Below are positions 1-64,000 of a stretch of DNA of 64,000 bases, piece after piece (the stretch's first letter is position 1; every line of letters starts with the position of its first letter). A program made the position numbers and the translations under genes. Source of the DNA: a virus; IMG/VR virus record IMGVR_UViG_3300023174_003433, positions 53,728 to 117,727 of that record, one strand, 5' to 3'. The notes below the pieces were generated by a model, which made no database searches, was not told where the DNA came from, and saw nothing but the letters and a program-made list of their open reading frames with translations.

Positions 1-2847
1 AATAATGGTCATACGGGTATTGCTAAAATCTAATCTAGAATTTACATCTAATCCACCAACTCTTGCTGTAGTAGCAATTAAGTTACCTTTGAACCAGTTA
101 CCATGAATATTTGCTTTAGTAAATGATGCAGCGTTAACATTGATTACGTTACCTGATACCTCTGGTGTATAACCTTGAAACGCATAGAATTCTTTTGTTA
201 GGGCATCTCGAATCATACCGGCATGAGCATTCGTGCCATCATTATAGTGACCAACATAACCAATTGTTAAAGCATCTGTATAGTAATTTCCTATACCAAG
301 TTGAATTAAAGTATCTTCTACTTCAAACGAGGTTACATTAAGTGATATGGTGTTGCCAAGAACAACTAAGTTACCTGTTACTGTAACATCATTACCAAAT
401 ACCACATTGCCGGTTACTGTTTGACTTGCTGCACCAGTTAATGCTAATCGATTTGCTATATTAGTATTCTGTGTAACATCCACACCTTCAATGATCGTCA
501 TGCGAGCATTTTGGCCTGCATCGACACCATCAATAATATTCATCCGTGTGTTACTGAAATCCAATCTTACGTTTTGGCTTAAATCCACACCCTCGGATAC
601 AGTTAATCTGGTGTTTTGAGTTACATCTACACCTTGTATAATAGTAATGGCTGTATTGCTAAAATCTAACCGAACGTTTTGGCTTAAATCAACACCTTCA
701 CTTACAACTATACGAGCATTTTGGCTAGTGTCGGTACCTTCAATGATGGTCATACGAGAATTTTGACCAACATCCACACCTTGTATGATTGTTATAGCGG
801 CATTACTGAAATCTAGCCTTACGTTTTGGCTTGCATCGGTACCTTCAATCACGGTCAATCTGGTGTTCTGTGTAACATCTACACCTTGGATGATGGTAAT
901 AGCCGTGTTACTAAAATCCAGCCTTACGTTCTGACTTGCATTGGTACCTTCAATGATGGCCATACGAGCATTTTGGCTGGTATCTGTACCCTCAATGATG
1001 GTCATTCTGTTGTTTTGGCCAACATCAACACCATCAATAATGTTCATTCTAGTGTTACTAAAATCCAATCTTACATTCTGGCTTGCATCAACACCTTCAA
1101 TGATAGTCATGCGAGCATTTTGGCCTGCATCAACACCATCAATAATGTTCATTCTAGTGTTACTAAAATCCAATCTTACGTTTTGGCTTGCATCAGTACC
1201 TTCAATGATTGTCATGCGAGAATTCTGGCCAACATCCACACCTTGTATGATTGTTATAGCGGCATTACTAAAGTCCAGTCTTACGTTTTGACTAACATTC
1301 ACACCATCACTTATAGACATTCTAGAATTTTGACCTGCATCCACACCTTCTATGATGGTCATACGAGTATTACTAAAGTCCAGCCTTACGTTTTGGCTTG
1401 CATCGGCACCTTCGATAATGGTCATTCTAGCATTTTGGCTAGTGTCAGTACCTTCAATGATTGTCATGCGAGCATTTTGGCCTGCATCCACACCATCAAT
1501 AATATTCATACGGGTATTACTAAAGTCCAGCCTTACGTTTTGGCTGGCATCTGTACCTTCAACAATGGTCATTCTAGCATTTTGGCCAACATCTACGCCT
1601 TGAATAATAGTAATGGCTGTGTTACTGAAATCTAGCCTTACGTTTTGGCTGGCATTTACACCATCAATTACAGTCATTCTAGTATTCTGGCCAACATCAA
1701 CACCTTCGATGATGGTCATACGAGTATTACTAAAATCTAACCTTACGTTTTGGCTGGCATTAACGCCATCACTTATGTCCATGCGGGTATTACTGAAATT
1801 TAACCGAACATTCTGGCTCAAATCAGTACCTTCAATCACCGCCATTCTAGTATTGCTGAAATCCAATCTAGAATTTACATCTAAACCACCAACTCTTGCT
1901 GTTGTAGCAATTAGATTGCCTTTGAACCAATTGCCGTGTATGTTTGCCTTGGCAAACGATGCATCATTAATGTTGACCGTATTACCTGTTACTCCTGGTG
2001 TGTAACCTTGAAATGCATAGAACTCTTTCGTTCCCGCATCACGAATCATACCAGCTTGAGCATTTGTTCCATCGTTGTAATGGCCAACATAACCGATAGT
2101 TAGTACATCTGTATTATAATTTCCTATTCCCAACTGAATTAAAGTATCCTTTACTTCAAGCGAGGTCACATTAAGTGATATTGTATTACCGAGAACAATT
2201 AAATTACCTGATACAGAAACATCATTGAGAAATGCAACGTTACCAGAAACAGTTTGAAGGCTTGCTCCAGACAAACTTAGTTTGTTCGCTATGTCGGTGT
2301 TTTGAGTTACATTCACACCTTCAATGATGGTCATACGGGTATTACTAAAATCTAATCTAGAATTCTGGCTTGCGTTTACGCCATCACTAATGGTCATACG
2401 ACTATTTTGACCAGCATCTACACCTTCAATGATGGTCATGCGAGTATTGCTGAAATCTAGCCTTACGTTTTGGCTAACATTAACACCATCACTAATTGCC
2501 ATGCGAGTGTTACTAAAGTCCAGCCTTACGTTTTGGCTAGTGTTTACACCATCACTAATGGACATTCTAGCATTTTGAGAAGCGTCTACACCTATGGTTA
2601 CGTTAGCTTGATTGTAACTAGCTTGAGCCAATACTGTTGCCGTATTTGCTTGATTATAAGCTTCTTGAGCTTTTAGATCAGTAGGAGGATTACTAATAAT
2701 TTTGATGCCAGTATTAGATCCAATAAACAAAGTATTGGATACAAATGAAAATGCTAATTGTCCATCATCTAGTGTTAGTGGCGCACTATTAGAGTACGAC
2801 CGAAGAATCTGTATGGTCGATATATTAGATGTATTTGCAGCTGGCAT
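1..2847 (-). CDS. Long tail-fibre-like virion protein with heptad repeats (partial, runs off the left edge; absent from ORF track)
   Basis: ATG at 2847 overlaps the upstream stop (TAATG). Reads MPAANTSNISTIQILRSYSNSAPLTLDDGQLAFSFVSNTLFIG..., then many 14-aa (MTIIEGVDASQNAR) and 7-aa (LDFSNTR) units and two copies of a ~140-aa domain; frame appears open to base 1. Confidence 0.85.
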   Translation of the reverse strand, partial: MPAANTSNISTIQILRSYSNSAPLTLDDGQLAFSFVSNTLFIGSNTGIKIISNPPTDLKAQEAYNQANTATVLAQASYNQANVTIGVDASQNARMSISDGVNTSQNVRLDFSNTRMAISDGVNVSQNVRLDFSNTRMTIIEGVDAGQNSRMTISDGVNASQNSRLDFSNTRMTIIEGVNVTQNTDIANKLSLSGASLQTVSGNVAFLNDVSVSGNLIVLGNTISLNVTSLEVKDTLIQLGIGNYNTDVLTIGYVGHYNDGTNAQAGMIRDAGTKEFYAFQGYTPGVTGNTVNINDASFAKANIHGNWFKGNLIATTARVGGLDVNSRLDFSNTRMAVIEGTDLSQNVRLNFSNTRMDISDGVNASQNVRLDFSNTRMTIIEGVDVGQNTRMTVIDGVNASQNVRLDFSNTAITIIQGVDVGQNARMTIVEGTDASQNVRLDFSNTRMNIIDGVDAGQNARMTIIEGTDTSQNARMTIIEGADASQNVRLDFSNTRMTIIEGVDAGQNSRMSISDGVNVSQNVRLDFSNAAITIIQGVDVGQNSRMTIIEGTDASQNVRLDFSNTRMNIIDGVDAGQNARMTIIEGVDASQNVRLDFSNTRMNIIDGVDVGQNNRMTIIEGTDTSQNARMAIIEGTNASQNVRLDFSNTAITIIQGVDVTQNTRLTVIEGTDASQNVRLDFSNAAITIIQGVDVGQNSRMTIIEGTDTSQNARIVVSEGVDLSQNVRLDFSNTAITIIQGVDVTQNTRLTVSEGVDLSQNVRLDFSNTRMNIIDGVDAGQNARMTIIEGVDVTQNTNIANRLALTGAASQTVTGNVVFGNDVTVTGNLVVLGNTISLNVTSFEVEDTLIQLGIGNYYTDALTIGYVGHYNDGTNAHAGMIRDALTKEFYAFQGYTPEVSGNVINVNAASFTKANIHGNWFKGNLIATTARVGGLDVNSRLDFSNTRMTII
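30..460 (-). repeat. Internal domain duplication; second copy at ~1865-2290 (offset 1833 bp = 611 codons)
   Basis: aatctagaatttacatc at 32 and 1865; both copies encode ...IQLGIGNY.TD.LTIGYVGHYNDGTNA.AGMIRDA.TKEFYAFQGYTP...ANIHGNWFKGNLIATTARVGGLDVNSR. Confidence 0.9.
470..1870 (-). repeat. Coding degenerate 42-bp/21-bp repeat array (coiled-coil heptads); a second block lies at ~2300-2600
   Basis: Recurrent plus-strand units such as accttcaatgatggtcatacgag and ttactaaaatctagccttacgttttggct. Confidence 0.85.
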
Positions 2848-3068
2848 TAAAAGAATCCGTTATCTATAATTAATCGTGAATTTTCTGCTGGAGCAATAAT
2901 AAAAGAATTTGTTGAAGCCACATAAGTTACCACATCACGGTCTAGAGCACCAGCCATACTAACATCACTTAATGCTTTTAATGTTGTTGCACCATATGAT
3001 AGTGTTCGAACTGTTTGTTGAGAAGCACCTAGTTGTACATTGACTGTACCTATTGTTTGACCTGGCAT
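2847..3068 (-). CDS. Small hypothetical virion-associated protein
   Basis: 73-aa ORF tightly packed in the tail operon. Confidence 0.6.
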   Translation of the reverse strand: MPGQTIGTVNVQLGASQQTVRTLSYGATTLKALSDVSMAGALDRDVVTYVASTNSFIIAPAENSRLIIDNGFF

Positions 3069-3071
3069 GTT

Positions 3072-3410
3072 TTACCTCGTAACTCGTGGAGAAACATCAA
3101 CAATGCCTTCTAAAACTCTTGTTACTGTATTGGCACCGGCATTGGTGATTATTGTGTCGTAAACATATCTTCCTGGAGAAATGTTAGCGGTTTGAGCAGA
3201 AGTCAAAGCAAGCTCAATGACCCCTGTGGCGGGGTATACTGTTGTTGAAAATGTTGCTGTAGCGTTTGAGGAATAGTAGGATTTACGCATTTGACCACTG
3301 GCCGTACAACCAGTTAAATCGTATACGTTACCATATACATCGTCTAATGTAATAGTGGTATTAAATGTGGTACCTTGTTCTAACAGTAGATTTGAGTAAG
3401 CAGCTGGCAT
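3072..3410 (-). CDS. Conserved T4-like virion structural protein (beta-sandwich type)
   Basis: NL.LEQG.TF...DLTG.TA..QMRKSY.S...L.LT..QTA.I.PGRYVYD...TRVLEG.V.V.P.VTR pattern typical of marine/freshwater T4-like phages. Confidence 0.7.
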   Translation of the reverse strand: MPAAYSNLLLEQGTTFNTTITLDDVYGNVYDLTGCTASGQMRKSYYSSNATATFSTTVYPATGVIELALTSAQTANISPGRYVYDTIITNAGANTVTRVLEGIVDVSPRVTR

Positions 3411-3442
3411 TTTATATTCCTGATATCATTAATCCTATTGGA

Positions 3443-3450
3443 TATTTATG
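3443..3450 (-). promoter_or_regulatory. T4-type late promoter (CATAAATA variant)
   Basis: One mismatch to TATAAATA, ~33 nt upstream of the 3410 start. Confidence 0.55.
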
Positions 3451-3544
3451 TCAACACCAACTTAAGCTCAAAAGTAAATTCGCTTTTTGGAATCTAGGAT
3501 TTCGTCTCCGGAAATTCTAGGCCGGAATGAAAATTTTCGAATTT

Positions 3545-4801
3545 TTAATTATTCAGTTCGTTGTCAAGGGGTTTACGAATTGAATCTAATTCTTTTTTGA
3601 GTTCTTTGATGGCCTCGACTAAAAGTGGTATAACTCGTTCATAATGAATAGTGAGATATTTCTCATCAATCGGTGCTGGAACAACCACTTCAGGTAATAC
3701 TGCCTGTACTTCTTGTGCCGATAGGCCAATTTCTGGTTTAACTGTATATCCTAGAGCTTGTGCGGTTTCATTGGCTTCATATTGAAAACCATTTAATGTC
3801 ATTACCTTGGCCAACGCATTTTCTATATTACCCAAACGTTTCTTCAATCTATCATCCGAATAATAAGCAGTAATATTGTTGGTGGCACGAAGTTCGCCTG
3901 TTGTACCAGAACCTGCAGTTCCTACACCAACCGATCTAAATTGAACATCATTACCCGTACTCACAGATTGGTTAATTGTGTAACTAGAGAGATTTGCTGA
4001 AGAACCGGCGATATCACCAGTTATCTTAGAACCCGCTAAAGATGTAATCCATGAAGGATTAGCATATGAACCATTATTAACCACTCCATTAACTACTGCC
4101 ATATTAAACGTATTACCTGAATTTAAAGCAGACTTAACAAATTGTGTTGTGGCCACAGTATTAGTGTTTGCATTTAAATCTCCAGTAACCGCTGTTGAAC
4201 CAGCGGATAATGTCGCAACACCACTATATGCACCAGCAATTGAACTTGTAGAAATTGCATTATTACATGTAATATTATTAAAAATGCCTGTTGTACTAGC
4301 GTTAATAAGTGGAGCAAATATTGCAGTATTTGAAGTTAAAGAATCTGCCACTACAAATCCAAGTGCATTTAAATTTAAAGTTCTTATTAAAGTATTTGCT
4401 GTAATTCCGTTAACAAAGGCACCACCACTGGCATTTACTGTTGTGGTTCTTACTAAAGTGTTTGATGTGATTGAATCAGTAATTAATGTTTTTGCAATAA
4501 CAGCATTATTAGCAACTTGCAAAGCAAAATCGGAACCAGTAATTGCTACGTTAGATGTAGCAACTAAATCTCCCAATAAAGAGGTGTTTCCAGAAACAAT
4601 TGCTCTTCCTAAACTAACAGTATTGGCTACTGACAAAGCAACACCAACTCCATTTAAAAATAAAGTTCCAGTATCTTTAGTGAAATTGTTAGAAGATGTT
4701 CCTCCAGCAAGATTATTTAACTCGACTGCAGCTTTATTTTGCTGAGCAACTAAGTCACCAAATGTGTTATTAAAACTTAAAATGTTTACTGTATTTGCCA
4801 T
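3545..4801 (-). CDS. Tail fibre with C-terminal intramolecular chaperone (peptidase S74-type) domain
   Basis: AYYS-DDRLK cleavage motif, IGLSAQEVQAVLPEVV, YERVIPLLVEAIKEL coiled coil. Confidence 0.85.
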   Translation of the reverse strand: MANTVNILSFNNTFGDLVAQQNKAAVELNNLAGGTSSNNFTKDTGTLFLNGVGVALSVANTVSLGRAIVSGNTSLLGDLVATSNVAITGSDFALQVANNAVIAKTLITDSITSNTLVRTTTVNASGGAFVNGITANTLIRTLNLNALGFVVADSLTSNTAIFAPLINASTTGIFNNITCNNAISTSSIAGAYSGVATLSAGSTAVTGDLNANTNTVATTQFVKSALNSGNTFNMAVVNGVVNNGSYANPSWITSLAGSKITGDIAGSSANLSSYTINQSVSTGNDVQFRSVGVGTAGSGTTGELRATNNITAYYSDDRLKKRLGNIENALAKVMTLNGFQYEANETAQALGYTVKPEIGLSAQEVQAVLPEVVVPAPIDEKYLTIHYERVIPLLVEAIKELKKELDSIRKPLDNELNN

Positions 4802-4803
4802 TA

Positions 4804-5025
4804 TTAGTTCCTAGTGAACAATTGTTGTAAAAGATGTTTAATTTCTTTTACATCATTTTTTACGTCATTAATTTCAGATTTTAGAGTATTTATTTCGGAC
4901 TTCTGATTGTTTATTAACTTTGATTTAAAAGTATATTCTTCTAAACCTACAGAATCAGTATTAATCAGAGCCATAGTGTTAGTATCTCTAACAAATGTGG
5001 TTCCTGGTATTTTAACTAATGGCAT
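4804..5025 (-). CDS. Small coiled-coil protein conserved next to the large virion protein
   Basis: VRDTNT.ALINTD motif plus C-terminal coiled coil. Confidence 0.65.
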   Translation of the reverse strand: MPLVKIPGTTFVRDTNTMALINTDSVGLEEYTFKSKLINNQKSEINTLKSEINDVKNDVKEIKHLLQQLFTRN

Positions 5026-5028
5026 TTT

Positions 5029-8000
5029 TTATCCTATTGCTGGTAGAGCGATTGCACGAATATCAGTTAAGAACGGAACAGCAGTTTTATCTGATGTTGC
5101 AAGAACTACTTTAATTGCAAACTGACTAAATCTATTATATGTTTGTCCGTTAACTGTACTGGCGTAAGAAACATAATTCTGAGCAGTTCCTCCAGAACCA
5201 GGAGCAGCAACATACTCGTACAAATTGTTTCTGTTTTCAGAAAACTTAGAATCGCCACTATTAATTAAAGTCATTAACTGCCAGTTACCATCATCAAATA
5301 ATTGTGTATCGGTTCTTGAAAGAATCTTGTAGTAAACATAGATATTTGTATTAACTGGACGATATGCGGTAAAGTATACACGTAAATCGCCAGAATCAAA
5401 TCCTTGGTCCAATACAACTTTTTTGGTAATATATTTGGCAAGACCATTACCACCAGATTTAGAAGTTTCACCGGCAATCGTAATGATAGCATTTGCATTT
5501 CCTGTCAACCGAGTGTTTCCTGTTGATTCAGAAAGTGTAATTGTTGGTGTTGTTGCATAACCAGAACCACCAGAGGTAATGAAAATACTAGTAATATTAC
5601 CTTGTGCTGAAACATTAGCTACAGCTACTGCACCCGAACCAAAACCATTTGCAGCAGTAACGGTAACCAATAGTGTATTGGCGTTATAACCACCACCAGT
5701 ATTGGCAACAGAAATCATTGAATTAGAGATTCCAAGATTATTAATATTCCAACGAATTGTATACACACTTAAACCATCATCAGAAATCATTGGTGACACG
5801 GCATCATCTGCGGTACTCATTACTGCATACAATGAGAACGATGTATTAGAATCGGCAACAAGTACACGTTCACCATATCCATCATTTAAATAAATGTCAT
5901 CATACGTTGGTGTACCAAATTTACCTGGAGTTATTCCGGTTGTTGCTGCAGCTGTAAATGAACTATTCAATGTAGCACTATAAGTGTAATTTAATGTTGT
6001 ATCGCCGGGCAAGAAATCAGTTGTTGAGATATTCAATGCGTGAATTGGAACATTTGTATTTGCCGAAGTAACAATCTTATTAGATGTTGTATTAGGATTC
6101 AAATAATAGTTAATATCATCTTCAACAACTTTTCTGTATGGTAATCTATTAGGTACAACAAACTGTAATGTTGGAGTTACTGTTTTAGAGAATACGCAAC
6201 GATTCATTACAAACATCATTGCTTCATTTTGGTCAGCAGTCCATGTTTGTAGATTTTGAGAAACAAACAGAGAACCAACATATGGTGCTGAATTAATCTT
6301 AGTTACTGTAGTTGGTGTTGTGTCTGTTGGCAAATTCTTAGTAGAAGATGCAATTGCAGTATCACCAAGTTGAGCAGTATAGATTGAATACTCATTTGAT
6401 GTTGGGCAACGAACAATAAATGCATACAACTTGTTGGATTCCAAATATACAGGAGCAGGGAACTTAAACAATGTGTATGTTGTAGGATCCAAATAATGTG
6501 GTTCTGCTGTAGGTTCATTAATATGTTCAGAAGTCAAAGTTACTTGTGAATTATCTAAAGTTTCACCATTTGGATAACCATTAGTAGTGCCAACAATTGA
6601 CAATGTTACTGGTGCAAAACCTGTTGTTGGCTTAGTTGCAAAAAACAATTTAACAGAATCAATGAATACACCGTTAGGATAATTTTCTTTATCAACAATA
6701 AACGTTTGTGCAACAGGATCCCAAACTACAGTATATGTGTATGAGCTTGTATTTTCTCTTGTTGCTGTGCTAACAAATGTATTCTTTGCAGCATCAATAG
6801 AAGAAGCATAATTTAGACCTTGTTTTGTTGCTTGTAATCCTGAAGCAAAGAATGTTGCCTTAGAATATGTTGTTGCACTATCTAAATTGTTATTGATACT
6901 ATTATCAATTCTAAATGTTCTTTCACCTGTATTAAATGTGCCACCAGGTATAGAGAACACACCAGAAACCATACCAACTTCATTGGTCTTTAATGAACCA
7001 ATAGAGTAAATATCACCATTGGCTGCTGTGATAGAACTACCTAATGTGGCCAACTTAGTGGTGCCATTGTATGAGGTGATATTGGCAGATTGACCAACAC
7101 CTGTTCCGTTAATTACATACAATGTATTGCCAGCATAGAAGTTGGTTGTATTTGAAGCAAGAGGTGATAATGTAAGTGTAGTAGTTGTATTGGCATTGGT
7201 AATTAAACCACCCAAATGAGTATAGGTACTAATTACACCACTTGCCGTTGTTGTTTGATATTGACCAGATGTGTTAAACTGTGCATTACGGACTGAAGCT
7301 CCAGTATTAAAATTCGCATTAACAATATCACCAATTACATATAAACGTACATTGGTTGTTCCTGAATAGCTGTAATATGAGAGAACTTTTGCAATTGGTG
7401 TAAAATTACCACCAGCAAAATAACCAATGATATCACCATCTTGGAATTCACCAGAAACATTAGTTAATTCTAATACGTTTGGTTTACGAATATACTTATT
7501 AACTTGTACGTTGTCAAAATAAGCATTAACAGAAGTGTTAATTAACATGCCATACGAATTAAAGAATACAAATTGTTGACGAATGTAAGGAAGAATACTA
7601 ACGTCTTGTACATATCCAGAAGTTTCAACATAACTAGAATTTAACTTGTCATAGTTACCTAAAATAGTTTGTTGTTGTTCTTGGATATAATTTGTCACCC
7701 GATTGGTGAACCAGTTTCTACCAGAACCAATTGTAGCAACCGTTGTTGTTGCAACAGTAGTTTTCCAATCACCCACTTGTAACACATTAACTTGGTCGCT
7801 TGCACGATATACTTGTAAGTTAGGATCAACAATTAATAAATCAGGAGATTTTTGTGTATCTACCCAATTGTCCATTGGAGGACTTAAAGTTGTTATACCT
7901 TCTTTGAGAGCCACAGCAAAAGGATTTAAATTGACTGTGCGGGAGGCAATTGGCTGTGTAACAACATTCGATGTTGTGTATGGTAATGTATAGAAATTAG

Positions 8001-11000
8001 AAGAACCAGATTTAGAAATCTTGTAGTTCAAATTGTTTGCACTTGTTGAATCTATCTGACCCATGTTATATACAAGTGATAACGACTGTAACGGGAAATT
8101 AGAAACATTCTGTGATGCTGTCATCTGTTTTGTTCTACGATTGACAGTAATCAAATAATCATTATTATTTGTATCTGATGTTGAGTAACCAGAGAAGTCA
8201 TCAACTAAAATACCATTTTTGAAACGATTTAAACCATTAGTATCAGGAATCTGTAATGCGGCTGCATTTTTCTCTAAGAGATTTAATGCTGTATAGTATT
8301 CAAGATTGTTTACTCGGCTTTCTAAACCAGTAATATCACTCATTAACCAACGTTTATGTTTCACTTTCTCAACAGAAAGATTTGGTAAAATACCAGTAGT
8401 TACTTCACTTGGAATATAAGCTGTGTATGGATCGTGGAATAGATTTGCAACAACCAATGCACCATCTGGTTCTGCCGGCAGTAAAGGATTATCAGAAGGT
8501 GTTCCTTGAATGATTTCAAATGCACGGTCTTTACTTAATACTAATTTGTCGTAACGTCCCAAATAATTGGAATAATCAGAAACAAATGTACTTAAATCGA
8601 CAGGCATATAGGCACCAGCAGCACCAGAGCCAGAACCACTAGTTCTAATTGTAAAGTTTGCTTGAGCATTAATAAGTGCTGGTCTAAAATCTAAAGCATC
8701 TCGTAGTTGATATGTTGTGCCTGAAGTACTTGTGTAACTTGGTATCTCTGCATAATTTTCTGGTAAAGAAGAAACTGGAGACAAATATGAACCAACAGAA
8801 TAATAACCATCACCACCAGTTGTTTCATAATAATCTAACAACACCAACATATTACCTTGTATTGGTGTTTGACCAATTTTTAAAGTAAGTGTTGCAAAAT
8901 CATAATATGAATCTCTTTGGCCGTTATCAAACAAGAAACGGTTTGTAACATCAAAAGAAGGATTCGTCAACATTGCATCTGTGGGCACAGTTGCCGGCGC
9001 ACCAGTATCAATAATTTTACGAATTCGTTTTACATCAGTAATATATAATTTTTGTGGCTGTCCCGCAGAAACTAAACCAGAATTTTGTACATATACTTGT
9101 CCATTTGTTAAATCAACTTTGGTAAAAGTTGCAACAGTTGTACCGGTATAATTTACGTTTGCTGTATTTGCCGTTTTGAGATTTTTGGCTTTTAACACAT
9201 AACTGGTATCATTACCATTTCGTACATATGCTTTGGCAATAATGGTGGCCGTAAACGCACCTAGGTCGCTTGTTGGAGTTGTGAAGGTCGCAGTTGATCC
9301 GCTACCTGAAATCGTTACGGTGCGACTTCCTGTCGTCCAAGGCAGGCATTGGCCGGCTCTCAGACCACTGGATTGTGGATTGGTAACGATAATTTGAAAG
9401 TTTTGAGTAACCGAATCTGCTGAAAGTGCTCCGTTACCAAATGGGAAAGATAAAGTGGCAACTGGTGCGGCACCAAATGTTAAAGCGGCAGAAATATTAG
9501 CACCAGAAACAGTAAATGCCACATTTCTAAACACCTGAACGGTATTATAAGAAGTATCTGTTACGGTGCTTACATAACGATTACCCAAATTGAATAATAA
9601 TTCAGGATTGTTTTGATTTTGTAATACTGTATCACCAGTGGAAATATTACCAACTTTACTTGAATTATCAATTGCAGCGTTTGCCGTAATTGTGTATGGT
9701 GTTCCTGGAGTATCTACAATGATAGATTCATAATCAGTAACATCAAAACGTAATGTAAATACTGATGTCGTATCTGGTGCAACAGTAAATGGCCGGTCAA
9801 CAAAAGCAACTCTTGTTGCTCCACCTGGAACATAAGATGTAATTGTTCTAAAATCACCAGCAGATGTGCCTCGGTCAATACTAATTGTTACGTTATAGTA
9901 AGCATTGGCATTGGCAGAAAATTGTGCTGTACTTGGTATTGTAATAAATGTATTATTGGCGGAACTGGCTGATGCATTTGCTGATAACGCTTGATTCTGT
10001 AATCCAAACACATATGCTTTGTAAATATAAGCATCACCATTAGAAGTGTTTGATGTGCTAGAAAATATTAAATTGCGAATATAACCTGTACCTGCCAATG
10101 TTGAGTTATATGTAGTTACGTTTGCTGTATTAACATTTGCTTTAACTACACTATGAAAATCAACTGCCGGTAATGTGGATACATCAAACACACCATTGGC
10201 AGAATTAACATAGAAATAATTGCCATAATCAATATATGTTGGATTATTATTTGCAGCTGATGTTGTTCTTGCACGGTCATTGGTTAAAGTAACATCGCTT
10301 TGAGTTTCTAAACGATAACCACGAACATAGGAAATACCTTTTGAAATACCTAAATTATATTTTGCAGAGTTAATTGTATTTGCTTTAGGTGTCAATGTGT
10401 AATCTTTGACAATAAAATCACCATTTGTATCACTAGTACGTTTTGCAATGTAATCATCGATTGTTGAGTAAACGGTTTCATTGACTTGTTTAAGTATTGA
10501 ACCATTTTCTAAACGAACTAATTCAATAAAATCATTGTCATTACCCAAATCTAATGGACGTGTTTCTAGTGATAATGTAATTTTATATCGGTCGGCACCA
10601 GGTGCCTGATAGTTGGAAGCATTTAACGCTGGATCCAATAAACTAGAATCGTCTGTATAATTGTAAATACTTTCAGTTGCATTTAAACCAACACGTAATG
10701 ATGGTGTTGAACTATATTTTTCTAAAGGAATAGTTGTTTCTGATACAGTAACAAAGTTACCTTTGACATAGAAAATACCATCAGAGATAGAAGCGACAGA
10801 ACTTAAACCTGTTGCAAAATTGGTAACTGTTTCTGTTATTAATGTTGCTGTGTAGTTTGAATCTACAAGATAAATTGTATCACCACTTACAAAACGAGAA
10901 CCTGTAATATAAGATACAATTAATGTGGGTGAATCGCCAGCTGCACCGGAACTAGTTGTTGTTGCTTCAGCTGCATAAACTACTTTAGCAACAACACTTG

Positions 11001-11313
11001 AATCTGCATTTGTAATTGTTCCGTCAGCAAAATCTTCAGCAGAAATTGTTGTTGAACCTACAGTAGTGTTTAATTTTAGATAATATACATTTTGGTTTAC
11101 TGTGACTTTACCACCAGAGATTGGTGTGTTTTGAGCAAAAATAGCATCAGCAAAACTAGTAATTTGATTTTGAAGAATAGTTTGTGATTGAGTTAATTCA
11201 CGAGCTTGTACGGCAAATCCAGGTTTAAATAATATTCTGTGATAATTTTTAGCCGCATCAAAATTATCATAATAAGGATCTACGTTAAAGTCGCCGGTAA
11301 AATTGGTTGCCAT
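5029..11313 (-). CDS. Large virion structural protein (DUF4815/VrlC-like)
   Basis: FNVDPYYDNFD...YHRILFKPGFAVQARELTQSQTILQNQI N-terminus, RFKNGILVDDF, DPVAQTF, C-terminal P...DIRAIAL. Confidence 0.85.
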   Translation of the reverse strand: MATNFTGDFNVDPYYDNFDAAKNYHRILFKPGFAVQARELTQSQTILQNQITSFADAIFAQNTPISGGKVTVNQNVYYLKLNTTVGSTTISAEDFADGTITNADSSVVAKVVYAAEATTTSSGAAGDSPTLIVSYITGSRFVSGDTIYLVDSNYTATLITETVTNFATGLSSVASISDGIFYVKGNFVTVSETTIPLEKYSSTPSLRVGLNATESIYNYTDDSSLLDPALNASNYQAPGADRYKITLSLETRPLDLGNDNDFIELVRLENGSILKQVNETVYSTIDDYIAKRTSDTNGDFIVKDYTLTPKANTINSAKYNLGISKGISYVRGYRLETQSDVTLTNDRARTTSAANNNPTYIDYGNYFYVNSANGVFDVSTLPAVDFHSVVKANVNTANVTTYNSTLAGTGYIRNLIFSSTSNTSNGDAYIYKAYVFGLQNQALSANASASSANNTFITIPSTAQFSANANAYYNVTISIDRGTSAGDFRTITSYVPGGATRVAFVDRPFTVAPDTTSVFTLRFDVTDYESIIVDTPGTPYTITANAAIDNSSKVGNISTGDTVLQNQNNPELLFNLGNRYVSTVTDTSYNTVQVFRNVAFTVSGANISAALTFGAAPVATLSFPFGNGALSADSVTQNFQIIVTNPQSSGLRAGQCLPWTTGSRTVTISGSGSTATFTTPTSDLGAFTATIIAKAYVRNGNDTSYVLKAKNLKTANTANVNYTGTTVATFTKVDLTNGQVYVQNSGLVSAGQPQKLYITDVKRIRKIIDTGAPATVPTDAMLTNPSFDVTNRFLFDNGQRDSYYDFATLTLKIGQTPIQGNMLVLLDYYETTGGDGYYSVGSYLSPVSSLPENYAEIPSYTSTSGTTYQLRDALDFRPALINAQANFTIRTSGSGSGAAGAYMPVDLSTFVSDYSNYLGRYDKLVLSKDRAFEIIQGTPSDNPLLPAEPDGALVVANLFHDPYTAYIPSEVTTGILPNLSVEKVKHKRWLMSDITGLESRVNNLEYYTALNLLEKNAAALQIPDTNGLNRFKNGILVDDFSGYSTSDTNNNDYLITVNRRTKQMTASQNVSNFPLQSLSLVYNMGQIDSTSANNLNYKISKSGSSNFYTLPYTTSNVVTQPIASRTVNLNPFAVALKEGITTLSPPMDNWVDTQKSPDLLIVDPNLQVYRASDQVNVLQVGDWKTTVATTTVATIGSGRNWFTNRVTNYIQEQQQTILGNYDKLNSSYVETSGYVQDVSILPYIRQQFVFFNSYGMLINTSVNAYFDNVQVNKYIRKPNVLELTNVSGEFQDGDIIGYFAGGNFTPIAKVLSYYSYSGTTNVRLYVIGDIVNANFNTGASVRNAQFNTSGQYQTTTASGVISTYTHLGGLITNANTTTTLTLSPLASNTTNFYAGNTLYVINGTGVGQSANITSYNGTTKLATLGSSITAANGDIYSIGSLKTNEVGMVSGVFSIPGGTFNTGERTFRIDNSINNNLDSATTYSKATFFASGLQATKQGLNYASSIDAAKNTFVSTATRENTSSYTYTVVWDPVAQTFIVDKENYPNGVFIDSVKLFFATKPTTGFAPVTLSIVGTTNGYPNGETLDNSQVTLTSEHINEPTAEPHYLDPTTYTLFKFPAPVYLESNKLYAFIVRCPTSNEYSIYTAQLGDTAIASSTKNLPTDTTPTTVTKINSAPYVGSLFVSQNLQTWTADQNEAMMFVMNRCVFSKTVTPTLQFVVPNRLPYRKVVEDDINYYLNPNTTSNKIVTSANTNVPIHALNISTTDFLPGDTTLNYTYSATLNSSFTAAATTGITPGKFGTPTYDDIYLNDGYGERVLVADSNTSFSLYAVMSTADDAVSPMISDDGLSVYTIRWNINNLGISNSMISVANTGGGYNANTLLVTVTAANGFGSGAVAVANVSAQGNITSIFITSGGSGYATTPTITLSESTGNTRLTGNANAIITIAGETSKSGGNGLAKYITKKVVLDQGFDSGDLRVYFTAYRPVNTNIYVYYKILSRTDTQLFDDGNWQLMTLINSGDSKFSENRNNLYEYVAAPGSGGTAQNYVSYASTVNGQTYNRFSQFAIKVVLATSDKTAVPFLTDIRAIALPAIG

Positions 11314-11328
11314 TTTTTCTTTCCAAAA

Positions 11329-12729
11329 TTAAAATCTTAACACTAAACGGAATTGTTCTGTGCCATCAGGACTTCTTTGAATTGCCGTTCTATTTTCTAT
11401 ATATGTCATGTATCCAGAGTATAAAATAAATTCTGAATCGGATGTGGCCAATAACGTCCTAACAGCTACGTTTACAGCACCACTCGCATCTTGAATAAGA
11501 GCATCGTTTATAGTTGGTGTTCCATTTGTATTTATGACACTCAAAAGATTGTTTGTGGCATCAAAACTAACAACTTGAGCTGTAAATGTTGCTGAGGTTA
11601 AACTTGGTCCTTGATAAATTGTTTGACCACTAACAAATAAACCTGTTCCAGGAGAAACAGTAAACTGTTTTGTGGTGTTAAAAATATCTTCAAAAGTATA
11701 AGCAGGTGTACTTTGTTGTGATGATGGATCCAATATTAAACCTATTTGATAATAGGTAATGTCTGTTGGAATAGTTCCGTTCTCATCTTCAATAAATTCT
11801 ACAGTTATCATCACATTGTTACAGCCTAAGTCCGAAATTGGATCAAGTCCGTGGCCACCAACAGGAGAAACAGGAGTTATTGCAACGGCCGTTACGTTTG
11901 CTGCCGGATAACCTGCAGCTGGCGTTATAACTGTGTTTGCGTAAGTATAACCTGAACCAACACTTGTCATTATCATATCAGTCAAATAACCTGCTGCATT
12001 AATAACTGGAGAACCGTTTGCACCAGTTCCATCGCCAGTTATAACAACATCTACTCCACCAGATTGATATCCTTGGCCAACTGTTGTAATGTTAATCACA
12101 TCTATTTGTCCTTCAGCTACAGAATTTAATGTAGGATTAGGTACATTAAATCCTACCGGAACAGGCATCCAATTTTCATCCAAAAATTTTTGTTTTATAC
12201 CAGCGTCAATTGAATATATGAATTTCCATTTGTATCCATCAGCTGTTTGTACCAAAAAAGTTGAATCAAACGTTCCTGGAGATAGTTGAGGTTCAACAGT
12301 TGATGCTGCACCTCGATTATTCCATAGACAAATAAACACTTGGTCATATCTATTTTTAATATAGAAATTTTTAGAGACCAAATTATTTGCATCTACAGCA
12401 AACATATTTACTCTGTCATCATAATAGTCATAAACTGTACCTGTAGCCCAATTCCTTCTTGGTACAACAGGTGCAATATCTGAAGATATTATTTTTTTCA
12501 CAGCAATAATGTTTTTAAATGTGTCTTTAATTGCAATTTGACTTTGTTCTGGTGCCGGAGGATTAAAAGGATCAGGCCAAGGAGTTACTCTACCGATAAA
12601 AGCATATAAACTATTAGGCACATCAACAAATTCTGAAGCAGTTGATGAAGGTGCAAAATAGTATTGTAATACCTCATACAACTTACTAGAGTATGTTAGT
12701 AGTGACGAATTGGCGGTTAAAACTGGCAT
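11329..12729 (-). CDS. gp8: Baseplate wedge subunit gp8
   Basis: Y.FIGR..PW, VVPRRNW..GTVYDYY, DGYKWKFIYSI, GGHG.DP...LG, YIENR..I.RS....EQFRLVLRF. Confidence 0.9.
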   Translation of the reverse strand: MPVLTANSSLLTYSSKLYEVLQYYFAPSSTASEFVDVPNSLYAFIGRVTPWPDPFNPPAPEQSQIAIKDTFKNIIAVKKIISSDIAPVVPRRNWATGTVYDYYDDRVNMFAVDANNLVSKNFYIKNRYDQVFICLWNNRGAASTVEPQLSPGTFDSTFLVQTADGYKWKFIYSIDAGIKQKFLDENWMPVPVGFNVPNPTLNSVAEGQIDVINITTVGQGYQSGGVDVVITGDGTGANGSPVINAAGYLTDMIMTSVGSGYTYANTVITPAAGYPAANVTAVAITPVSPVGGHGLDPISDLGCNNVMITVEFIEDENGTIPTDITYYQIGLILDPSSQQSTPAYTFEDIFNTTKQFTVSPGTGLFVSGQTIYQGPSLTSATFTAQVVSFDATNNLLSVINTNGTPTINDALIQDASGAVNVAVRTLLATSDSEFILYSGYMTYIENRTAIQRSPDGTEQFRLVLRF

Positions 12730-12744
12730 TATATGATCCTATTA

Positions 12745-14199
12745 TTATTTTGTAATAGCCACAAAAGTATTTGCTAATGTTCCATCCATACACCAGTATC
12801 TTGCAAAAATAGTTGATGTTCCTGGAATTGCGTATGTGGTCGAACTAACTGTTGAATTAATTGCAGAACATCCGTGAGTGAATGTTTGATTGGTGCCAGT
12901 AGTATTAGTAACCCAAGCTTCAACTGTTTTACCTACAACAAAACTTGAGAGTGTTACAACCAAATTGGCTGAAGTCTGAGCCCGAACAACCGAGTCGTCT
13001 GCAAAGTTTATGGTAATTGCCGTCTGAGCATTTGGATATATGTTTGGTGTATAAATGAATCCTTTTCTTGGTGACACAGTATTAGTAATTGTTACGTTGC
13101 CAGTTACGGTTAAATCACCAGCAAATGTTCCTGTTGTATTGGCTAAAGCATTATTGGCTTTAACAAAAGCATTATTAGCAGTATTATAAGCACTTTGCAT
13201 CTTACCATCTGTCGATGAAATTGCCGTGTTTTGAGAAAGGTCAACATTTTCAATAACAGTTAATCTGGTGTTTTGAGTGACATCCGTACCTTCAATTACA
13301 GTAAGTCTGGTATTTTGTGTAGTATCAGTACCTTCTATGATGATCATTCTATTATTTTGGCTAAAATTAGCACCTTCAATTGCACTTATTCTGTTATTTT
13401 GTGTACTATCTACTCCCTCAATAATCAATGTACGTGCATTTTGTGCTACGTCAGTACCTTCAATAATAGTCAATCTGGTGTTTTGAGTAACATCTACACC
13501 TTGAGTTATAAATGTATTTGCAGACGATGTATTGGCCACATTAAATGCGGCTTGAGATAAAACGGAAGTGTTATTGGCTAATGTAAAGGCGGCCTGAGAA
13601 TAATTTACTGGACTAGCGGCAACAGATTGTATAGAACCGTCACCAAATTTAATATTATAATTGGCAGACAATTGTAAATCAGTTTTGGTCATACGAGCTA
13701 CAATATTATTAGTAACTGTGCCGCCAACAATATAAACAATGTTTGCAAAAGAAGATGCGGTACCAATAACTAAATTACCCGAAGCACTTAATGCTGACGG
13801 ACCATAAGAATACAAATAACCATCATATGGCCTCATTGCAGTATAAATTGAGTTATTAAATGTTGACCCATTAATACCCATATTAATATACTTGTTTGAA
13901 TTGTTTGAATCACTTGTTGTTGCTATATAGTCAGAAGAACCATTGGAATTAAAGTTCTGATTATTGATTTGCAAACGAGTATTAGAATTACCTGAAAATT
14001 GGCCAATAGTATTTGAAAATAAAATTCGATTGTTGCCAACTTTTAATGGTTGAAAGGCGTAGAGTCCTTCACCCAAAGTAATTAAATTTGCTTTTCCTGT
14101 AGTTCCAGTAGTGAGATCCACACCAACAAATAGAGTTGCCCCTGTATTGGTACTGAAATTACTTATTTCTGGTAGTTGTGATATTTTTACTGTTGGCAT
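12745..14199 (-). CDS. Tail-fibre-like virion protein sharing the 14-aa heptad repeat with the 1..2847 gene
   Basis: MPTVKISQLP start; IIEGTDVTQNTR-type repeats at ~13230-13510. Confidence 0.7.
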   Translation of the reverse strand: MPTVKISQLPEISNFSTNTGATLFVGVDLTTGTTGKANLITLGEGLYAFQPLKVGNNRILFSNTIGQFSGNSNTRLQINNQNFNSNGSSDYIATTSDSNNSNKYINMGINGSTFNNSIYTAMRPYDGYLYSYGPSALSASGNLVIGTASSFANIVYIVGGTVTNNIVARMTKTDLQLSANYNIKFGDGSIQSVAASPVNYSQAAFTLANNTSVLSQAAFNVANTSSANTFITQGVDVTQNTRLTIIEGTDVAQNARTLIIEGVDSTQNNRISAIEGANFSQNNRMIIIEGTDTTQNTRLTVIEGTDVTQNTRLTVIENVDLSQNTAISSTDGKMQSAYNTANNAFVKANNALANTTGTFAGDLTVTGNVTITNTVSPRKGFIYTPNIYPNAQTAITINFADDSVVRAQTSANLVVTLSSFVVGKTVEAWVTNTTGTNQTFTHGCSAINSTVSSTTYAIPGTSTIFARYWCMDGTLANTFVAITK

Positions 14200-14202
14200 T
14201 TT

Positions 14203-17115
14203 TTACCCTATTAATATAAAGAGACCACTCTCGGTTAAGAGTGAGTATCCATCTTCCGTTATTAGTTCTGGAGTATTGTATAATCCTACATCTCCATAAA
14301 TTATTACTGACTGTGTATTAGCATTCTTATTAACAGTAATTCTTGTATTTGCTATAGGTCCTAAAGAACTATTATTTATTGAGAAGTTACCATTAGCAAA
14401 TCTCTTAGTAATCGTATAGAACGTTCCGCCATTATTTAAAGAAATTGTGTCACCAACAAAGAATATACTGTTGGAATTTGCTAATTCTCTAAAATTACCA
14501 TCATATTGTCCAGTCAAGGTGTTTATATTTATGACGTTTGAAGATGAACCTATAGAGGCAAAAGCAACATTTGCAAAAGTTAAAAATACATTATCTTGCA
14601 TATAAATCTGATTATTTGACCAATCCACATTAGTAATGGTAGAGTATGCTCGAATATTATTGGTGGCTGTGAATTCTATAAAATCATTAGCGAATATGGT
14701 ATTTCCTATATTGCCGGCAATAACATTGGTCAATTTAATAATATTGTTACTAATTGTTGATGATGTGGCCACAACGGATAGAGTGGCATAGGCGGCCGTA
14801 CCAGCAAGATAGGACAATGGATAACCATTCTGAAACGCATTATCTGAAGTAAAGATAAATGAATTTACTGCTTTTAATAAATTGCGACCAATTAACCTTG
14901 TTCCTGATGGATGAACTAAATTTAATACCAGTTCTTTGTATTTTGCCAAAGCTTGTGTGGTGGAAAGAACATATGTGTATTTGTTGTAGTTTTTACTCTC
15001 TAAAACTCTACCTAAAGAAGAAATCCAACCATCATCATTTAGATATTTTCCTTCACCTAAAACCACACCACCCAAGAAAGATGCTGTTGCTTTTGCTGTA
15101 CCATCACCATATCGTTTAATTGATGTTGGATTTCCAAATTGATCAACATAAGAAGTAACAGATGGCATGATTAAGGTGTATGTATTTGCATTAACATCTT
15201 TATCAATTTTTAATGGCAGTGTTGAATTATAGTCACCCACATAATTATAAGTTCTAATTTGATACACATCATTTGCTGTGTTTGGTGGTGCGGCTGTACT
15301 TAATTTTAATGTAGAATCGACATAAGCATAATAATTAGTATTTGCTGTGGTACCTTGATAAATTAAATCACCAGATGTGATTGGATATAAAAGAGAAACA
15401 TTAGAAACAGCAACATCGGCAACTCTTAATGATAAGTTTGGTGTAGAAACATAATCTTCACCTCCATTAATAATATTAATTGTTTGTATTGAACCAATAG
15501 AATCTGTAGTTGGAGAAAAAGTTGCACCAGCACCCATAATACCAGGTATTATTAAAGACGCATTTGAACCTGAAAGAGAATATACATTTACTGTGGGTAA
15601 ATAATTTGAATCATATCCAAGTCCACCTAAAGGATATGCACTATTTGCGGTGTCTGTTGTTTCAAACCTGTAATTTGCGGAGATAATTGAACCTGCAGCA
15701 TTTACTCTAATGTTTGCATATGCTCCAAATCCTGTACCACCAAGAATCGTAATTGTGTTTGAATTGCCATAATTAACACCGCCGTTTAAGATCCGAATTG
15801 GTTGTAATATACCAAGAACGCTAAAATCGTCTGTGCCAAAATCCGTTGTATAGTTTGACTGCGCAATAATTGTCGGTGCAGTAGAATAATTTTTTCCTGA
15901 ATTGGTAATTTGTACTGAACCAATTGGTGCCACCACAAAAGTTTTAAAGGTTAATGTATTCGATAAAGTTGTATTTGTATTTCCTAAAGCAATAACTCCA
16001 CCGCCAAATGTATATGTTACAGGATGAGTTGTATTTCCTAATAAAACATTAGCAACTGCACCTAATGTATTACTTGTTACTAATGTAAGGTTTGCAAATT
16101 TACTTTCATCTAACAATGATATTTGTGCTGCAGCATTACTACCTCCACCACCAGTAATTGATATTAGAGTATTTGGCGGTAATCTATAACCATGAGAAGG
16201 ATTAACAACAACTAATGTTGCCAGACTACCAAGATTTGTGTCACCAACTTCTGCAGAAAGACCTATTGGATTTGCTTTATTTGGATCTAAACCTCCATAA
16301 GCAACAATTGGATCACCAGTACTATAGAATAAACCTTTATAATTGGGGTTGAGTGCAATTGCTGAAACTGTGCCAACAATTTTTTCAGTTAATGTTACCG
16401 CACCTGCAGGTATTTCATAACCTTGGTTTTGTACATAAATTTCATTGTTATAAAAATAAACTTCTAAATTATTATTATCAACAACTGTAATATTTTCTCC
16501 AGCTGTAAATTGTCTTTGTATATTTGAAATGTATAATTCTATTCGTTCACCAGCAATTTTAACGTAATCAATTACAGCATACGATTTACTAGTTTCACCA
16601 AAAATTTTAAAACCTTCGGTTAAAAGCCAGTTCAAATCTGCAGATTCAATTCTTAAATATTTTGGTATAATCCATTTACCATCAGATGATCTTAACACGG
16701 CATCATTGGTATTAAAAAGTTCTAGATTTGCATTATATAAAACTTTAAACAAGAATTTATAAGAATTTTCGGTACCTTTTGCTTGATAAAACTGTTTTGA
16801 TATTTTTAATAATTTTCTTTTGTCTGTGGATATTTCAACAGGAATATATGGAAGAAAATCATTAAGAAAATATTGAACAAATTCATCAAGTGTTTCATCA
16901 ACATCAACATAATTTAAAATATTTTTTGAGCCATAGGTTATGCCTTGGCTAGTGGTACTAACAATGGTACTATTGGCATTGGCCGTATATTGAGTTTCTA
17001 ACCACTCATAGTATGCCTCTAAGAAAAGTACAAAATTTTGATAATTGCTATCGTCCCGAACAAATTCGGGAAGTTGTTGAGCAATTTGTACTGAAGTTTT
17101 TTTACTTAAAGACAT
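14203..17115 (-). CDS. gp7: Baseplate wedge initiator gp7-like protein
   Basis: QLPEFVR...F..FLEAYYEWLE, FY.AKGTE.SYKFLF..LY, LVHPSG; position between gp6 and gp8. Confidence 0.75.
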   Translation of the reverse strand: MSLSKKTSVQIAQQLPEFVRDDSNYQNFVLFLEAYYEWLETQYTANANSTIVSTTSQGITYGSKNILNYVDVDETLDEFVQYFLNDFLPYIPVEISTDKRKLLKISKQFYQAKGTENSYKFLFKVLYNANLELFNTNDAVLRSSDGKWIIPKYLRIESADLNWLLTEGFKIFGETSKSYAVIDYVKIAGERIELYISNIQRQFTAGENITVVDNNNLEVYFYNNEIYVQNQGYEIPAGAVTLTEKIVGTVSAIALNPNYKGLFYSTGDPIVAYGGLDPNKANPIGLSAEVGDTNLGSLATLVVVNPSHGYRLPPNTLISITGGGGSNAAAQISLLDESKFANLTLVTSNTLGAVANVLLGNTTHPVTYTFGGGVIALGNTNTTLSNTLTFKTFVVAPIGSVQITNSGKNYSTAPTIIAQSNYTTDFGTDDFSVLGILQPIRILNGGVNYGNSNTITILGGTGFGAYANIRVNAAGSIISANYRFETTDTANSAYPLGGLGYDSNYLPTVNVYSLSGSNASLIIPGIMGAGATFSPTTDSIGSIQTINIINGGEDYVSTPNLSLRVADVAVSNVSLLYPITSGDLIYQGTTANTNYYAYVDSTLKLSTAAPPNTANDVYQIRTYNYVGDYNSTLPLKIDKDVNANTYTLIMPSVTSYVDQFGNPTSIKRYGDGTAKATASFLGGVVLGEGKYLNDDGWISSLGRVLESKNYNKYTYVLSTTQALAKYKELVLNLVHPSGTRLIGRNLLKAVNSFIFTSDNAFQNGYPLSYLAGTAAYATLSVVATSSTISNNIIKLTNVIAGNIGNTIFANDFIEFTATNNIRAYSTITNVDWSNNQIYMQDNVFLTFANVAFASIGSSSNVININTLTGQYDGNFRELANSNSIFFVGDTISLNNGGTFYTITKRFANGNFSINNSSLGPIANTRITVNKNANTQSVIIYGDVGLYNTPELITEDGYSLLTESGLFILIG

Positions 17116-19181
17116 TATATTTTAGCAGCAATGTTTATATTAATTGAATCTGGATCAGTTGAATCAAGTGTGACAATCTTATCTCTACTAGAAGATATAA
17201 TTGTTGATACTGGTGTGGCTTGAATACTTAAAACACCGGTTGTATTGTTTATTTGAGTTGGATTAAAAGCAGTTAGTGTCACAATACCTGTACCATAATT
17301 AACAGTACCAGCAGTAGGATCTAAAACAGTTTTTACACCATTGTTATAATAATACGTCCTTAATGTGCCTATGTTTCCTGCTAATACAGCATATGCAGAG
17401 GCCAACGAACCTCCACCACCTGTAATTTGAACTAATGCTTGGGTGTAGTTTGAACCTGCATTTGTAATTTCAATACTAACAACTTGGCCATTAATAACTG
17501 TGGCGGTAGCAGTAGCACCAAAACCATCACCAACAATAGTAACTGTTGGTGTTGTTGTGTAATTAAAACCAGGATTTACAATTGAAATTGAATCAATTAT
17601 TGATGTAGATGATGGTGTTTCTTCCAAATAAACAACTTCTCTAATAATGTTATTGTTTTTAGAATCTCTATATTGGAATGTTGGATTTGCCGTAATACTT
17701 CCTGAATATATGTCTTTCTTTAAAGATGTATCAAAATTAAAATTATAAGTTGTTGAGTTTAATAAATCTGGAACAAATCGTTTTTGTAAAATAATTGATG
17801 CATCATTTGTAATAAATGAAGGACTTACCGATTGTACAGTAGTTATTAAAGAAGATAATTTGAATGTTGAATTGAATGTATTTAATGTACTAGATCCAAA
17901 TGACTGAATAGCACCCAACACTTGTGTTTCTAGTTGTGTTGCTGAATAGGCTGTTAATCTTGGTGTGTATAATATATTTGAAGTAATTTTTAAATAGGTA
18001 TAATCAACATCCACTATTCTTGGTACAACAGTTAATATACTAATAGGTTTAATAATTTCAGTTTCAACAATACGTTTTTGTGTTTCTGTCAATACATAAC
18101 CACCTCTCGGTTTAATGGCAACAAGAACGGTACCATATACGGGAGGATCATTTTCTTCTCCGCCCCATACGTTTACTGCTTCAATTGGAATTAAACCAGC
18201 ATTATTTTGAATTTGATAAATATAATCTTCTTTTGTTACTGCACGACCTTGTGCAGAATATGCTTTTGGTGCTGTGTAACGAATAGAATCGAGTGTTTCT
18301 TTATCTGATCCTTGAGTTGTTGATGTAATTGGTGTGATGACTGTATTTGAATAACCTGCAATCGTGTCCATTAAAACAAAGTTATTGGCACCATAAGATG
18401 CTGTACTACTTGTTGTGATGTATGAAACAATTACTTGATTGCCATCAGTCAATAATTTACCTAAAACACCATCACCAAAGTAAATTTGATAATTGCCATT
18501 AGGACCTTCTTGTAAGAAATATACAGCAGAAGTGGGATCTAATTCCAAATAAGCTTCGGCCAATGAGTATACTTCTGAATATGTATTTGAAGTGCTTTGT
18601 TGAACGACTACAGTTAGTGTTGAAGTATCAATTGTGGAATCTGGCATTTCAAAAGTCTTTGAAGGGTTTTGAGTTGCGTCATAATTAAATGTGAGATTAA
18701 CGGGCTCACCTTGTTTAATTGTCAGATTTGAGAATGTGGCTGTCTGATTAACTGTATTAGTATTTACAGTAGTGTCTGTTACTGTCACAAAACGATAGTT
18801 GATGCCATCAATTGCTTCCGAGATAAAATTGGTAAATTTTGGTAGTGTTACAGCCAAATCTGTAACTTGATTAATTTTTAAGTCAATCGTTGCAGATGGA
18901 GCCGATGCAGATGTGGGAGTATAATTCAACAACTTGGCTTGAGATACTACCGACTGACGTTGAATAGCTGAGTCCAAGAACATCTCATTAGCCACCATAT
19001 TCAAATAGTAAGCATTGTATTGAGTATTATAAGCAAGAATATCTAAAAGAGTAGAAAGTGCAGAACCTTCGTAGTTATAATCTTTTAGTGTATCTTGTGA
19101 CTGTAAATACCGTTTTAGATTGGTTTTAATTGTATTAAAATCTAAATCTGTTATCTGAATATTGGAATTAGCCCCTGCCAT
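17115..19181 (-). CDS. gp6: Baseplate wedge subunit gp6
   Basis: LDFNTIKTNLK.YL...DYNYEGSALS.LLDILAYNT.YN, QGRAVT.EDY, VWGGEENDPPVYG. Confidence 0.95.
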   Translation of the reverse strand: MAGANSNIQITDLDFNTIKTNLKRYLQSQDTLKDYNYEGSALSTLLDILAYNTQYNAYYLNMVANEMFLDSAIQRQSVVSQAKLLNYTPTSASAPSATIDLKINQVTDLAVTLPKFTNFISEAIDGINYRFVTVTDTTVNTNTVNQTATFSNLTIKQGEPVNLTFNYDATQNPSKTFEMPDSTIDTSTLTVVVQQSTSNTYSEVYSLAEAYLELDPTSAVYFLQEGPNGNYQIYFGDGVLGKLLTDGNQVIVSYITTSSTASYGANNFVLMDTIAGYSNTVITPITSTTQGSDKETLDSIRYTAPKAYSAQGRAVTKEDYIYQIQNNAGLIPIEAVNVWGGEENDPPVYGTVLVAIKPRGGYVLTETQKRIVETEIIKPISILTVVPRIVDVDYTYLKITSNILYTPRLTAYSATQLETQVLGAIQSFGSSTLNTFNSTFKLSSLITTVQSVSPSFITNDASIILQKRFVPDLLNSTTYNFNFDTSLKKDIYSGSITANPTFQYRDSKNNNIIREVVYLEETPSSTSIIDSISIVNPGFNYTTTPTVTIVGDGFGATATATVINGQVVSIEITNAGSNYTQALVQITGGGGSLASAYAVLAGNIGTLRTYYYNNGVKTVLDPTAGTVNYGTGIVTLTAFNPTQINNTTGVLSIQATPVSTIISSSRDKIVTLDSTDPDSININIAAKI

Positions 19182-19182
19182 T

Positions 19183-19575
19183 TTATCTATTTCTCTCTAA
19201 AAGGAGTGTTACTGTGGTTGGTAATGTAGCATTTTCTATATAAAATGTTATAGTAGCATTATATGCATTGTAGTCTGGTTGTGCAGATACTACGACACTA
19301 TCTACTCTGGCTCTTGGCTCATAGTTTTCTATGACGTTTTGAATTTCTCTTTCTAAACTGGTAGCCGTTAAAGGAGAAACCATTTCAAACAATAAAGCAT
19401 CAATATTTGAACCTAAATCTGGATTAAAAGGCCTTTCATAATGCCTAGTTAATAATAGATTGCGAACAGAACGAATTACTGCCTGAGTATCAAAACTCAA
19501 AGCAACATCACCTACTACCGGTTTTTTGGTAAATGTGAAGTCGATATCGGAGTATATTCTGGTTAAGCTTGCCAT
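19183..19575 (-). CDS. gp25: Baseplate wedge subunit gp25
   Basis: YSDID..F, AV.RSVRNL.LT...ERPFNP..GS, I.NYEPR. Confidence 0.95.
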   Translation of the reverse strand: MASLTRIYSDIDFTFTKKPVVGDVALSFDTQAVIRSVRNLLLTRHYERPFNPDLGSNIDALLFEMVSPLTATSLEREIQNVIENYEPRARVDSVVVSAQPDYNAYNATITFYIENATLPTTVTLLLERNR

Positions 19576-19579
19576 TCTT

Positions 19580-19587
19580 TATTTATA
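19580..19587 (-). promoter_or_regulatory. T4 late promoter TATAAATA abutting the gp25 start
   Basis: Exact consensus, 4 nt before the ATG. Confidence 0.75.
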
Positions 19588-19768
19588 TTGCTTCCCAGGT
19601 TTCTGAATCATCATCATTGATAGTTACTTTAGAAATGGGAGAATTACTAGTTTGTGAAAGATAAAATTGCCAAGCAACTTCTTTTGCTTTAATATTAGCT
19701 AATTCAATTGTTTCAGCATCTTCATATAGACCTATACTAGGATTTACAACTTTATAAATTATTCTCAT
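19583..19768 (-). CDS. Small hypothetical protein (start moved to MRIIYKVV)
   Basis: ATG at 19768 directly follows the adhesin stop. Confidence 0.6.
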   Translation of the reverse strand: MRIIYKVVNPSIGLYEDAETIELANIKAKEVAWQFYLSQTSNSPISKVTINDDDSETWEAI

Positions 19769-19769
19769 T

Positions 19770-20789
19770 TTAACTAATCGCTCCGTATGTTGTTCCCGAA
19801 CCACTTGTTGTTGCTGAATAACCATTTAATGCAATTGCTTTGCCGCCTGCGCCACCAGCAATTGATCCGGCAGATGCGGTGCCACCAGATGCACCCCAGC
19901 CACCGCCACCTCCACTACCATGGCTATTGGAGGGACTGGCTACTGAACCAGCATTACCTGCACTACCGCCGGCACCACCGGTACTAGGACCTCCGGGACC
20001 ACCTGCGCCGCCAGTTCCTGGTAATATTCGGCCTCCGCCGCCGCCGCAGCCACCAACAGCTGGATTTGGTGGACCAGTAGCAATCGTGCCGCCTGCACCG
20101 CCACCAGCACCGCCACCAGAACCGCCAATGTTACTTGATCCATACGTTTGGCCTCCATTACTTCCTGAAGAACCTATTGATCCTCCAGTTCCAAAAGGAC
20201 TTGTAAATCTGCCCAATCCTCCATCTCCGCCACCGGCACCGCCACCACCGCCAGCTAAATTACCGCCACCACCGCCGCCACCACCAGCTATAAATGCACC
20301 TGAACCATTTACTATAGTGACATTGATGCCTAAAGATATCGCCGGACCTCCTGAAGCACCAGCTGTTGTTCCAGAATTAGTGCCTCCTTTACCACCTTTT
20401 CCAATAATATATCCGTTATTGGTTAATGTTACACCATTAGGCCAAGAACCATCAATTGTTAAACCTGCTACACCAGTATTATCTGACCAAACATATACAC
20501 CAGCACCAATTGTGGCCGCAACAGCAGCTGTGCCGTCCCATCCAGCAGCCAATGCTAATGTTCGCAAATTTACTTCTTGTTGGTTAGATGAAATAGTAAA
20601 AGAAAACGAACTTGATTTACCATAACCATTAAACATACTTATTGGTCCACTAGCGACACCCAATAAAGTTCTTACAGAAGAATCAAACAAACTAAGTTGT
20701 GCTGTTTCACTAAGACTCAATTCTTTCGCTATTGATTGACCTGTAATAGAACCAATTAAACTAATTGGACCAGAAGAATTCAATGGCAT
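19770..20789 (-). CDS. Glycine-rich receptor-binding adhesin, T-even gp38-like
   Basis: Docking-type N-terminus MPLNSSGPISL...SIAKEL...ISMFNGYGKS, then NNGYIIGKGGKGG, GGPAI, IAGGGGGGGG polyglycine motifs; locally GC-rich. Confidence 0.75.
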   Translation of the reverse strand: MPLNSSGPISLIGSITGQSIAKELSLSETAQLSLFDSSVRTLLGVASGPISMFNGYGKSSSFSFTISSNQQEVNLRTLALAAGWDGTAAVAATIGAGVYVWSDNTGVAGLTIDGSWPNGVTLTNNGYIIGKGGKGGTNSGTTAGASGGPAISLGINVTIVNGSGAFIAGGGGGGGGNLAGGGGGAGGGDGGLGRFTSPFGTGGSIGSSGSNGGQTYGSSNIGGSGGGAGGGAGGTIATGPPNPAVGGCGGGGGRILPGTGGAGGPGGPSTGGAGGSAGNAGSVASPSNSHGSGGGGGWGASGGTASAGSIAGGAGGKAIALNGYSATTSGSGTTYGAIS

Positions 20790-21985
20790 TATGGAGTTCC
20801 GCCAGCAATAACATTATTAGCAGAAATAAAGATTCCGTTTGCACCCATTGAAGCAATCACAGTTGCCCCATACTTAAATATTAATTTTCCGCCAGATTCA
20901 GATATAGAAAAATTAGAAGTTGTCAATGTATTTGCTGCAAGATTTCCAATAATTTGAGTATTGGCTACTTGTGTTGAAGAATTAAATGCTGGTGTGCCTA
21001 TTCCGGTGTTTGCAAATGTCACACGACCATAGGCATCAACAGAAATAGTTGATAATGTATATGTTCCAGGAACAACACCAGTAACCGATAATCCTTCAGT
21101 AGACGTTGAGGTGCTTGTGCTCGTAGTTGTTGTACTTGTACCAGAATATATGTTATTTGGATAACCTACAGGTACACTATACTGTAAATAATTTTGTAAC
21201 TTGGTTGTACCAATATTTAAATCTTTAATGAGATACGATGAATTTACGCCAAGATTTGAGAACTGAAGAATAGTATTGTAATCTTGAATAAGAGAAATTG
21301 AGTTTGTATAGAATGTTGTGTCGCCTACTCGCCTACTATTCAATAAATTAAATGCTGTTTGAGCCGATGCAATAATAGTATTCATTGAGGCTCTTGATAT
21401 GTCACTATAGGTATTACTGCCAACTATACTTAAACTGGCATTTAATGTGGTAGCACTACTGGATAATTGTATAACACTATTTGAAACATCTTGTACAACT
21501 GCCAAACTGGTAAAATTACCAAGAATTGGTGCATTGTTTTGAACACCATCAACTTGATTACAAATTTGCAAAACTTGCCGGCCAATCGACATAGCAATTT
21601 GATAATCTGGTATTGTGAGTTTGTTTGTTGATTCTGTTACACCAGACATTCTGTTGGTGTGGTCTGTGAAACTTGATATCTCAATTAAAAGATTATTAGC
21701 CAAAGCATTCAAAGTATTAGCTTCTATTGGTGCTACGTTATATGTTACTGTTTGAGTATTTGAATATGTGAGCAACTGGTTTGTATAACTTGTCATCAAA
21801 GTCAAATTAGCAGAATGTGGATTCTGAAAATAATTTGCAACAGAACTTCCGGACAAATCACTGGCCTGCCAAGTGTATAAAGGACTTGGATAATTTAGTG
21901 TAAGTTTTTGACCGTCAGTAAGTTCGTTGTTTGCACCAAACTTAGCTGAATCAAAATTATAATTTAATCTACCAAAAGCACTCAT
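20789..21985 (-). CDS. Putative baseplate/short-fibre structural protein
   Basis: Thr/Ser linker, TGVVPGTY...SVDAYGRVT fibre motif, C-terminus ESGGKLIFKYGATVIASM...NVIAGGTP; coupled to the adhesin gene. Confidence 0.55.
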   Translation of the reverse strand: MSAFGRLNYNFDSAKFGANNELTDGQKLTLNYPSPLYTWQASDLSGSSVANYFQNPHSANLTLMTSYTNQLLTYSNTQTVTYNVAPIEANTLNALANNLLIEISSFTDHTNRMSGVTESTNKLTIPDYQIAMSIGRQVLQICNQVDGVQNNAPILGNFTSLAVVQDVSNSVIQLSSSATTLNASLSIVGSNTYSDISRASMNTIIASAQTAFNLLNSRRVGDTTFYTNSISLIQDYNTILQFSNLGVNSSYLIKDLNIGTTKLQNYLQYSVPVGYPNNIYSGTSTTTTSTSTSTSTEGLSVTGVVPGTYTLSTISVDAYGRVTFANTGIGTPAFNSSTQVANTQIIGNLAANTLTTSNFSISESGGKLIFKYGATVIASMGANGIFISANNVIAGGTP

Positions 21986-21993
21986 TTATATTC

Positions 21994-22740
21994 TCACATT
22001 AAAGGTGTAGGTAAAGAAGTAACGCCAAAATCTTTACTTAAAACTGCATGATTGTGTATGTCATAAATTATACGATCCATCACCATAGTTCGTACTATAT
22101 CTGTCACCATAATTCCTGATACCCAACCTGGAATAGGATTTAAAGGTACAGGAGAACCAGCAGAAATATAACCTGGCGTTACCATGCCCAATGTAGCAAA
22201 ACATTGTAAGCCAGCATTTAAATTACCTAATGCTGAAACACTTTGTGTTGCAGCCACACTACCCGTCACATTCAATTGGCCATCGACATTGATTGCTTGA
22301 GCCTGTAAACTAATATCACCAGATGAAGCAATATCTACATCACCTTTGCCAACTATTTTTGTGGTGCCATCAACTGTCTGTGTAACATCACCTTTGACTT
22401 GTTGAGTGACGTTGCCCTCTACTTTCATCAAACTATCACCTTTGATGGTTACAACACAAGCACCTTCAATAGTAATATTACATTGGCCAGTAATTTGTAC
22501 ATCTTTATCACCTAAAACAATCTCGTAGCCATTACCATAAATTTTATGAACTTCACCATCAGGTTGCATTTCTAAAAATGTACCATCACGATGTTGAACA
22601 CGCACACGCTCCCTATTAGGTGTGTCATCCATTTCTATTAAATGGCCAGATTCAGATTGTTGTGCCTTATTATATGGGTATTGTGGCGGATTATCTGAAT
22701 CTACTACGACCGGTTCTGTCCATGAACTATCTATTGTCAT
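21994..22740 (-). CDS. gp5: Baseplate spike, C-terminal half of a split gp5 (beta-helix, HxH apex)
   Basis: YPYN....SESGH..E.DDTP..ER....HR.GTF.E..PDG, V.G repeats, terminal YDIHNH. Confidence 0.85.
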   Translation of the reverse strand: MTIDSSWTEPVVVDSDNPPQYPYNKAQQSESGHLIEMDDTPNRERVRVQHRDGTFLEMQPDGEVHKIYGNGYEIVLGDKDVQITGQCNITIEGACVVTIKGDSLMKVEGNVTQQVKGDVTQTVDGTTKIVGKGDVDIASSGDISLQAQAINVDGQLNVTGSVAATQSVSALGNLNAGLQCFATLGMVTPGYISAGSPVPLNPIPGWVSGIMVTDIVRTMVMDRIIYDIHNHAVLSKDFGVTSLPTPLM

Positions 22741-22748
22741 TACTCATC

Positions 22749-23690
22749 CTATGATAATTGTGGTACTACTAAAGCCGTATTTCCGCTGGCCACCACTTCT
22801 TGTATATTAATTGCTGATTGCACTTCTGCTTTTAATTCATTCAACACAGCAGTTTGGTCAGTCAACGTGCTAACTACTTGTTGAGCAGCTTTTAATTCAA
22901 CTGTTGCTTCGGCTAAACATTTTGCTAATAATGCCTGTAATTGTGCTGGCAGGCTTTGTATATATGCGATTAATTGTTGTAGATACTTTATGTATTCTTG
23001 GTAAGCTCGTATCTCATCAATAATAGGCTCTATTTCTTTTTGAATTAATTTAACTTTTGCTTTTAATGCCAGAGCAACTTCTTTTGCTTCTTCAATAATA
23101 GGTGTGCTTGATGTGCCGGCCCACAAGCCTTCTAATGTTGTTCGTATTAACTTAACGATACCCATAACTTCAGATTTAATCACTGCAACATCTTTATTAA
23201 TCTCTACAGCTACGTTACAGATGTGTGTACGATTATTGGCCGCTCGACCTTGAGGAGTATTTGCAACTACACCTCTGGCTGAAGGTGATGTGGTGGGCTG
23301 TCCTACTGATTCAACAACAATACCATCTGGTGGTTTGGGTGCAGCTGCAATTTGTGCTGGTGTTCTTGGATCTTGGAAACCTGCATCACCGCCTGCAGAT
23401 TGTTTTATGCCAGAATATACTCCCATAATTACAGGATCTTGATTTGATTCACCATCAGCAAAAAATCCTACGACATATTCTCCTTCTTTAGGAGGTGAAA
23501 AATTTTGTGTTGAATTTGGTGAAACAAGACAAGCCGCCCATGGTAAATCTGCTGTGGGTATTAATTGTTTATTTTCTGTATGATAACCAAAAATACGAAC
23601 TTGACACCGACCCAACTTTAAAGGATCAGTTCGAGTTTCTACAACACCGACCCACCAATTAAACCCATCTTTTCCAATAAAATTTTCCAT
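22749..23690 (-). CDS. gp5: Baseplate hub, N-terminal OB-fold half of a split gp5, with a helical extension
   Basis: F.WWVGVVE.R.DPLKLGRCQVRIFGYH...IPT.DLPWA, G..VVGFF.DG...Q.PVIMG. Confidence 0.88.
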   Translation of the reverse strand: MENFIGKDGFNWWVGVVETRTDPLKLGRCQVRIFGYHTENKQLIPTADLPWAACLVSPNSTQNFSPPKEGEYVVGFFADGESNQDPVIMGVYSGIKQSAGGDAGFQDPRTPAQIAAAPKPPDGIVVESVGQPTTSPSARGVVANTPQGRAANNRTHICNVAVEINKDVAVIKSEVMGIVKLIRTTLEGLWAGTSSTPIIEEAKEVALALKAKVKLIQKEIEPIIDEIRAYQEYIKYLQQLIAYIQSLPAQLQALLAKCLAEATVELKAAQQVVSTLTDQTAVLNELKAEVQSAINIQEVVASGNTALVVPQLS

Positions 23691-25063
23691 TATCCTTCTA
23701 ATGCCTTATTGTAATCAGAGTTATAATTAATGTTTTGATATGCCTGTGCTGAACTATCTTTAGCCAATTCTAAAACAGTTTGATAACCGGTTGGTACGAT
23801 AATATGCCTTACAGCCGTGACCAAATATTTACCTGAATAAAATTTATCCATTTCTTTTCCATTTGCCATTGGCTTTAAAGATGGTAATTGAATATTCACC
23901 GTTCTACCTGCCGTTATCGAAGCATTTCCTGGTACTGTAGCTTTAATAATTGTATAATTGGCCAAAGCAATTTGAGCCGTTCTGGTTGGAATAAATGTTT
24001 CAACAAAAATGTCCTTGGCAACTCCTGCTTCTTTATCTTTAATATAAGCCACATCTTGCTGATTGGCATTTCCAAAAAGAACTTTTATTGTTCCATCGTA
24101 ACTTTCATTTGAATTTGTACCAAGTCTATTTTTTATTGTATTTGATGGACTATTTGGATTTAAAGTCTTTGCTTGAGGTTTAAATTTATTGTAATTAAAT
24201 ATTGTTGTTTTGTATTTTCTTGTTAATGGATCAATTGTTATTACTTTATTTGCAAATGTTCCAGAACTAATTTCTTCTAAAGCATCAAAAGGTTTTACAA
24301 TTTCATAATTTAGTATACTCATAAATTTTTCTTGTGTACTTTCCACATTTTCTGGCAAATTTTGCATTTGGTATTTGTATGTTCCAAATACAGGATCAAT
24401 ATACATTGACTGTAATGACCTAAAATTGTAACCATTCTGTGTTTCAAAGAATAACATATCAGCACCAACATAATTCAATGGCCTAGCGTAAGTTGATAAC
24501 CAAGAGATTGCTTCAAGTGGCTTTAAACGAGGTATAATAAAATCATAAACACCTTTGGTTTTTTCAATTACTTGCACTCTTTCTTTTTTTATTTTTAATT
24601 GTTCATATACTATATTTTCAATAATCTTATGAATTTCTGTGCCTTTATAAGATTTACTAATTTTAATTTGTTCCGACAAAAGTAATTCTTCTGAACAAAA
24701 ATACAAAGTATAGAATTCAGTATTTAAATTGCCCGCAGGCACTCTTGGCCCAACTTTGTATACTCGAAACTTTTGTACATTTTCACTTGGATCATTTTTG
24801 ATTTTACTGAATACGACTTCGATATATTCATTACCTGTTAACTGTAATAACTCAATAAAACCTTGTGAATCAGTTACCGTAACATAACCAGAAGAAACAA
24901 AATTGTAGATATCTTCATAATATGAAAACTCTCCTAGAATTCTTTTTAACTCTATTCGTTGACCATTGGCGGTCAAAAAATTTAAAGTTTTTAAATTGTA
25001 ATCTTGAGGATAATATAAACCTGGTGATTCTACCCCATCAGGAAAAGATACGATTTCAGCCAT
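23690..25063 (-). CDS. Baseplate hub protein (gp27-like)
   Basis: SYYEDI...SG.V.V.DS, LFFET..GYNFRSL, VPGN.....G, SGKYLVTAVRH; located between gp53 and gp5. Confidence 0.65.
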   Translation of the reverse strand: MAEIVSFPDGVESPGLYYPQDYNLKTLNFLTANGQRIELKRILGEFSYYEDIYNFVSSGYVTVTDSQGFIELLQLTGNEYIEVVFSKIKNDPSENVQKFRVYKVGPRVPAGNLNTEFYTLYFCSEELLLSEQIKISKSYKGTEIHKIIENIVYEQLKIKKERVQVIEKTKGVYDFIIPRLKPLEAISWLSTYARPLNYVGADMLFFETQNGYNFRSLQSMYIDPVFGTYKYQMQNLPENVESTQEKFMSILNYEIVKPFDALEEISSGTFANKVITIDPLTRKYKTTIFNYNKFKPQAKTLNPNSPSNTIKNRLGTNSNESYDGTIKVLFGNANQQDVAYIKDKEAGVAKDIFVETFIPTRTAQIALANYTIIKATVPGNASITAGRTVNIQLPSLKPMANGKEMDKFYSGKYLVTAVRHIIVPTGYQTVLELAKDSSAQAYQNINYNSDYNKALEG

Positions 25064-25064
25064 G

Positions 25065-25664
25065 TTAAGTTGTCAACAATTGTTTAAATTGTTCTTCAAA
25101 TTGATTAACGTAAATTGAATTTAAAATTTTAATGTTTCTTTTTGATTCATTCAAATCTAATTCATAATCATAGACACTAACTGCATTACGTTCTGTAGTT
25201 ATTGTTACAGGTCCAGTAGGTAAAGTATATGTTGCTGTTTGAGTAACCGGTAAAAGATTGTATGCATCTTCATCAATTCTAACTTTATTTACTGTGGTTG
25301 TTTGAGTATTAGAATCATACTGTGTTATTATTTTTTCATAATATTCCACTTCAGAATATACATTTGTTGAAGGATACTTATCTGCAAGATATTGTTCGAA
25401 CACTCTAGAAGTCATTGGCCAATCCCATTGAGGATCTAATAATTCATTTGCAAACAATACAATCCAATAACGATATGAATCACCATAGTATTTGTGTGCA
25501 ATAATTTCTGGTGTATCACCTTCTTGAATATCGTATGTATAATACAATAAAGGATCTTTAAGTATTTCTGGTATTACACTTACACGAGCCAATAAATTAG
25601 TATAGATTGAAGCTACACCATTTTGTGTATAGAGAACTTTTGGTAAAGTATCAAAATATTGCAT
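25065..25664 (-). CDS. gp53: Baseplate wedge subunit gp53 (LysM-like)
   Basis: Y.IQEGDTPEIIAHKYYGD...YWIVL..N...DPQWDWP, YE...NE.KR.IKIL. Confidence 0.92.
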   Translation of the reverse strand: MQYFDTLPKVLYTQNGVASIYTNLLARVSVIPEILKDPLLYYTYDIQEGDTPEIIAHKYYGDSYRYWIVLFANELLDPQWDWPMTSRVFEQYLADKYPSTNVYSEVEYYEKIITQYDSNTQTTTVNKVRIDEDAYNLLPVTQTATYTLPTGPVTITTERNAVSVYDYELDLNESKRNIKILNSIYVNQFEEQFKQLLTT

Positions 25665-25666
25665 TT

Positions 25667-26611
25667 TTAATATCCTTGAGCAATTTTTTTCTTGTCAACA
25701 AGTTCAATTTCTTTGAAATTCATTGTCAATGTTGTTTGTACTGGTGCACCATCTGTGTGTGCTGACCATCCATTAGGCGCATAATTGACATCGATACTGT
25801 CGATCACACTTTCTGTCACTTTAGAAATGTTTTTGTTTATATCATTATTATATAAAAAATCAATTTTAAATGTGCTAGGAGGAATAAAAAACATACCAAA
25901 AGCTGCATCTGTTATTTTTGGTAGTGCAGCCTCTTTAAATAATGTAATTATTTTTTTCACATCTTCTGCCTCTTGTTGAGAATATGGTGTAAATGTGAAC
26001 GCCAATTGATATGACCTAAAATCAATCGTATCAAACAATAACTGATTCAATGGATTTAAAGCTAAACCTTGAGTTGCTAAAGCCAATCGAGTAATATCAG
26101 ATTCAATAGCTGCCGTAATATTTTTTTGAGCTGTTGCATTTGGAATTGCTTTGATTAATGTATTTCTTAATCCCAAATTATTATATTGTGGAGTGTATTG
26201 AAAATTTACTGTATCTGGCATATACAAAGCTACTGTTGCAACTTGCCGGGTTTGCCTTTTTGTAAGACTTAAATTTATATTATTGTCTTTTGCAAAAGTG
26301 GTTCCAAAATCAGAGAATGCATCCCACGCACTTCTTGCAAGGTCAGTTAATCCTCTGGACTCAACTGAATTTAATTTTTGGCCTAATGCTTCAACTGCCG
26401 ATGCTGTTTTAGAGGAAGAAAAGGATATTGGTTGTATTTCATTTATAGTAAATTTTATGGCGTGGCCTTTGGTTGCTGAACCCAAATCTCTAGGATACTG
26501 ATAGTTTGCCAGTTTATATTTACTATCAAATAAAGCTCCCAAAGGACCTTTTGTTGTAGTACCAGGTATACTTACACCACCGATTGAGGTTGGAATAGAA
26601 ATGATGGCCAT
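25667..26611 (-). CDS. gp48: Baseplate tail-tube cap gp48
   Basis: YQYPRDL, LYMP, NP....LF....FR.....F.F.P.S..EA, V.YAPNG, PV...LT..FKE.E. Confidence 0.85.
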   Translation of the reverse strand: MAIISIPTSIGGVSIPGTTTKGPLGALFDSKYKLANYQYPRDLGSATKGHAIKFTINEIQPISFSSSKTASAVEALGQKLNSVESRGLTDLARSAWDAFSDFGTTFAKDNNINLSLTKRQTRQVATVALYMPDTVNFQYTPQYNNLGLRNTLIKAIPNATAQKNITAAIESDITRLALATQGLALNPLNQLLFDTIDFRSYQLAFTFTPYSQQEAEDVKKIITLFKEAALPKITDAAFGMFFIPPSTFKIDFLYNNDINKNISKVTESVIDSIDVNYAPNGWSAHTDGAPVQTTLTMNFKEIELVDKKKIAQGY

Positions 26612-26633
26612 TGATTTCTCTTTTTAGATTGAA

Positions 26634-26647
26634 TATACATATTTATA
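26634..26647. promoter_or_regulatory. Overlapping divergent late promoters (TATAAATA minus strand 26640-47; TATACATA plus strand 26634-41)
   Basis: Sit exactly at the strand switch between gp48 and gp4. Confidence 0.65.
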
Positions 26648-27081
26648 TGGCTTACCAAGGAATATTCAGACCAAAAAACCCTCAAAAATATATTGGGGAC
26701 TCAAATAACATTGTGTATCGCTCTTCATGGGAATGTAGAGTGATGAACTGGTTCGACCAGAATGATGACATTATATCATGGGCAAGTGAAGAATTGATTG
26801 TTCCTTATAAATCTCCAATCGATAATCGTTTTCACCGGTACTTTCCTGATTTCATAGTAAAAGTTAAAACCAGAGATGGTACAATGAAAACATTGATGAT
26901 AGAGGTCAAACCAAAGAAACAAACCGTACCACCAGAACCAAGAAAACGAGTTACCAAACAATACATAACTGAAGTTACAACATATGGTGTCAATCAGGCC
27001 AAATGGAAAGCCGCTCAAGAATATTGTTTAGACCGTGGCTGGGAGTTCAAAATAATGACAGAAGAACATTTGGGACTGTAA
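26647..27081 (+). CDS. gp4: Head completion nuclease gp4
   Basis: MAYQG.F.P.NP.KY.GD...I.YRSSWE, W.SEE..VPY.SP.D...HRYFPDF, IEVKP.KQT, NQAKW.AA. Confidence 0.95.
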   Translation: MAYQGIFRPKNPQKYIGDSNNIVYRSSWECRVMNWFDQNDDIISWASEELIVPYKSPIDNRFHRYFPDFIVKVKTRDGTMKTLMIEVKPKKQTVPPEPRKRVTKQYITEVTTYGVNQAKWKAAQEYCLDRGWEFKIMTEEHLGL

Positions 27082-27093
27082 CTAAATACTTCA

Positions 27094-27687
27094 ATGGAAT
27101 CTAAACTTACACTATTGGCCAAAGAACGGTCATCTTCAGAAATGAAAGTGATGTCCAAGCAATCATTAGATTGGCTGGCACAGAAGATTGCTCAACTAAA
27201 AGGAACAGCAAGCATACCAATCGGCATGAGCCGTGAAAAGTTTAGGCAAGTGAATGATTTTAGATTGGGTAAACTATATTGTTTTTACTACGATCCAAAA
27301 GGTAAAGAAGATTTGCCATACTATGACCGTTTTCCAATGGTATTGGCAATCGAAAAATATAATGATGGTTTTTTAGGCCTAAACCTTCATTATTTGCCAT
27401 TTAATTATCGGATGGCATTTTTAGGTAAACTACTTAAATTTGCGGTCCAAGGTGAACCAGGAGAAATTGACAGGTTGAGAGTCACCTATGATATTTTAGT
27501 CGCCTCCAGACGCCTTAAAGAGTTTCGGCCTTGTATTAAACGTTATCTTTCTGGTCATATCCAGTCAAAGATACTTGCCATCCAACCTAATGAGTGGGAT
27601 ATTGCCGCTTTTCTGCCATTACAGCAGTTCAGAGGTGCCAAATCCCAACAAGTGTGGCAAGAATCATTAGAACAAATAAGGAACTAA
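27094..27687 (+). CDS. gp2: DNA end protector gp2
   Basis: YDPKGK..LPYYDRFP, GF.GLNLHYLP, PCIKRYL..H. Confidence 0.93.
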   Translation: MESKLTLLAKERSSSEMKVMSKQSLDWLAQKIAQLKGTASIPIGMSREKFRQVNDFRLGKLYCFYYDPKGKEDLPYYDRFPMVLAIEKYNDGFLGLNLHYLPFNYRMAFLGKLLKFAVQGEPGEIDRLRVTYDILVASRRLKEFRPCIKRYLSGHIQSKILAIQPNEWDIAAFLPLQQFRGAKSQQVWQESLEQIRN

Positions 27688-27688
27688 A

Positions 27689-28369
27689 ATGGCAGGTAGC
27701 ATTAGCGAATTTAAATCAAGTTTTCGTGGTGACCTAGCACGACCAAACAAATTTGATGTCAATGTTAATATTCCATTGGTATTAATACCATATGTTGCTG
27801 GTGCAAGGTCATTAAATTTTCGTTGCGAGAATACTCAATTACCTGGTAGAACACTTGCCACTACAGAACAAAAAACATATGGACCAATTGAAAAGTTTCC
27901 ATATTTAAACACCTATAATGATATTGATTTAACATTTATTGTTGATGATGACATGCAACAAAAGATATTATTTGATGCTTGGCTAAACTTTATTAATCCA
28001 TTGTACAATAATAATATTCGTTATAAACAAGAATATGCAACCATATTGACAATTAATCAATATGATGTAACCAATAAAGTATCATATTCTATTAATTTGT
28101 ATGACGCTTTTCCCATTTCACTAAATCAAATGGATTTAGATTGGAGTGGAGATGGTTATCATAAACTAGGAGTGACTTTTGCCTATACCTACTGGCAAAA
28201 CAATTCTCTACAATCGCTTGGTATGCAGTTTGTCGATGCGGGTATTGCTGCAGTATCAAGCATTTTAAATGGTGGACCAGAACTAACACAATTTGGTATA
28301 AGTCCTCCAGACCAATCAGCATCTTTTAGTGCTGAAGCTTTACGAGAAAGAACTACAAATTTAATATGA
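27689..28369 (+). CDS. gp54: Tail tube initiator gp54 (gp19 family)
   Basis: LARPNKF.V, CE...LPGR, L.DAFP.....L.W, VTFAY.YW. Confidence 0.75.
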   Translation: MAGSISEFKSSFRGDLARPNKFDVNVNIPLVLIPYVAGARSLNFRCENTQLPGRTLATTEQKTYGPIEKFPYLNTYNDIDLTFIVDDDMQQKILFDAWLNFINPLYNNNIRYKQEYATILTINQYDVTNKVSYSINLYDAFPISLNQMDLDWSGDGYHKLGVTFAYTYWQNNSLQSLGMQFVDAGIAAVSSILNGGPELTQFGISPPDQSASFSAEALRERTTNLI

Positions 28370-28386
28370 TTATATAAGGAGTTATT

Positions 28387-29112
28387 ATGGCTTTACCAAA
28401 ACTTGATGTACCAATCTATGAACTTGAATTGCCTTTATCTAAAAAGAAAATTCGTTATCGTCCTTTTCTTGTAAAAGAGCAAAAGAATTTATTAATGGCC
28501 ATTGAATCTTCTGATTCAAATACTGTACAACAAAGTGTTCGTGACATTTTAAATAATTGCACAGTTACAGAAGGTATTGAAATCGATAAATTGCCTATTA
28601 TTGATATTGAATATTATTTTATTAATCTGAGAGCCAAATCTGTAGGTGAAGTTGTTGAATCAAAATATAAGTGTAATAATATTGTTGATGATAAAGAGTG
28701 TGGCAATATTATGGAAAAGAATATTGATTTAACAAAAATACAAGTTACATTTCCAGAAAATGCGGAATCAGAAATTCAACTCACACCAAAGATTTCAATC
28801 AAAATGAAATATCCTGAATTTAGTGTGGTTAAAGATTCTCTAAAATATGAAGATATTAGTCAAGTAACCTTTAATATGATTGCTCAATCAATCGAGTATA
28901 TTTACGATGGTGAACAGTTTTATTATGGCCATGAAGCACAACCTGGTGAAATGTTAGAATTTGTAGAAGGCATGAACCAAGAACAATTCTCTAAAGTAGA
29001 AAAGTTCTTAGAGAATTTACCAAAATTAAAAGAAGATGTGAACATTACCTGTGGTAAGTGTGGGTTTAACCACACGATAGAGGTGGAAGGGTTAGAAAGT
29101 TTTTTCGGTTAA
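28387..29112 (+). CDS. gp26: Baseplate hub assembly protein gp26
   Basis: MALPK...P.YEL.LP.....I.YRPFLVKEQK.LL.A, D.EY.F..LRAKSVGE, C.KCG......EGL.SFF. Confidence 0.92.
   Translation: MALPKLDVPIYELELPLSKKKIRYRPFLVKEQKNLLMAIESSDSNTVQQSVRDILNNCTVTEGIEIDKLPIIDIEYYFINLRAKSVGEVVESKYKCNNIVDDKECGNIMEKNIDLTKIQVTFPENAESEIQLTPKISIKMKYPEFSVVKDSLKYEDISQVTFNMIAQSIEYIYDGEQFYYGHEAQPGEMLEFVEGMNQEQFSKVEKFLENLPKLKEDVNITCGKCGFNHTIEVEGLESFFG
29100..29106 (+). other. Predicted -1 ribosomal frameshift site T TTT TTC joining gp26 to gp51
   Basis: X XXY YYZ heptamer in the gp26 frame just before its stop; SD-like GAGGTGG at 29080-86; -1 frame continues into gp51. Confidence 0.7.
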
Positions 29113-29294
29113 CATTTCGTCATGACAATCTGAGTAATTATTATAAAACAAATTTTGCTTTAATGCAACACCACAAATACAGTTTGACCGAACTTGAAAA
29201 TATGTTACCTTGGGAAAGAGATATTTACATATCTTTGTTGATTTCGTATATTGAAGAAGAAAATCAAAAAATTAAAGAAAGACAAAGAAAATAG
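29100..29294 (+). CDS. gp51: Baseplate hub assembly catalyst gp51 (absent from ORF track; first ATG at 29163)
   Basis: Translates FFRLTFRHDNLSNYYKTNFALMQHHKYSLTELENMLPWERDIYISLLISYIEEENQKIKERQRK*. Confidence 0.88.
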   Translation, partial: FFRLTFRHDNLSNYYKTNFALMQHHKYSLTELENMLPWERDIYISLLISYIEEENQKIKERQRK

Positions 29295-29297
29295 TAA

Positions 29298-30797
29298 ATG
29301 GATTACCAAAAAGCCAAAGATGTTAGAGGTAAATCTTTTTCATCACTACTGATAGACAATATTGTTGGAGGTGGTGGTGTTGGTTCGTCTTTAAGTAAAA
29401 CCATTTCAGAAAAAACACAAGCAAGCGTTAAAGGCATAAAACAGGCCTTTGACCCATTACAAATTGCCAAGACTTTAACTTTTGGTGGTAATATTGCACC
29501 AGCATTATTAGGTCGTGCAATGGGTCGTAGTAAAGGAGATATTAAGTTTTTTACTGGTAGAACCAGAAAAAGACGTTCTGCATTTGCAAGTGCACTAGAT
29601 AATTCTGCTTCTGGTATTGGCCAAGCAAATCCTGCTGTCGAGGCTTTAGGTAACATTTACGATCTATTGGTTGAAAAAGATGAATTAAGAAAACAAGAAA
29701 TACTCGATAGAGAAAAAGAATCTAAAAATGAAGAAGATTATGCTGAGTTTGTTAATCAAGAATTAATTAAAGCATTAACTGCTCGTAGAAAACCTTCTAA
29801 AGAAAAAAAACAATATCGTGATGAAAAAGGCAGGTTTGCTAAAGAACCTCCTGTTGAAGCGCCAAAAAGTGCACCAGCACCTAAACCAGCAACACCAGCA
29901 CCAGCACCTAAACCAGCAACACCAGCACCAGCACCTAAACCAGCAACACCAGCAGCTAAGCCACCAGCACCAGCAGCTAAGCCAACAGTTAAACCATCTA
30001 CAGCCGTAAAATTGTCAACTGGAGCTGCAGCAATATCAATATTTGGAGAAACCGGAGCAAAAACTCCAGAGCAAGCTTTAAAAAAAGGTGGCCAAATTGT
30101 GGGTAACGATCCTAGTGCCGGTTATTATTCATATGGAATTTTTGGTATGAATTCCAAATCAAAAACTATTGACGATTTTGTTGTACAGAACCCACAATTT
30201 GGATTTAAAGAAAAACCAGGCACAAAAGAATTTAACGAAGAATGGAAAAAAGTGGCATCTGAACGAGCAAAAGAACTGTTTGATGCACAGATGGATTGGT
30301 ACGAAAAAAATGTATTTGATCCATTAAAGAAAGACTTATCATCTAAATTACCTAATGGTTTTGGAGAAGATCCTAGAGTAATATCTTATTTTGCTGATAG
30401 GCGAATACAATATGGAAAAGTGCAAGAAAATTCAGCAATAGAATATGCAAAATCATCTTCAACACCAACAGAATTTTTAGAGAAAATCACTGATTACGAT
30501 TTAAACACTTTAAATTTGAGCTTTCCAACAGCACTAAAAAATAATCCTGATATAAGAAAAGGTTTAGAAAATCGAGTAAAAAATAGAAAAAGTTTATCCT
30601 TATCAATTAATAATTCTGGCAATGTAATTGTTACCGGAGCTAAAGAGAATCAAGAACTTAAAGAAAGCTTAAATAGAGATAAACGAGCACAAGATACAGT
30701 AACAAATAATATAACCACAAATACAAGTCAAAAAACGGAAGAACGAGAAGAACCCGCTGATGATAAACCAGCACTTATGAAGAAAAGGCGCAAGTAA
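29298..30797 (+). CDS. Tape-measure/tail-lumen-like protein A with Pro-Ala-Lys linker and putative lysozyme-like (VgrG3 C-terminal-type) muramidase domain
   Basis: Located after gp26-gp51; ETG...DP..GYYSYG...NSK..T...F...PGTKEFNEEWKKVA...F.AQ..W....FDP pattern. Confidence 0.55.
   Translation: MDYQKAKDVRGKSFSSLLIDNIVGGGGVGSSLSKTISEKTQASVKGIKQAFDPLQIAKTLTFGGNIAPALLGRAMGRSKGDIKFFTGRTRKRRSAFASALDNSASGIGQANPAVEALGNIYDLLVEKDELRKQEILDREKESKNEEDYAEFVNQELIKALTARRKPSKEKKQYRDEKGRFAKEPPVEAPKSAPAPKPATPAPAPKPATPAPAPKPATPAAKPPAPAAKPTVKPSTAVKLSTGAAAISIFGETGAKTPEQALKKGGQIVGNDPSAGYYSYGIFGMNSKSKTIDDFVVQNPQFGFKEKPGTKEFNEEWKKVASERAKELFDAQMDWYEKNVFDPLKKDLSSKLPNGFGEDPRVISYFADRRIQYGKVQENSAIEYAKSSSTPTEFLEKITDYDLNTLNLSFPTALKNNPDIRKGLENRVKNRKSLSLSINNSGNVIVTGAKENQELKESLNRDKRAQDTVTNNITTNTSQKTEEREEPADDKPALMKKRRK
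29871..29951 (+). repeat. Three perfect 27-bp tandem repeats (APAPKPATP)
   Basis: GCACCAGCACCTAAACCAGCAACACCA x3. Confidence 0.95.
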
Positions 30798-32182
30798 TGG
30801 ATTACCAACAAGCAGAAAAAATTAGAGGCAAATCTTTTGCTTCTTTAATGACAGAAAAACTTGCTGAAGGTGGTGGTATTGGTGGTTCATTGAGAGCAAC
30901 TGTTTCTGAAAGATCCCAAGCAAGAATGAAAGGTATCAAAGAAAAGTTTGATATTTTAAATATTGCCAAGATGTTGACCGGTGGTTCAAACTTAGCACCT
31001 GCCATTTTGGGCAGAATATTAGGTCGTAGCACAAGAGATATAAAGTATTTTGCTGGTATTAAAGATAAAAAGACCGCCAGTAAATTAGGACCAACTGGTG
31101 GTGATGTTAGTCCTGAAATGATGAATATTTTAGAAAAAATATACGATTTTCTAAAAGAAACAAATGATGAAGATAGGTTAAAAAAACAAAGTGAATCTCA
31201 ATTTGCTGAGGAAAAAGAATTAGAAAGAATGCGCCGGCACAAAGAACTTATGCAGGCTATAACAGGTAAACCGTACACACAAAAAATTGTAACTGCAACA
31301 AAGTTGGATGAAGAAGATGATGGAAGTTTTTTAGATAAATTTTTGAGAATGTTGAGTATTGGTAAAAACACTTGGAAAAATTTAAAATTTGCTTTAGGTG
31401 TTCTTGGTTTGGTTGGTGGTATGGTGGGATTTTATGGTGGCCTTTTGTGGTTGGTGAATAAAATGAATGAAATAACTCCAAACATGAAAGCTCTTTCACC
31501 AGAAGAAGCTCGAAATGTATTACAAAATGGAAGTCCAAAAGATATTGAAGCTGCCGGAGGCCGGCAATTCTTGGAAAATATTATTCTGAACCGCAAACAA
31601 GAAGCAATTGATGCATTAGCAATGGAACCAGGAGAAGAACGAGATAAAAGAATACGTCAATTGGGCGGTGAAGATAAATTAAATAAAATTGTTGCTGATA
31701 CAAAAGTTTATGAAGTTCCTGCACCCAGAGCTGTTGGTGAAGATATGGCTGAAAAACTTCCATTTACAAAAGAACAATTTATAGGAAAAGGAACCGCAAG
31801 GCGTGTAAAAGAAGATAAGTGGAACAAACAATATGCTCCATTTTATAATGATGATGGTACTTTAAAACAAGAACTTAAAGTTCAACCAAAAGAATCTCCT
31901 AAGCCAGAAACTCCAACACAAGTAGTTCCGGCACCTGTTACCAACAATACAGAACCTCCCTCAGTAGAAACCCCAAACGTTGGCCAAAAATTAAATGTGT
32001 TGCAAGGTGAAAATTTGATGGCAAAAATTGATGATAAAACTGAGGTGGCAAAAGCTATTACAACAAACAATGTTATTAAAAATGATTTGAATTCTTCTGT
32101 AAAGAGGGGTTACATACCTGCAGTAAGAAACCAAGAAGAAACGTTTCAACAAATGATATTACAAAGTACCAGAGTTGTATAA
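30797..32182 (+). CDS. Tape-measure/tail-lumen-like protein B, paralogue of 29298..30797, with a hydrophobic segment
   Basis: Shared N-terminal domain MDYQ.A...RGKSF.SL...; FALGVLGLVGGMVGFYGGLLWLV segment. Confidence 0.55.
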   Translation: MDYQQAEKIRGKSFASLMTEKLAEGGGIGGSLRATVSERSQARMKGIKEKFDILNIAKMLTGGSNLAPAILGRILGRSTRDIKYFAGIKDKKTASKLGPTGGDVSPEMMNILEKIYDFLKETNDEDRLKKQSESQFAEEKELERMRRHKELMQAITGKPYTQKIVTATKLDEEDDGSFLDKFLRMLSIGKNTWKNLKFALGVLGLVGGMVGFYGGLLWLVNKMNEITPNMKALSPEEARNVLQNGSPKDIEAAGGRQFLENIILNRKQEAIDALAMEPGEERDKRIRQLGGEDKLNKIVADTKVYEVPAPRAVGEDMAEKLPFTKEQFIGKGTARRVKEDKWNKQYAPFYNDDGTLKQELKVQPKESPKPETPTQVVPAPVTNNTEPPSVETPNVGQKLNVLQGENLMAKIDDKTEVAKAITTNNVIKNDLNSSVKRGYIPAVRNQEETFQQMILQSTRVV

Positions 32183-32183
32183 T

Positions 32184-32229
32184 AAAAAACCCGCCAAGGT
32201 TGCGCATTGTTAAGAGGCGTGGCGGGTGT
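32184..32229 (-). terminator. Intrinsic terminator at the convergence of the two strands
   Basis: Minus strand ACCCGCCA...TGGCGGGT followed by a T-tract. Confidence 0.7.
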
Positions 32230-32249
32230 GTTACTACTATTTAGAAGAA

Positions 32250-32378
32250 TTACTTCTTCTTTTCATCTTTCTTAACTTCTGCTTTTGGAGCTTCTTTCTT
32301 TGGCTCTTCTTTCTTAGGAGCTTGAGCAAAGGCGGTTACTGCAAATGCAGCTGCGAGTAGAGATACGAGATACTTCAT
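32250..32378 (-). CDS. 42-aa secreted Lys/Glu-rich peptide (absent from ORF track)
   Basis: MKYLVSLLAAAFAVTAFA|QAPKKEEPKKEAPKAEVKKDEKKK*; AxA signal-peptidase site; SD AAGGA. Confidence 0.75.
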   Translation of the reverse strand: MKYLVSLLAAAFAVTAFAQAPKKEEPKKEAPKAEVKKDEKKK

Positions 32379-32417
32379 TTTATTTCCTTTCAATCAAAGT
32401 TAAAAATTCACAAGGCA

Positions 32418-33296
32418 TTAATCTTCTTCAGCGAGCTTACTAAAGTATGCCATATCATCATCATCTGCTAGGTCAGGTTCAGCAACTGTTTTCTTAGTAG
32501 CAGTAAACTCTTTTGCTTTTACCTGTTCTACGGTCGTCTTTGGTGCTTCACCATTAAGGCCAAGTACCTTATCAAGACGTTTCTTCAAATCATCATATGA
32601 CTTAAATTCTTTATCACTAATCAACTCTTGTAGTGAGTATTGTGATTTCCAAATTGTTTCAAGTTCAGCATCATCACTAGATAATGGAGCTGCCGATTCA
32701 AATTCAGATTTGTCATAATTCTGATAACCTTCAACTTTACGAATCTTTAACTTGAAGTTAGCACCTTTCCATAAATCAAATGGATTGACTGCTTGTTCAT
32801 CAGCAAACTGAGGATTCATGGCTTCAGTAATCTTATCAAAGATTTTCTTACCATAACGGAACAAGAATACTTTACCTTCATTCTCAGGATGTTTTGGATC
32901 GGATACAATATAAACGTTTGAAACGTAATTTAGTTTACGTTTTTGTTTGCGAACTACATCTTTGTTCGCTTCTATACCAGAATTCCACAATGTAGAATTG
33001 TGTTCACACACAGGACATTGTTGATTCTTAGTGGTCAAACAATTATCAATTAACCAACCACCAGGACCTTGAAATCCATGTGAGAAGATTTTGACCCAAG
33101 GCAGAGCATCATCACCATCTTTTTCAGATGCAGGAAGAAAACGGATAGTGGCCATGCCATTACCTGCTTTATCAACTTCTGGACGCCAGAAATTATCGAC
33201 CTTTGTATTGCCTTCGGTTGTTTGGGAGAGTGCCTCGACTGCTTTAGATAGTTTGTCAAGGTTGCCAGATTGGCGTTTTAGATTTGCAAAACTCAT
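32418..33296 (-). CDS. gp32: Single-stranded DNA-binding protein gp32
   Basis: DKAGNG.A.IRFLPA, H.FQGPGGW.I.NCLTT...CPVC, YGKKIFDKI, NYDKSEF, acidic tail. Confidence 0.97.
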   Translation of the reverse strand: MSFANLKRQSGNLDKLSKAVEALSQTTEGNTKVDNFWRPEVDKAGNGMATIRFLPASEKDGDDALPWVKIFSHGFQGPGGWLIDNCLTTKNQQCPVCEHNSTLWNSGIEANKDVVRKQKRKLNYVSNVYIVSDPKHPENEGKVFLFRYGKKIFDKITEAMNPQFADEQAVNPFDLWKGANFKLKIRKVEGYQNYDKSEFESAAPLSSDDAELETIWKSQYSLQELISDKEFKSYDDLKKRLDKVLGLNGEAPKTTVEQVKAKEFTATKKTVAEPDLADDDDMAYFSKLAEED

Positions 33297-33360
33297 AGTA
33301 ATTCCTTTCGTATAAACGGAGTATTAAACGGTGTATAAACAACTTATCCACGAACTTCTC

Positions 33361-33389
33361 ATTATATAATAGTATTTATCCAATGTCAA
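33361..33389 (-). promoter_or_regulatory. Consensus sigma70 promoter (TTGACA-17-TATAAT) with nested late-type GATAAATA upstream of gp32
   Basis: tgtcaa 33384-89, attata 33361-66, tatttatc 33373-80. Confidence 0.8.
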
Positions 33390-33871
33390 GTGTACATTTT
33401 CAAAATACCTAACGTGGTCATGGTATCTGTGTGAAGTATACCAACACCACCTTCTCTACGCCATTGGTCAATATTAACTAGTGTATCATCAATCAATATT
33501 GAATTGGCATTAGAAAAATCTTTTTTCAATCTTTTACCTGGTACCAAATTGACCTTGAAACCAATGTTATGGGTTTGTAACCATGTTAGTTTCTGAGCCC
33601 TAATATCAGCATCACGTTTTTCGGATGATGTAGAAGATAATATCTCAGTAGGTATGTTTAACTTACTAAGATAGTTTAATAATGGTACAGCATCTGGCAT
33701 CAAATCTAGTGTTGCAAATTGTTGAGTGGCAATAAACTCACTAAAAAATTTATGAAACTCTTTTTTATTCTCTGCCTCTTTTGGTTCCATCTTGTACAAT
33801 TCTTTATACCGTTTATTAAAATCGGCAATCACACCATCCATGTCCAAGTAAATCTTTGTAATCTTATGCAT
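33386..33871 (-). CDS. HAD-family 5'(3')-deoxyribonucleotidase-like protein
   Basis: IYLDMDGVIADF, ILSS, K..W, ILIDD...N...W...GG.GILH. Confidence 0.85.
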   Translation of the reverse strand: MHKITKIYLDMDGVIADFNKRYKELYKMEPKEAENKKEFHKFFSEFIATQQFATLDLMPDAVPLLNYLSKLNIPTEILSSTSSEKRDADIRAQKLTWLQTHNIGFKVNLVPGKRLKKDFSNANSILIDDTLVNIDQWRREGGVGILHTDTMTTLGILKMYT

Positions 33872-34484
33872 GTTCTTTAATTTTTTCTTTCAATATTTCT
33901 TTAAACTTCTGTTTATTATAATTAATAAATGGTGTGTATTTCTTTACAATTCTTCGGTGTGTCGGCCAAATAATATCTTCAGTAATTTGTTTTTCCCATC
34001 GTGGCATACAGTCAAATATATCTATTAGAATACAAACTGTTTCTAATTTAATCTTATCGTGCATCATTTTGGTGATTAACATTGGCCAACCGCCATCAAT
34101 AGGTTTAAAGTAATCATCAATGTGCCAGAACTCAGCGCCATCAACACTATCGAACATATACATTATATCATTCTCAAAGGTATATGTCAAGCTTTGTTGA
34201 GTTTTTTGCCACTTGGTATAGTTCTCATCACCATCTTGAAGTAAATCACCAACCCAATCACCTTTGCCTTGAATAAAATTGGCAATATAAAAATCTTTGA
34301 GTTCCTCTAGATTGTATTTTCGGGATAATTTATAGAAATGGTATTTTGATTTGTTTGTACTAAATGTGGATTTAGATACATTCGTCTTACCATTGTATTT
34401 AAAGTAATCATAAGAATCGGAAGTAAAGTGCAGCTTCAATGCGTTCCATAGAGCATAGGCTGCAAAGCCTGTGTTCTCGGTCAT
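33864..34484 (-). CDS. gp59: Helicase loader gp59
   Basis: Y....ALKLHFT...YDYFKYNGK, F.KLSRKY, I.LET..I, KKY.PF. Confidence 0.9.
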   Translation of the reverse strand: MTENTGFAAYALWNALKLHFTSDSYDYFKYNGKTNVSKSTFSTNKSKYHFYKLSRKYNLEELKDFYIANFIQGKGDWVGDLLQDGDENYTKWQKTQQSLTYTFENDIMYMFDSVDGAEFWHIDDYFKPIDGGWPMLITKMMHDKIKLETVCILIDIFDCMPRWEKQITEDIIWPTHRRIVKKYTPFINYNKQKFKEILKEKIKEHA

Positions 34485-34702
34485 ATCGGCAGTTTCGAAC
34501 TCTTTTTCAACAGATTATTTTCTTGTGCTTCATCTTTAATCTTTGCTTTGAGTGCAGACGATATAAGAGTGGCAGCAACTTCTATTTCGAGTCCAGTTTC
34601 TTTACAATGATGACAGATGGCATCCATATAACCTAGATGTTCATCTGCCACTAGTTTTTCAATCAGCATACTAAATTGCTTTATTTCTTCACGACTTGGC
34701 AT
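34481..34702 (-). CDS. gp33: Late-transcription co-activator gp33
   Basis: F...IE.LV......YMDAI...C...G.E.E..A.LIS..LK.KI..EA...NLL....KLPI. Confidence 0.9.
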   Translation of the reverse strand: MPSREEIKQFSMLIEKLVADEHLGYMDAICHHCKETGLEIEVAATLISSALKAKIKDEAQENNLLKKSSKLPI

Positions 34703-34703
34703 A

Positions 34704-35243
34704 TTAAATTCTACTATAAAATATATGATTACCTATTTTCGTTACAACCTTGTTTCTATTCCAACCAGGATTTACATACGTAGCATGGTAATACAGTGCG
34801 TTTGTTTCTGCTATTTTATCATGTAAAACTGGAACTGTCAATGCTCTTTTTGCAATTAGTAGAGATTCTTCCCATCTATACCGATCTTGTCCGTGTACCA
34901 TTTCTTTGACCATACAGGTCCATGAAAATTGGCAAACTGTCCTAAGATTGGCATCTGTGGTTTTTTGGTAAACAACAGCACAGATGTCTGTTGGGAATTG
35001 GCCACTCTTAACACGATTAAGTGTTACTTGTGCAACGGCTAATTTACCTTCGTATGTTTCGCCAGCCGATTCATAGTAAATATTTTTGGCGAGGCATTCT
35101 ACTTGTTTGTTGTAACTTGCAGCAACTTGTTTCTCTGTTGCTGTCGATATGAATTCTTTTGATAGTGTTGGTACAGTAAACAAAACAGCAACTGCTGTTA
35201 ATACTGCCGTGACTAAATTAATTTTTGGAAGATTAAACTTCAT
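34704..35243 (-). CDS. SleB/CwlJ-like cell wall hydrolase (Hydrolase_2) with N-terminal anchor
   Basis: CLAKNIYYESAGE...GKLAVAQVTLNRV....FP..IC.VVYQ, CQFSW, YYHA.YVNP.W...KIGNHIFY. Confidence 0.9.
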   Translation of the reverse strand: MKFNLPKINLVTAVLTAVAVLFTVPTLSKEFISTATEKQVAASYNKQVECLAKNIYYESAGETYEGKLAVAQVTLNRVKSGQFPTDICAVVYQKTTDANLRTVCQFSWTCMVKEMVHGQDRYRWEESLLIAKRALTVPVLHDKIAETNALYYHATYVNPGWNRNKVVTKIGNHIFYSRI

Positions 35244-35261
35244 CTTATCTCCTTGTTAATT

Positions 35262-35277
35262 GCCGGCCGAAGCCGGC
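35262..35277 (-). other. C(UUCG)G tetraloop hairpin just upstream of the hydrolase RBS
   Basis: GCCGGC-TTCG-GCCGGC on the minus strand; no following U-tract. Confidence 0.65.
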
Positions 35278-35286
35278 TTTCTCCAA

Positions 35287-35565
35287 TTACGAATTTGATT
35301 TCGATTTTATTTTAACTTCAGGTTGTGGAGTGGTTTGAGAAACAAATTGATTGAGAGCTTCCGCTTTCTTTACAATTTCTTCTTCTGTGGGAAATGGCGG
35401 TAACGCCGGGAAATCAGGTGATGATGTGCCAGCAATTTTTGCTGCATCTACCTGTGTATGCCATTGCTGTTGTAGAGAATCATGTCTAGTGTGATAATCA
35501 TCAGTTAGCATATCTTTGGCCATTTTTAAGAGTTCTAGCCGAATCTCATAAGGTGTCATACTCAT
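35287..35565 (-). CDS. Conserved hypothetical phage protein
   Basis: TPYEIRLELLKMAKDML...P.FPTEEEI..KA..LN.FVS; SD AGGAG. Confidence 0.75.
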   Translation of the reverse strand: MSMTPYEIRLELLKMAKDMLTDDYHTRHDSLQQQWHTQVDAAKIAGTSSPDFPALPPFPTEEEIVKKAEALNQFVSQTTPQPEVKIKSKSNS

Positions 35566-35629
35566 TTACTTCTCCTTTTGTGTGTGTTTATGTGTATTAC
35601 CAGCGGTTTGTGTGTTGCTGGTGTTTTAT

Positions 35630-35925
35630 TTATCCAGGTGATTCTGTTGCTAAGTTCACCTGGTGAAACTCCGCTTACCTTTTAGGCAGCAAGTGCAAAC
35701 TTATTATCGTTAGCGTTTAATTTAATTTAGTGATTACGCCTTCTCTGGCGATTCTCCATTATTATACTAATCTGATAATCGAATCTATTCGCCCCCATTA
35801 GGAACTACACTAGACCAGTCTGGCTCTGTTTGCTACCGATAACTCGGTTCGTTCTAATGTAGTTGCTGGTGGAGGCGGTGGGATTCGCACCCACGTCTTA
35901 CCAAACGTTTTAATAACTTCTACGA
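35630..35925 (-). ncRNA. ssrA: Circularly permuted (two-piece) tmRNA, tag peptide (A)ANDNKFALAA*
   Basis: Acceptor piece ...GACGTGGG-TGCGAAT-CCCAC-CGCCTCC-ACCA ends at 35867 and precedes the coding piece starting GGGGGCG at 35796; G3.U70 pair; tag ORF 35714-35682; outer ends approximate. Confidence 0.92.
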
Positions 35926-35926
35926 A

Positions 35927-36037
35927 TTATTTCAAAATAAAAAGTATTGCTAGTACACCTACAGCGAATGCACAGGCACCCATGTAGAAAGCAAAACTTC
36001 TTACCTTATATTCTTTTACACAATCTTTGCTAGGCAT
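35927..36037 (-). CDS. Small membrane protein (36 aa)
   Basis: MPSKDCVKEYKVRSFAFYMGACAFAVGVLAILFILK*, coupled to the upstream ORF. Confidence 0.55.
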   Translation of the reverse strand: MPSKDCVKEYKVRSFAFYMGACAFAVGVLAILFILK

Positions 36038-36162
36038 TATAGAATCCTTTCTAGTAACCAAATAACAAAAAGAAAACTTAGACCACCAGCCAAAAGTTTT
36101 AAAGCCCCGTACTGTCTTTCATTCTGCTCGGGAGTGCAGAGTTTTTTCCAATATTTGTTCAT
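36037..36162 (-). CDS. Small membrane protein (41 aa)
   Basis: MNKYWKKLCTPEQNERQYGALKLLAGGLSFLFVIWLLERIL*, SD AGGA. Confidence 0.55.
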   Translation of the reverse strand: MNKYWKKLCTPEQNERQYGALKLLAGGLSFLFVIWLLERIL

Positions 36163-36224
36163 AGTGTTCCTATTATAAGTGTTTATACTTATATAGGCAA
36201 CCAGTTTACTTCAAGTTTACCACT

Positions 36225-36659
36225 TTATGGACACCAACTGGTCTTTGCCTCACCATAGTATTCCCGTGCATAACCTTGTTGGATCAACATGGAACGCAAG
36301 GACTGACCATTCAATAGTACGTCACCTAGGACACGACCACCATACTTGTCCCAATCCATTAATACCACTTGCCGAGTGGTAAATTGTTCTATCATCTTCT
36401 TGGTAAATGCTGTGGCGGCTTGGCCACGAGCATCCTCAGAAGGACATTTGGCACGAAAACCTTTTTCTGGCGTATCAACACCAAATACACGGATTGACAA
36501 TTCTTTCTTTAATGGATCTGGTAACCATAACGCTTGGAATGCCACAGTATCACCATCAATAACTCTAGTAATTGTTGCATTGTATGTTACGCCAGCTTTT
36601 TGTTGTTGAGCAAAAGCCAACATTGGTACAAATAATAATGTAAGTAATATTTTTTTCAT
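36225..36659 (-). CDS. Thermonuclease (SNase family) with signal peptide
   Basis: MKKILLTLLFVPMLAFA, RVIDGDT, IRVFGVDTPE, DKYGGRVLG, GYAREY. Confidence 0.9.
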   Translation of the reverse strand: MKKILLTLLFVPMLAFAQQQKAGVTYNATITRVIDGDTVAFQALWLPDPLKKELSIRVFGVDTPEKGFRAKCPSEDARGQAATAFTKKMIEQFTTRQVVLMDWDKYGGRVLGDVLLNGQSLRSMLIQQGYAREYYGEAKTSWCP

Positions 36660-37312
36660 TTGTATTGGTCCTTATAAAATTGTATGGCCTTTACCAAACC
36701 ATCGATATGATGTTCTGTTTTTTCTTGGAACAATAAAGGTTGTTCATCTTGTACTGCCATGATAATGACCAAATTATTTATTGGTGTGCCAATCAATTCT
36801 TCATACATGAGTGCATATGCTGATGTTTGCCAGAAATAATCTTCAATCTCAACTTTAGATTTTATTTTCTTAGATGTTTTAAAATCAATTACAGATAATA
36901 CACCATCAAACTCACCAATACAATCTACACGACCTGCCATACCTAATTGTTTAGACCATAGTGCTTGTTCTTGGTAATGAATATTATTGATACGATTGAG
37001 TAATGGCTTGATTGATTTAAACATTTCTTTGGCATCAGGCATAATATCACCTAACGATTCATTGTTTAAATAACGTTCACATAGTGTATGAACATTGGTG
37101 CCACGACCTGTGGCGGCCTTTGATATTCTATTGGCCTCTGCTTCACCAACTCGTTTACGCCATGCCATGATGGCATCTTTCTTTTGTGCACCAAGAACTG
37201 TGGTGACCGATGGCAACTTTGTGCCATCTTCTAATGTATAGTATCGTTTACCATCAGGAAAAGTTTCGGATTGTAAGTCTTTTAGTTCTTTTGGTGAACA
37301 GTAATTAAACAT
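36656..37312 (-). CDS. PD-(D/E)XK exonuclease of T4-like phages
   Basis: R.Y....G..LPSVTTVL, WRKRVG..EA, RGT.VH..CE.YL, AGRVDCI..FDG.LS.IDFKTS, Q..AYA.M.EE. Confidence 0.88.
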   Translation of the reverse strand: MFNYCSPKELKDLQSETFPDGKRYYTLEDGTKLPSVTTVLGAQKKDAIMAWRKRVGEAEANRISKAATGRGTNVHTLCERYLNNESLGDIMPDAKEMFKSIKPLLNRINNIHYQEQALWSKQLGMAGRVDCIGEFDGVLSVIDFKTSKKIKSKVEIEDYFWQTSAYALMYEELIGTPINNLVIIMAVQDEQPLLFQEKTEHHIDGLVKAIQFYKDQYK

Positions 37313-37907
37313 TCTTTTTCTCAAATTTAGGTATCAATAAAAATTCTCTTGTTATATCTATAATATAAATTAATCTTCTTTTGTTTGTTCTATTATATGC
37401 ACTATGTAATTCTCCATTATCAAAAGCAAACAAATTTGACCAATTGGTTGTTAAACCATTAACTTCAAAACCAGAATCTCCTTCGGGTATGATTAGTGGT
37501 ATATGTATTCTAACACTATTATGTGACCTATTTTCAACATCAACGTGTTTTTTAATTATTCCACCAGATTCTAAAATACTATAACCACTACAACCACAAT
37601 GTTTAATATATTTTTGTGTTAATGTTGATGCTGTTGGAAAAGCATTTGACACCTTTGGATCTAAAAACATATTACTCTCTTTTTTTTGTTCTGGCAAGAA
37701 GTATCGTAAACCTTCAACTTTCCAATCCACTTTTCCGGGAACATGATCTAAAATAGCCAATGGATTTGCCTTAGAATAGGGAATACCTCCCTTAAATGTG
37801 GTGTCAAAATCTTTGTGGTGGGCTAAAAATTCACTTCGTAAGTTTGGTACCAATGATAATAATTCATCCGCAATATGTATTTCTTCTTTTGTCCAAAGAT
37901 ATTTCAT
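37305..37907 (-). CDS. Fe(II)/2OG oxygenase, Asp/Asn beta-hydroxylase-like
   Basis: YSIL..GG.I.KHVD, RIHIPLIIP, FAFDN...HSAYN.T..RRLI.IIDI. Confidence 0.85.
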   Translation of the reverse strand: MKYLWTKEEIHIADELLSLVPNLRSEFLAHHKDFDTTFKGGIPYSKANPLAILDHVPGKVDWKVEGLRYFLPEQKKESNMFLDPKVSNAFPTASTLTQKYIKHCGCSGYSILESGGIIKKHVDVENRSHNSVRIHIPLIIPEGDSGFEVNGLTTNWSNLFAFDNGELHSAYNRTNKRRLIYIIDITREFLLIPKFEKKNV

Positions 37908-39424
37908 TGTATGCCCAACTTTAATTTTTTATATTCTAAAATGGTTTGATCCGCTTCTCGTATTTTTTTATTTAAAAAAGACTTGTCAAAATTGCCATCA
38001 ATAATGTCTTTAATATCAACACCCATACCAACCAATTCATAAACATCATGGTTGATACTAACTCCCTTATCGGCATTTCCATAAATCGATTTACCAGCTT
38101 TAATTCTGTGTTTTTCGGTCTCAATATTTAATTGATTAGTAATTGTTCTGGCCGTGTGCCAGTTCGTATATTTGTTTTTCCATATCATCACACCATTATT
38201 ATCCGTACCATATTTTATATCATCATCAACTTTTGGTATGGAATATTCTCCTGGTAACAGTTCAGTATAACCCCATTTGTCATATTCTTTTTCAAATTCA
38301 CTTAGGCGGCTTATTGAACCTTTTCTAATTAACAACGGCCACCAATCCCAATTATCGAACACTTCAAAGTTTTGGTCAAGTAACATTTGTTGGCTTTTAA
38401 TCACACTAGAGATTGGTTCTCCTGGTAAACCACAAATCATACCAGTATATGTATAGATTGGTTTGTATTTCTTTAATTGCCTAATTGCCTCAAACTGTCT
38501 TTCATTATCTAATCCTTTGCCAATGGCTTTCTTTGCTTCTGGATGAAATGTTTCTAAACCAAAAGTTGCAGCGACTAATCCTGTATCGGCCAACATTGGA
38601 ATTGTTTCAGGAAAAGCCTCAATTAAATCTGCTCTGAGAAATGCTGTATATGTTATTTTTATTCCACTTTTAGCAATTGCTTCAGCAACATATTCCAATT
38701 TAACTACATTATCATTAAAGGTATCATCATTAAACCAATAATTATTGACACCAAACATTTCATAATTTCTTCTCAACTCAGCAGATAGGTTATCCACATG
38801 ACGAATATAATCATTCTTTTTTTTACCTAAAAGTGGAAAGGCACAAAATCTACATCTAAAAATACAACCTCTACTAATTTCAATCGGTAAAAAATTGTTT
38901 TTAATCAAATCACTTTCCAACCATTTGATTGTCAGGTCGCTAGAATCATTCTTGTATAACATTTCCGCATTGATTGATTTTGTTCCACGATAAGGCACCC
39001 ACGGCAAATCATTCAAAAGCTTTTTATTAAGAAATTTCATGTAGTGTAACATGGCTTCTTCAGAATACCCCCAAACAATTCTATCTACTTGTGTCAAATC
39101 AACACCTTCAATAGGAGTTTCACTACCACCAATTAGTGTTTGTACTTTTGGATATTTTTCTTTGATGTGTTTGAATAGATAATTAATTTTATCGAATGCA
39201 TATATGAATGTTATACTGATACCAATAAACAAAGTTTTTGGTCCAATATATCTTTCACAAAGTAGTTCTAGTTCTCTTTCAGTAAAATTACCAAAATAAT
39301 CTATAACTTCAATATTGTAATTGTGTTGTTCTAAAAAAGTTCTTAGGCGTGCGGCACCAGCAGGACGACTAATTGTCCTAGTTCTTTCCATACCAGTGAA
39401 TATAATACCATGCCGATCATCCAT
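37904..39424 (-). CDS. Class B (cobalamin-binding-type) radical SAM enzyme
   Basis: N-terminal Rossmann-like B12 domain (GAA.L..FL, IGISIT, LIGGS, G.SEE), IEISRGCIFRCRFC, DDTFND, GLET.H...K.IGKG, I.GLPGE. Confidence 0.85.
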   Translation of the reverse strand: MDDRHGIIFTGMERTRTISRPAGAARLRTFLEQHNYNIEVIDYFGNFTERELELLCERYIGPKTLFIGISITFIYAFDKINYLFKHIKEKYPKVQTLIGGSETPIEGVDLTQVDRIVWGYSEEAMLHYMKFLNKKLLNDLPWVPYRGTKSINAEMLYKNDSSDLTIKWLESDLIKNNFLPIEISRGCIFRCRFCAFPLLGKKKNDYIRHVDNLSAELRRNYEMFGVNNYWFNDDTFNDNVVKLEYVAEAIAKSGIKITYTAFLRADLIEAFPETIPMLADTGLVAATFGLETFHPEAKKAIGKGLDNERQFEAIRQLKKYKPIYTYTGMICGLPGEPISSVIKSQQMLLDQNFEVFDNWDWWPLLIRKGSISRLSEFEKEYDKWGYTELLPGEYSIPKVDDDIKYGTDNNGVMIWKNKYTNWHTARTITNQLNIETEKHRIKAGKSIYGNADKGVSINHDVYELVGMGVDIKDIIDGNFDKSFLNKKIREADQTILEYKKLKLGIQ

Positions 39425-39427
39425 AAT

Positions 39428-40201
39428 TTATTTTTTAGTTAAATATTTTTCTTTGATTGCTTCAAAGAAATCAATATCTTCTTCAGTCAATTCAACACTT
39501 TCAATTTTTTCCATTTGGCCACGAATATAGTTACGATACAATTCAAAATCACCTTCATATTTAAAATTCTTTGTAATTTTTTTTGTATCGTAAGCATCCA
39601 TAATAATATGGTACCGATCTTCGTCAGAATCATTTCTAATTTGGTGCCAAAGATTTGTCCAAAGAATCCAAACACCACCATCTGCCGGCATGTGTAGATT
39701 TTTACCTTGGCATATGTGAACAGATTTTTTATTAGTCCACAATGGTATGTGTATGCGGGTCATATATTCGGAAGAATTTGCATCTCTATGAATTAAACTC
39801 TTTGAGTGTGCTTTTAGACAAGCAACTCTCGCTCTACACGGAGTTAATCCAAGCTCACGCAAATCATCCAATACTTTTTTAATTTCACCAACATACGCTT
39901 CTGTTGGTTTGTCATGTTCTAATCCATGATAAATGTTAAAATGTTTATATGCTTTCCAAATTAATTCTTGTGTAGGTAAAAAGGACTCTAATGTTTGTCC
40001 TTGTTCTAGTTGAATTGCTTCCCAGCCATCAGTCCATGTGGCATTTCTACTCAACAAACTCCAACCACCAAAACCATGATATTTTGGTGTTTCATATTCT
40101 TTACCTTGAACAACTTGGTCACCTAAAATGAAAACACTTTCACGGACTTCTTTTTTTAATTTTTCAATATCAACTGTATAATCTAATTTTTCAAAAAACA
40201 T
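39428..40201 (-). CDS. Fe(II)/2OG oxygenase, Asp/Asn beta-hydroxylase-like
   Basis: RARV..L......IHRD, RIHIPLWTN, HMPADG......T...H...N.S.EDRYHII. Confidence 0.8.
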   Translation of the reverse strand: MFFEKLDYTVDIEKLKKEVRESVFILGDQVVQGKEYETPKYHGFGGWSLLSRNATWTDGWEAIQLEQGQTLESFLPTQELIWKAYKHFNIYHGLEHDKPTEAYVGEIKKVLDDLRELGLTPCRARVACLKAHSKSLIHRDANSSEYMTRIHIPLWTNKKSVHICQGKNLHMPADGGVWILWTNLWHQIRNDSDEDRYHIIMDAYDTKKITKNFKYEGDFELYRNYIRGQMEKIESVELTEEDIDFFEAIKEKYLTKK

Positions 40202-40212
40202 TTTTATTTCCT

Positions 40213-40881
40213 TTATAAATTTCCAGTTTCTTTTAACATTTCGTACACTTGTTCATAGTTATAGTGTCTGGTTCTTAAAGCAAAAGCTTTTCTAAGTTTT
40301 GTGCCATCCAATGGTTCAACATTATGTGCCACACTAACATCTAACAAATACGCTTCATTCTTATTAGCGACAAATGAACCAATTTCATACACATCGTCAA
40401 AAGTATATACTGCATCAACATATGTAATTTCTTCACAAGTGGGCATATTTTGTTTCTCAGCTACAAACTCTTTAACTTTAGTTTTTAAATCTTCCACATT
40501 AATATCTTTTGCTTGCATATTGCCAGTTGTAACCTCTGTGTGCCTATCTTCTTCTGTTTTCCAAGAATTTGCACCTGGTTTTGCTTTCCAAAAAATAGTT
40601 TTATAATCTCCTGGTTCATAATAAAAATTAATTGTTGTTATAAAATCATTATCAACATGAGGTAACAATAAACTATTAATTGACATTCTCGTTACTTGAA
40701 AATCTTTCCAATACCTTTCTGGAATAACTTTATATAAAGTTTCACGTTCAGGTTCTGGTGTCCAAATTGTACTGTGTCTTACTCCTAATCCATATTTTCC
40801 TGCAAATGAATCAGCCTGACCTTTTGGTATAATTGTGTGTGGCATATATTCATAGAGGTGTTTTAATTTAACAAATGCCAT
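40213..40881 (-). CDS. Divergent Fe(II)/2OG-type (double-stranded beta-helix) oxygenase
   Basis: LLPHVD.....TINFY ... YLLDVSVAHNV ... R; HxD...H triad. Confidence 0.65.
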   Translation of the reverse strand: MAFVKLKHLYEYMPHTIIPKGQADSFAGKYGLGVRHSTIWTPEPERETLYKVIPERYWKDFQVTRMSINSLLLPHVDNDFITTINFYYEPGDYKTIFWKAKPGANSWKTEEDRHTEVTTGNMQAKDINVEDLKTKVKEFVAEKQNMPTCEEITYVDAVYTFDDVYEIGSFVANKNEAYLLDVSVAHNVEPLDGTKLRKAFALRTRHYNYEQVYEMLKETGNL

Positions 40882-41401
40882 TACCTGTTTCCTTTAACAT
40901 TTTAAGGACATCTTCATACTTATGTATGAAAGTTCCTAGTGTAAGTGCTTTTCTTAAATTAAAATTCCCTTGTACGCCGTGTATTTGAGTTACATCAAGT
41001 AACCAAATTTCAAAATCTTTGGCAATAAAACTATCTACCTCAATCAAATCTTCTTCAAAATAAATGTGACCATTAGTTTGATTTTTAACCTGTATAGTTT
41101 TTAAATCATTATTTTTTGGTTTATAAAATACAGTTTTACAACCTTCTGTTTGCAAATAAAAATTAATTGAAGTAATTATTTCCGTGTCTGTGTGAGGAGG
41201 TATTATACAGTCAATTGTCATTATTGTCAAGTGAAAATCTTGCCAATACCTTCTTGGTAATATACCATAAAGTTTTTCTGCTTCGGGTGACCATATCTTT
41301 TTGTAATCAATACCCTTGCCATTATCACCTTTAAATGATTTTAACGGATCGGTAATTGCATAAAGTGGTTTTTCAAATGTTTTTTCCAATCTGGCAAACA
41401 T
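40868..41401 (-). CDS. Divergent Fe(II)/2OG-type oxygenase, paralogue of 40213..40881
   Basis: IPPHTD.....SINFY ... WLLDVTQIHGV ... RKA; both proteins share MLKETGN near the C-terminus. Confidence 0.65.
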   Translation of the reverse strand: MFARLEKTFEKPLYAITDPLKSFKGDNGKGIDYKKIWSPEAEKLYGILPRRYWQDFHLTIMTIDCIIPPHTDTEIITSINFYLQTEGCKTVFYKPKNNDLKTIQVKNQTNGHIYFEEDLIEVDSFIAKDFEIWLLDVTQIHGVQGNFNLRKALTLGTFIHKYEDVLKMLKETGNGIC

Positions 41402-42111
41402 TACTCAAGTTTCCACTCTTTGATTTTGGACATTCTGCCTGCCCAACTTTTTAAGATAACAGTATTTGATGCGTCTTTATCGACTACTTTTCTTAGGTCG
41501 GTCGATAATGAAATTCTTAAATCATCTGATTTGTTTTCATCAATACCATGTAACACATAAGACGGGAAGAAAATTAATCTACCTTCAACGGGTTTATATC
41601 TACGTTCACGCATGAAAGGACTGCCACTTAAACGATTATTCTCCCAATCAATGGCATGAGAAGAATCAAATGCCACTAAATCACCACAACCTTCTTTGGC
41701 TTTGATGTAATATGTTGCAGCAATTGCTGATTCAGTATGTCCGTGTACTTCAAGTCTTTCACCTGGTTCCCGTACATTGACCCAACCCATGAAATGTTCA
41801 CAACCACGAATATTTAACATACGAAGTTGTGGTATGTTCTGTACAATTTTTCTAGTTACAATATCAATAATTTCTTGTTTAAGTATATCTAAATTGGGTC
41901 TGCTGTAGTCCCATATACTATTATGAGGATCTCTATCTACACCTAAGGCAATATTTTTACCAATGGCATAAATTTCTTCTAATAAAACTTCATTGAATGA
42001 TGTATCGAATTTGGTTTGTTCTTCCCAGATTGGGCTTTGCCAAAACATATTTTGTGCATTTTGATACCAATGATAACGATCCCTATCAGCTTTTGTTTTA
42101 AAACTATTCAT
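41401..42111 (-). CDS. Fe(II)/2OG oxygenase (TIGR02466-like)
   Basis: WVNV...G.....HGH, A.YY, P.EG.LIFFPSY..HG...NKS...RISLS. Confidence 0.82.
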   Translation of the reverse strand: MNSFKTKADRDRYHWYQNAQNMFWQSPIWEEQTKFDTSFNEVLLEEIYAIGKNIALGVDRDPHNSIWDYSRPNLDILKQEIIDIVTRKIVQNIPQLRMLNIRGCEHFMGWVNVREPGERLEVHGHTESAIAATYYIKAKEGCGDLVAFDSSHAIDWENNRLSGSPFMRERRYKPVEGRLIFFPSYVLHGIDENKSDDLRISLSTDLRKVVDKDASNTVILKSWAGRMSKIKEWKLE

Positions 42112-42123
42112 AATAAAATATTA

Positions 42124-42510
42124 CTACTTATTTTCTTTTGCAAAGAGCTCTGCGTGAAGTCTTAATCTTTCCATTTTAGCTTGATGTGCTTCTTCTGTTA
42201 TGTCAGCATCTTTTGCCATGTCTAAAGCGTATCGATATTCTTCTATAGGATTTCTTTCTTCATCTTGAAAAACCCATCCGGCACCAATACTTTTAACAGC
42301 TACTTGCAAAGGAGATTTCCATACTCTATCTAAAATATCCCCATAATTCTGTTCAATTAAATAAACTTCTTCTTTTTCTTCTGGTGAAAGTTTCAAGTAA
42401 TTTTGTTCGAAAATAGTTTTAAAAAATTCTCCCACACACATTGGGTTGAATATAATTGTATTGCCATCATGTGTTGTTAAAGTTTCTAATGAAGTAAAAG
42501 TATTTTTCAT
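42124..42510 (-). CDS. Hypothetical protein in the modification cluster
   Basis: 128-aa ORF overlapping its upstream neighbour. Confidence 0.65.
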   Translation of the reverse strand: MKNTFTSLETLTTHDGNTIIFNPMCVGEFFKTIFEQNYLKLSPEEKEEVYLIEQNYGDILDRVWKSPLQVAVKSIGAGWVFQDEERNPIEEYRYALDMAKDADITEEAHQAKMERLRLHAELFAKENK

Positions 42511-42830
42511 TGTTTATCCAGCCATAATTTATATTCTCGAATTAATTCGTTATTTACACCTTTTCTTAAAGCCACAGGCAAAAATACTATAGAATTTAAC
42601 ATTGAATTTCCATATAAATTAGTTATCATTTTTTCATGGTCTGTTACCATCTTAAAATATCTTTCTTTATCTTGTTTTGAAAAAGAACTAATAATTTCAT
42701 AACTAATGACATTGGCAAAATAAGAAACATGGTCATGTATATACTGGCCATTATCGTCTGCAGTTATTTCAACCGCTTTAAGTTTTCCTTTAGGTTTTTT
42801 CTTTATAAAGGTTTTTCTTAATTCTTTCAT
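42507..42830 (-). CDS. Hypothetical protein in the modification cluster
   Basis: 107-aa ORF coupled (TAATG) to the Cys-rich gene. Confidence 0.65.
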   Translation of the reverse strand: MKELRKTFIKKKPKGKLKAVEITADDNGQYIHDHVSYFANVISYEIISSFSKQDKERYFKMVTDHEKMITNLYGNSMLNSIVFLPVALRKGVNNELIREYKLWLDKQ

Positions 42831-43732
42831 TAAACAATTTTCCTTTGTGGTGTCAATTTTTCAATCATTCGGCCAAGTTCAGCAACTAGTTTAAACATGA
42901 CAAAAATAACAACAAGAGATGCACCTTTAATGAATCCTGGTTTCTTTTTACTTGGACCAAACCAACGGCGCCATACACCCACAACTTTACAAATTGGTAT
43001 GCCAAAAATCATTAACATTTTACCGGCAATACTACCAGTTTCTTTTTCGCCCATCATATAGGCCATTTCTTCAGCCCAAGGTGTTGCAATATCATAAGCC
43101 CAAGATGTTGACCATTTCTTGGCAGCAATACTAAATTCTTCGTCATTCATCCAAGGCATCATTTTTGGACCTTTACCTTCCATCCAATCAACGACAATTT
43201 CAGCCCATGCTCTGTAACCATTGTAAATGTCTGGATTGGTCTTAATTAGTCTTTCACCAAATGCTTGGTCGGCTTCAAAAATGCTTTGCTTCATAAGGCC
43301 AATTTCAAATAATTTAGTACAAATAATTTTACTACAATTACAATCATATGTGAAGCAATTTTGGTCACTTGTACAATTATATGTGGGTGTTGGCGAAATT
43401 TGACAATTTCCCGTTTGCAACCAAGATTGTGTGTCACAGTTGGCAGCACCTATGTTGGTACAATTATTTGTTGTATAGCATTGAATTGCCTCTCCGCCAC
43501 CACAGTTACTACAGTTGCAATTAGTTACGTTACCATTATTGCAGTTACCCTGGTCATTCTGTAAAAAATAACTTAATCCCCAAAACCCAGCCAAATTTGG
43601 CGTACCTGGTCGTATACCCGGTTTTATGTAATCGTTCAAAAAAGTTAAATCAGCAGCGGTTCCTACAGGAATTCCGAGCTCGGTTTCAATATCCGCTATG
43701 CCAATTGGTTGTCCTGAAGATGGTAATGTCAT
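42830..43732 (-). CDS. Asn-Cys-repeat protein: adhesin-type N-terminus, 12-Cys core, KIICT C-terminal domain; putative substrate of the cluster
   Basis: MTLPSSGQPIGIADIETELG start; Cys at 64,72,74,77,85,91,99,110,120,126,131,133; SKIICTKL..G...IF.AD..FG...YNGY..WA. Confidence 0.75.
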   Translation of the reverse strand: MTLPSSGQPIGIADIETELGIPVGTAADLTFLNDYIKPGIRPGTPNLAGFWGLSYFLQNDQGNCNNGNVTNCNCSNCGGGEAIQCYTTNNCTNIGAANCDTQSWLQTGNCQISPTPTYNCTSDQNCFTYDCNCSKIICTKLFEIGLMKQSIFEADQAFGERLIKTNPDIYNGYRAWAEIVVDWMEGKGPKMMPWMNDEEFSIAAKKWSTSWAYDIATPWAEEMAYMMGEKETGSIAGKMLMIFGIPICKVVGVWRRWFGPSKKKPGFIKGASLVVIFVMFKLVAELGRMIEKLTPQRKIV

Positions 43733-43765
43733 TTTTACACACTTTTTAAAAGGTTATTATTTTAT

Positions 43766-43773
43766 TATTTATA
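43766..43773 (-). promoter_or_regulatory. T4 late promoter TATAAATA upstream of the Cys-rich gene
   Basis: Exact consensus overlapping the radical SAM stop codon, ~33 nt upstream of the ATG at 43732. Confidence 0.75.
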
Positions 43774-45223
43774 CTTCCAAACGAGATTTGCCGTATACAG
43801 GAACATCGTCTACTTGACCAACAATTTCTTTTACAACTTTAATTGGTATGATTTTTTTATTGGATTTTTCTTCTTCATGTTGAAAGATAGTACCAAAAAT
43901 GTCTTGTCTATCTAATGGTAAAGTATCACTCTTAATTAAAGTGGGTACATATCCATTGGTTATTAAGGTGAATGCCGAAGCAAACAAAGCCACATTATCT
44001 GAATAGGCATTGGCACATGAGATGTCCCAAAACTTTTCATCCAAGAACATACAGGCACCTTTACAAATGTGTAGTACAGGACACTCAGGACATTCTTTAC
44101 GATTTGACCAATGAGTAACTGATTTGAGTTCTACGTTTGAATAATCACTCAAATTACCACCATGATGTGATTCTCCATTCTTTGAGATTTCTAAAGAACT
44201 GACATTTTGACAGGTCATTACATTTCCACGTAAATCCACTGCAATGGTATGTTCGTCATCCATACCACATTTTTGGCCTAAGTATTTTGCTTCTGAGTGA
44301 TTTAAAATAGATTGAATCAAACTGTCAATTTTACCCAATTGAGCAACAAATCCTATTTTACCTCCAGTACCATACAATTCACCAAAAGCTTTTTTTCTGA
44401 ATTCAAAATGTTCTTTTTTTGTAATTAAAGAGTTTGAAATGCCTTCTTCATCATAAGCATCAACCAAAGAACCTTCACCAAGTTTAACGTCCTCATCACC
44501 AGTTAAATTCACAAACCAATCATAAATTTCTTTTCTACTTTGATTTTTAGAATTCAACATCGAATTAAAACTAAATTTTTTACCTAAACGAGTCATCATT
44601 CTATAAAACCCAAGAATAGTTTCTTTCTTTTCTGGATCGTCAAAAGGATCTGGACCACGAACAAATTGACCAGGACCATCATGTGATATGGCTACAGAAA
44701 AGTCCATCATCATCAACCAATCAATGATTTCATCTGTCAAAATAGAACCATTTGTAATAATACTAAATCTTGGTTTAGTTTTCCAATCATCAAATTTTTC
44801 AGCGATAGCCTCAGCCAAAGGTTTTAATGTTTTCCAATACACAAGAGGTTCACCACCCCAAAATTCGATTGCCAATCCAACATCTTCATCAAAATGTAAA
44901 GATTCTAATTTTTCCATGAAAGCATCGATGTCTTTCTTTGATGTTTCTGGTTGACGTTCAACAAATTTTTGAGAACAATAATCACAAGAATAATTACAAC
45001 TTAAACCCATTTGGATTTTTAAAGTACTAATTAATTTGGCCTTCTTTAATGGATGATTTTTATCAAAAGACTTAAATGGTTTTAAGTTAAAATTTTGTCT
45101 TTGATTTTCTGGATATTCAAAAATATTACCTTCTGCATCCTTTAAGACATTTGCAATGTTGTCATAATGGAAAATTTTTGTATCACCATCCTCAAATCTG
45201 GTGCCTTTAATTTCAAATAGCAT
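43769..45223 (-). CDS. Radical SAM/SPASM-domain maturase (anSME/peptide-maturase family)
   Basis: CNYSCDYC, FWGGEPL, ITNGS, ISHDG; SPASM cysteines KCG...VDLRGNVMTCQ...CPECPVLHICKGAC...C. Confidence 0.9.
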   Translation of the reverse strand: MLFEIKGTRFEDGDTKIFHYDNIANVLKDAEGNIFEYPENQRQNFNLKPFKSFDKNHPLKKAKLISTLKIQMGLSCNYSCDYCSQKFVERQPETSKKDIDAFMEKLESLHFDEDVGLAIEFWGGEPLVYWKTLKPLAEAIAEKFDDWKTKPRFSIITNGSILTDEIIDWLMMMDFSVAISHDGPGQFVRGPDPFDDPEKKETILGFYRMMTRLGKKFSFNSMLNSKNQSRKEIYDWFVNLTGDEDVKLGEGSLVDAYDEEGISNSLITKKEHFEFRKKAFGELYGTGGKIGFVAQLGKIDSLIQSILNHSEAKYLGQKCGMDDEHTIAVDLRGNVMTCQNVSSLEISKNGESHHGGNLSDYSNVELKSVTHWSNRKECPECPVLHICKGACMFLDEKFWDISCANAYSDNVALFASAFTLITNGYVPTLIKSDTLPLDRQDIFGTIFQHEEEKSNKKIIPIKVVKEIVGQVDDVPVYGKSRLEV

Positions 45224-45231
45224 TTGTTATC

Positions 45232-45381
45232 CTAAAAAATTCGTTTATGTAATTCGGTTCTAAATCGTTCTATTTCTCTTAGTTGTTTAACGTATTCAGC
45301 CAATTCTTGCCTTACTCTTTCCTTGTTCGCTGATTCGTAGTATAGCCGCTGTTGTTTTGACATCATTCTTTTTTTGCTCAT
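45232..45381 (-). CDS. Small basic helical protein (49 aa; absent from ORF track)
   Basis: MSKKRMMSKQQRLYYESANKERVRQELAEYVKQLREIERFRTELHKRIF*, SD AGGAG. Confidence 0.6.
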   Translation of the reverse strand: MSKKRMMSKQQRLYYESANKERVRQELAEYVKQLREIERFRTELHKRIF

Positions 45382-45498
45382 CAGGTCTCCTGTTATTTTT
45401 ATTATACTTGGATACTTTTTGAGCTTTTACTATGGGGGCAATTTTATCATTGACACCTCGTTGTTTAGTTAATAGAACAGGGAATTGAATATTCACAT

Positions 45499-45783
45499 TT
45501 ACCATTCTCTAGGCAACTTTGTTTTGTGTGATTTGTGTAAGGTATTTCCTGGTACGGTGGCTTTGATTCGTTCAATGACACCTTTTTCAAAGGCAGCATC
45601 AGCAGTTTTGGTACCAGGTACAGACATACGACCAGCATCCGAAAATACTGGTAGATTCTCGGCTGAATGATGACGTTCTAGGTGTGGGTTATTGGAGATG
45701 AATTCATCCAATACCGTATAGGACATACGGTGTTCTTCAATTGAATTGGTTTTTTTATTTAAAAAATCATATGTTGGCATCAA
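45499..45783 (-). CDS. FmdB-like small protein (lacks the zinc cysteines)
   Basis: MPTYDF.N..T...EE..MS...LD.F...NPHL pattern. Confidence 0.65.
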   Translation of the reverse strand: MMPTYDFLNKKTNSIEEHRMSYTVLDEFISNNPHLERHHSAENLPVFSDAGRMSVPGTKTADAAFEKGVIERIKATVPGNTLHKSHKTKLPREW

Positions 45784-46370
45784 AGGTACTCATGGGTAAG
45801 TGATGAATTCATTTTACGATACCATTCTTTCATAAAGGGTGGTACCTCTCTCTTATTTATCTTACCTTTCCATGACCAAAGATGTGATTTATTCATTTTG
45901 TAATAATTGTGATAGGACTTCAAGGAATCACCTGTCACCTTACATTCATCAGGCATGGCAGGTGTGGGACCAGTAAATTTACCTTTAGGTATATTGGTGG
46001 GCAATACCGCCAGATCAGGTATCAATCGTGCCGTAGCATGAACCTTGCCATAACGATAGGTAAATTCACTCAATAGTTCACACCACATATTATAAAGCCA
46101 CCGATAGTTTTCATTACTTTGGCGAACCCATATTGCAGAAGGATGATTCATCATAGTGGGTTTCATAAGGCGTTCTTCACGACCATCAGGCAACCGCCAT
46201 GCTTTGATTGACCGATTATTGGCCGACAATCTTTTGTATTCTTGGCCATCAAGCACTCGATGTGCTGTTGAAAGTAACTGAGCATACTCAATTACCATTT
46301 TGCAAACATGGCGGTCAACGTGCATTTGTGCACATTTTTTTACATCTTCATCAAGATAAAATATATTCAT
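45780..46370 (-). CDS. Pyrimidine-dimer DNA glycosylase (endonuclease V-like family)
   Basis: MNIFYLD.D...CAQMH.D.HV.KM..EYAQLLSTAHR, NHPSAIWVR, EFTYRYGK.H, PAMPD. Confidence 0.8.
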   Translation of the reverse strand: MNIFYLDEDVKKCAQMHVDRHVCKMVIEYAQLLSTAHRVLDGQEYKRLSANNRSIKAWRLPDGREERLMKPTMMNHPSAIWVRQSNENYRWLYNMWCELLSEFTYRYGKVHATARLIPDLAVLPTNIPKGKFTGPTPAMPDECKVTGDSLKSYHNYYKMNKSHLWSWKGKINKREVPPFMKEWYRKMNSSLTHEYL

Positions 46371-46651
46371 AGCATTCTAATTAGTCCAATTGTGTCGATT
46401 GTGGTGAGAAGAATATAATTAGCCAGCATACCAAATGATTTACGAGTATAGGAAGCCCAACCATACATAGCGCAACCGGCAATCCAAATAGGGTATAAGA
46501 TAAGAAGTGGGGGGTTGGGAACGGTGAGAGCCATAGTGATACTGCAACCAATGCTAATAGCCCAAGCAACGAGTTCAACCAGAAAACGTATTCTATTACT
46601 TTTCCAATCATCACGAATCCAATCAAACAGGTTATAAAATAAATCGTTCAC
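46367..46651 (-). CDS. Small multi-pass membrane protein
   Basis: Three hydrophobic segments. Confidence 0.7.
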   Translation of the reverse strand: MNDLFYNLFDWIRDDWKSNRIRFLVELVAWAISIGCSITMALTVPNPPLLILYPIWIAGCAMYGWASYTRKSFGMLANYILLTTIDTIGLIRML

Positions 46652-46911
46652 TTAATAACGCTTATTTTTTTATTAAAAATTGAATCTAAATCATCCAAAT
46701 CATCTTCTTGTTTAAGAGTTGTTGTGGATTGATTATCATTTACAATTTCCAAATAACCACCAAAATTGAATCCACAACCTTTTAAAAAAGTTTCAAACTC
46801 ACCAATAACACTATCTAAATGGTCAGCATTGAATTCAAATGTTTTTTTGGTGACGATTGCATCAGCAAATGGCATTGGATCATCTTCACAAATAAATGTA
46901 AACTTACTCAT
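46648..46911 (-). CDS. Hypothetical protein
   Basis: EF.A..L..V...FE.FLKGCGF motif; coupled ORF. Confidence 0.7.
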   Translation of the reverse strand: MSKFTFICEDDPMPFADAIVTKKTFEFNADHLDSVIGEFETFLKGCGFNFGGYLEIVNDNQSTTTLKQEDDLDDLDSIFNKKISVIK

Positions 46912-47186
46912 AATTTTGGAATATCCAAATCAACAGGTGTATTTTTCTTTAAAGACTTAATACGAGCCGCAATATCTTCACTCGACACAGTTTGCATAGC
47001 AAATTGTTTGAACTGGTCATAAGTATCTTTTACTTTGTATGCCTTGCTACCACCAACAGCTGCTTGGTCAGCAATGAATAAAGCACAACCACCTGCGGCC
47101 AAAGGAGCAATCTCAATTACTTCATCTAAATTAATGATTACTTTACATTGTTTTTCTACTGATTCAACTTCAACAAATAATGCCAT
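46908..47186 (-). CDS. Hypothetical protein
   Basis: Coupled ORF. Confidence 0.7.
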   Translation of the reverse strand: MALFVEVESVEKQCKVIINLDEVIEIAPLAAGGCALFIADQAAVGGSKAYKVKDTYDQFKQFAMQTVSSEDIAARIKSLKKNTPVDLDIPKL

Positions 47187-47359
47187 TATGCTTCTCCCTT
47201 TTCAGATTTGTTTTCTTTCAATTTGGCCAACTTGGCACGTTTTTCCAATACTTCTGCTTCAATCATCATGCTTTTCCAATGACCACGTTTACTGTCAGGC
47301 ATTAGTGCAAGAATTCGTTTTGATTCTTTACTTAGTTTAAAATCACTATTTGTTTTCAT
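47186..47359 (-). CDS. Small hypothetical protein (57 aa; absent from ORF track)
   Basis: MKTNSDFKLSKESKRILALMPDSKRGHWKSMMIEAE...; fills the gap with overlaps at both ends. Confidence 0.65.
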   Translation of the reverse strand: MKTNSDFKLSKESKRILALMPDSKRGHWKSMMIEAEVLEKRAKLAKLKENKSEKGEA

Positions 47360-47640
47360 TTAGTTACCTTTTGAATTGACTCCTGTTTATCACAATCTTT
47401 TACACGAACCAATAATGTATCTGTTTGATTTAGTGGTCGTACAAAAAAACATTCACCTTTAACTGACCAAACCAACTTGTTTTGAATACCACCATCAAAG
47501 TTACCATTGACAGGCACATTCATAAAATATGGTGTGTAGTGGAATGTTAAACCAAATACAATAATGGCAACAAAAAATATTGTTCGATTACTTTGAAACC
47601 ATTCACTTATTTTTTTAATGATTAATGTAAACATCAGCAA
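47356..47640 (-). CDS. Membrane-anchored hypothetical protein
   Basis: One TM segment, Cys pair. Confidence 0.6.
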   Translation of the reverse strand: MLMFTLIIKKISEWFQSNRTIFFVAIIVFGLTFHYTPYFMNVPVNGNFDGGIQNKLVWSVKGECFFVRPLNQTDTLLVRVKDCDKQESIQKVTK

Positions 47641-47875
47641 TTCCTTTAGTAAATAATATGGCCATTGTACCAGTAAACATCATTAAAGTCAATAGAAATA
47701 TGGTACACTTTGTTGATTGTTCACGATAGTATTCCACTTCTCGTTCAATCATCTCATGTTGCGCCTGAACCATATCTGGTACATCAGGTGCCATGAGTTT
47801 AAGAGTTTCGGTAGATTGTTCCAATCGTTTCACCGCCTGCCAATAACGATAATAAGATAACATGATTAGTCCCAC
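47615..47875 (-). CDS. Hypothetical protein with C-terminal TM segment
   Basis: Packed ORF. Confidence 0.6.
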   Translation of the reverse strand: MGLIMLSYYRYWQAVKRLEQSTETLKLMAPDVPDMVQAQHEMIEREVEYYREQSTKCTIFLLTLMMFTGTMAILFTKGIADVYINH

Positions 47876-48531
47876 AAATTACGATAGTATTTACCAAATA
47901 GTATTAGACCATTTTTAATTCTATCGTCCACTTTTTCGTGGCCTTCACGATCCCATACTCTCTTTGATTTCCAACCTGGTTTAAACATATTGGCAATATC
48001 TTCGTTTTGATCGTTTTTATCACCAGACCAGAATTCTTCTTCCCATGAATCATCAACGAGATGTTCAAATGCCCAAATCATTTCATTCATTACATAATCC
48101 CAACGCTTGAAATGGTTTGAATCGGTGTCCCACTCATTCTCTTTTGGTTCAGCATTGGTAGATTTCAATTCATCAGGCACATCTTCATCATCAACATATG
48201 GTGCGCCATGCTTTTCTTTATTCAACTGTTTAAGCATTGGCAAAATAATTTGTGATAGTGTGTGGTCCATTGACCATGTATCGTATCTATCAATCTTCAC
48301 ATACTTGATTGGTGGATGAATAAAATCTAAAACTACACGAATGGCGGTACTGATAGGTTCCATTCGATTGGCCCATTTATTAACCCATGCAGGATGATCC
48401 ACATAATCTTCATCTGCGATTACACCTTTATTGCGACCGCATTTACTCCAATCAGTCCAGAAAAAGATGTATTCTAGGATTGTATATGGAGAAATCCAGT
48501 GATTTCTATAATTACTTAAATAAACTTTCAT
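47866..48531 (-). CDS. Conserved hypothetical phage protein
   Basis: IDRYDTWSMDHTL..II.PML.QL...KHGAP, RWD.V..EMIWAFE, G..LFGKYY..LWD. Confidence 0.75.
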   Translation of the reverse strand: MKVYLSNYRNHWISPYTILEYIFFWTDWSKCGRNKGVIADEDYVDHPAWVNKWANRMEPISTAIRVVLDFIHPPIKYVKIDRYDTWSMDHTLSQIILPMLKQLNKEKHGAPYVDDEDVPDELKSTNAEPKENEWDTDSNHFKRWDYVMNEMIWAFEHLVDDSWEEEFWSGDKNDQNEDIANMFKPGWKSKRVWDREGHEKVDDRIKNGLILFGKYYRNLWD

Positions 48532-48896
48532 TTTTCTACCCACCATTCAATTTTAGGATTATTTCTTTCATACAATTCAACCAATTCTTCCAATGACCAC
48601 ATAAAATCGGTCTCAAAAGTATCTAACCATTTACCAAATTGGTGCCAAGATTCTGCCTTCATTGGGCCAACACCAATCTCATCACCAAACTGACCTAAAT
48701 CTTCACCACGACAATCAATACGACCACATGAATACTCCTGAATAATCTCGGAATACTCAACGACATCACCGGCCTTTCGGTTGGTCAAAGTAGAATCCTC
48801 GGTGAGTGTTCGTTTAATCTTTTTAAGTAGGCCACGATCCTCGTACCATTTCAGGTTCGCCACTCCCATCCAGTTTGTGCTATATCTCACAGGCAT
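48528..48896 (-). CDS. Hypothetical protein
   Basis: Packed ORF. Confidence 0.65.
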   Translation of the reverse strand: MPVRYSTNWMGVANLKWYEDRGLLKKIKRTLTEDSTLTNRKAGDVVEYSEIIQEYSCGRIDCRGEDLGQFGDEIGVGPMKAESWHQFGKWLDTFETDFMWSLEELVELYERNNPKIEWWVEK

Positions 48897-49224
48897 AATT
48901 TAACTCTTTCCAATTTGTGTTCTCAGGCAGCATCTCAATTTTGAAATCTGCCTTATCAATAAAGTTTTGTAATACTCTACCACCATAACCATTGGTGCCG
49001 TATGAATTCTTATAACAACGATATACCGATCCAGAGTGACCATGAAAATCATAGTAATCATCCGTTGATTCAACATTAACGATACCACTATTGAATTGCC
49101 ATGAATCGGAACCAATATATCCACCATACCAACAGGCAAATACCTTGTATAGTGGTTCTTTATCGGCTGTAATCTTCACTACAACCCATTTATCAGGTGT
49201 ATAATCACTCATTAACTCTCTCAA
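48880..49224 (-). CDS. Conserved hypothetical phage protein
   Basis: Y.PDKWVVVKI...YKV...W.GGY..SDSW..NSGI...F.G.SGSVY.C. Confidence 0.75.
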   Translation of the reverse strand: MRELMSDYTPDKWVVVKITADKEPLYKVFACWYGGYIGSDSWQFNSGIVNVESTDDYYDFHGHSGSVYRCYKNSYGTNGYGGRVLQNFIDKADFKIEMLPENTNWKELNYACEI

Positions 49225-49552
49225 TCTTTAATAATTGGCCATTCATGAATAATGATTTATATTCAATCCATTTATCGGCCTTATGACCACCATTCTCTTT
49301 ATCTTCACGGTAGAACCTAATGGCACCATCAAAATCATGGCAATACACCCAGCGTTCATTGAATTGTCTTAGATAACCACCCAAGAATCCATCATTATCT
49401 TCTATCCATTCAGCATCATAATCTTCATGCCACAAATATATGTGGCCAGAATCTTGGTCATGTTCAATTTTGTATTTGTCTAGAGTTTGGCAAGGTGTAT
49501 CTTTGGTTTGATACACCTCACCTTGGTAATGAATCTCATCAAACATTCCCAT
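49205..49552 (-). CDS. Conserved hypothetical phage protein
   Basis: MGMFD...YQTKD..C..L..Y.I...W.EY...F..G.L. Confidence 0.7.
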   Translation of the reverse strand: MGMFDEIHYQGEVYQTKDTPCQTLDKYKIEHDQDSGHIYLWHEDYDAEWIEDNDGFLGGYLRQFNERWVYCHDFDGAIRFYREDKENGGHKADKWIEYKSLFMNGQLLKIERVNE

Positions 49553-50410
49553 TTAAATCTCCAAATATATCAATTTAAATTCTTTTGCTCTCTGTTCATA
49601 ACCAACATAACCACGAGGATTACAAACTACTCTCGTATCACCAACCATATAATCAGATACATTGTGCATATGACCATGAGTCCACAATTTAATCTGTGGC
49701 CTATCCATAATAAACTCGGACAAATCAGAATGAAATGCGCCATTCATCAATGTATCAAACCGATAACACTCAGCAATACTGATTGGCGTTGGTGCATGGT
49801 GTGTTACCACAACATACTGTTTTGTTTTATTCTCAGTAGCAATCTTTATGTAGTCCAACATTTTTTTATGGTCTTCCACAGAATCTTCTGCTGACCACAA
49901 TGAAGGTGTTTGATAATGATCCACAGATTTAACAACCAAAGTGTTATCATGGTAAACATTCTTCTTATGCTGAACCATACGATTGCTGTTTTTAGTTAAA
50001 CGAAAATCATTCATCGCTCTACCACAATGCCATAAAGTTAATGAATCACCTTTGTTCATATCAGTCCATAATGTACCAGCAACAAAGGTCACATCATTGT
50101 GTTCCCATGTTTCTTTTTCTAATACATGAATGTTTGGTAAATCGGCTAATTCAGCCTTCAATCTATCATACGTATTAGCAATATCAAAATCATAATGCTC
50201 ATGATTACCCATGATATACACAACGTGAGGAAATTGAAAAGCACACCGGCTAAAGAAACTTTTTACCTTATTTCTTTCTTTTGGCTTTTTCTTAAACTGA
50301 CTAGCGGTACAGATATCACCACTCAGGATGAGGACGTCAGCATTCTCCTCATTCTTTAAAATGAGGTCACCAAATTCTAAATGGATATCGGATGCTAACG
50401 CTATTTTCAT
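49553..50410 (-). CDS. Calcineurin-like metallophosphoesterase
   Basis: SDIHLE, LSGDI, GNHEHY, THHAP, HGHMH, NPRGY. Confidence 0.9.
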   Translation of the reverse strand: MKIALASDIHLEFGDLILKNEENADVLILSGDICTASQFKKKPKERNKVKSFFSRCAFQFPHVVYIMGNHEHYDFDIANTYDRLKAELADLPNIHVLEKETWEHNDVTFVAGTLWTDMNKGDSLTLWHCGRAMNDFRLTKNSNRMVQHKKNVYHDNTLVVKSVDHYQTPSLWSAEDSVEDHKKMLDYIKIATENKTKQYVVVTHHAPTPISIAECYRFDTLMNGAFHSDLSEFIMDRPQIKLWTHGHMHNVSDYMVGDTRVVCNPRGYVGYEQRAKEFKLIYLEI

Positions 50411-50646
50411 TAATGCAATCTTTCTGGTTTCTCTAATTCTTTATTTAAAATACTTTCACCCACACTTAATAATAATTTGGCCAAATCATCTGAACTTTTT
50501 ACTGAATTATTCAAATGAATTAATCTGGCCAATGTTACTGCACTAAATTTTAATGGTGATATTTTATATTTAACACATGATTCAGTTATAAACAAATCAA
50601 TCTCATCTGAAACTAAATGCAATTCACTTTCATCAAATTGATCCAT
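50410..50646 (-). CDS. Hypothetical protein
   Basis: Coupled ORF. Confidence 0.6.
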   Translation of the reverse strand: MDQFDESELHLVSDEIDLFITESCVKYKISPLKFSAVTLARLIHLNNSVKSSDDLAKLLLSVGESILNKELEKPERLH

Positions 50647-51082
50647 GTTTAACTCGTTTCATGTAATCTTTTTTCCATTGTTTACGCCATTTAACGGTTT
50701 CCATATTACTTTCACGGTCACGCCATAACGCATTACACTCTGATTGTGTCATACCACCATATAGTTTACAATCTTCCATAAACATCTCTTGGTCAGGTGA
50801 CATTTTTGCTTCAGGTTTCACCTCTGCAACGGGTGGTTGTGGTTTAATTTCTTCTACCTTTGGTTCTTCTTTAGCAATAGGAGTTACCACAGCAACCTCA
50901 GTAGGTTTATCAACCTTTTTGGATGGCATAGCAAATACAGCAACACAAAATGCCAAACCAACACCAATAACAATATAACGCCAATACATTCCAACCAAGA
51001 AAATGACGATTGCTGAAATGATTACGATTTGTAACACATCGGTAGTTAAACCTACTGCGGCTAAATTATCAAATAATTGCAT
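50633..51082 (-). CDS. Membrane protein with Pro/Glu linker
   Basis: Two TM segments, C-terminal Cys pair. Confidence 0.65.
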   Translation of the reverse strand: MQLFDNLAAVGLTTDVLQIVIISAIVIFLVGMYWRYIVIGVGLAFCVAVFAMPSKKVDKPTEVAVVTPIAKEEPKVEEIKPQPPVAEVKPEAKMSPDQEMFMEDCKLYGGMTQSECNALWRDRESNMETVKWRKQWKKDYMKRVKHGSI

Positions 51083-51084
51083 GA

Positions 51085-51312
51085 TTATCTCACAGGTTCA
51101 CAAATAACATTTACTGGCACCAATAGTTTGCCGTGTTCTGTATTAACGACAACATAATCAACATAGGGGCGCATACGAGCATTCACACAATCTTTGTGTG
51201 CTTTAACAACGTCTGCACGATCCATTGCTTTAGGGCCATCATAGTTGGTCAATTTAGGTGTTGATGAGCACCCTACGACCAACAACAAGGCGGCACCAAT
51301 TAGATATTTCAT
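51085..51312 (-). CDS. Putative lipoprotein
   Basis: Lipobox-like LLVVG-C. Confidence 0.7.
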   Translation of the reverse strand: MKYLIGAALLLVVGCSSTPKLTNYDGPKAMDRADVVKAHKDCVNARMRPYVDYVVVNTEHGKLLVPVNVICEPVR

Positions 51313-51509
51313 TTTAACTCCATAACGTGTTTAATAACTGCATTTGCTTCACTCAAATCAGATTTAGCCAAAGCGGCCTCAATCAACGATTCACGAAGCG
51401 TTTCTTCTTTTGATCGGTTCAACAACCATTGCATAAACAAATTTGCTTCCGATCTATCATAGAAATTTTTAATGGGTTTACCATTCATTCTTACTGTGTA
51501 TTGTATCAT
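51309..51509 (-). CDS. Hypothetical protein
   Basis: Coupled ORF. Confidence 0.6.
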   Translation of the reverse strand: MIQYTVRMNGKPIKNFYDRSEANLFMQWLLNRSKEETLRESLIEAALAKSDLSEANAVIKHVMELK

Positions 51510-51637
51510 TTTGAATCCACACTAATTGAGGTGTTTTTAACTTTATCAATTCCACTATCCACCATCTGTGCAAAGCCAGTAAAGCCTGTAGTAGCGACAA
51601 TAAAGCCTAAAACAAAACCTATCACAAAATTAATCAT
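51506..51637 (-). CDS. Small membrane protein (43 aa; absent from ORF track)
   Basis: MINFVIGFVLGFIVATTGFTGFAQMVDSGIDKVK...; SD AAGGA. Confidence 0.6.
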   Translation of the reverse strand: MINFVIGFVLGFIVATTGFTGFAQMVDSGIDKVKNTSISVDSK

Positions 51638-51646
51638 AATGTTTCC

Positions 51647-51865
51647 TTATTCTGGTACCAACATCAACTTACCAATACCAACATATTCTTCAATGGACTT
51701 CTTTAGGTTGCGCTTGGAGGTCGATGGCGATATGAACACATAGTCTTGGTGGTCGCCTTCTTCGGCACTCATATATTCGTTTAGGTACTTAATGGCATCA
51801 ACGGGGTTATCAAACTCCTTTTGGTGTGTCTTATTAAACAATCTAGGTTTTGCAATATATCTCAT
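51647..51865 (-). CDS. Hypothetical protein (start MRYIAKP)
   Basis: Coupled to an upstream 53-aa membrane ORF at 51862..52023. Confidence 0.6.
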   Translation of the reverse strand: MRYIAKPRLFNKTHQKEFDNPVDAIKYLNEYMSAEEGDHQDYVFISPSTSKRNLKKSIEEYVGIGKLMLVPE

Positions 51866-52019
51866 TGTAAATATCCCAATCCACCCAAAATACCAACTAC
51901 CATACAAATCACCATAACAATAAACAATGTTGCAAGCATGCCGAATGTAATAAGGGCATCATAACGAATTGCCTTATTCAACACATCACCACACCAATCA
52001 TTCATTCGTTCTAATCTAC

Positions 52020-52355
52020 TCATTTCTTATCTTTCTTTTTTGGTTTAATTGCCGCAATACCATAACCTTGGCCATCGTATGCATCACTTAATTGCTCACG
52101 CAACGCAGCACATTCTTCTTCAAGCATTTTATTTTTACGAACTTCCGCCATCATTACATCTTCAAATAAACTCCACAGTTTGTGAAATTTCACATCATAA
52201 ACATGAGCAAGAGCCATCACATGATTTGAAAATGAATCTTCGCTATTGTTTTCTACCCAACCTTCAAATATGCCTTCATCGAGCTCTTTGAGGTCATCTA
52301 CTATATTCCAGCATCTTATAATCTGCTGTTCAAAATCAAATCTATCGCTGGGCAT
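52020..52355 (-). CDS. Hypothetical protein
   Basis: DRFDFEQQI..CW..VDDL...Y..KF..LW..FE pattern. Confidence 0.7.
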   Translation of the reverse strand: MPSDRFDFEQQIIRCWNIVDDLKELDEGIFEGWVENNSEDSFSNHVMALAHVYDVKFHKLWSLFEDVMMAEVRKNKMLEEECAALREQLSDAYDGQGYGIAAIKPKKKDKK

Positions 52356-52509
52356 ATGTTTGCATCCATTCTGTTAAGATATTTTTTGCTTCTCTGCGCT
52401 CAAGGCCAAATGCCTGTTGCAAATATGGTGAAGCACCAAACATATTGGTTACACCAGTTTCACGCAATGTATCCAAATACTCAAACATTTCTTCTTTATC
52501 GATTGTCAT
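52342..52509 (-). CDS. Small conserved phage protein (55 aa; absent from ORF track)
   Basis: F.YLD.LRETGVTNMFGA.PYL...FGL...EA..IL.EWM. Confidence 0.75.
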   Translation of the reverse strand: MTIDKEEMFEYLDTLRETGVTNMFGASPYLQQAFGLERREAKNILTEWMQTYAQR

Positions 52510-52592
52510 AATTTTCCATAATATAAAAAGGTGCCATCACATAGCTCGAGCGTTTCACAACGAGTCTAAACAACTATATGATGGCGGAGAGA

Positions 52593-52928
52593 TTAAACTG
52601 TTGCTGACTGCTGAACAACAACTGGTTTTACAGGTGTTGCTTTAGTTTGCAACTGTTGGTTGCCTTTGAATCGACCATTGGAATCGAACTGGTCGGCATT
52701 AATCAATTGATACGCCTTTACTTTACGGCCATCTTTGATTACTTTAACGATACCGCCATCTTTACGAATGTTATAAATGTTGGTACTGAGGCGATACAAT
52801 ACTGATTCTTGGTCTGTGCCTTTGAATACTGTTTCGATTTCAGCAGGACTCACAGGTTTGCCTGACAACAATACTTGGGTAATTTTCTCATGACGGTTTA
52901 CCTTACCTTTACGAACTGTTAATGCCAT
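52593..52928 (-). CDS. Putative winged-helix DNA-binding protein
   Basis: EKI..VLLSGKPVS..EI...YRLST.IY.IRK.GG.VKV.K.GRKV..YQL. Confidence 0.5.
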   Translation of the reverse strand: MALTVRKGKVNRHEKITQVLLSGKPVSPAEIETVFKGTDQESVLYRLSTNIYNIRKDGGIVKVIKDGRKVKAYQLINADQFDSNGRFKGNQQLQTKATPVKPVVVQQSATV

Positions 52929-52988
52929 TGTAATACTCCTAATAAATTAATAATATAAAAACTTCTCATTTGCTACATACCCATTATA

Positions 52989-54152
52989 CTACACTTGAGA
53001 TTGGTTGGCAACCTCAGATGTGGTAGAAATGGTACTTGTATTGGCAGGTGATTCTACCGAACTATCGACCTTGCTATACAAATCTAAGAATGCCATTTTG
53101 GTTTCTTCGTCAAAACGATTTACACACAATGTAATGGCTTTCATTCTATCTTTGAATATAGAAAAAGCTTTTGCGATGTGTACCAAACGGCGAGTGCTGA
53201 TAATTTCATCAGTTGCACCTTCATCATACGATTTGCGAACCACATCAGCCCATTGGCATAAATGTTCAACAAATTCTTTATCTTCAATCAATGGTGTTAA
53301 AATCTTTTTCTCAGTTTTAACATCAGGATATTCCTGTTCTACCGTGATTGGGAATCGTTCTAAGAAAGCATCATCTAGAATTTGTGATAGATACTTGCCT
53401 TCATCACTACCACGACCTTTGGTGTTGGCAGTTGCAACGATTGTGAAACCAGATTTTGGATACACCATCTCACCTGATTTTTTATTGTAATGTGGTTTGC
53501 CTTCCATGATACCTTGCAAGCACATTAGTTTATTAGAACCACGGTCAACTTCATCAATCAACAATACTGCGCCACGCTTCATAGCGATAAGAACAGGACC
53601 ATCACGATTGACCACATTACCATTGACCAATGTAGGACCACCAAGTAAATCGGTCTCATCAGTTTCAACGGAGATATTCACACGAATACACTCACGGCCT
53701 AATTCAGCACACACTTGCTCGACCATCAAGGTCTTGCCGTTACCTGATAAACCAGTAACGAAAATTGGATAGAATGCCTTGCTACTAATGATATTTTTCA
53801 TATCTTTGTAGAAACCAAACGGCACATAATCAGGCCATTTTTGTGGCACCGATGGTTCGTTATCATCAACCAGTTTTGGTTGGCGGAACTCTAACACTTG
53901 TGCAGGTTGTGCATAAGCAATCTCTAATTCAGGTTCTTGTTCTTTCACTTTTGCCTTTACAATCTTTTCGCCAGATGGTGGCACTTTGTATTGACCACGG
54001 TCATAACGATATTGTGATTTGGTCACCAACCAATAAGGATAGGGCGCACCTGATTCATTACAAACTTGTGTAATGTTATCTCTATTAATAACGGCTTCAG
54101 AACCAAATCGTTCTTCACACGCTACAACGAATTGCTTTGCATTTTTATTCAT
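52989..54152 (-). CDS. AAA+ ATPase, CobS/MoxR-like
   Basis: Walker A GLSGNGKT, RVNI..ETDE.DL.GG, Walker B LLIDEVD, ATANTKG.G, AFLERF, ISTRRLVH. Confidence 0.9.
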   Translation of the reverse strand: MNKNAKQFVVACEERFGSEAVINRDNITQVCNESGAPYPYWLVTKSQYRYDRGQYKVPPSGEKIVKAKVKEQEPELEIAYAQPAQVLEFRQPKLVDDNEPSVPQKWPDYVPFGFYKDMKNIISSKAFYPIFVTGLSGNGKTLMVEQVCAELGRECIRVNISVETDETDLLGGPTLVNGNVVNRDGPVLIAMKRGAVLLIDEVDRGSNKLMCLQGIMEGKPHYNKKSGEMVYPKSGFTIVATANTKGRGSDEGKYLSQILDDAFLERFPITVEQEYPDVKTEKKILTPLIEDKEFVEHLCQWADVVRKSYDEGATDEIISTRRLVHIAKAFSIFKDRMKAITLCVNRFDEETKMAFLDLYSKVDSSVESPANTSTISTTSEVANQSQV

Positions 54153-54180
54153 ACATTCTCCAATTAAACATAACAAATTC

Positions 54181-54266
54181 TGGTGGGCAAGGATGGATTC
54201 GAACCAACTCAGCCTTAGGCAACGGATTTACAGTCCGCTGTAACTCTCCAACTTTACCGCTTACCC
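54181..54266 (-). tRNA. tRNA-Tyr(GTA), long variable arm, CCA encoded
   Basis: GGGTAAG/CTTGCCC-ACCA acceptor, anticodon loop CT-GTA-AA, T-loop TTCGAAT. Confidence 0.92.
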
Positions 54267-54279
54267 AATTTCAACTACC

Positions 54280-54330
54280 ATTATACAGATTCCACACCAG
54301 AAGTCAACCTACTGTTGTGTCCATACAACA
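54280..54330 (-). promoter_or_regulatory. Early sigma70-type promoter (TTGACT-16-TATAAT) with upstream TGTTGT-N6-ACAACA palindrome, driving tRNA-Tyr
   Basis: attata 54280-85, agtcaa 54302-07, palindrome 54313-30. Confidence 0.75.
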
Positions 54331-54333
54331 CTT

Positions 54334-54669
54334 TTAGTACCATGTTCTATGCTTTTCAGCAATATGTTCCAAACCATCGTATTGTACCACTTCCCAATTT
54401 ACATCATCGGGTATTTCCACAATTTTTAGATTGGCCGCAAAACCAAATGATTTGCTACCTAATTCTTCAACAACTTTGACCAACACAGGATCATTTCGTT
54501 CAATGTCCCTACTTTCAAAATCTTCATTGGTGTCGGCATTGGTATATAATGTTATACCAAATTTGGTTTTTTCTTTTTTCAATTTGATGCCTTTGCGGTC
54601 AGCATACGCCTCGATTGCCCAATCAGACAAAGAAAAACCACCATAATCACAATTAATTACTATTTTCAT
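54334..54669 (-). CDS. Conserved hypothetical phage protein
   Basis: MKIVIN..YGGF.LS...R.DP.LV.VVEELG...A.LKIVEIPD...W....YDG.E.I.E.HRTW. Confidence 0.8.
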   Translation of the reverse strand: MKIVINCDYGGFSLSDWAIEAYADRKGIKLKKEKTKFGITLYTNADTNEDFESRDIERNDPVLVKVVEELGSKSFGFAANLKIVEIPDDVNWEVVQYDGLEHIAEKHRTWY

Positions 54670-55048
54670 TTTTAATTTGCTCGCTGTGTTTACATTTACC
54701 ACGATACGAATAACCAACACAATTACATTGATACTTACCAGATTCTAAGGTGACTGTATAGGTCTTGCCTGAATCGCTTTTGACCTGCCAATTAGGCACA
54801 TTCAAAGCTTTTGGTTGTTGAACCACCACCGTTGCGCTTATGGCGTCCAATTCTTTATGTTTGACCTTGATAAACTTACGCCTACGAGTGTCCATTGGCA
54901 TAGGTTTGCTGAATACGGTCACTTGGCCATCACTCTCACGAGCATAGGCCAAGATATTGGACTTACCATCAAACAAGTATGTATGATTTGGTATCACAAA
55001 CTCTGGTTCATTCCATTCGGTAATTTCTTTGTATGCTGATATTCCCAT
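54653..55048 (-). CDS. SWIM zinc-finger protein
   Basis: Y.V.......CNC.GY..RGKCKH. Confidence 0.8.
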   Translation of the reverse strand: MGISAYKEITEWNEPEFVIPNHTYLFDGKSNILAYARESDGQVTVFSKPMPMDTRRRKFIKVKHKELDAISATVVVQQPKALNVPNWQVKSDSGKTYTVTLESGKYQCNCVGYSYRGKCKHSEQIKNENSN

Positions 55049-55221
55049 TACTCATCTTTCCATTGGTCGTTTTCACCACAATCAATCCAAACATTCCAAA
55101 TCTTGGCTGTTGGCCAACCTAGTTTAATACTACGCACCGCCTCTTGTGCTGAAATGGCGGACACTTCTTCATATTGAGGATGAATTGAATCATCCATAAA
55201 TTCAACCAAGTAATAATTCAT
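55048..55221 (-). CDS. Small hypothetical protein (57 aa; absent from ORF track)
   Basis: MNYYLVEFMDDSIHPQYEEVSAISAQEAV...; coupled on both sides. Confidence 0.55.
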   Translation of the reverse strand: MNYYLVEFMDDSIHPQYEEVSAISAQEAVRSIKLGWPTAKIWNVWIDCGENDQWKDE

Positions 55222-55386
55222 TTCTTTGCCTTTATTTTATTAATTGCATCCATAGCATCAGGATATTCCTGCATCCATGAAACCAACTCATCATTCTTCA
55301 CCACATCTTGCAACGGATCTTTTGGTTGTGTATTGACCACAATATTATAATTGGCCAATTTATTCCAATCGATTTGATAATTGTTT

Positions 55387-55563
55387 TTATTCATTATCTT
55401 CACCAACATAAACTTCTTTGTAAATTACTTTGATGGTTTCGTCTGAATATTCTTCCGCACAAAATTCTTTTACATCTTGAACTTCATAAAAGCTCAAATG
55501 AATGATTCGGCCGGACTCAAACTCAACCATGTAGATGTTTTCTACATCTGAATCGTAACTCAT
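55387..55563 (-). CDS. Small acidic hypothetical protein (58 aa; absent from ORF track)
   Basis: MSYDSDVENIYMVEFESGRIIHL...; ATGA overlap with the upstream gene. Confidence 0.55.
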   Translation of the reverse strand: MSYDSDVENIYMVEFESGRIIHLSFYEVQDVKEFCAEEYSDETIKVIYKEVYVGEDNE

Positions 55564-56009
55564 GCTGTTTCCTTTTCTTTACAGAATTCTACAAACTCAG
55601 GTAATGAACCAGAGAAAATAACTTCACTTTCATAATCACTACTCATACCAAACATATTGCAACCACAATAATACACTTCAATTTTGAATTGACCATCAAC
55701 ATTCAAAATGTGATACTCATAATCTTGACCACATGATTGCTCAACAACAGGATGCAAATAGAATTGACCTGCACCATCTTTGAAGTTTGCTACCATCTGT
55801 GCAGCCAAACAACCCATGCCATTGAAGAATCTCTCATTAGTACCAAGGCGTAGGCCATTGGTCATACTGCCACTTGATAGAAACTCTGCCAACTCAGCAC
55901 CATGGCCTGTTGGATAACCATCATATTGGCGGTACATATTGATAATACGCTCAGCGGCCTCACCGCTCTTAGATTCACTATACACAAATGTTAAACTTCT
56001 GGTACCCAT
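55560..56009 (-). CDS. Conserved hypothetical phage protein (start MGTRSLT)
   Basis: MGTRS.T...YRQYDGYP.GHG.ELA.FL...NGMGCLAAQ...FK; SD GGAG. Confidence 0.8.
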   Translation of the reverse strand: MGTRSLTFVYSESKSGEAAERIINMYRQYDGYPTGHGAELAEFLSSGSMTNGLRLGTNERFFNGMGCLAAQMVANFKDGAGQFYLHPVVEQSCGQDYEYHILNVDGQFKIEVYYCGCNMFGMSSDYESEVIFSGSLPEFVEFCKEKETA

Positions 56010-56207
56010 AATATAAACTCCAATCAATAAAAATAAGTGCTGGTTTATCATTTTATAGCCTCAAACCAGCAAATGTCGGCTGCATCTGTTTATTGCTCTT
56101 TATTTAAAGTCATACTCAGCAAAAGGCCGCATCGGCCTGTAGACATAGACTGCTGTTTGTGCTAGTTTAGAGTCTTGCACCGGATATCCCTCCATTAAGA
56201 CTATGCT

Positions 56208-56525
56208 TTAATGACTACGATTATTAGCCCACTTCACACCACGCTCAAATGCTTCACGCTCAATACGAAGCTCACGAACAGTCCGTGCATCACGCTGATA
56301 CACATCAAAAGCTTTTGCATCACGCTTGCGAGTGGAGTTTTGGCCAATGTTTGGCCTTGGTCCACGGAACATTACATAATACTTGGTAAAATCAATAAAC
56401 TGCTTGATTTGCTCATAATTATCAATTGGAACGCCTTTGTAAACTGACCGAAAACCAATTGGTGAATGATGATTAGCAAATATTGATTGCATAATATCTT
56501 CTTTCTGTTGGTAATTTAATTTCAT
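56208..56525 (-). CDS. Hypothetical protein
   Basis: FRGPR......T.K.DA..FDVY motif. Confidence 0.65.
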   Translation of the reverse strand: MKLNYQQKEDIMQSIFANHHSPIGFRSVYKGVPIDNYEQIKQFIDFTKYYVMFRGPRPNIGQNSTRKRDAKAFDVYQRDARTVRELRIEREAFERGVKWANNRSH

Positions 56526-56716
56526 TCTACACTCCGCACATAGGTATGGAATCTTTCTTCATACAATTCCACAATAGTTTCATTGGACAACTCACGATAA
56601 TTCCGCTCTAACAAATCTTCTGCCAATACTTTGAGATCCGTTTTAAGCATTTTCTTCACCGTGAGCATATCACTATCTACCAACTCACGGACAAAATGGT
56701 CAATTTTTCTACTCAT
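56522..56716 (-). CDS. Small acidic helical protein (start MSRKIDH)
   Basis: SD AAGGA before the ATG at 56716. Confidence 0.6.
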   Translation of the reverse strand: MSRKIDHFVRELVDSDMLTVKKMLKTDLKVLAEDLLERNYRELSNETIVELYEERFHTYVRSVE

Positions 56717-56723
56717 AATATCC

Positions 56724-56957
56724 TTAATCAAGCAATACCATGTAGGCTTCAGAATTGTTGCTTCTGAACCAATCAAGGCATTTACGCAAATTCTTATAAT
56801 CGCCAATCAACTCACAACCTTTGAGATAATCATATACTGCCACTTCATCAGGTTGTAATTTAATGGACTCACCACTAAATGGATTCTCCACCACTACTGG
56901 TTCACTATCTAACACCATAATACCAGGAAATAACTCTTGAATCGTTTTCTTTTTCAT
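56724..56957 (-). CDS. Conserved hypothetical phage protein
   Basis: NPFSGES..L.P..VAVYD..KG.E...LDWF...N..AYMVLLD. Confidence 0.7.
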   Translation of the reverse strand: MKKKTIQELFPGIMVLDSEPVVVENPFSGESIKLQPDEVAVYDYLKGCELIGDYKNLRKCLDWFRSNNSEAYMVLLD

Positions 56958-56959
56958 AA

Positions 56960-57265
56960 TTACGCTCCACACCATCTAATATGATTAAACTTACCAAACA
57001 CACTACCACGAGCAAAGTTTCTTGCTGGTGCATTCCATGATGCTGATTTGAGAATGTCACCTTGCTTAAACTTTTTATCATCTGCCAACATTACCCACGA
57101 ATGTGAACTGCGTTGGTTATCTTCCATGATGATATGTGCATACTTACGACCAACAGCAATATAAAACTTTTTGCTATTGTAAGCCGCTGTTTCCTTATAA
57201 TCATCAGCCAAATGTTTAATATACGCATCGATGGCTTCGTATAAACTCATATTAATTTTACTCAT
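56960..57265 (-). CDS. Conserved hypothetical phage protein
   Basis: GRKY..I......S.H..V.......GDILK.ASW.APA.N.ARG. Confidence 0.75.
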   Translation of the reverse strand: MSKINMSLYEAIDAYIKHLADDYKETAAYNSKKFYIAVGRKYAHIIMEDNQRSSHSWVMLADDKKFKQGDILKSASWNAPARNFARGSVFGKFNHIRWCGA

Positions 57266-57266
57266 A

Positions 57267-57551
57267 TTACACCTTGCTCAAATTAATCACACGAAAATCA
57301 AATTCCATAAAACTGGTTTGGTGTGGTACAAACATAATCTTACCAACACGATTCTTTTTATTGGGTTTGGTTTCAAACTTACGGAACTTATCAGCAGTCA
57401 CCGTAATTTTGTAACAATTAAAACCAGGTTCATTACAATTTGCCTGCTCAACAACACCTTCAATAAAAGCATCATCACGACCAGCACATGGTGCAAAATC
57501 GTATGCACGAATCACATCACCAACTTTTGCAATACCTTCAAATTTCAACAT
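57267..57551 (-). CDS. Hypothetical protein (SH3-like)
   Basis: VGDVIRAYDF...FIEG.V; first gene after the promoter at 57581. Confidence 0.65.
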   Translation of the reverse strand: MLKFEGIAKVGDVIRAYDFAPCAGRDDAFIEGVVEQANCNEPGFNCYKITVTADKFRKFETKPNKKNRVGKIMFVPHQTSFMEFDFRVINLSKV

Positions 57552-57580
57552 AATGTACCTTTCACTCAATTAATACTACC

Positions 57581-57631
57581 ATTATACACTTACCACAGGG
57601 GAACACAAGCCCCCTGTTGTAAATATACAAC
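57581..57631 (-). promoter_or_regulatory. Early promoter (TTGTGT-16-TATAAT) with TGTTGT-N6-ACAACA palindrome
   Basis: attata 57581-86, acacaa 57603-08, palindrome 57614-31. Confidence 0.7.
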
Positions 57632-57763
57632 ACTATTTGGTCTTTTTAATGGAATAACCCTTTAATAAAACCCATTCAACATACGCTTCAACGATTGCTG
57701 GTGTATCTGGCGTTTCCTGTTGTAATGCCTTTAATTCTTTGATTGTAAATTCCCATTTACTCA

Positions 57764-57937
57764 TTATGCCAAACTTTCATATTCTTCAATAATGTGCCGT
57801 TCTGGCAGATTATTGTATTTTTCAATAAGCAACTCATTAAGAGCTTCCATCAATTCACTACGGTTCGATGTTTGAAAATAATTCATTTCATCACGAACCA
57901 AGGCTTCACGCATACGGTCAATATTAGAGATACTCAT
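57764..57937 (-). CDS. Small acidic helical protein (57 aa; absent from ORF track)
   Basis: MSISNIDRMREALVRDEMNYFQTSNRSELMEALNELLIEKYNNLPERHIIEEYESLA*, SD AAGGAG. Confidence 0.65.
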   Translation of the reverse strand: MSISNIDRMREALVRDEMNYFQTSNRSELMEALNELLIEKYNNLPERHIIEEYESLA

Positions 57938-58128
57938 ACGGTCTCCTTAAACCATTCATTCCAAAGCTCCCGCTCGTTCATCTCTTGCACCAATTCTTCT
58001 TCGGTGTAGTTTTCATAACCTTTGAAACCTGACCTTAGTATATCACTAATAATCCACGAATCAGAGGATTGGAAAGTGTTAATATCATCATCAATTAACA
58101 TATTGACCATTTCATGGCGCCTGCTCAT
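57934..58128 (-). CDS. Small acidic helical protein (start MSRRHEM)
   Basis: ATG directly after the upstream stop. Confidence 0.6.
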   Translation of the reverse strand: MSRRHEMVNMLIDDDINTFQSSDSWIISDILRSGFKGYENYTEEELVQEMNERELWNEWFKETV

Positions 58129-58129
58129 A

Positions 58130-58681
58130 TTAATTATCGTCCTCTTCCGCATTTTCTTCTTCCCACTCACGCATATTTTCCGTGATACAATACATTTCAT
58201 CTAATGCTTCTGGCAGATAATCTTCTGCTTCATCAGCACTCATACCAGAATAATCGTAGGACTCATCAAAGCCGTCCTCATACACGCCTGCAAAACCCAT
58301 ACCAGGTTCACAGTAATAGGCACGAACTGAAAAACCCATTTCTTCGAGCTTTTCATAGGCGACCGTAGGTGGACCCCATGGTGAATCAAACGAACCGACC
58401 AACTGACCATTTTCAATTTCACAGGCATATGGTGAGATATCCCACTTGGTGCCCCAATTAGATACGCACCATGAATACCAATCGGCCGCACCGTATTTGG
58501 CAATCAATTCTTCGGTTGTTGGTGTCACCTCACGGACTGGTGAAGTGGTATCTTCCAACTCTTTTGGTAATGGAATGAATTCATTCAACAACTTACCATC
58601 AGCAAAGGCGGCCTTGGCACGCTCAATCATTTCTGGATCCTCATGAGCCAGCTCAATATTGTTATTACACCAATTTGGCAT
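58130..58681 (-). CDS. DUF1281/YubB ferredoxin-like family protein
   Basis: MPNWCNN, DWY.W...NWGTKWD, FDSPW.PP, YCEPGM.F.G. Confidence 0.75.
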   Translation of the reverse strand: MPNWCNNNIELAHEDPEMIERAKAAFADGKLLNEFIPLPKELEDTTSPVREVTPTTEELIAKYGAADWYSWCVSNWGTKWDISPYACEIENGQLVGSFDSPWGPPTVAYEKLEEMGFSVRAYYCEPGMGFAGVYEDGFDESYDYSGMSADEAEDYLPEALDEMYCITENMREWEEENAEEDDN

Positions 58682-58910
58682 ATTTTAATACTCCTTAATC
58701 ACAAAATAAATTAATAACGCTGATGCTACCATATACAACAAAATACAAATGCTAATCGCTAACATCATACCTTGACCACTCGTTCAATATTCAAAGCAAT
58801 ATCAAACTTGCGGAACTGGTCATTGGCATAATCAACAGCACGCTGATAACTATCAAAAAGTAAACCATCACAAACATAGAATGTCATACATTTTCTCCAC
58901 TAAAAAGACC

Positions 58911-58976
58911 ATTATACAGGAAACTGGTAAAAAAGTCAATACCCTGTATAATAGTCGACCAAACCGGTCAACTATT
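58911..58976 (-). promoter_or_regulatory. Early promoter (TTGACT-17-TATAAT) with upstream inverted repeat AATAGTCGACC...GGTCAACTATT
   Basis: attata 58911-16, agtcaa 58934-39, inverted repeat 58950-76. Confidence 0.7.
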
Positions 58977-58982
58977 GGTAAA

Positions 58983-59270
58983 TCAATCACATAAATTTAC
59001 CGAACAACCTAGGCGTAATTGCCGCCTTACTACATCCACACCAAGTATGGTATCGGCATTTGACCACCGAAGCGCACCATAACTGCTTTGGTCGGTACCA
59101 AGGCGACCAGACTTCTTCCACGCCTCACAGATTGCCAAACACACCGATGGCGTCAATTCACCATCATAGGCAATATCTACGGAATCTTCCCAAGTATCTT
59201 GGTATGAATGCATCCGATGGGTGCCCTCAATCATTTTCCTACTTTTGATTAGTAATTTGCCACCAAACAT
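58983..59270 (-). CDS. Hypothetical protein
   Basis: Packed ORF. Confidence 0.55.
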   Translation of the reverse strand: MFGGKLLIKSRKMIEGTHRMHSYQDTWEDSVDIAYDGELTPSVCLAICEAWKKSGRLGTDQSSYGALRWSNADTILGVDVVRRQLRLGCSVNLCD

Positions 59271-59271
59271 A

Positions 59272-59463
59272 CTATTGCTCCAATGTTAATGTTTCAATTT
59301 CCACATCCTCGGTTTCACCAAGGTTCTTACGAGGTATCTGCTTCTCGGTCAATTTCATAAATGCTACCGCTTTATCATAATTCGTAAAGGCACGGAGATT
59401 TAACCATTCCCATCCGCTGAAATCAACCAATTGACCAGATTTTACAATATATACATTACTCAT
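59272..59463 (-). CDS. Hypothetical protein (start MSNVYIV)
   Basis: Internal ATG coupled to an upstream small ORF. Confidence 0.55.
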   Translation of the reverse strand: MSNVYIVKSGQLVDFSGWEWLNLRAFTNYDKAVAFMKLTEKQIPRKNLGETEDVEIETLTLEQ

Positions 59464-59599
59464 TCTGCAAAATCCGTCCAGTATTCTACTGCCTGCTCTG
59501 CCATTTCCAACGAGCAACCTAATGCTGAGGAGATTTGGTCGGCATTGTAACCACACTCCAATAATAACTGGACTTCATCCAGAAATGCTTTCATACCGC

Positions 59600-60373
59600 T
59601 CATACTGCCTCCATTTTAATAGTAAACTGAAAATTCCCAACAGGATACTTTACGAAACCGCTGGTATCCTTCTTTGCCTTACCCTTGGCATATAAACCAA
59701 CCACACAACCTTTTGGATCTAGAAAACGGAGATCCGAATCGTCACCATTGAATACGGATAGATTATGGTTGAAGAATTTCTTCGGCATTGCGGTACCTTT
59801 CTTGATACCAAATACAACCGCCACATTCAATCCTTCAGCAACCGCACGCTTACAGTCCATATAATTGCCATCTGCCATAGAAAAGGTAAGATGATAATTC
59901 TTAATGCCAGCAACCTTACGACCAATCACTTTGGTATAATCATAGAATTGCACATTCGGAAAAGCTGCAAATATGTTAGTGAAAACTTCACCGTTGCGAA
60001 CAACCTCATACTTTTCCCATGATAAATCACTAGTACCATTCAAACGGAAGACAGGAATGAGACCTTTCTTGGCAGATTGTTTAATTGCTAATTCAATATC
60101 AGCAACTAACCATTCCATAAAATACTTCCGCTCTTCAAAGAAAAATGCCGTTTTACGCATCCGTGCTTCTTGAATAACATTGGTGGTAGTACCTTTCTTA
60201 AAAAGACCACCACGACCTGCCGTATTCAAACAAGCAGATTTGCAACCTGCTGTCGCCTTTGGACAAGTATTATAACCAGATAAGTCAGCAGGCGCAAGAT
60301 GCAAAATGTAGGTATTGTAACCTTGTGCCAAACCTTTCAAAATCTTAGGATTGCCAGTAGATAATAATTTCAT
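59600..60373 (-). CDS. Gp88-like phage protein (radical-SAM-like, CxxxxxxCxxxC)
   Basis: LAPA...G.NTCP.A..GC...CLNTAGRG, RLNGTSD, FYDYTK, NYHLTFS, GD.SDLRF.D...VVGL.AKG. Confidence 0.7.
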   Translation of the reverse strand: MKLLSTGNPKILKGLAQGYNTYILHLAPADLSGYNTCPKATAGCKSACLNTAGRGGLFKKGTTTNVIQEARMRKTAFFFEERKYFMEWLVADIELAIKQSAKKGLIPVFRLNGTSDLSWEKYEVVRNGEVFTNIFAAFPNVQFYDYTKVIGRKVAGIKNYHLTFSMADGNYMDCKRAVAEGLNVAVVFGIKKGTAMPKKFFNHNLSVFNGDDSDLRFLDPKGCVVGLYAKGKAKKDTSGFVKYPVGNFQFTIKMEAV

Positions 60374-60403
60374 AATAAAAATTTCCAATCAAATAATATA
60401 ACC

Positions 60404-60464
60404 ATTATACAGAAATGGTAGAATAAATCAAGTAAAATCCGCACTATGTTGTATGGAAACAACA
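60404..60464 (-). promoter_or_regulatory. Early promoter (TTGATT-16-TATAAT) with TGTTGT-N6-ACAACA palindrome
   Basis: attata 60404-09, aatcaa 60426-31, palindrome 60447-64. Confidence 0.7.
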
Positions 60465-60598
60465 GACAAATGCTCTATATAACTTTTAGTAATATAGTCG
60501 CTAGCATAGTCGCAACATAGGTGCTTCAAGCAGGTCTTAGTTTGTTTCCGTTATTCTCCGCTCTTTCTATACCAATCCTGCACGGTTTCCAGAATTTT

Positions 60599-60657
60599 AC
60601 CTCGAAGCGACCTCAAAATTACCTCAGTGCGACCTCAGAAAACCTGTGCAGAACCTC
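60599..60657. repeat. Six helically phased ACCT(C/G) direct repeats
   Basis: Starts at 60599, 60610, 60621, 60632, 60642, 60653. Confidence 0.8.
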
Positions 60658-60659
60658 AA

Positions 60660-60812
60660 AAATTTGGTGCTTCCCAGCAAAATTGCACGCTGGGACTATC
60701 GGGTGCCACCGCCATTTCGAGTTTATGGGACTGACCTGTGCCGAAGCACTACATTTCACACGGTTCATGCTAGTGGAGGCAAACCCACACGCCTTCTGCC
60801 TTAACTTAATTT
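60660..60812 (-). ncRNA. Candidate structured non-coding RNA of unknown class
   Basis: GC-rich, directly downstream of a promoter, no convincing ORF; several stems and a UUCG hairpin. Confidence 0.45.
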
Positions 60813-60820
60813 ATACTACC

Positions 60821-60882
60821 ATTTTAATGGATCCTGCACAATATGGCAAGAAACATTAAAATGGTGTTGTATGGAAACAACA
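60821..60882 (-). promoter_or_regulatory. Early promoter (TTGCCA-17-TAAAAT) with TGTTGT-N6-ACAACA palindrome
   Basis: atttta 60821-26, tggcaa 60844-49, palindrome 60865-82. Confidence 0.65.
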
Positions 60883-61162
60883 CAAGTACCACTATGAGAT
60901 ATCAGATAATTTGGCACATATAGAATCCGCAATCTCATGCTCTTCATCTCCATAGTGCTCATAATCACTCATAGCGGAATAGATAGCATCTAATTCACTA
61001 TCAGTTAATTCAATGGTTTTATTATTTTCGGTATTTTGTAATAATATCATATTGGTTGATTCTCCGATAATACATCTTGAATGCGGTCACGCTGTTCCCA
61101 AGTAAAATCATAGGCGAAGCGTTGTAATAAAAATACTATAATACTGGTAACTATATCATTAA

Positions 61163-61387
61163 TCATCTTGGTTCTTTCATAATTTTAAGGTAAACTAAAT
61201 CATCAAGAGCAGTATAAGCGGTATTTAATAGCGCAACATACTCTGGATGGTCGATATAATACTGGTCTTTTAAAGAAGCAATATCATTACGGATGGCAAC
61301 AATCTTAATATCAGTAGCGTTATCAAGCATATTCGGCATTCGTTCTGATAATATCAATAGCATTTTGAAATGAATTGGTATAATCAA
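61163..61387 (-). CDS. Hypothetical early protein (start uncertain)
   Basis: Packed ORF. Confidence 0.5.
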   Translation of the reverse strand: MIIPIHFKMLLILSERMPNMLDNATDIKIVAIRNDIASLKDQYYIDHPEYVALLNTAYTALDDLVYLKIMKEPR

Positions 61388-61604
61388 TTCTATTATATTC
61401 TTCGTGAGTGATATCTCCGAATTGGGTAGAACTTAACGAATAAATTTCATACTGCGATTCGGAGAATTCATTAAATGATTCTACGAAATACCCGAGCGGA
61501 TTATCATTACTATCATATACTTCAAATTCATTTTGGTCACGGGAAGCGTAACTTTGCACGACATAATAATCGGCAGTTTTTACTACAAATGCAACATTTA
61601 ACAT
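61323..61604 (-). CDS. Acidic hypothetical early protein
   Basis: Follows a promoter-like TTGTGT-17-TAAAAT at 61633-61661. Confidence 0.65.
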   Translation of the reverse strand: MLNVAFVVKTADYYVVQSYASRDQNEFEVYDSNDNPLGYFVESFNEFSESQYEIYSLSSTQFGDITHEEYNRIDYTNSFQNAIDIIRTNAEYA

Positions 61605-61683
61605 ATTTTTATCTCTTTCACTTTAAAAATCTATTTTAACACAAAACGGCAATAAACACAAGCACTATTAATACTTGAGTAAA

Positions 61684-61893
61684 TTAGTCGACTATTTGCA
61701 AATCGGTATAAATCACTTGACCGGCATTGCGTTTAACTATGGCAATTTCATTGCATTTGCGTGTTTCTATTGTCCAGTAATCTGGTTTTTGCACGACAAA
61801 TTCGGTGGTGACAGTCAGGTTTAAATCAGACTGTAGCATTGCTAATAGTGTTTTCTTATCAGCAAGTGGTAATTCTTTTATTTTATCTAGCAT
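61684..61893 (-). CDS. Hypothetical early protein
   Basis: N-terminus (I.ELPLA.K..L...) resembles that of 61957..62232. Confidence 0.6.
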   Translation of the reverse strand: MLDKIKELPLADKKTLLAMLQSDLNLTVTTEFVVQKPDYWTIETRKCNEIAIVKRNAGQVIYTDLQIVD

Positions 61894-61956
61894 AGTATCT
61901 CTTTATAATAAATTTACTAGTAGCGACTATCTCAAATCGCTACTATAAATTCACTA

Positions 61957-62232
61957 TTAGGCGAATTTAGTGGTCACGGTTTTACTTGGTTTGCGATTTG
62001 CTTTAATCGCTTTAGTTCCCACGGGGTTGCGGAGCGCTGCTAGTTTTTCTTCTAATTTCGCAATGCGGTCTTGTTTTTTCTGAGCACGGAGAGCAGCAGA
62101 ATTTTGTTTGCGAGCGAAATTAGCAGCACGGTTGGCGGCAATATCTTCTTTAATCATATCTTTAATAGATTTTACTAAAGAGCGTTTTTGAGCAACGGGG
62201 AGGTTTTGAATTGTATCAATATATGAAAACAT
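61957..62232 (-). CDS. Basic coiled-coil early protein
   Basis: First ORF after the consensus promoter at 62281. Confidence 0.7.
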   Translation of the reverse strand: MFSYIDTIQNLPVAQKRSLVKSIKDMIKEDIAANRAANFARKQNSAALRAQKKQDRIAKLEEKLAALRNPVGTKAIKANRKPSKTVTTKFA

Positions 62233-62280
62233 AAAATTTCTTTCGTTTAATAAGTGTTAATGAATTACTACAATAAGACT

Positions 62281-62308
62281 ATTATACACGAATTGGCGGC
62301 ATTGTCAA
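62281..62308 (-). promoter_or_regulatory. Consensus sigma70 promoter TTGACA-16-TATAAT
   Basis: tgtcaa 62303-08, attata 62281-86. Confidence 0.75.
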
Positions 62309-62612
62309 ACGATTTTTTGCGTGGCGGTATGCTATTGATTTTATTGAGGATAATACTTGAGTAAAATGCTGGAGTATTCCGAGCCGTGTGGGGCAAGGGC
62401 GAGGCGGGCGAGTGGTGGTAAGGCGTGGCGAGCTGGCTCTGTGGTGGTAAGGCGGGCAAGACAGAAAAGCGACAGGGGCGCCTTGCACTATAAGAGCAGT
62501 AGCTAGAAAAAGCTGTCCTAGGTCAAACCAAGAGTTCAGTAACTTTTTTTCTAGGCTATTTTTTCAGGATTTTCGAATTCCTAAATTTTTTTCCAGGACC
62601 GGCCAAGAAGGA

Positions 62613-63368
62613 TTACGATTCGTCCTTCTCTTTGGTCCAATGGATAATCTGCCATGTTCCGTCATGGTGTTCTACCAGAGCGGTACAGGATTCTACCCAA
62701 TCACCATCATTCATATAGAGGATACCATCTATCTCTTTTATCTCAGCATGGTGTATATGACCACAGATAACTCCATCAAAGCCACGTTTCTTACAGTATT
62801 CAGAGATATTCTTCTCAAAGCCTAATAGAAAGTCTACGGAGGATTTTACTTTATATTTAAGGTACTTACTCAAAGACCAATAACCTAATCCAAAGCGTCT
62901 ACGGAAAGAATTAAATTTCGAGTTCCATCCGAGTATCATATCATACAGTTTATCACCAAGGAAAGTCAACCACGGAGCCAACTTAGAGATACCATCAAAT
63001 AGGTCACCATGGGTAACCAGAAAGCGTTTACCATTGGCATCGATATGTTCAGTTTGATTGTGTATCTCTATGGTACCAAAAGAGAATCCATAGGGTATCA
63101 TAGGTCTCAGAAACTCATCGTGGTTACCAGCAACATAGATTACTCTGGTACCTCTCTTTGCATGACCAAGGATTCGCCGAACTACATTGGAATGAGATTG
63201 TTGCCATCTCCATTTGTTTTGAGTAATCTTCCAAGCATCAATGATATCACCAATAAGGTATAGAGTATCACACGTATTATGTTTAAGAAAATTATTCAGT
63301 TTATCGGCTTGACAATCTCTGGTACCTAGATGAACATCGGAGATAAAGATACTACGATAAGTTTTCAT
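62613..63368 (-). CDS. UDP-2,3-diacylglucosamine hydrolase-like (LpxH-like) metallophosphoesterase
   Basis: FISDVHLG, LYLIGDIID.W, GNHDE, HGD.FD, GYWSLS.YLK.KVK, ICGHIH, N.GDWVESCTALVE. Confidence 0.85.
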   Translation of the reverse strand: MKTYRSIFISDVHLGTRDCQADKLNNFLKHNTCDTLYLIGDIIDAWKITQNKWRWQQSHSNVVRRILGHAKRGTRVIYVAGNHDEFLRPMIPYGFSFGTIEIHNQTEHIDANGKRFLVTHGDLFDGISKLAPWLTFLGDKLYDMILGWNSKFNSFRRRFGLGYWSLSKYLKYKVKSSVDFLLGFEKNISEYCKKRGFDGVICGHIHHAEIKEIDGILYMNDGDWVESCTALVEHHDGTWQIIHWTKEKDES

Positions 63369-63534
63369 CGTGTCGAATGATCCATTGGAGGGCTTCGGTG
63401 AGGTTTGAGTAGATGGGAGAAGCGGATTTTTCTTCATTAGTGTACCATTGGTAGAGAGTGGTTTCTCCGATCCGCCACCGATTATTTTCTACGTCCCACT
63501 TAGCGGTTCTATTGTATGTCTTATTTAGAACCAT
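63352..63534 (-). CDS. Small hypothetical protein
   Basis: 60-aa ORF overlapping the next start. Confidence 0.55.
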   Translation of the reverse strand: MVLNKTYNRTAKWDVENNRWRIGETTLYQWYTNEEKSASPIYSNLTEALQWIIRHDENLS

Positions 63535-63624
63535 ACAGTTGTTGTTCTAGTTCTTGTATACGTTCTAAGAGTTTTAGTACCTCTTGGATGGGTACCCACT
63601 TACCAGATACGTCAGTTGGTATGT

Positions 63625-63861
63625 TCATTCTATTAGTGTCCTATCTTGTATGTTCCAAAATCTTTCTACGGCTTGTTTAGCCGAATCGGAATTAATATAC
63701 ACGCCTAATCCAATGACCTTCTCGGTATCTGGATAGACGGTCGTGGTGTGTTTCGTATTGATTTGATGACCAGCACGGTTTACTTCACCGATAATCCGAC
63801 CATGTTCATCATAATAGAGAAAGTGTGCTACGGTCTCTCCGTCTTTCCATTGACGATTCAT
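63625..63861 (-). CDS. Hypothetical protein
   Basis: 78-aa ORF with SD GGAG-like sequence. Confidence 0.6.
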   Translation of the reverse strand: MNRQWKDGETVAHFLYYDEHGRIIGEVNRAGHQINTKHTTTVYPDTEKVIGLGVYINSDSAKQAVERFWNIQDRTLIE

Positions 63862-64000
63862 ATGGATATCTCTGGATAATCAAAGACGAAACAGATACCC
63901 AATATGGTGAGTATACGATAGCCTTTCGGTGTTACTTCGTTATGGTACCAGAACCTTGGCGCCCAATAGAGTTTCGGATCGGTCCAAAATTGGAATATGT

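What the first reader, a model, noticed from the sequence alone, without database searches (positions are those of the whole stretch)
37305..45223. RiPP-like maturation cluster apparently aimed at a virion tip protein: radical SAM/SPASM + Asn-Cys-repeat substrate + five Fe/2OG oxygenases + B12-type radical SAM
Seen: ten co-oriented, tightly packed genes inserted among core T4-like genes. They are an rSAM/SPASM enzyme, a 300-aa protein whose residues 64-133 hold 12 Cys (10 preceded by Asn, one by Gln, one by Asp), two unknowns, five oxygenases with HxD/H...H motifs (two Asp/Asn beta-hydroxylase-like) and a class-B rSAM. Established: SPASM rSAMs install Cys thioether crosslinks (sacti-/ranthipeptides, including Cys-to-Asn/Asp beta-carbon links) or epimerisations. 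Class-B rSAMs C-methylate, AspH-type enzymes hydroxylate Asn/Asp, and the proteusin polytheonamide pathway combines these three enzyme classes on an Asn-rich peptide. Inference: here the 'precursor' is a structural protein, because it has a tail-adhesin-type N-terminus and an exact late promoter. The phage may therefore build a crosslinked, hydroxylated, methylated receptor-binding tip. Oxygenase arrays are common in T4-like aquatic phages, but I know of no characterised system with this full substrate-plus-maturase logic.
Basis: partly seen in the sequence, partly recalled or inferred. Interest (0 to 1): 0.92.

Follow-up and report, generated by a model that had tools for sequence, protein, structure and literature searches.

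The report
Radical-SAM-matured Asn-Cys phage fibre tip
A T4-like aquatic phage carries a small fibre-type protein packed with asparagine-cysteine pairs next to a cross-linking-type radical-SAM enzyme and several oxygenases, a pairing that recurs in unrelated phages and suggests that some viruses chemically modify their host-binding fibres.

Summary
There are ten co-oriented genes. The 300-aa protein has 12 Cys in residues 64-133, of which 10 follow Asn, one Gln and one Asp (0 of 100,000 shuffles reach this).

The radical-SAM gene has the full SPASM cysteine set. Its nearest families are thioether-forming peptide maturases, but it passes none of their cut-offs.

The enzyme and the Asn-Cys tract travel together:
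- 55 of 55 genuine Asn-Cys loci found with the protein have the enzyme.
- 69 of 72 loci found with the enzyme have the tract; the other three are cut at a contig end.
- 65 of 80 bacterial loci, mostly prophage tail modules, have it; 14 of the remaining 15 lack upstream sequence.

The pairing survives changes of gene order and four C-terminal contexts: a helical "KIIC" domain, a Peptidase_S74 fibre chaperone, a Hint domain, or nothing.

This supports a dedicated maturase acting on a fibre-type protein. Three oxygenase families usually co-travel. The B12-type enzyme and the second hydroxylase are facultative. The chemistry and virion location are inferred, not shown.

I found no paper describing this. 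The scan already reported the same system on other genomes (e1-5963020, e1-5789406, e1-5885950).

The parts
43769..45223 (-). Radical SAM/SPASM enzyme (484 aa), the proposed maturase of the Asn-Cys tract
   Evidence: Pfam Radical_SAM E 4.7e-10. CX3CX2C and the seven SPASM cysteines are invariant in 12/12 sequences. The best NCBIfam hits are PapB, geopeptide, CcpM and QhpD maturases, all far below their cut-offs. The nearest solved chains are 8vpo, 5wgg and the anaerobic sulfatase maturase.
43766..43773 (-). T4-type late promoter motif TATAAATA, overlapping the radical-SAM stop and ending 33 nt upstream of the Asn-Cys gene
   Evidence: three copies on this strand in 64 kb and none on the other. 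The other two precede baseplate genes. TAAATA lies 26-41 nt before the ATG in most related Asn-Cys loci; the exact octamer is present in 12 of 38 distinct upstream regions.
43559..43732 (-). Residues 1-58 of the 300-aa protein: N-terminal 'M-T-L-P-x-S-G-x-I ... E-x-G' motif shared with Gly-rich phage proteins
   Evidence: Alignment A5. The same motif starts the Gly-rich 339-aa protein at 19770-20789 in the baseplate block. It also starts Gly-rich proteins in L037, L042, L047 and L051, which have no Cys and no radical-SAM neighbour.
43331..43558 (-). Residues 59-134: Asn-Cys core with 12 Cys, 10 of them preceded by Asn; the proposed substrate
   Evidence: counts and shuffles. In 25 homologues, nine core Cys (C64, C85, C91, C99, C110, C120, C126, C131, C133) and N90, N98, N119 are invariant; C138 in the adjoining C-terminal domain is invariant too. 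In 71 distinct homologues, 850 of the 1,074 Cys ahead of the C-terminal domain follow Asn. AF2 gives no confident fold here (pLDDT 25-33).
42830..43330 (-). Residues 135-300 plus stop: helical 'KIICTKL' C-terminal domain with two hydrophobic helices; function unknown, possibly a removable assembly module
   Evidence: AF2 predicts six helices at pLDDT 70-85. Two 19-aa windows have Kyte-Doolittle hydropathy above 1.8, at 235-253 and 266-284. The domain also follows poly-Gly runs on many unrelated N-terminal parts without a radical-SAM neighbour. No convincing fold match was found. It occupies the place that S74 or Hint domains hold in relatives.
42507..42830 (-). 107-aa protein of unknown function
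   Evidence: No Pfam, PHROG or NCBIfam match. Detectable in 22 of 53 related loci.
42124..42510 (-). 128-aa protein of unknown function
   Evidence: No family match. Detectable in 17 of 53 related loci.
41401..42111 (-). 2OG-Fe(II) oxygenase of family PF13759 (236 aa)
   Evidence: Pfam 61.8 bits against 27; phrog_81. Present in 47 of 53 related loci. PF13759 genes also flank the pair in L043, L150 and the prophage L171.
40868..41401 (-). 177-aa DSBH oxygenase-like protein
   Evidence: HxD...H...R invariant. AF2 pLDDT 92.5. Foldseek hits to YcfD, MINA53, NO66, PhyH and AlkB. Present in 49 of 53 related loci.
40213..40881 (-). 222-aa paralogue of the 177-aa protein, with an insertion
   Evidence: BLASTP 35% identity, E 1e-34. 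Two distinct paralogues are present in 27 of 53 related loci.
39428..40201 (-). Asp/Asn beta-hydroxylase-family protein (257 aa)
   Evidence: Pfam PF05118, 36 bits against 22.6. Present in 49 of 53 related loci.
37904..39424 (-). B12-binding-type radical SAM enzyme (506 aa); a facultative member
   Evidence: Radical_SAM 71 bits; B12-binding 25.6 bits, below the cut-off of 32.1. Best NCBIfam hit is the PhpK family at 97 bits against 600. Present in 18 of 53 related loci and also in short-form loci L133, L150 and L151.
37305..37907 (-). Second Asp/Asn beta-hydroxylase-family protein (200 aa); a facultative member
   Evidence: Pfam PF05118, 47.3 bits against 22.6. Weak LpxO and OlsC hits. Present in 16 of 53 related loci.

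Best explanation
The 300-aa protein is a small fibre-type phage protein in three parts: a docking-type N-terminal motif, a roughly 76-residue Asn-Cys core, and a helical C-terminal domain that is probably an assembly or removable module. The radical SAM/SPASM enzyme encoded directly upstream is its dedicated maturase.

The most likely chemistry is inferred by analogy with the nearest enzyme families. The enzyme cleaves SAM, abstracts a hydrogen from a side-chain or backbone carbon in the core (Asn or Asp C-beta is the obvious candidate), and joins it to a neighbouring Cys sulfur held at an auxiliary Fe-S cluster. Repeating this would install several thioether bridges that rigidify the tract.

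The PF13759 oxygenase, the pair of DSBH oxygenases and the 257-aa Asp/Asn-hydroxylase-family protein usually travel with the pair and probably add hydroxyl groups to the same tract. The B12-type radical SAM enzyme and the 200-aa hydroxylase are optional extras in the closest relatives.

The Asn-Cys gene and the genes downstream of it sit behind a T4-type late promoter. The maturase gene lies upstream of that promoter.

Shown here: the anatomy, the family assignments and the genomic coupling. Inferred: the enzyme-substrate relation, the thioether chemistry, the hydroxylation, and the location in the virion.
For: 1. Forward coupling. Of 81 loci fetched with the protein (80 plus L001), 55 have an Asn-Cys ORF and all 55 have the SPASM gene. 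24 have neither: they carry only the shared C-terminal domain on Gly-rich or other N-terminal parts, or are cut like L024. The 2 flagged as 'NC without SPASM' are alternate-frame ORFs nested inside longer ORFs.

2. Reverse coupling. Of 72 new loci fetched with the enzyme alignment (62-88% identity), 69 have an ORF with 9-18 NC per 100 aa next to it. The 3 exceptions have 265 nt, 0 nt, or no upstream sequence left.

3. The coupling survives rearrangement.
- The long form lies downstream of the enzyme.
- 129-175-aa forms without the C-terminal domain lie directly upstream of it (L133, L140, L141, L145-L147, L150, L151, L153).
- Some loci have insertions of 0.7-1.5 kb between the two genes.
- L043 has a 44%-identical enzyme, one NC+KIIC protein and two roughly 100-aa peptides ending in NCYNCNCNCNCNC.

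4. Beyond T4-like phages. Of 80 bacterial-genome loci with a 34-71%-identical enzyme, 57 have an NC-rich ORF on the same strand. Another 3 have a (S/T)YC...NCNCDC tail and 5 have shorter NCNCNC tails. Of the other 15, 14 have less than 2.3 kb upstream. These ORFs are tail-fibre-like proteins ending in the repeat. They sit in prophage tail modules with GpJ, DUF1833, NlpC/P60, an endolysin and a recombinase.

5. Fibre nature. Peptidase_S74 follows the tract in L148 and L152 (29.1 and 32.1 bits against 22). A Hint domain follows it in the fibre gp028 of the cultured phage JWF, two genes before its radical-SAM gene (47.5 bits against 32.1). The short-form loci lie among S74 fibres and a DUF4815 protein.

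6. Enzyme class. The SPASM motif is intact. The nearest families all make Cys thioethers on peptides or on a protein subunit. Cys-to-Asn and Cys-to-Asp C-beta thioethers are documented for NxxcA and freyrasin, and QhpD acts on a protein (PMC8326336, passages).

7. Accessory genes. g5 is in 47, g6/g7 in 49 and g8 in 49 of 53 loci with at least 7 kb downstream. The flanking core genes are in 39 and 31 of those 53. Among the 26 loci of the first set without the enzyme, only the cut locus L024 has any of them. In 55 of 82 bacterial or cultured-phage loci, an oxygenase-like gene is also present.

8. Late promoter.
Against: - No experiment or proteome shows any modification, or that the protein is in virions.
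- All coupling evidence is genomic. Many loci are related by descent: the 72 distinct Asn-Cys proteins form only 36 clusters at 70% identity and a single cluster at 50%. Counts of loci therefore overstate the number of independent events. The independent support comes from the handful of distinct architectures and phage types.
- The viral samples kept by the tool are the best 80 of 152 and of at least 578 matches. More distant enzyme relatives in viral contigs were not examined.
- One bacterial locus with a full upstream flank (L165) shows no convincing Cys-repeat ORF.
- The enzyme passes no curated family cut-off, and no RRE/PqqD-type peptide-binding domain was detected.
- Alternating Cys could instead bind metal or form disulfides.
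- The C-terminal domain has two membrane-like helices, which is odd for a fibre tip.
- The late promoter would drive the oxygenase genes too, so it does not by itself mark a structural gene.
- JWF lacks detectable relatives of the oxygenases compared with gp029 (g5, g6/g7). g9 and g10 are absent from two thirds of relatives. g10's weak hits to lipid hydroxylases allow other substrates.
Confidence: 0.6

Rival explanations
1. The Asn-Cys tract is a metal-binding or disulfide-stabilised fibre element, an alternating-Cys analogue of the metal-binding His-x-His tips of T4 fibres (recalled, not tested). On this reading the SPASM enzyme does something other than thioether formation on it, such as epimerisation or oxidation of Cys, or it acts on another target.
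For: Alternating C-x-C puts the thiols on one face of a strand, and prophage fibres end in CxCxCxC(C) runs. AF2 gives no fold for the core, as expected if metal or cross-links define it. SPASM enzymes also catalyse epimerisation and Cys or Ser oxidation: YydG and the anaerobic sulfatase maturase are among the PDB and NCBIfam hits.
Against: The near-obligate adjacency of enzyme and tract across architectures argues for an enzyme-substrate pair, whatever the chemistry. The sulfatase-maturase target motif C/S-x-P/A-x-R is absent. The best-scoring families are thioether formers. The conserved Asn before 79% of Cys (850 of 1,074) is not explained by metal binding alone.
Confidence: 0.17
2. The cassette makes a non-virion product. 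This would be a membrane-anchored or released RiPP-like factor, for example one acting in superinfection exclusion, lysis timing or toxicity, that only borrows fibre-like sequence modules.
For: There are two membrane-like helices at the C-terminus. L043 holds free-standing peptides of about 100 aa ending in the repeat, and 129-139-aa forms occur elsewhere. The window cassette lies among replication-type genes, not in the tail block.
Against: Fusions to Peptidase_S74 and Hint at the C-terminus of fibre proteins. Location inside tail-fibre modules in other T4-like contigs, in prophages and in cultured phages. The N-terminal motif is shared with a protein in the baseplate block. The late-promoter motif is the same as that before two baseplate genes.
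Confidence: 0.13
3. Only the SPASM enzyme acts on the Asn-Cys protein. On this reading the oxygenases and the B12-type enzyme are neighbours with other targets, such as host proteins, lipids, nucleic acids or 2-oxoglutarate levels, as proposed for cyanophage 2OG oxygenases. This is compatible with the main explanation for the core pair.
For: 2OG oxygenase genes are numerous in T4-like aquatic phages and have been ascribed to DNA repair or 2OG control (PMC3037559, passages). g9 and g10 are in only 18 and 16 of 53 relatives. g10 has weak LpxO and OlsC hits, and g9's best hit is a P-methyltransferase family. JWF has no detectable relative of the oxygenases compared. 27 of 82 bacterial or cultured-phage loci show no oxygenase-like hit.
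Against: g5, g6/g7 and g8 are retained more often than the flanking core genes: 47-49 of 53 against 31-39 of 53. They are absent from the 25 uncut loci that have only the C-terminal domain. 2OG oxygenases lie between fibre and enzyme in unrelated lambda-like prophages. The best structural matches of g6 are protein hydroxylases.
Confidence: 0.3

Closest known systems
Ranthipeptide systems: PapB/freyrasin, NxxcB/NxxcA, CteB/SCIFF (also CcpM Cys-rich peptide maturase)
   Same: A radical SAM enzyme with a full SPASM domain is encoded next to a Cys-rich substrate. These are the best-scoring families for the window enzyme (PapB 83 bits, CcpM 67.7, SCIFF 55.4). Chain 5wgg, which I recall to be CteB, is the second-best solved match. 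Cys-to-Asn and Cys-to-Asp C-beta thioethers are documented (PMC8326336, passages), and NCNC contains an NxxC spacing.
   Different: All scores are far below the family cut-offs of 340-500 bits. The substrate is a 300-aa three-part protein of fibre type, not a leader-core peptide. The motif is Asn directly before Cys, repeated 10-18 times. No RRE domain was detected. The host is a phage, and the product is probably a virion part, not a secreted peptide.
QhpD/QhpC (quinohemoprotein amine dehydrogenase maturation)
   Same: A SPASM radical SAM enzyme installs several Cys-to-Asp/Glu thioethers in a protein subunit that stays part of a larger assembly (PMC8326336, passage). QhpD is the fourth-best NCBIfam hit (66.2 bits).
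   Different: The score is far below the cut-off of 453. There is no quinone cofactor context, and the acceptor would be Asn rather than Asp or Glu.
Tail fibres with self-removing C-terminal modules (Peptidase_S74 intramolecular chaperone; Hint domains)
   Same: In relatives the Asn-Cys tract is followed directly by Peptidase_S74 (L148, L152) or by a Hint domain (JWF gp028). The tract would then become the mature C-terminus. Short forms and prophage fibres simply end there.
   Different: The window protein has neither. Its KIIC domain is helical, has no known fold, and has not been shown to be cleaved. That S74 and Hint modules cleave themselves off is recalled knowledge, not tested here.
Proteusin / polytheonamide pathway
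   Same: The substrate is also Asn-rich. The pathway details are recalled.
   Different: There is no NHLP or Nif11 leader on the substrate. The SPASM enzyme's nearest families are thioether formers, not the epimerase. The B12-type enzyme is missing from two thirds of relatives.
AspH-type hydroxylation of Cys-rich EGF domains
   Same: Two PF05118 proteins lie beside a small Cys-rich, Asn-rich domain. In animals this family hydroxylates Asn and Asp inside disulfide-rich EGF modules (recalled).
   Different: There is no EGF consensus. PF05118 also includes lipid hydroxylases, and g10 has weak LpxO and OlsC hits. No substrate was tested.
Radical SAM cassettes and Asp/Asn hydroxylase genes noted in pelagimyophage genomes
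   Same: [quoted passage not shown]
   Different: That paper gives no substrate, no Asn-Cys protein and no maturation hypothesis. It also states that its freshwater genomes lack radical SAM proteins, whereas the runs holding this window are freshwater.

Membership tests
Radical SAM superfamily, SPASM subgroup | CX3CX2C cluster motif in a Radical_SAM domain | tested here: met
   Pfam Radical_SAM 40.3 bits against 29.5. C76, C80 and C83 are invariant in 12/12 sequences.
Radical SAM superfamily, SPASM subgroup | Seven-cysteine C-terminal motif: C-x(9-15)-G-x4-C ... C-x2-C-x5-C-x3-C ... C | tested here: met
   C319-x13-G-x4-C338; C378-x2-C381-x5-C387-x3-C391; C403. All are invariant. The motif definition is recalled.
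Ranthipeptide maturases (PapB, CteB/SCIFF, NxxcB) | Passes the curated family model | tested here: not met
   PapB 83 bits against 340; SCIFF 55.4 against 425; CcpM 67.7 against 500. No NxxcB model appeared among the 25 rows shown.
Ranthipeptide maturases (PapB, CteB/SCIFF, NxxcB) | Product carries Cys thioethers to non-alpha carbons | not testable with these tools
   Needs mass spectrometry and NMR of the co-expressed protein.
Ranthipeptide maturases (PapB, CteB/SCIFF, NxxcB) | N-terminal RRE/PqqD-like leader-binding domain | tested here: inconclusive
   No PqqD-type Pfam hit at E<=0.01. Only about 60 conserved residues precede the radical SAM core. Their fold was not modelled.
RiPP precursor (leader-core peptide) | Short precursor whose leader is removed to release a peptide | tested here: not met
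   The window protein is 300 aa in three parts. Forms of 98-175 aa exist in relatives. Processing is untested.
QhpD | Passes the curated family model | tested here: not met
   66.2 bits against 453.
Anaerobic sulfatase maturase (anSME) | Family model passed, and substrate motif C/S-x-P/A-x-R present | tested here: not met
   48.1 bits against 349.45. The motif is absent from the 300-aa protein.
Proteusin / polytheonamide-type pathway | Precursor with NHLP or Nif11-type leader | tested here: not met
   No Pfam or NCBIfam match on the 300-aa protein.
Asp/Asn beta-hydroxylase family (PF05118) | Passes Pfam gathering score | tested here: met
   39428-40201 scores 36 bits and 37305-37907 scores 47.3 bits, against 22.6. 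The substrate is untested.
2OG-Fe(II) oxygenases (DSBH fold) | HxD/E...H iron triad plus a basic 2OG-binding residue on a double-stranded beta-helix | tested here: met
   g5: PF13759, 61.8 bits against 27. g6/g7: H70, D72, H141 and R150 invariant in 23 sequences; model pLDDT 92.5; Foldseek hits to 2OG hydroxylases at E about 5e-4 with modest TM of 0.42-0.45. There is no profile similarity to the PF05118 genes.
Class B (cobalamin-binding) radical SAM enzymes | N-terminal B12-binding domain followed by a radical SAM domain | tested here: inconclusive
   Radical_SAM 71 bits passes. B12-binding at 25.6 bits, E 1.2e-5, is below the cut-off of 32.1. Best NCBIfam hit is the PhpK family at 97.2 bits against 600.
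Tail fibres with Peptidase_S74 intramolecular chaperone | C-terminal PF13884 domain | tested here: not met
   Absent from the window protein. Present directly after the Asn-Cys tract in L148 and L152.
T4-type late genes | TATAAATA shortly upstream of the start codon | tested here: met
   Located at 43773-43766. It is one of 3 copies in 64 kb; the other two precede baseplate genes. Transcription itself is untested.
Virion structural protein | Detected in purified particles | not testable with these tools
   No proteome is at hand. This is inferred only from architecture and gene neighbourhood in relatives.

The most novel reading that the evidence does not exclude
The (Asn-Cys)n tract is the mature distal tip of trimeric phage fibres, and the SPASM enzyme staples it with multiple Cys-to-Asn thioether bridges, possibly between chains, often followed by hydroxylation. 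This would be an enzymatically cross-linked virion adhesin. On this reading it has arisen or spread across T4-like myophages, lambda-like prophages of Betaproteobacteria and Alphaproteobacteria, and cultured Achromobacter and Ralstonia phages. Three different C-terminal modules (Peptidase_S74, Hint and the new helical KIIC domain) would present the tract and then leave it as the free C-terminus.
Probability: 0.35. Interest if true: 0.9.

Novelty: new variant of a known kind. Interest (0 to 1): 0.8.

Why it matters
Phage fibres are known to mature by folding chaperones and by self-cleavage. I found no report of dedicated radical chemistry acting on them. If it occurs, several things follow.

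- Post-translational cross-linking and hydroxylation would become a new layer of host-recognition biology in abundant aquatic phages and in prophages.
- One of the unexplained radical-SAM and 2OG-oxygenase gene sets of T4-like aquatic phages would get a concrete substrate.
- RiPP-type enzymology would extend to structural proteins of viruses.
- A new Asn-Cys motif and a new enzyme clade would become available for peptide stapling.

The question is directly testable, because cultured phages carry the pair: Achromobacter phage JWF clearly, and Ralstonia phage RSP15 probably.

Tried and rejected
- Complex prediction of the enzyme (alignment A2) with residues 1-140 of the protein (A1): no verdict, score 0.00 against a mark of 0.32. 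I draw nothing from it.
- Fold of the 300-aa protein. The core was not modelled (pLDDT 25-33). For the C-terminal domain, Foldseek against the PDB gave nothing at E<=0.001. BFVD returned only homologues, including a DUF4815 protein. VIA-align wide gave a best Z of 6.3 on helical effector domains, within the range the tool calls common for helical models. The ESM Atlas returned only unnamed viral clusters. The function of the domain stays open.
- g6/g7. The Atlas gave leads only, at 0.89. A profile against PDB sequences gave nothing meaningful. hhalign against the PF05118 genes showed no similarity. The fold model settled the class.
- BLASTP of the protein against the two ORFs near 20789 found nothing. 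The shared N-terminal motif showed only in a multiple alignment.
- Megablast of 37000-45500 against cultured phages gave no match. tblastn of the protein found only the C-terminal domain, in Synechococcus phage SynMITS9220M01, beside a fibre gene.
- Sigma-70 promoter and terminator scan of 36500-46500: 47 promoter-like sites, no more than in shuffles (mean 49.0); 9 terminator-like sites against a shuffle mean of 4.5 (sd 2.0), none followed up.
- ARAGORN missed the tmRNA that Rfam found.
- Sequencing runs: no RNA holder is listed, so there is nothing on expression.
- JWF gp029 and the 275-aa protein that follows prophage fibres showed no similarity to the window's oxygenases.
- Literature. Searches found no paper that links a radical SAM enzyme to a phage fibre or to an Asn-Cys protein. 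PMC12801897 (passages) calls a cyanophage radical SAM maturase an 'antibiotic synthesis gene' without naming a substrate. I did not ask for supplementary tables. Those of PMC7029224 and PMC5332604 may list these genes.
- I considered and dropped the idea that L051 and L052 are Asn-Cys proteins without the enzyme: they are Gly-rich with 0 Cys. L036 and L071 were dropped as alternate-frame ORFs inside longer ORFs.
- Not run: the search of protein representatives, the listing of cluster members, the look-up of encoding contigs.

Full report
**What is there.** The window is the last 64 kb of a 117.7-kb viral record. It is T4-like. It holds baseplate wedge, hub and tube-cap genes, a gp32-type single-strand-binding protein, a helicase loader and an S74-type fibre. 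Public runs that hold the stretch are freshwater and lake metagenomes. From 45223 down to 37305, ten minus-strand ORFs are packed with overlaps or gaps of at most 36 nt, between a phrog_624 DNA-binding gene and a phrog_298 exonuclease gene.

**Family assignments.**
- g1, 43769-45223: Radical_SAM.
- g5, 41401-42111: PF13759 2OG oxygenase.
- g8 (39428-40201) and g10 (37305-37907): PF05118 Asp/Asn hydroxylase family.
- g9, 37904-39424: Radical_SAM with a sub-threshold B12-binding domain.
- g2, g3, g4, g6 and g7 match no Pfam or PHROG family; in NCBIfam the only hit among them is a chance-level one for g7 (E 0.0026, 16.6 bits against a cut-off of 301).

g6 and g7 are paralogues. Their HxD...H...R residues are invariant. 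A confident jelly-roll model finds 2OG protein hydroxylases, PhyH, AlkB and cupin dioxygenases as its best PDB matches.

**The Asn-Cys protein.** There are 12 Cys in residues 64-133: ten follow Asn, one Gln and one Asp. No shuffle out of 100,000 reaches ten NC pairs. No other ORF of the 117.7-kb record comes close.

The protein has 526 relatives at E<=0.001 among 811 candidates in the large protein collection. In an alignment of 25 of them, ten Cys and several of the preceding Asn are invariant. Over 71 distinct homologues from the fetched loci, 850 of the 1,074 Cys ahead of the C-terminal domain follow Asn.

The protein has three parts:
- Residues 1-58 carry an 'MTLPxSGxI...ExG' motif. The motif also starts Gly-rich proteins, one of them inside this phage's baseplate block at 19770-20789.
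- Residues 59-134 are the Asn-Cys core, which AF2 cannot fold (pLDDT 25-33).
- Residues 135-300 form a helical domain starting KIICTKL, with two hydrophobic helices.

**The C-terminal domain is a shared module.** In other phages it follows a poly-Gly run on very different N-terminal parts: Gly-rich proteins, a 1,662-aa DUF4815-like protein, and gp5-like N-termini. It also ends a 616-aa protein beside a fibre gene of Synechococcus phage SynMITS9220M01. None of those has Cys repeats or a radical-SAM neighbour.

Forward test. Of 81 loci fetched with the protein, 55 have an Asn-Cys ORF, and all 55 have the SPASM gene, nearly always immediately upstream. Twenty-four have neither. Two were flagged by my crude criterion but are alternate-frame ORFs nested in longer ORFs.

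Reverse test. Of 72 new loci fetched with an alignment of the enzyme, 69 have an ORF with 9-18 NC per 100 aa beside it. The three without are cut at the relevant end.

Many of these loci are related by descent. The 72 distinct Asn-Cys proteins form 36 clusters at 70% identity and one cluster at 50%. The weight therefore lies on the rearrangements:
- In nine loci a 129-175-aa form without the C-terminal domain lies directly upstream of the enzyme instead of downstream.
- In others, 0.7-1.5 kb is inserted between the two genes.
- L043 has a 44%-identical enzyme, an NC+KIIC protein with a different N-terminus, and two roughly 100-aa peptides ending in NCYNCNCNCNCNC.

**Beyond T4-like phages.** The enzyme alignment finds 206 relatives in bacterial genomes, of which the best 80 were kept (34-71% identity). 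They come mostly from Limnohabitans, Polynucleobacter, other Burkholderiales and Alphaproteobacteria.
- 57 of the 80 have an NC-rich ORF on the same strand, nearly always upstream.
- Three more end in SYCSYCSYCTYCNCNCDC.
- Five more end in shorter NCNCNC(D/A)C runs.
- Of the remaining 15, 14 have less than 2.3 kb upstream. One, L165, has the flank but no convincing repeat.

These ORFs read as tail fibres and end in the repeat. L171 is a lambda-like tail module (GpJ, DUF1833, NlpC/P60, endolysin) with fibre, three 2OG oxygenases and the enzyme in a row. L190 ends with an endolysin and a serine recombinase.

Among cultured phages, Achromobacter phages JWF and 2-1 and Ralstonia phage RSP15 have 43-44%-identical enzymes. 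In the two whose neighbourhoods I looked at, JWF and RSP15, the gene lies inside the fibre module. JWF gp028 reads ...NCNCDCNCNCS and then continues as a Hint domain. RSP15's side fibre ends ...NTNCQCGN, a much weaker case.

**Fibre nature and the C-terminus.** In L148 and L152 the tract is followed directly by Peptidase_S74, the fibre intramolecular chaperone, above its gathering score. The same tract therefore precedes four things: nothing, S74, Hint, or the KIIC domain. S74 and Hint modules are known, from recall, to cut themselves off. The simplest reading is that the tract is the mature C-terminal end of a fibre-type protein, and that the KIIC domain holds the equivalent place. Whether KIIC is removed is unknown. 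Its two membrane-like helices remain unexplained.

**What the enzyme probably does.** CX3CX2C and all seven SPASM cysteines are invariant. The best family hits are PapB, the geopeptide maturase, CcpM, QhpD, the Nif11-peptide maturase, YhhB and the SCIFF maturase, all far below their cut-offs. The best solved relatives are 8vpo, 5wgg and the anaerobic sulfatase maturase. It is thus a new clade inside the peptide- and protein-modifying SPASM group.

Thioether formation from Cys to the beta-carbon of Asn (NxxcA) or Asp (freyrasin), and on a protein subunit (QhpD), is documented (PMC8326336, passages). With Asn before four of five Cys, Cys-to-Asn thioethers are the most economical guess, but nothing here tests it. 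The sulfatase-maturase target motif is absent.

**The accessory genes.** In the 53 distinct loci with at least 7 kb downstream of the enzyme, presence is as follows:

| Gene | Loci (of 53) |
|---|---|
| g5 | 47 |
| g6 | 49 |
| g7 | 49 |
| g8 | 49 |
| g9 | 18 |
| g10 | 16 |
| g3 | 22 |
| g4 | 17 |
| flanking exonuclease | 39 |
| flanking DNA-binding gene | 31 |

Two distinct g6/g7 paralogues are present in 27 of the 53. Among the 26 loci without the enzyme, only the cut locus L024 shows any of these genes.

Short-form loci place the pair among S74 fibres, PF13759 oxygenases, another radical SAM enzyme and a Trp-halogenase-family gene. Fifty-five of 82 bacterial or cultured-phage loci have an oxygenase-like gene nearby. 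JWF has none that I could detect.

I conclude that g5-g8 are probable tailoring enzymes of the same substrate. g9 and g10 are optional. None is proven.

**Expression logic.** An exact TATAAATA overlaps the enzyme's stop codon and ends 33 nt before the Asn-Cys gene's ATG. It is one of only three copies in the window. The other two precede the baseplate tube-cap and a baseplate wedge gene. TAAATA is kept at the same distance in most related loci, and the exact octamer is present in 12 of 38 distinct upstream regions. The substrate and the downstream genes would be late transcripts, while the enzyme gene lies upstream of this promoter. Since the oxygenase genes share the promoter, it does not by itself mark a structural gene.

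**Comparison with what is known.** The system works like a ranthipeptide or QhpD system but is not a member of any curated family (see the membership table). Its substrate is a fibre-type protein rather than a leader-core peptide.

What the papers say:
- The pelagimyophage paper mentions radical SAM cassettes in the host-recognition cluster and a core Asp/Asn hydroxylase, but no substrate.
- Cyanophage 2OG oxygenases have been ascribed to DNA repair or 2OG control.
- A recent cyanophage paper calls a radical SAM maturase an antibiotic gene.
- Seven full-text searches found no description of this pairing.

Earlier follow-ups of this scan reached the same reading on three other genomes. I tested the coupling again here. 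I added three things that the short summaries I could see of those follow-ups do not mention: the Hint-fused fibre of the cultured phage JWF, the tally of bacterial prophage loci, and the fold class of g6/g7. Those summaries already noted the pairing on tail fibres of related phages.

Noticed in passing
window 35631-35978 (-): Rfam finds a permuted tmRNA: tmRNA_permuted at 102.9 bits against 47, and alpha_tmRNA at 59.4 bits against 50. ARAGORN did not report it. It hints at an alphaproteobacterial host.
   Followed up: partly
window 32189-32226 (-): Match to the Rfam abiF RNA motif (51.5 bits against 37), just downstream of the gp32-like gene's neighbourhood.
   Followed up: no
window 19770-20789 (-): A Gly-rich 339-aa protein shares the N-terminal motif of the Asn-Cys protein. 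It lies between the hub genes and the gp25-like baseplate wedge gene. Its only family match is phrog_10745, of unknown function.
   Followed up: partly
L150 11179-12315; L145 10409-11620: Trp_halogenase-family genes (323 and 101 bits) lie a few genes from the short Asn-Cys gene and its radical SAM enzyme. Several short Asn-Cys proteins end in ...CACW or ...CTW, so a C-terminal Trp might be a halogenation site. This is pure speculation.
   Followed up: no
L235 (Achromobacter phage JWF) 4811-6262: Fibre gp028 carries NCNCDCNCNCS followed at residue 308 by a Hint domain (Hom_end_hint, 47.5 bits against 32.1). The JWF-like prophage in Burkholderia paludis (L174) has the same junction.
   Followed up: partly
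L043 10749-11054 and 11064-11360: Two tandem peptides of about 100 aa have a fibre-like 'WSQVSGKPS' stretch and a C-terminal NCYNCNCNCNCNC. They lie beside an NC+KIIC protein and a 44%-identical SPASM enzyme.
   Followed up: partly
L171 3128-3955: A 275-aa protein of unknown family directly follows the Asn-Cys fibre. It has tblastn relatives in 51 of 82 bacterial or cultured-phage loci, more than any oxygenase.
   Followed up: no
window 41401-45223: All 20 runs that hold the stretch or part of it are DNA runs. Those with an informative label are freshwater or lake-water metagenomes; the rest are labelled only 'metagenome' or carry no label. They come from 9 studies, and four of the runs may be the source sample. 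The phage is therefore freshwater, not marine.
   Followed up: no
L217, L221, L229 (bacterial MAG contigs): A variant fibre tail, ...NYNCMSYCSYCSYCSYCTYCNCNCDCGD, in which Tyr rather than Asn precedes most Cys, lies next to a 37-38%-identical SPASM enzyme.
   Followed up: no
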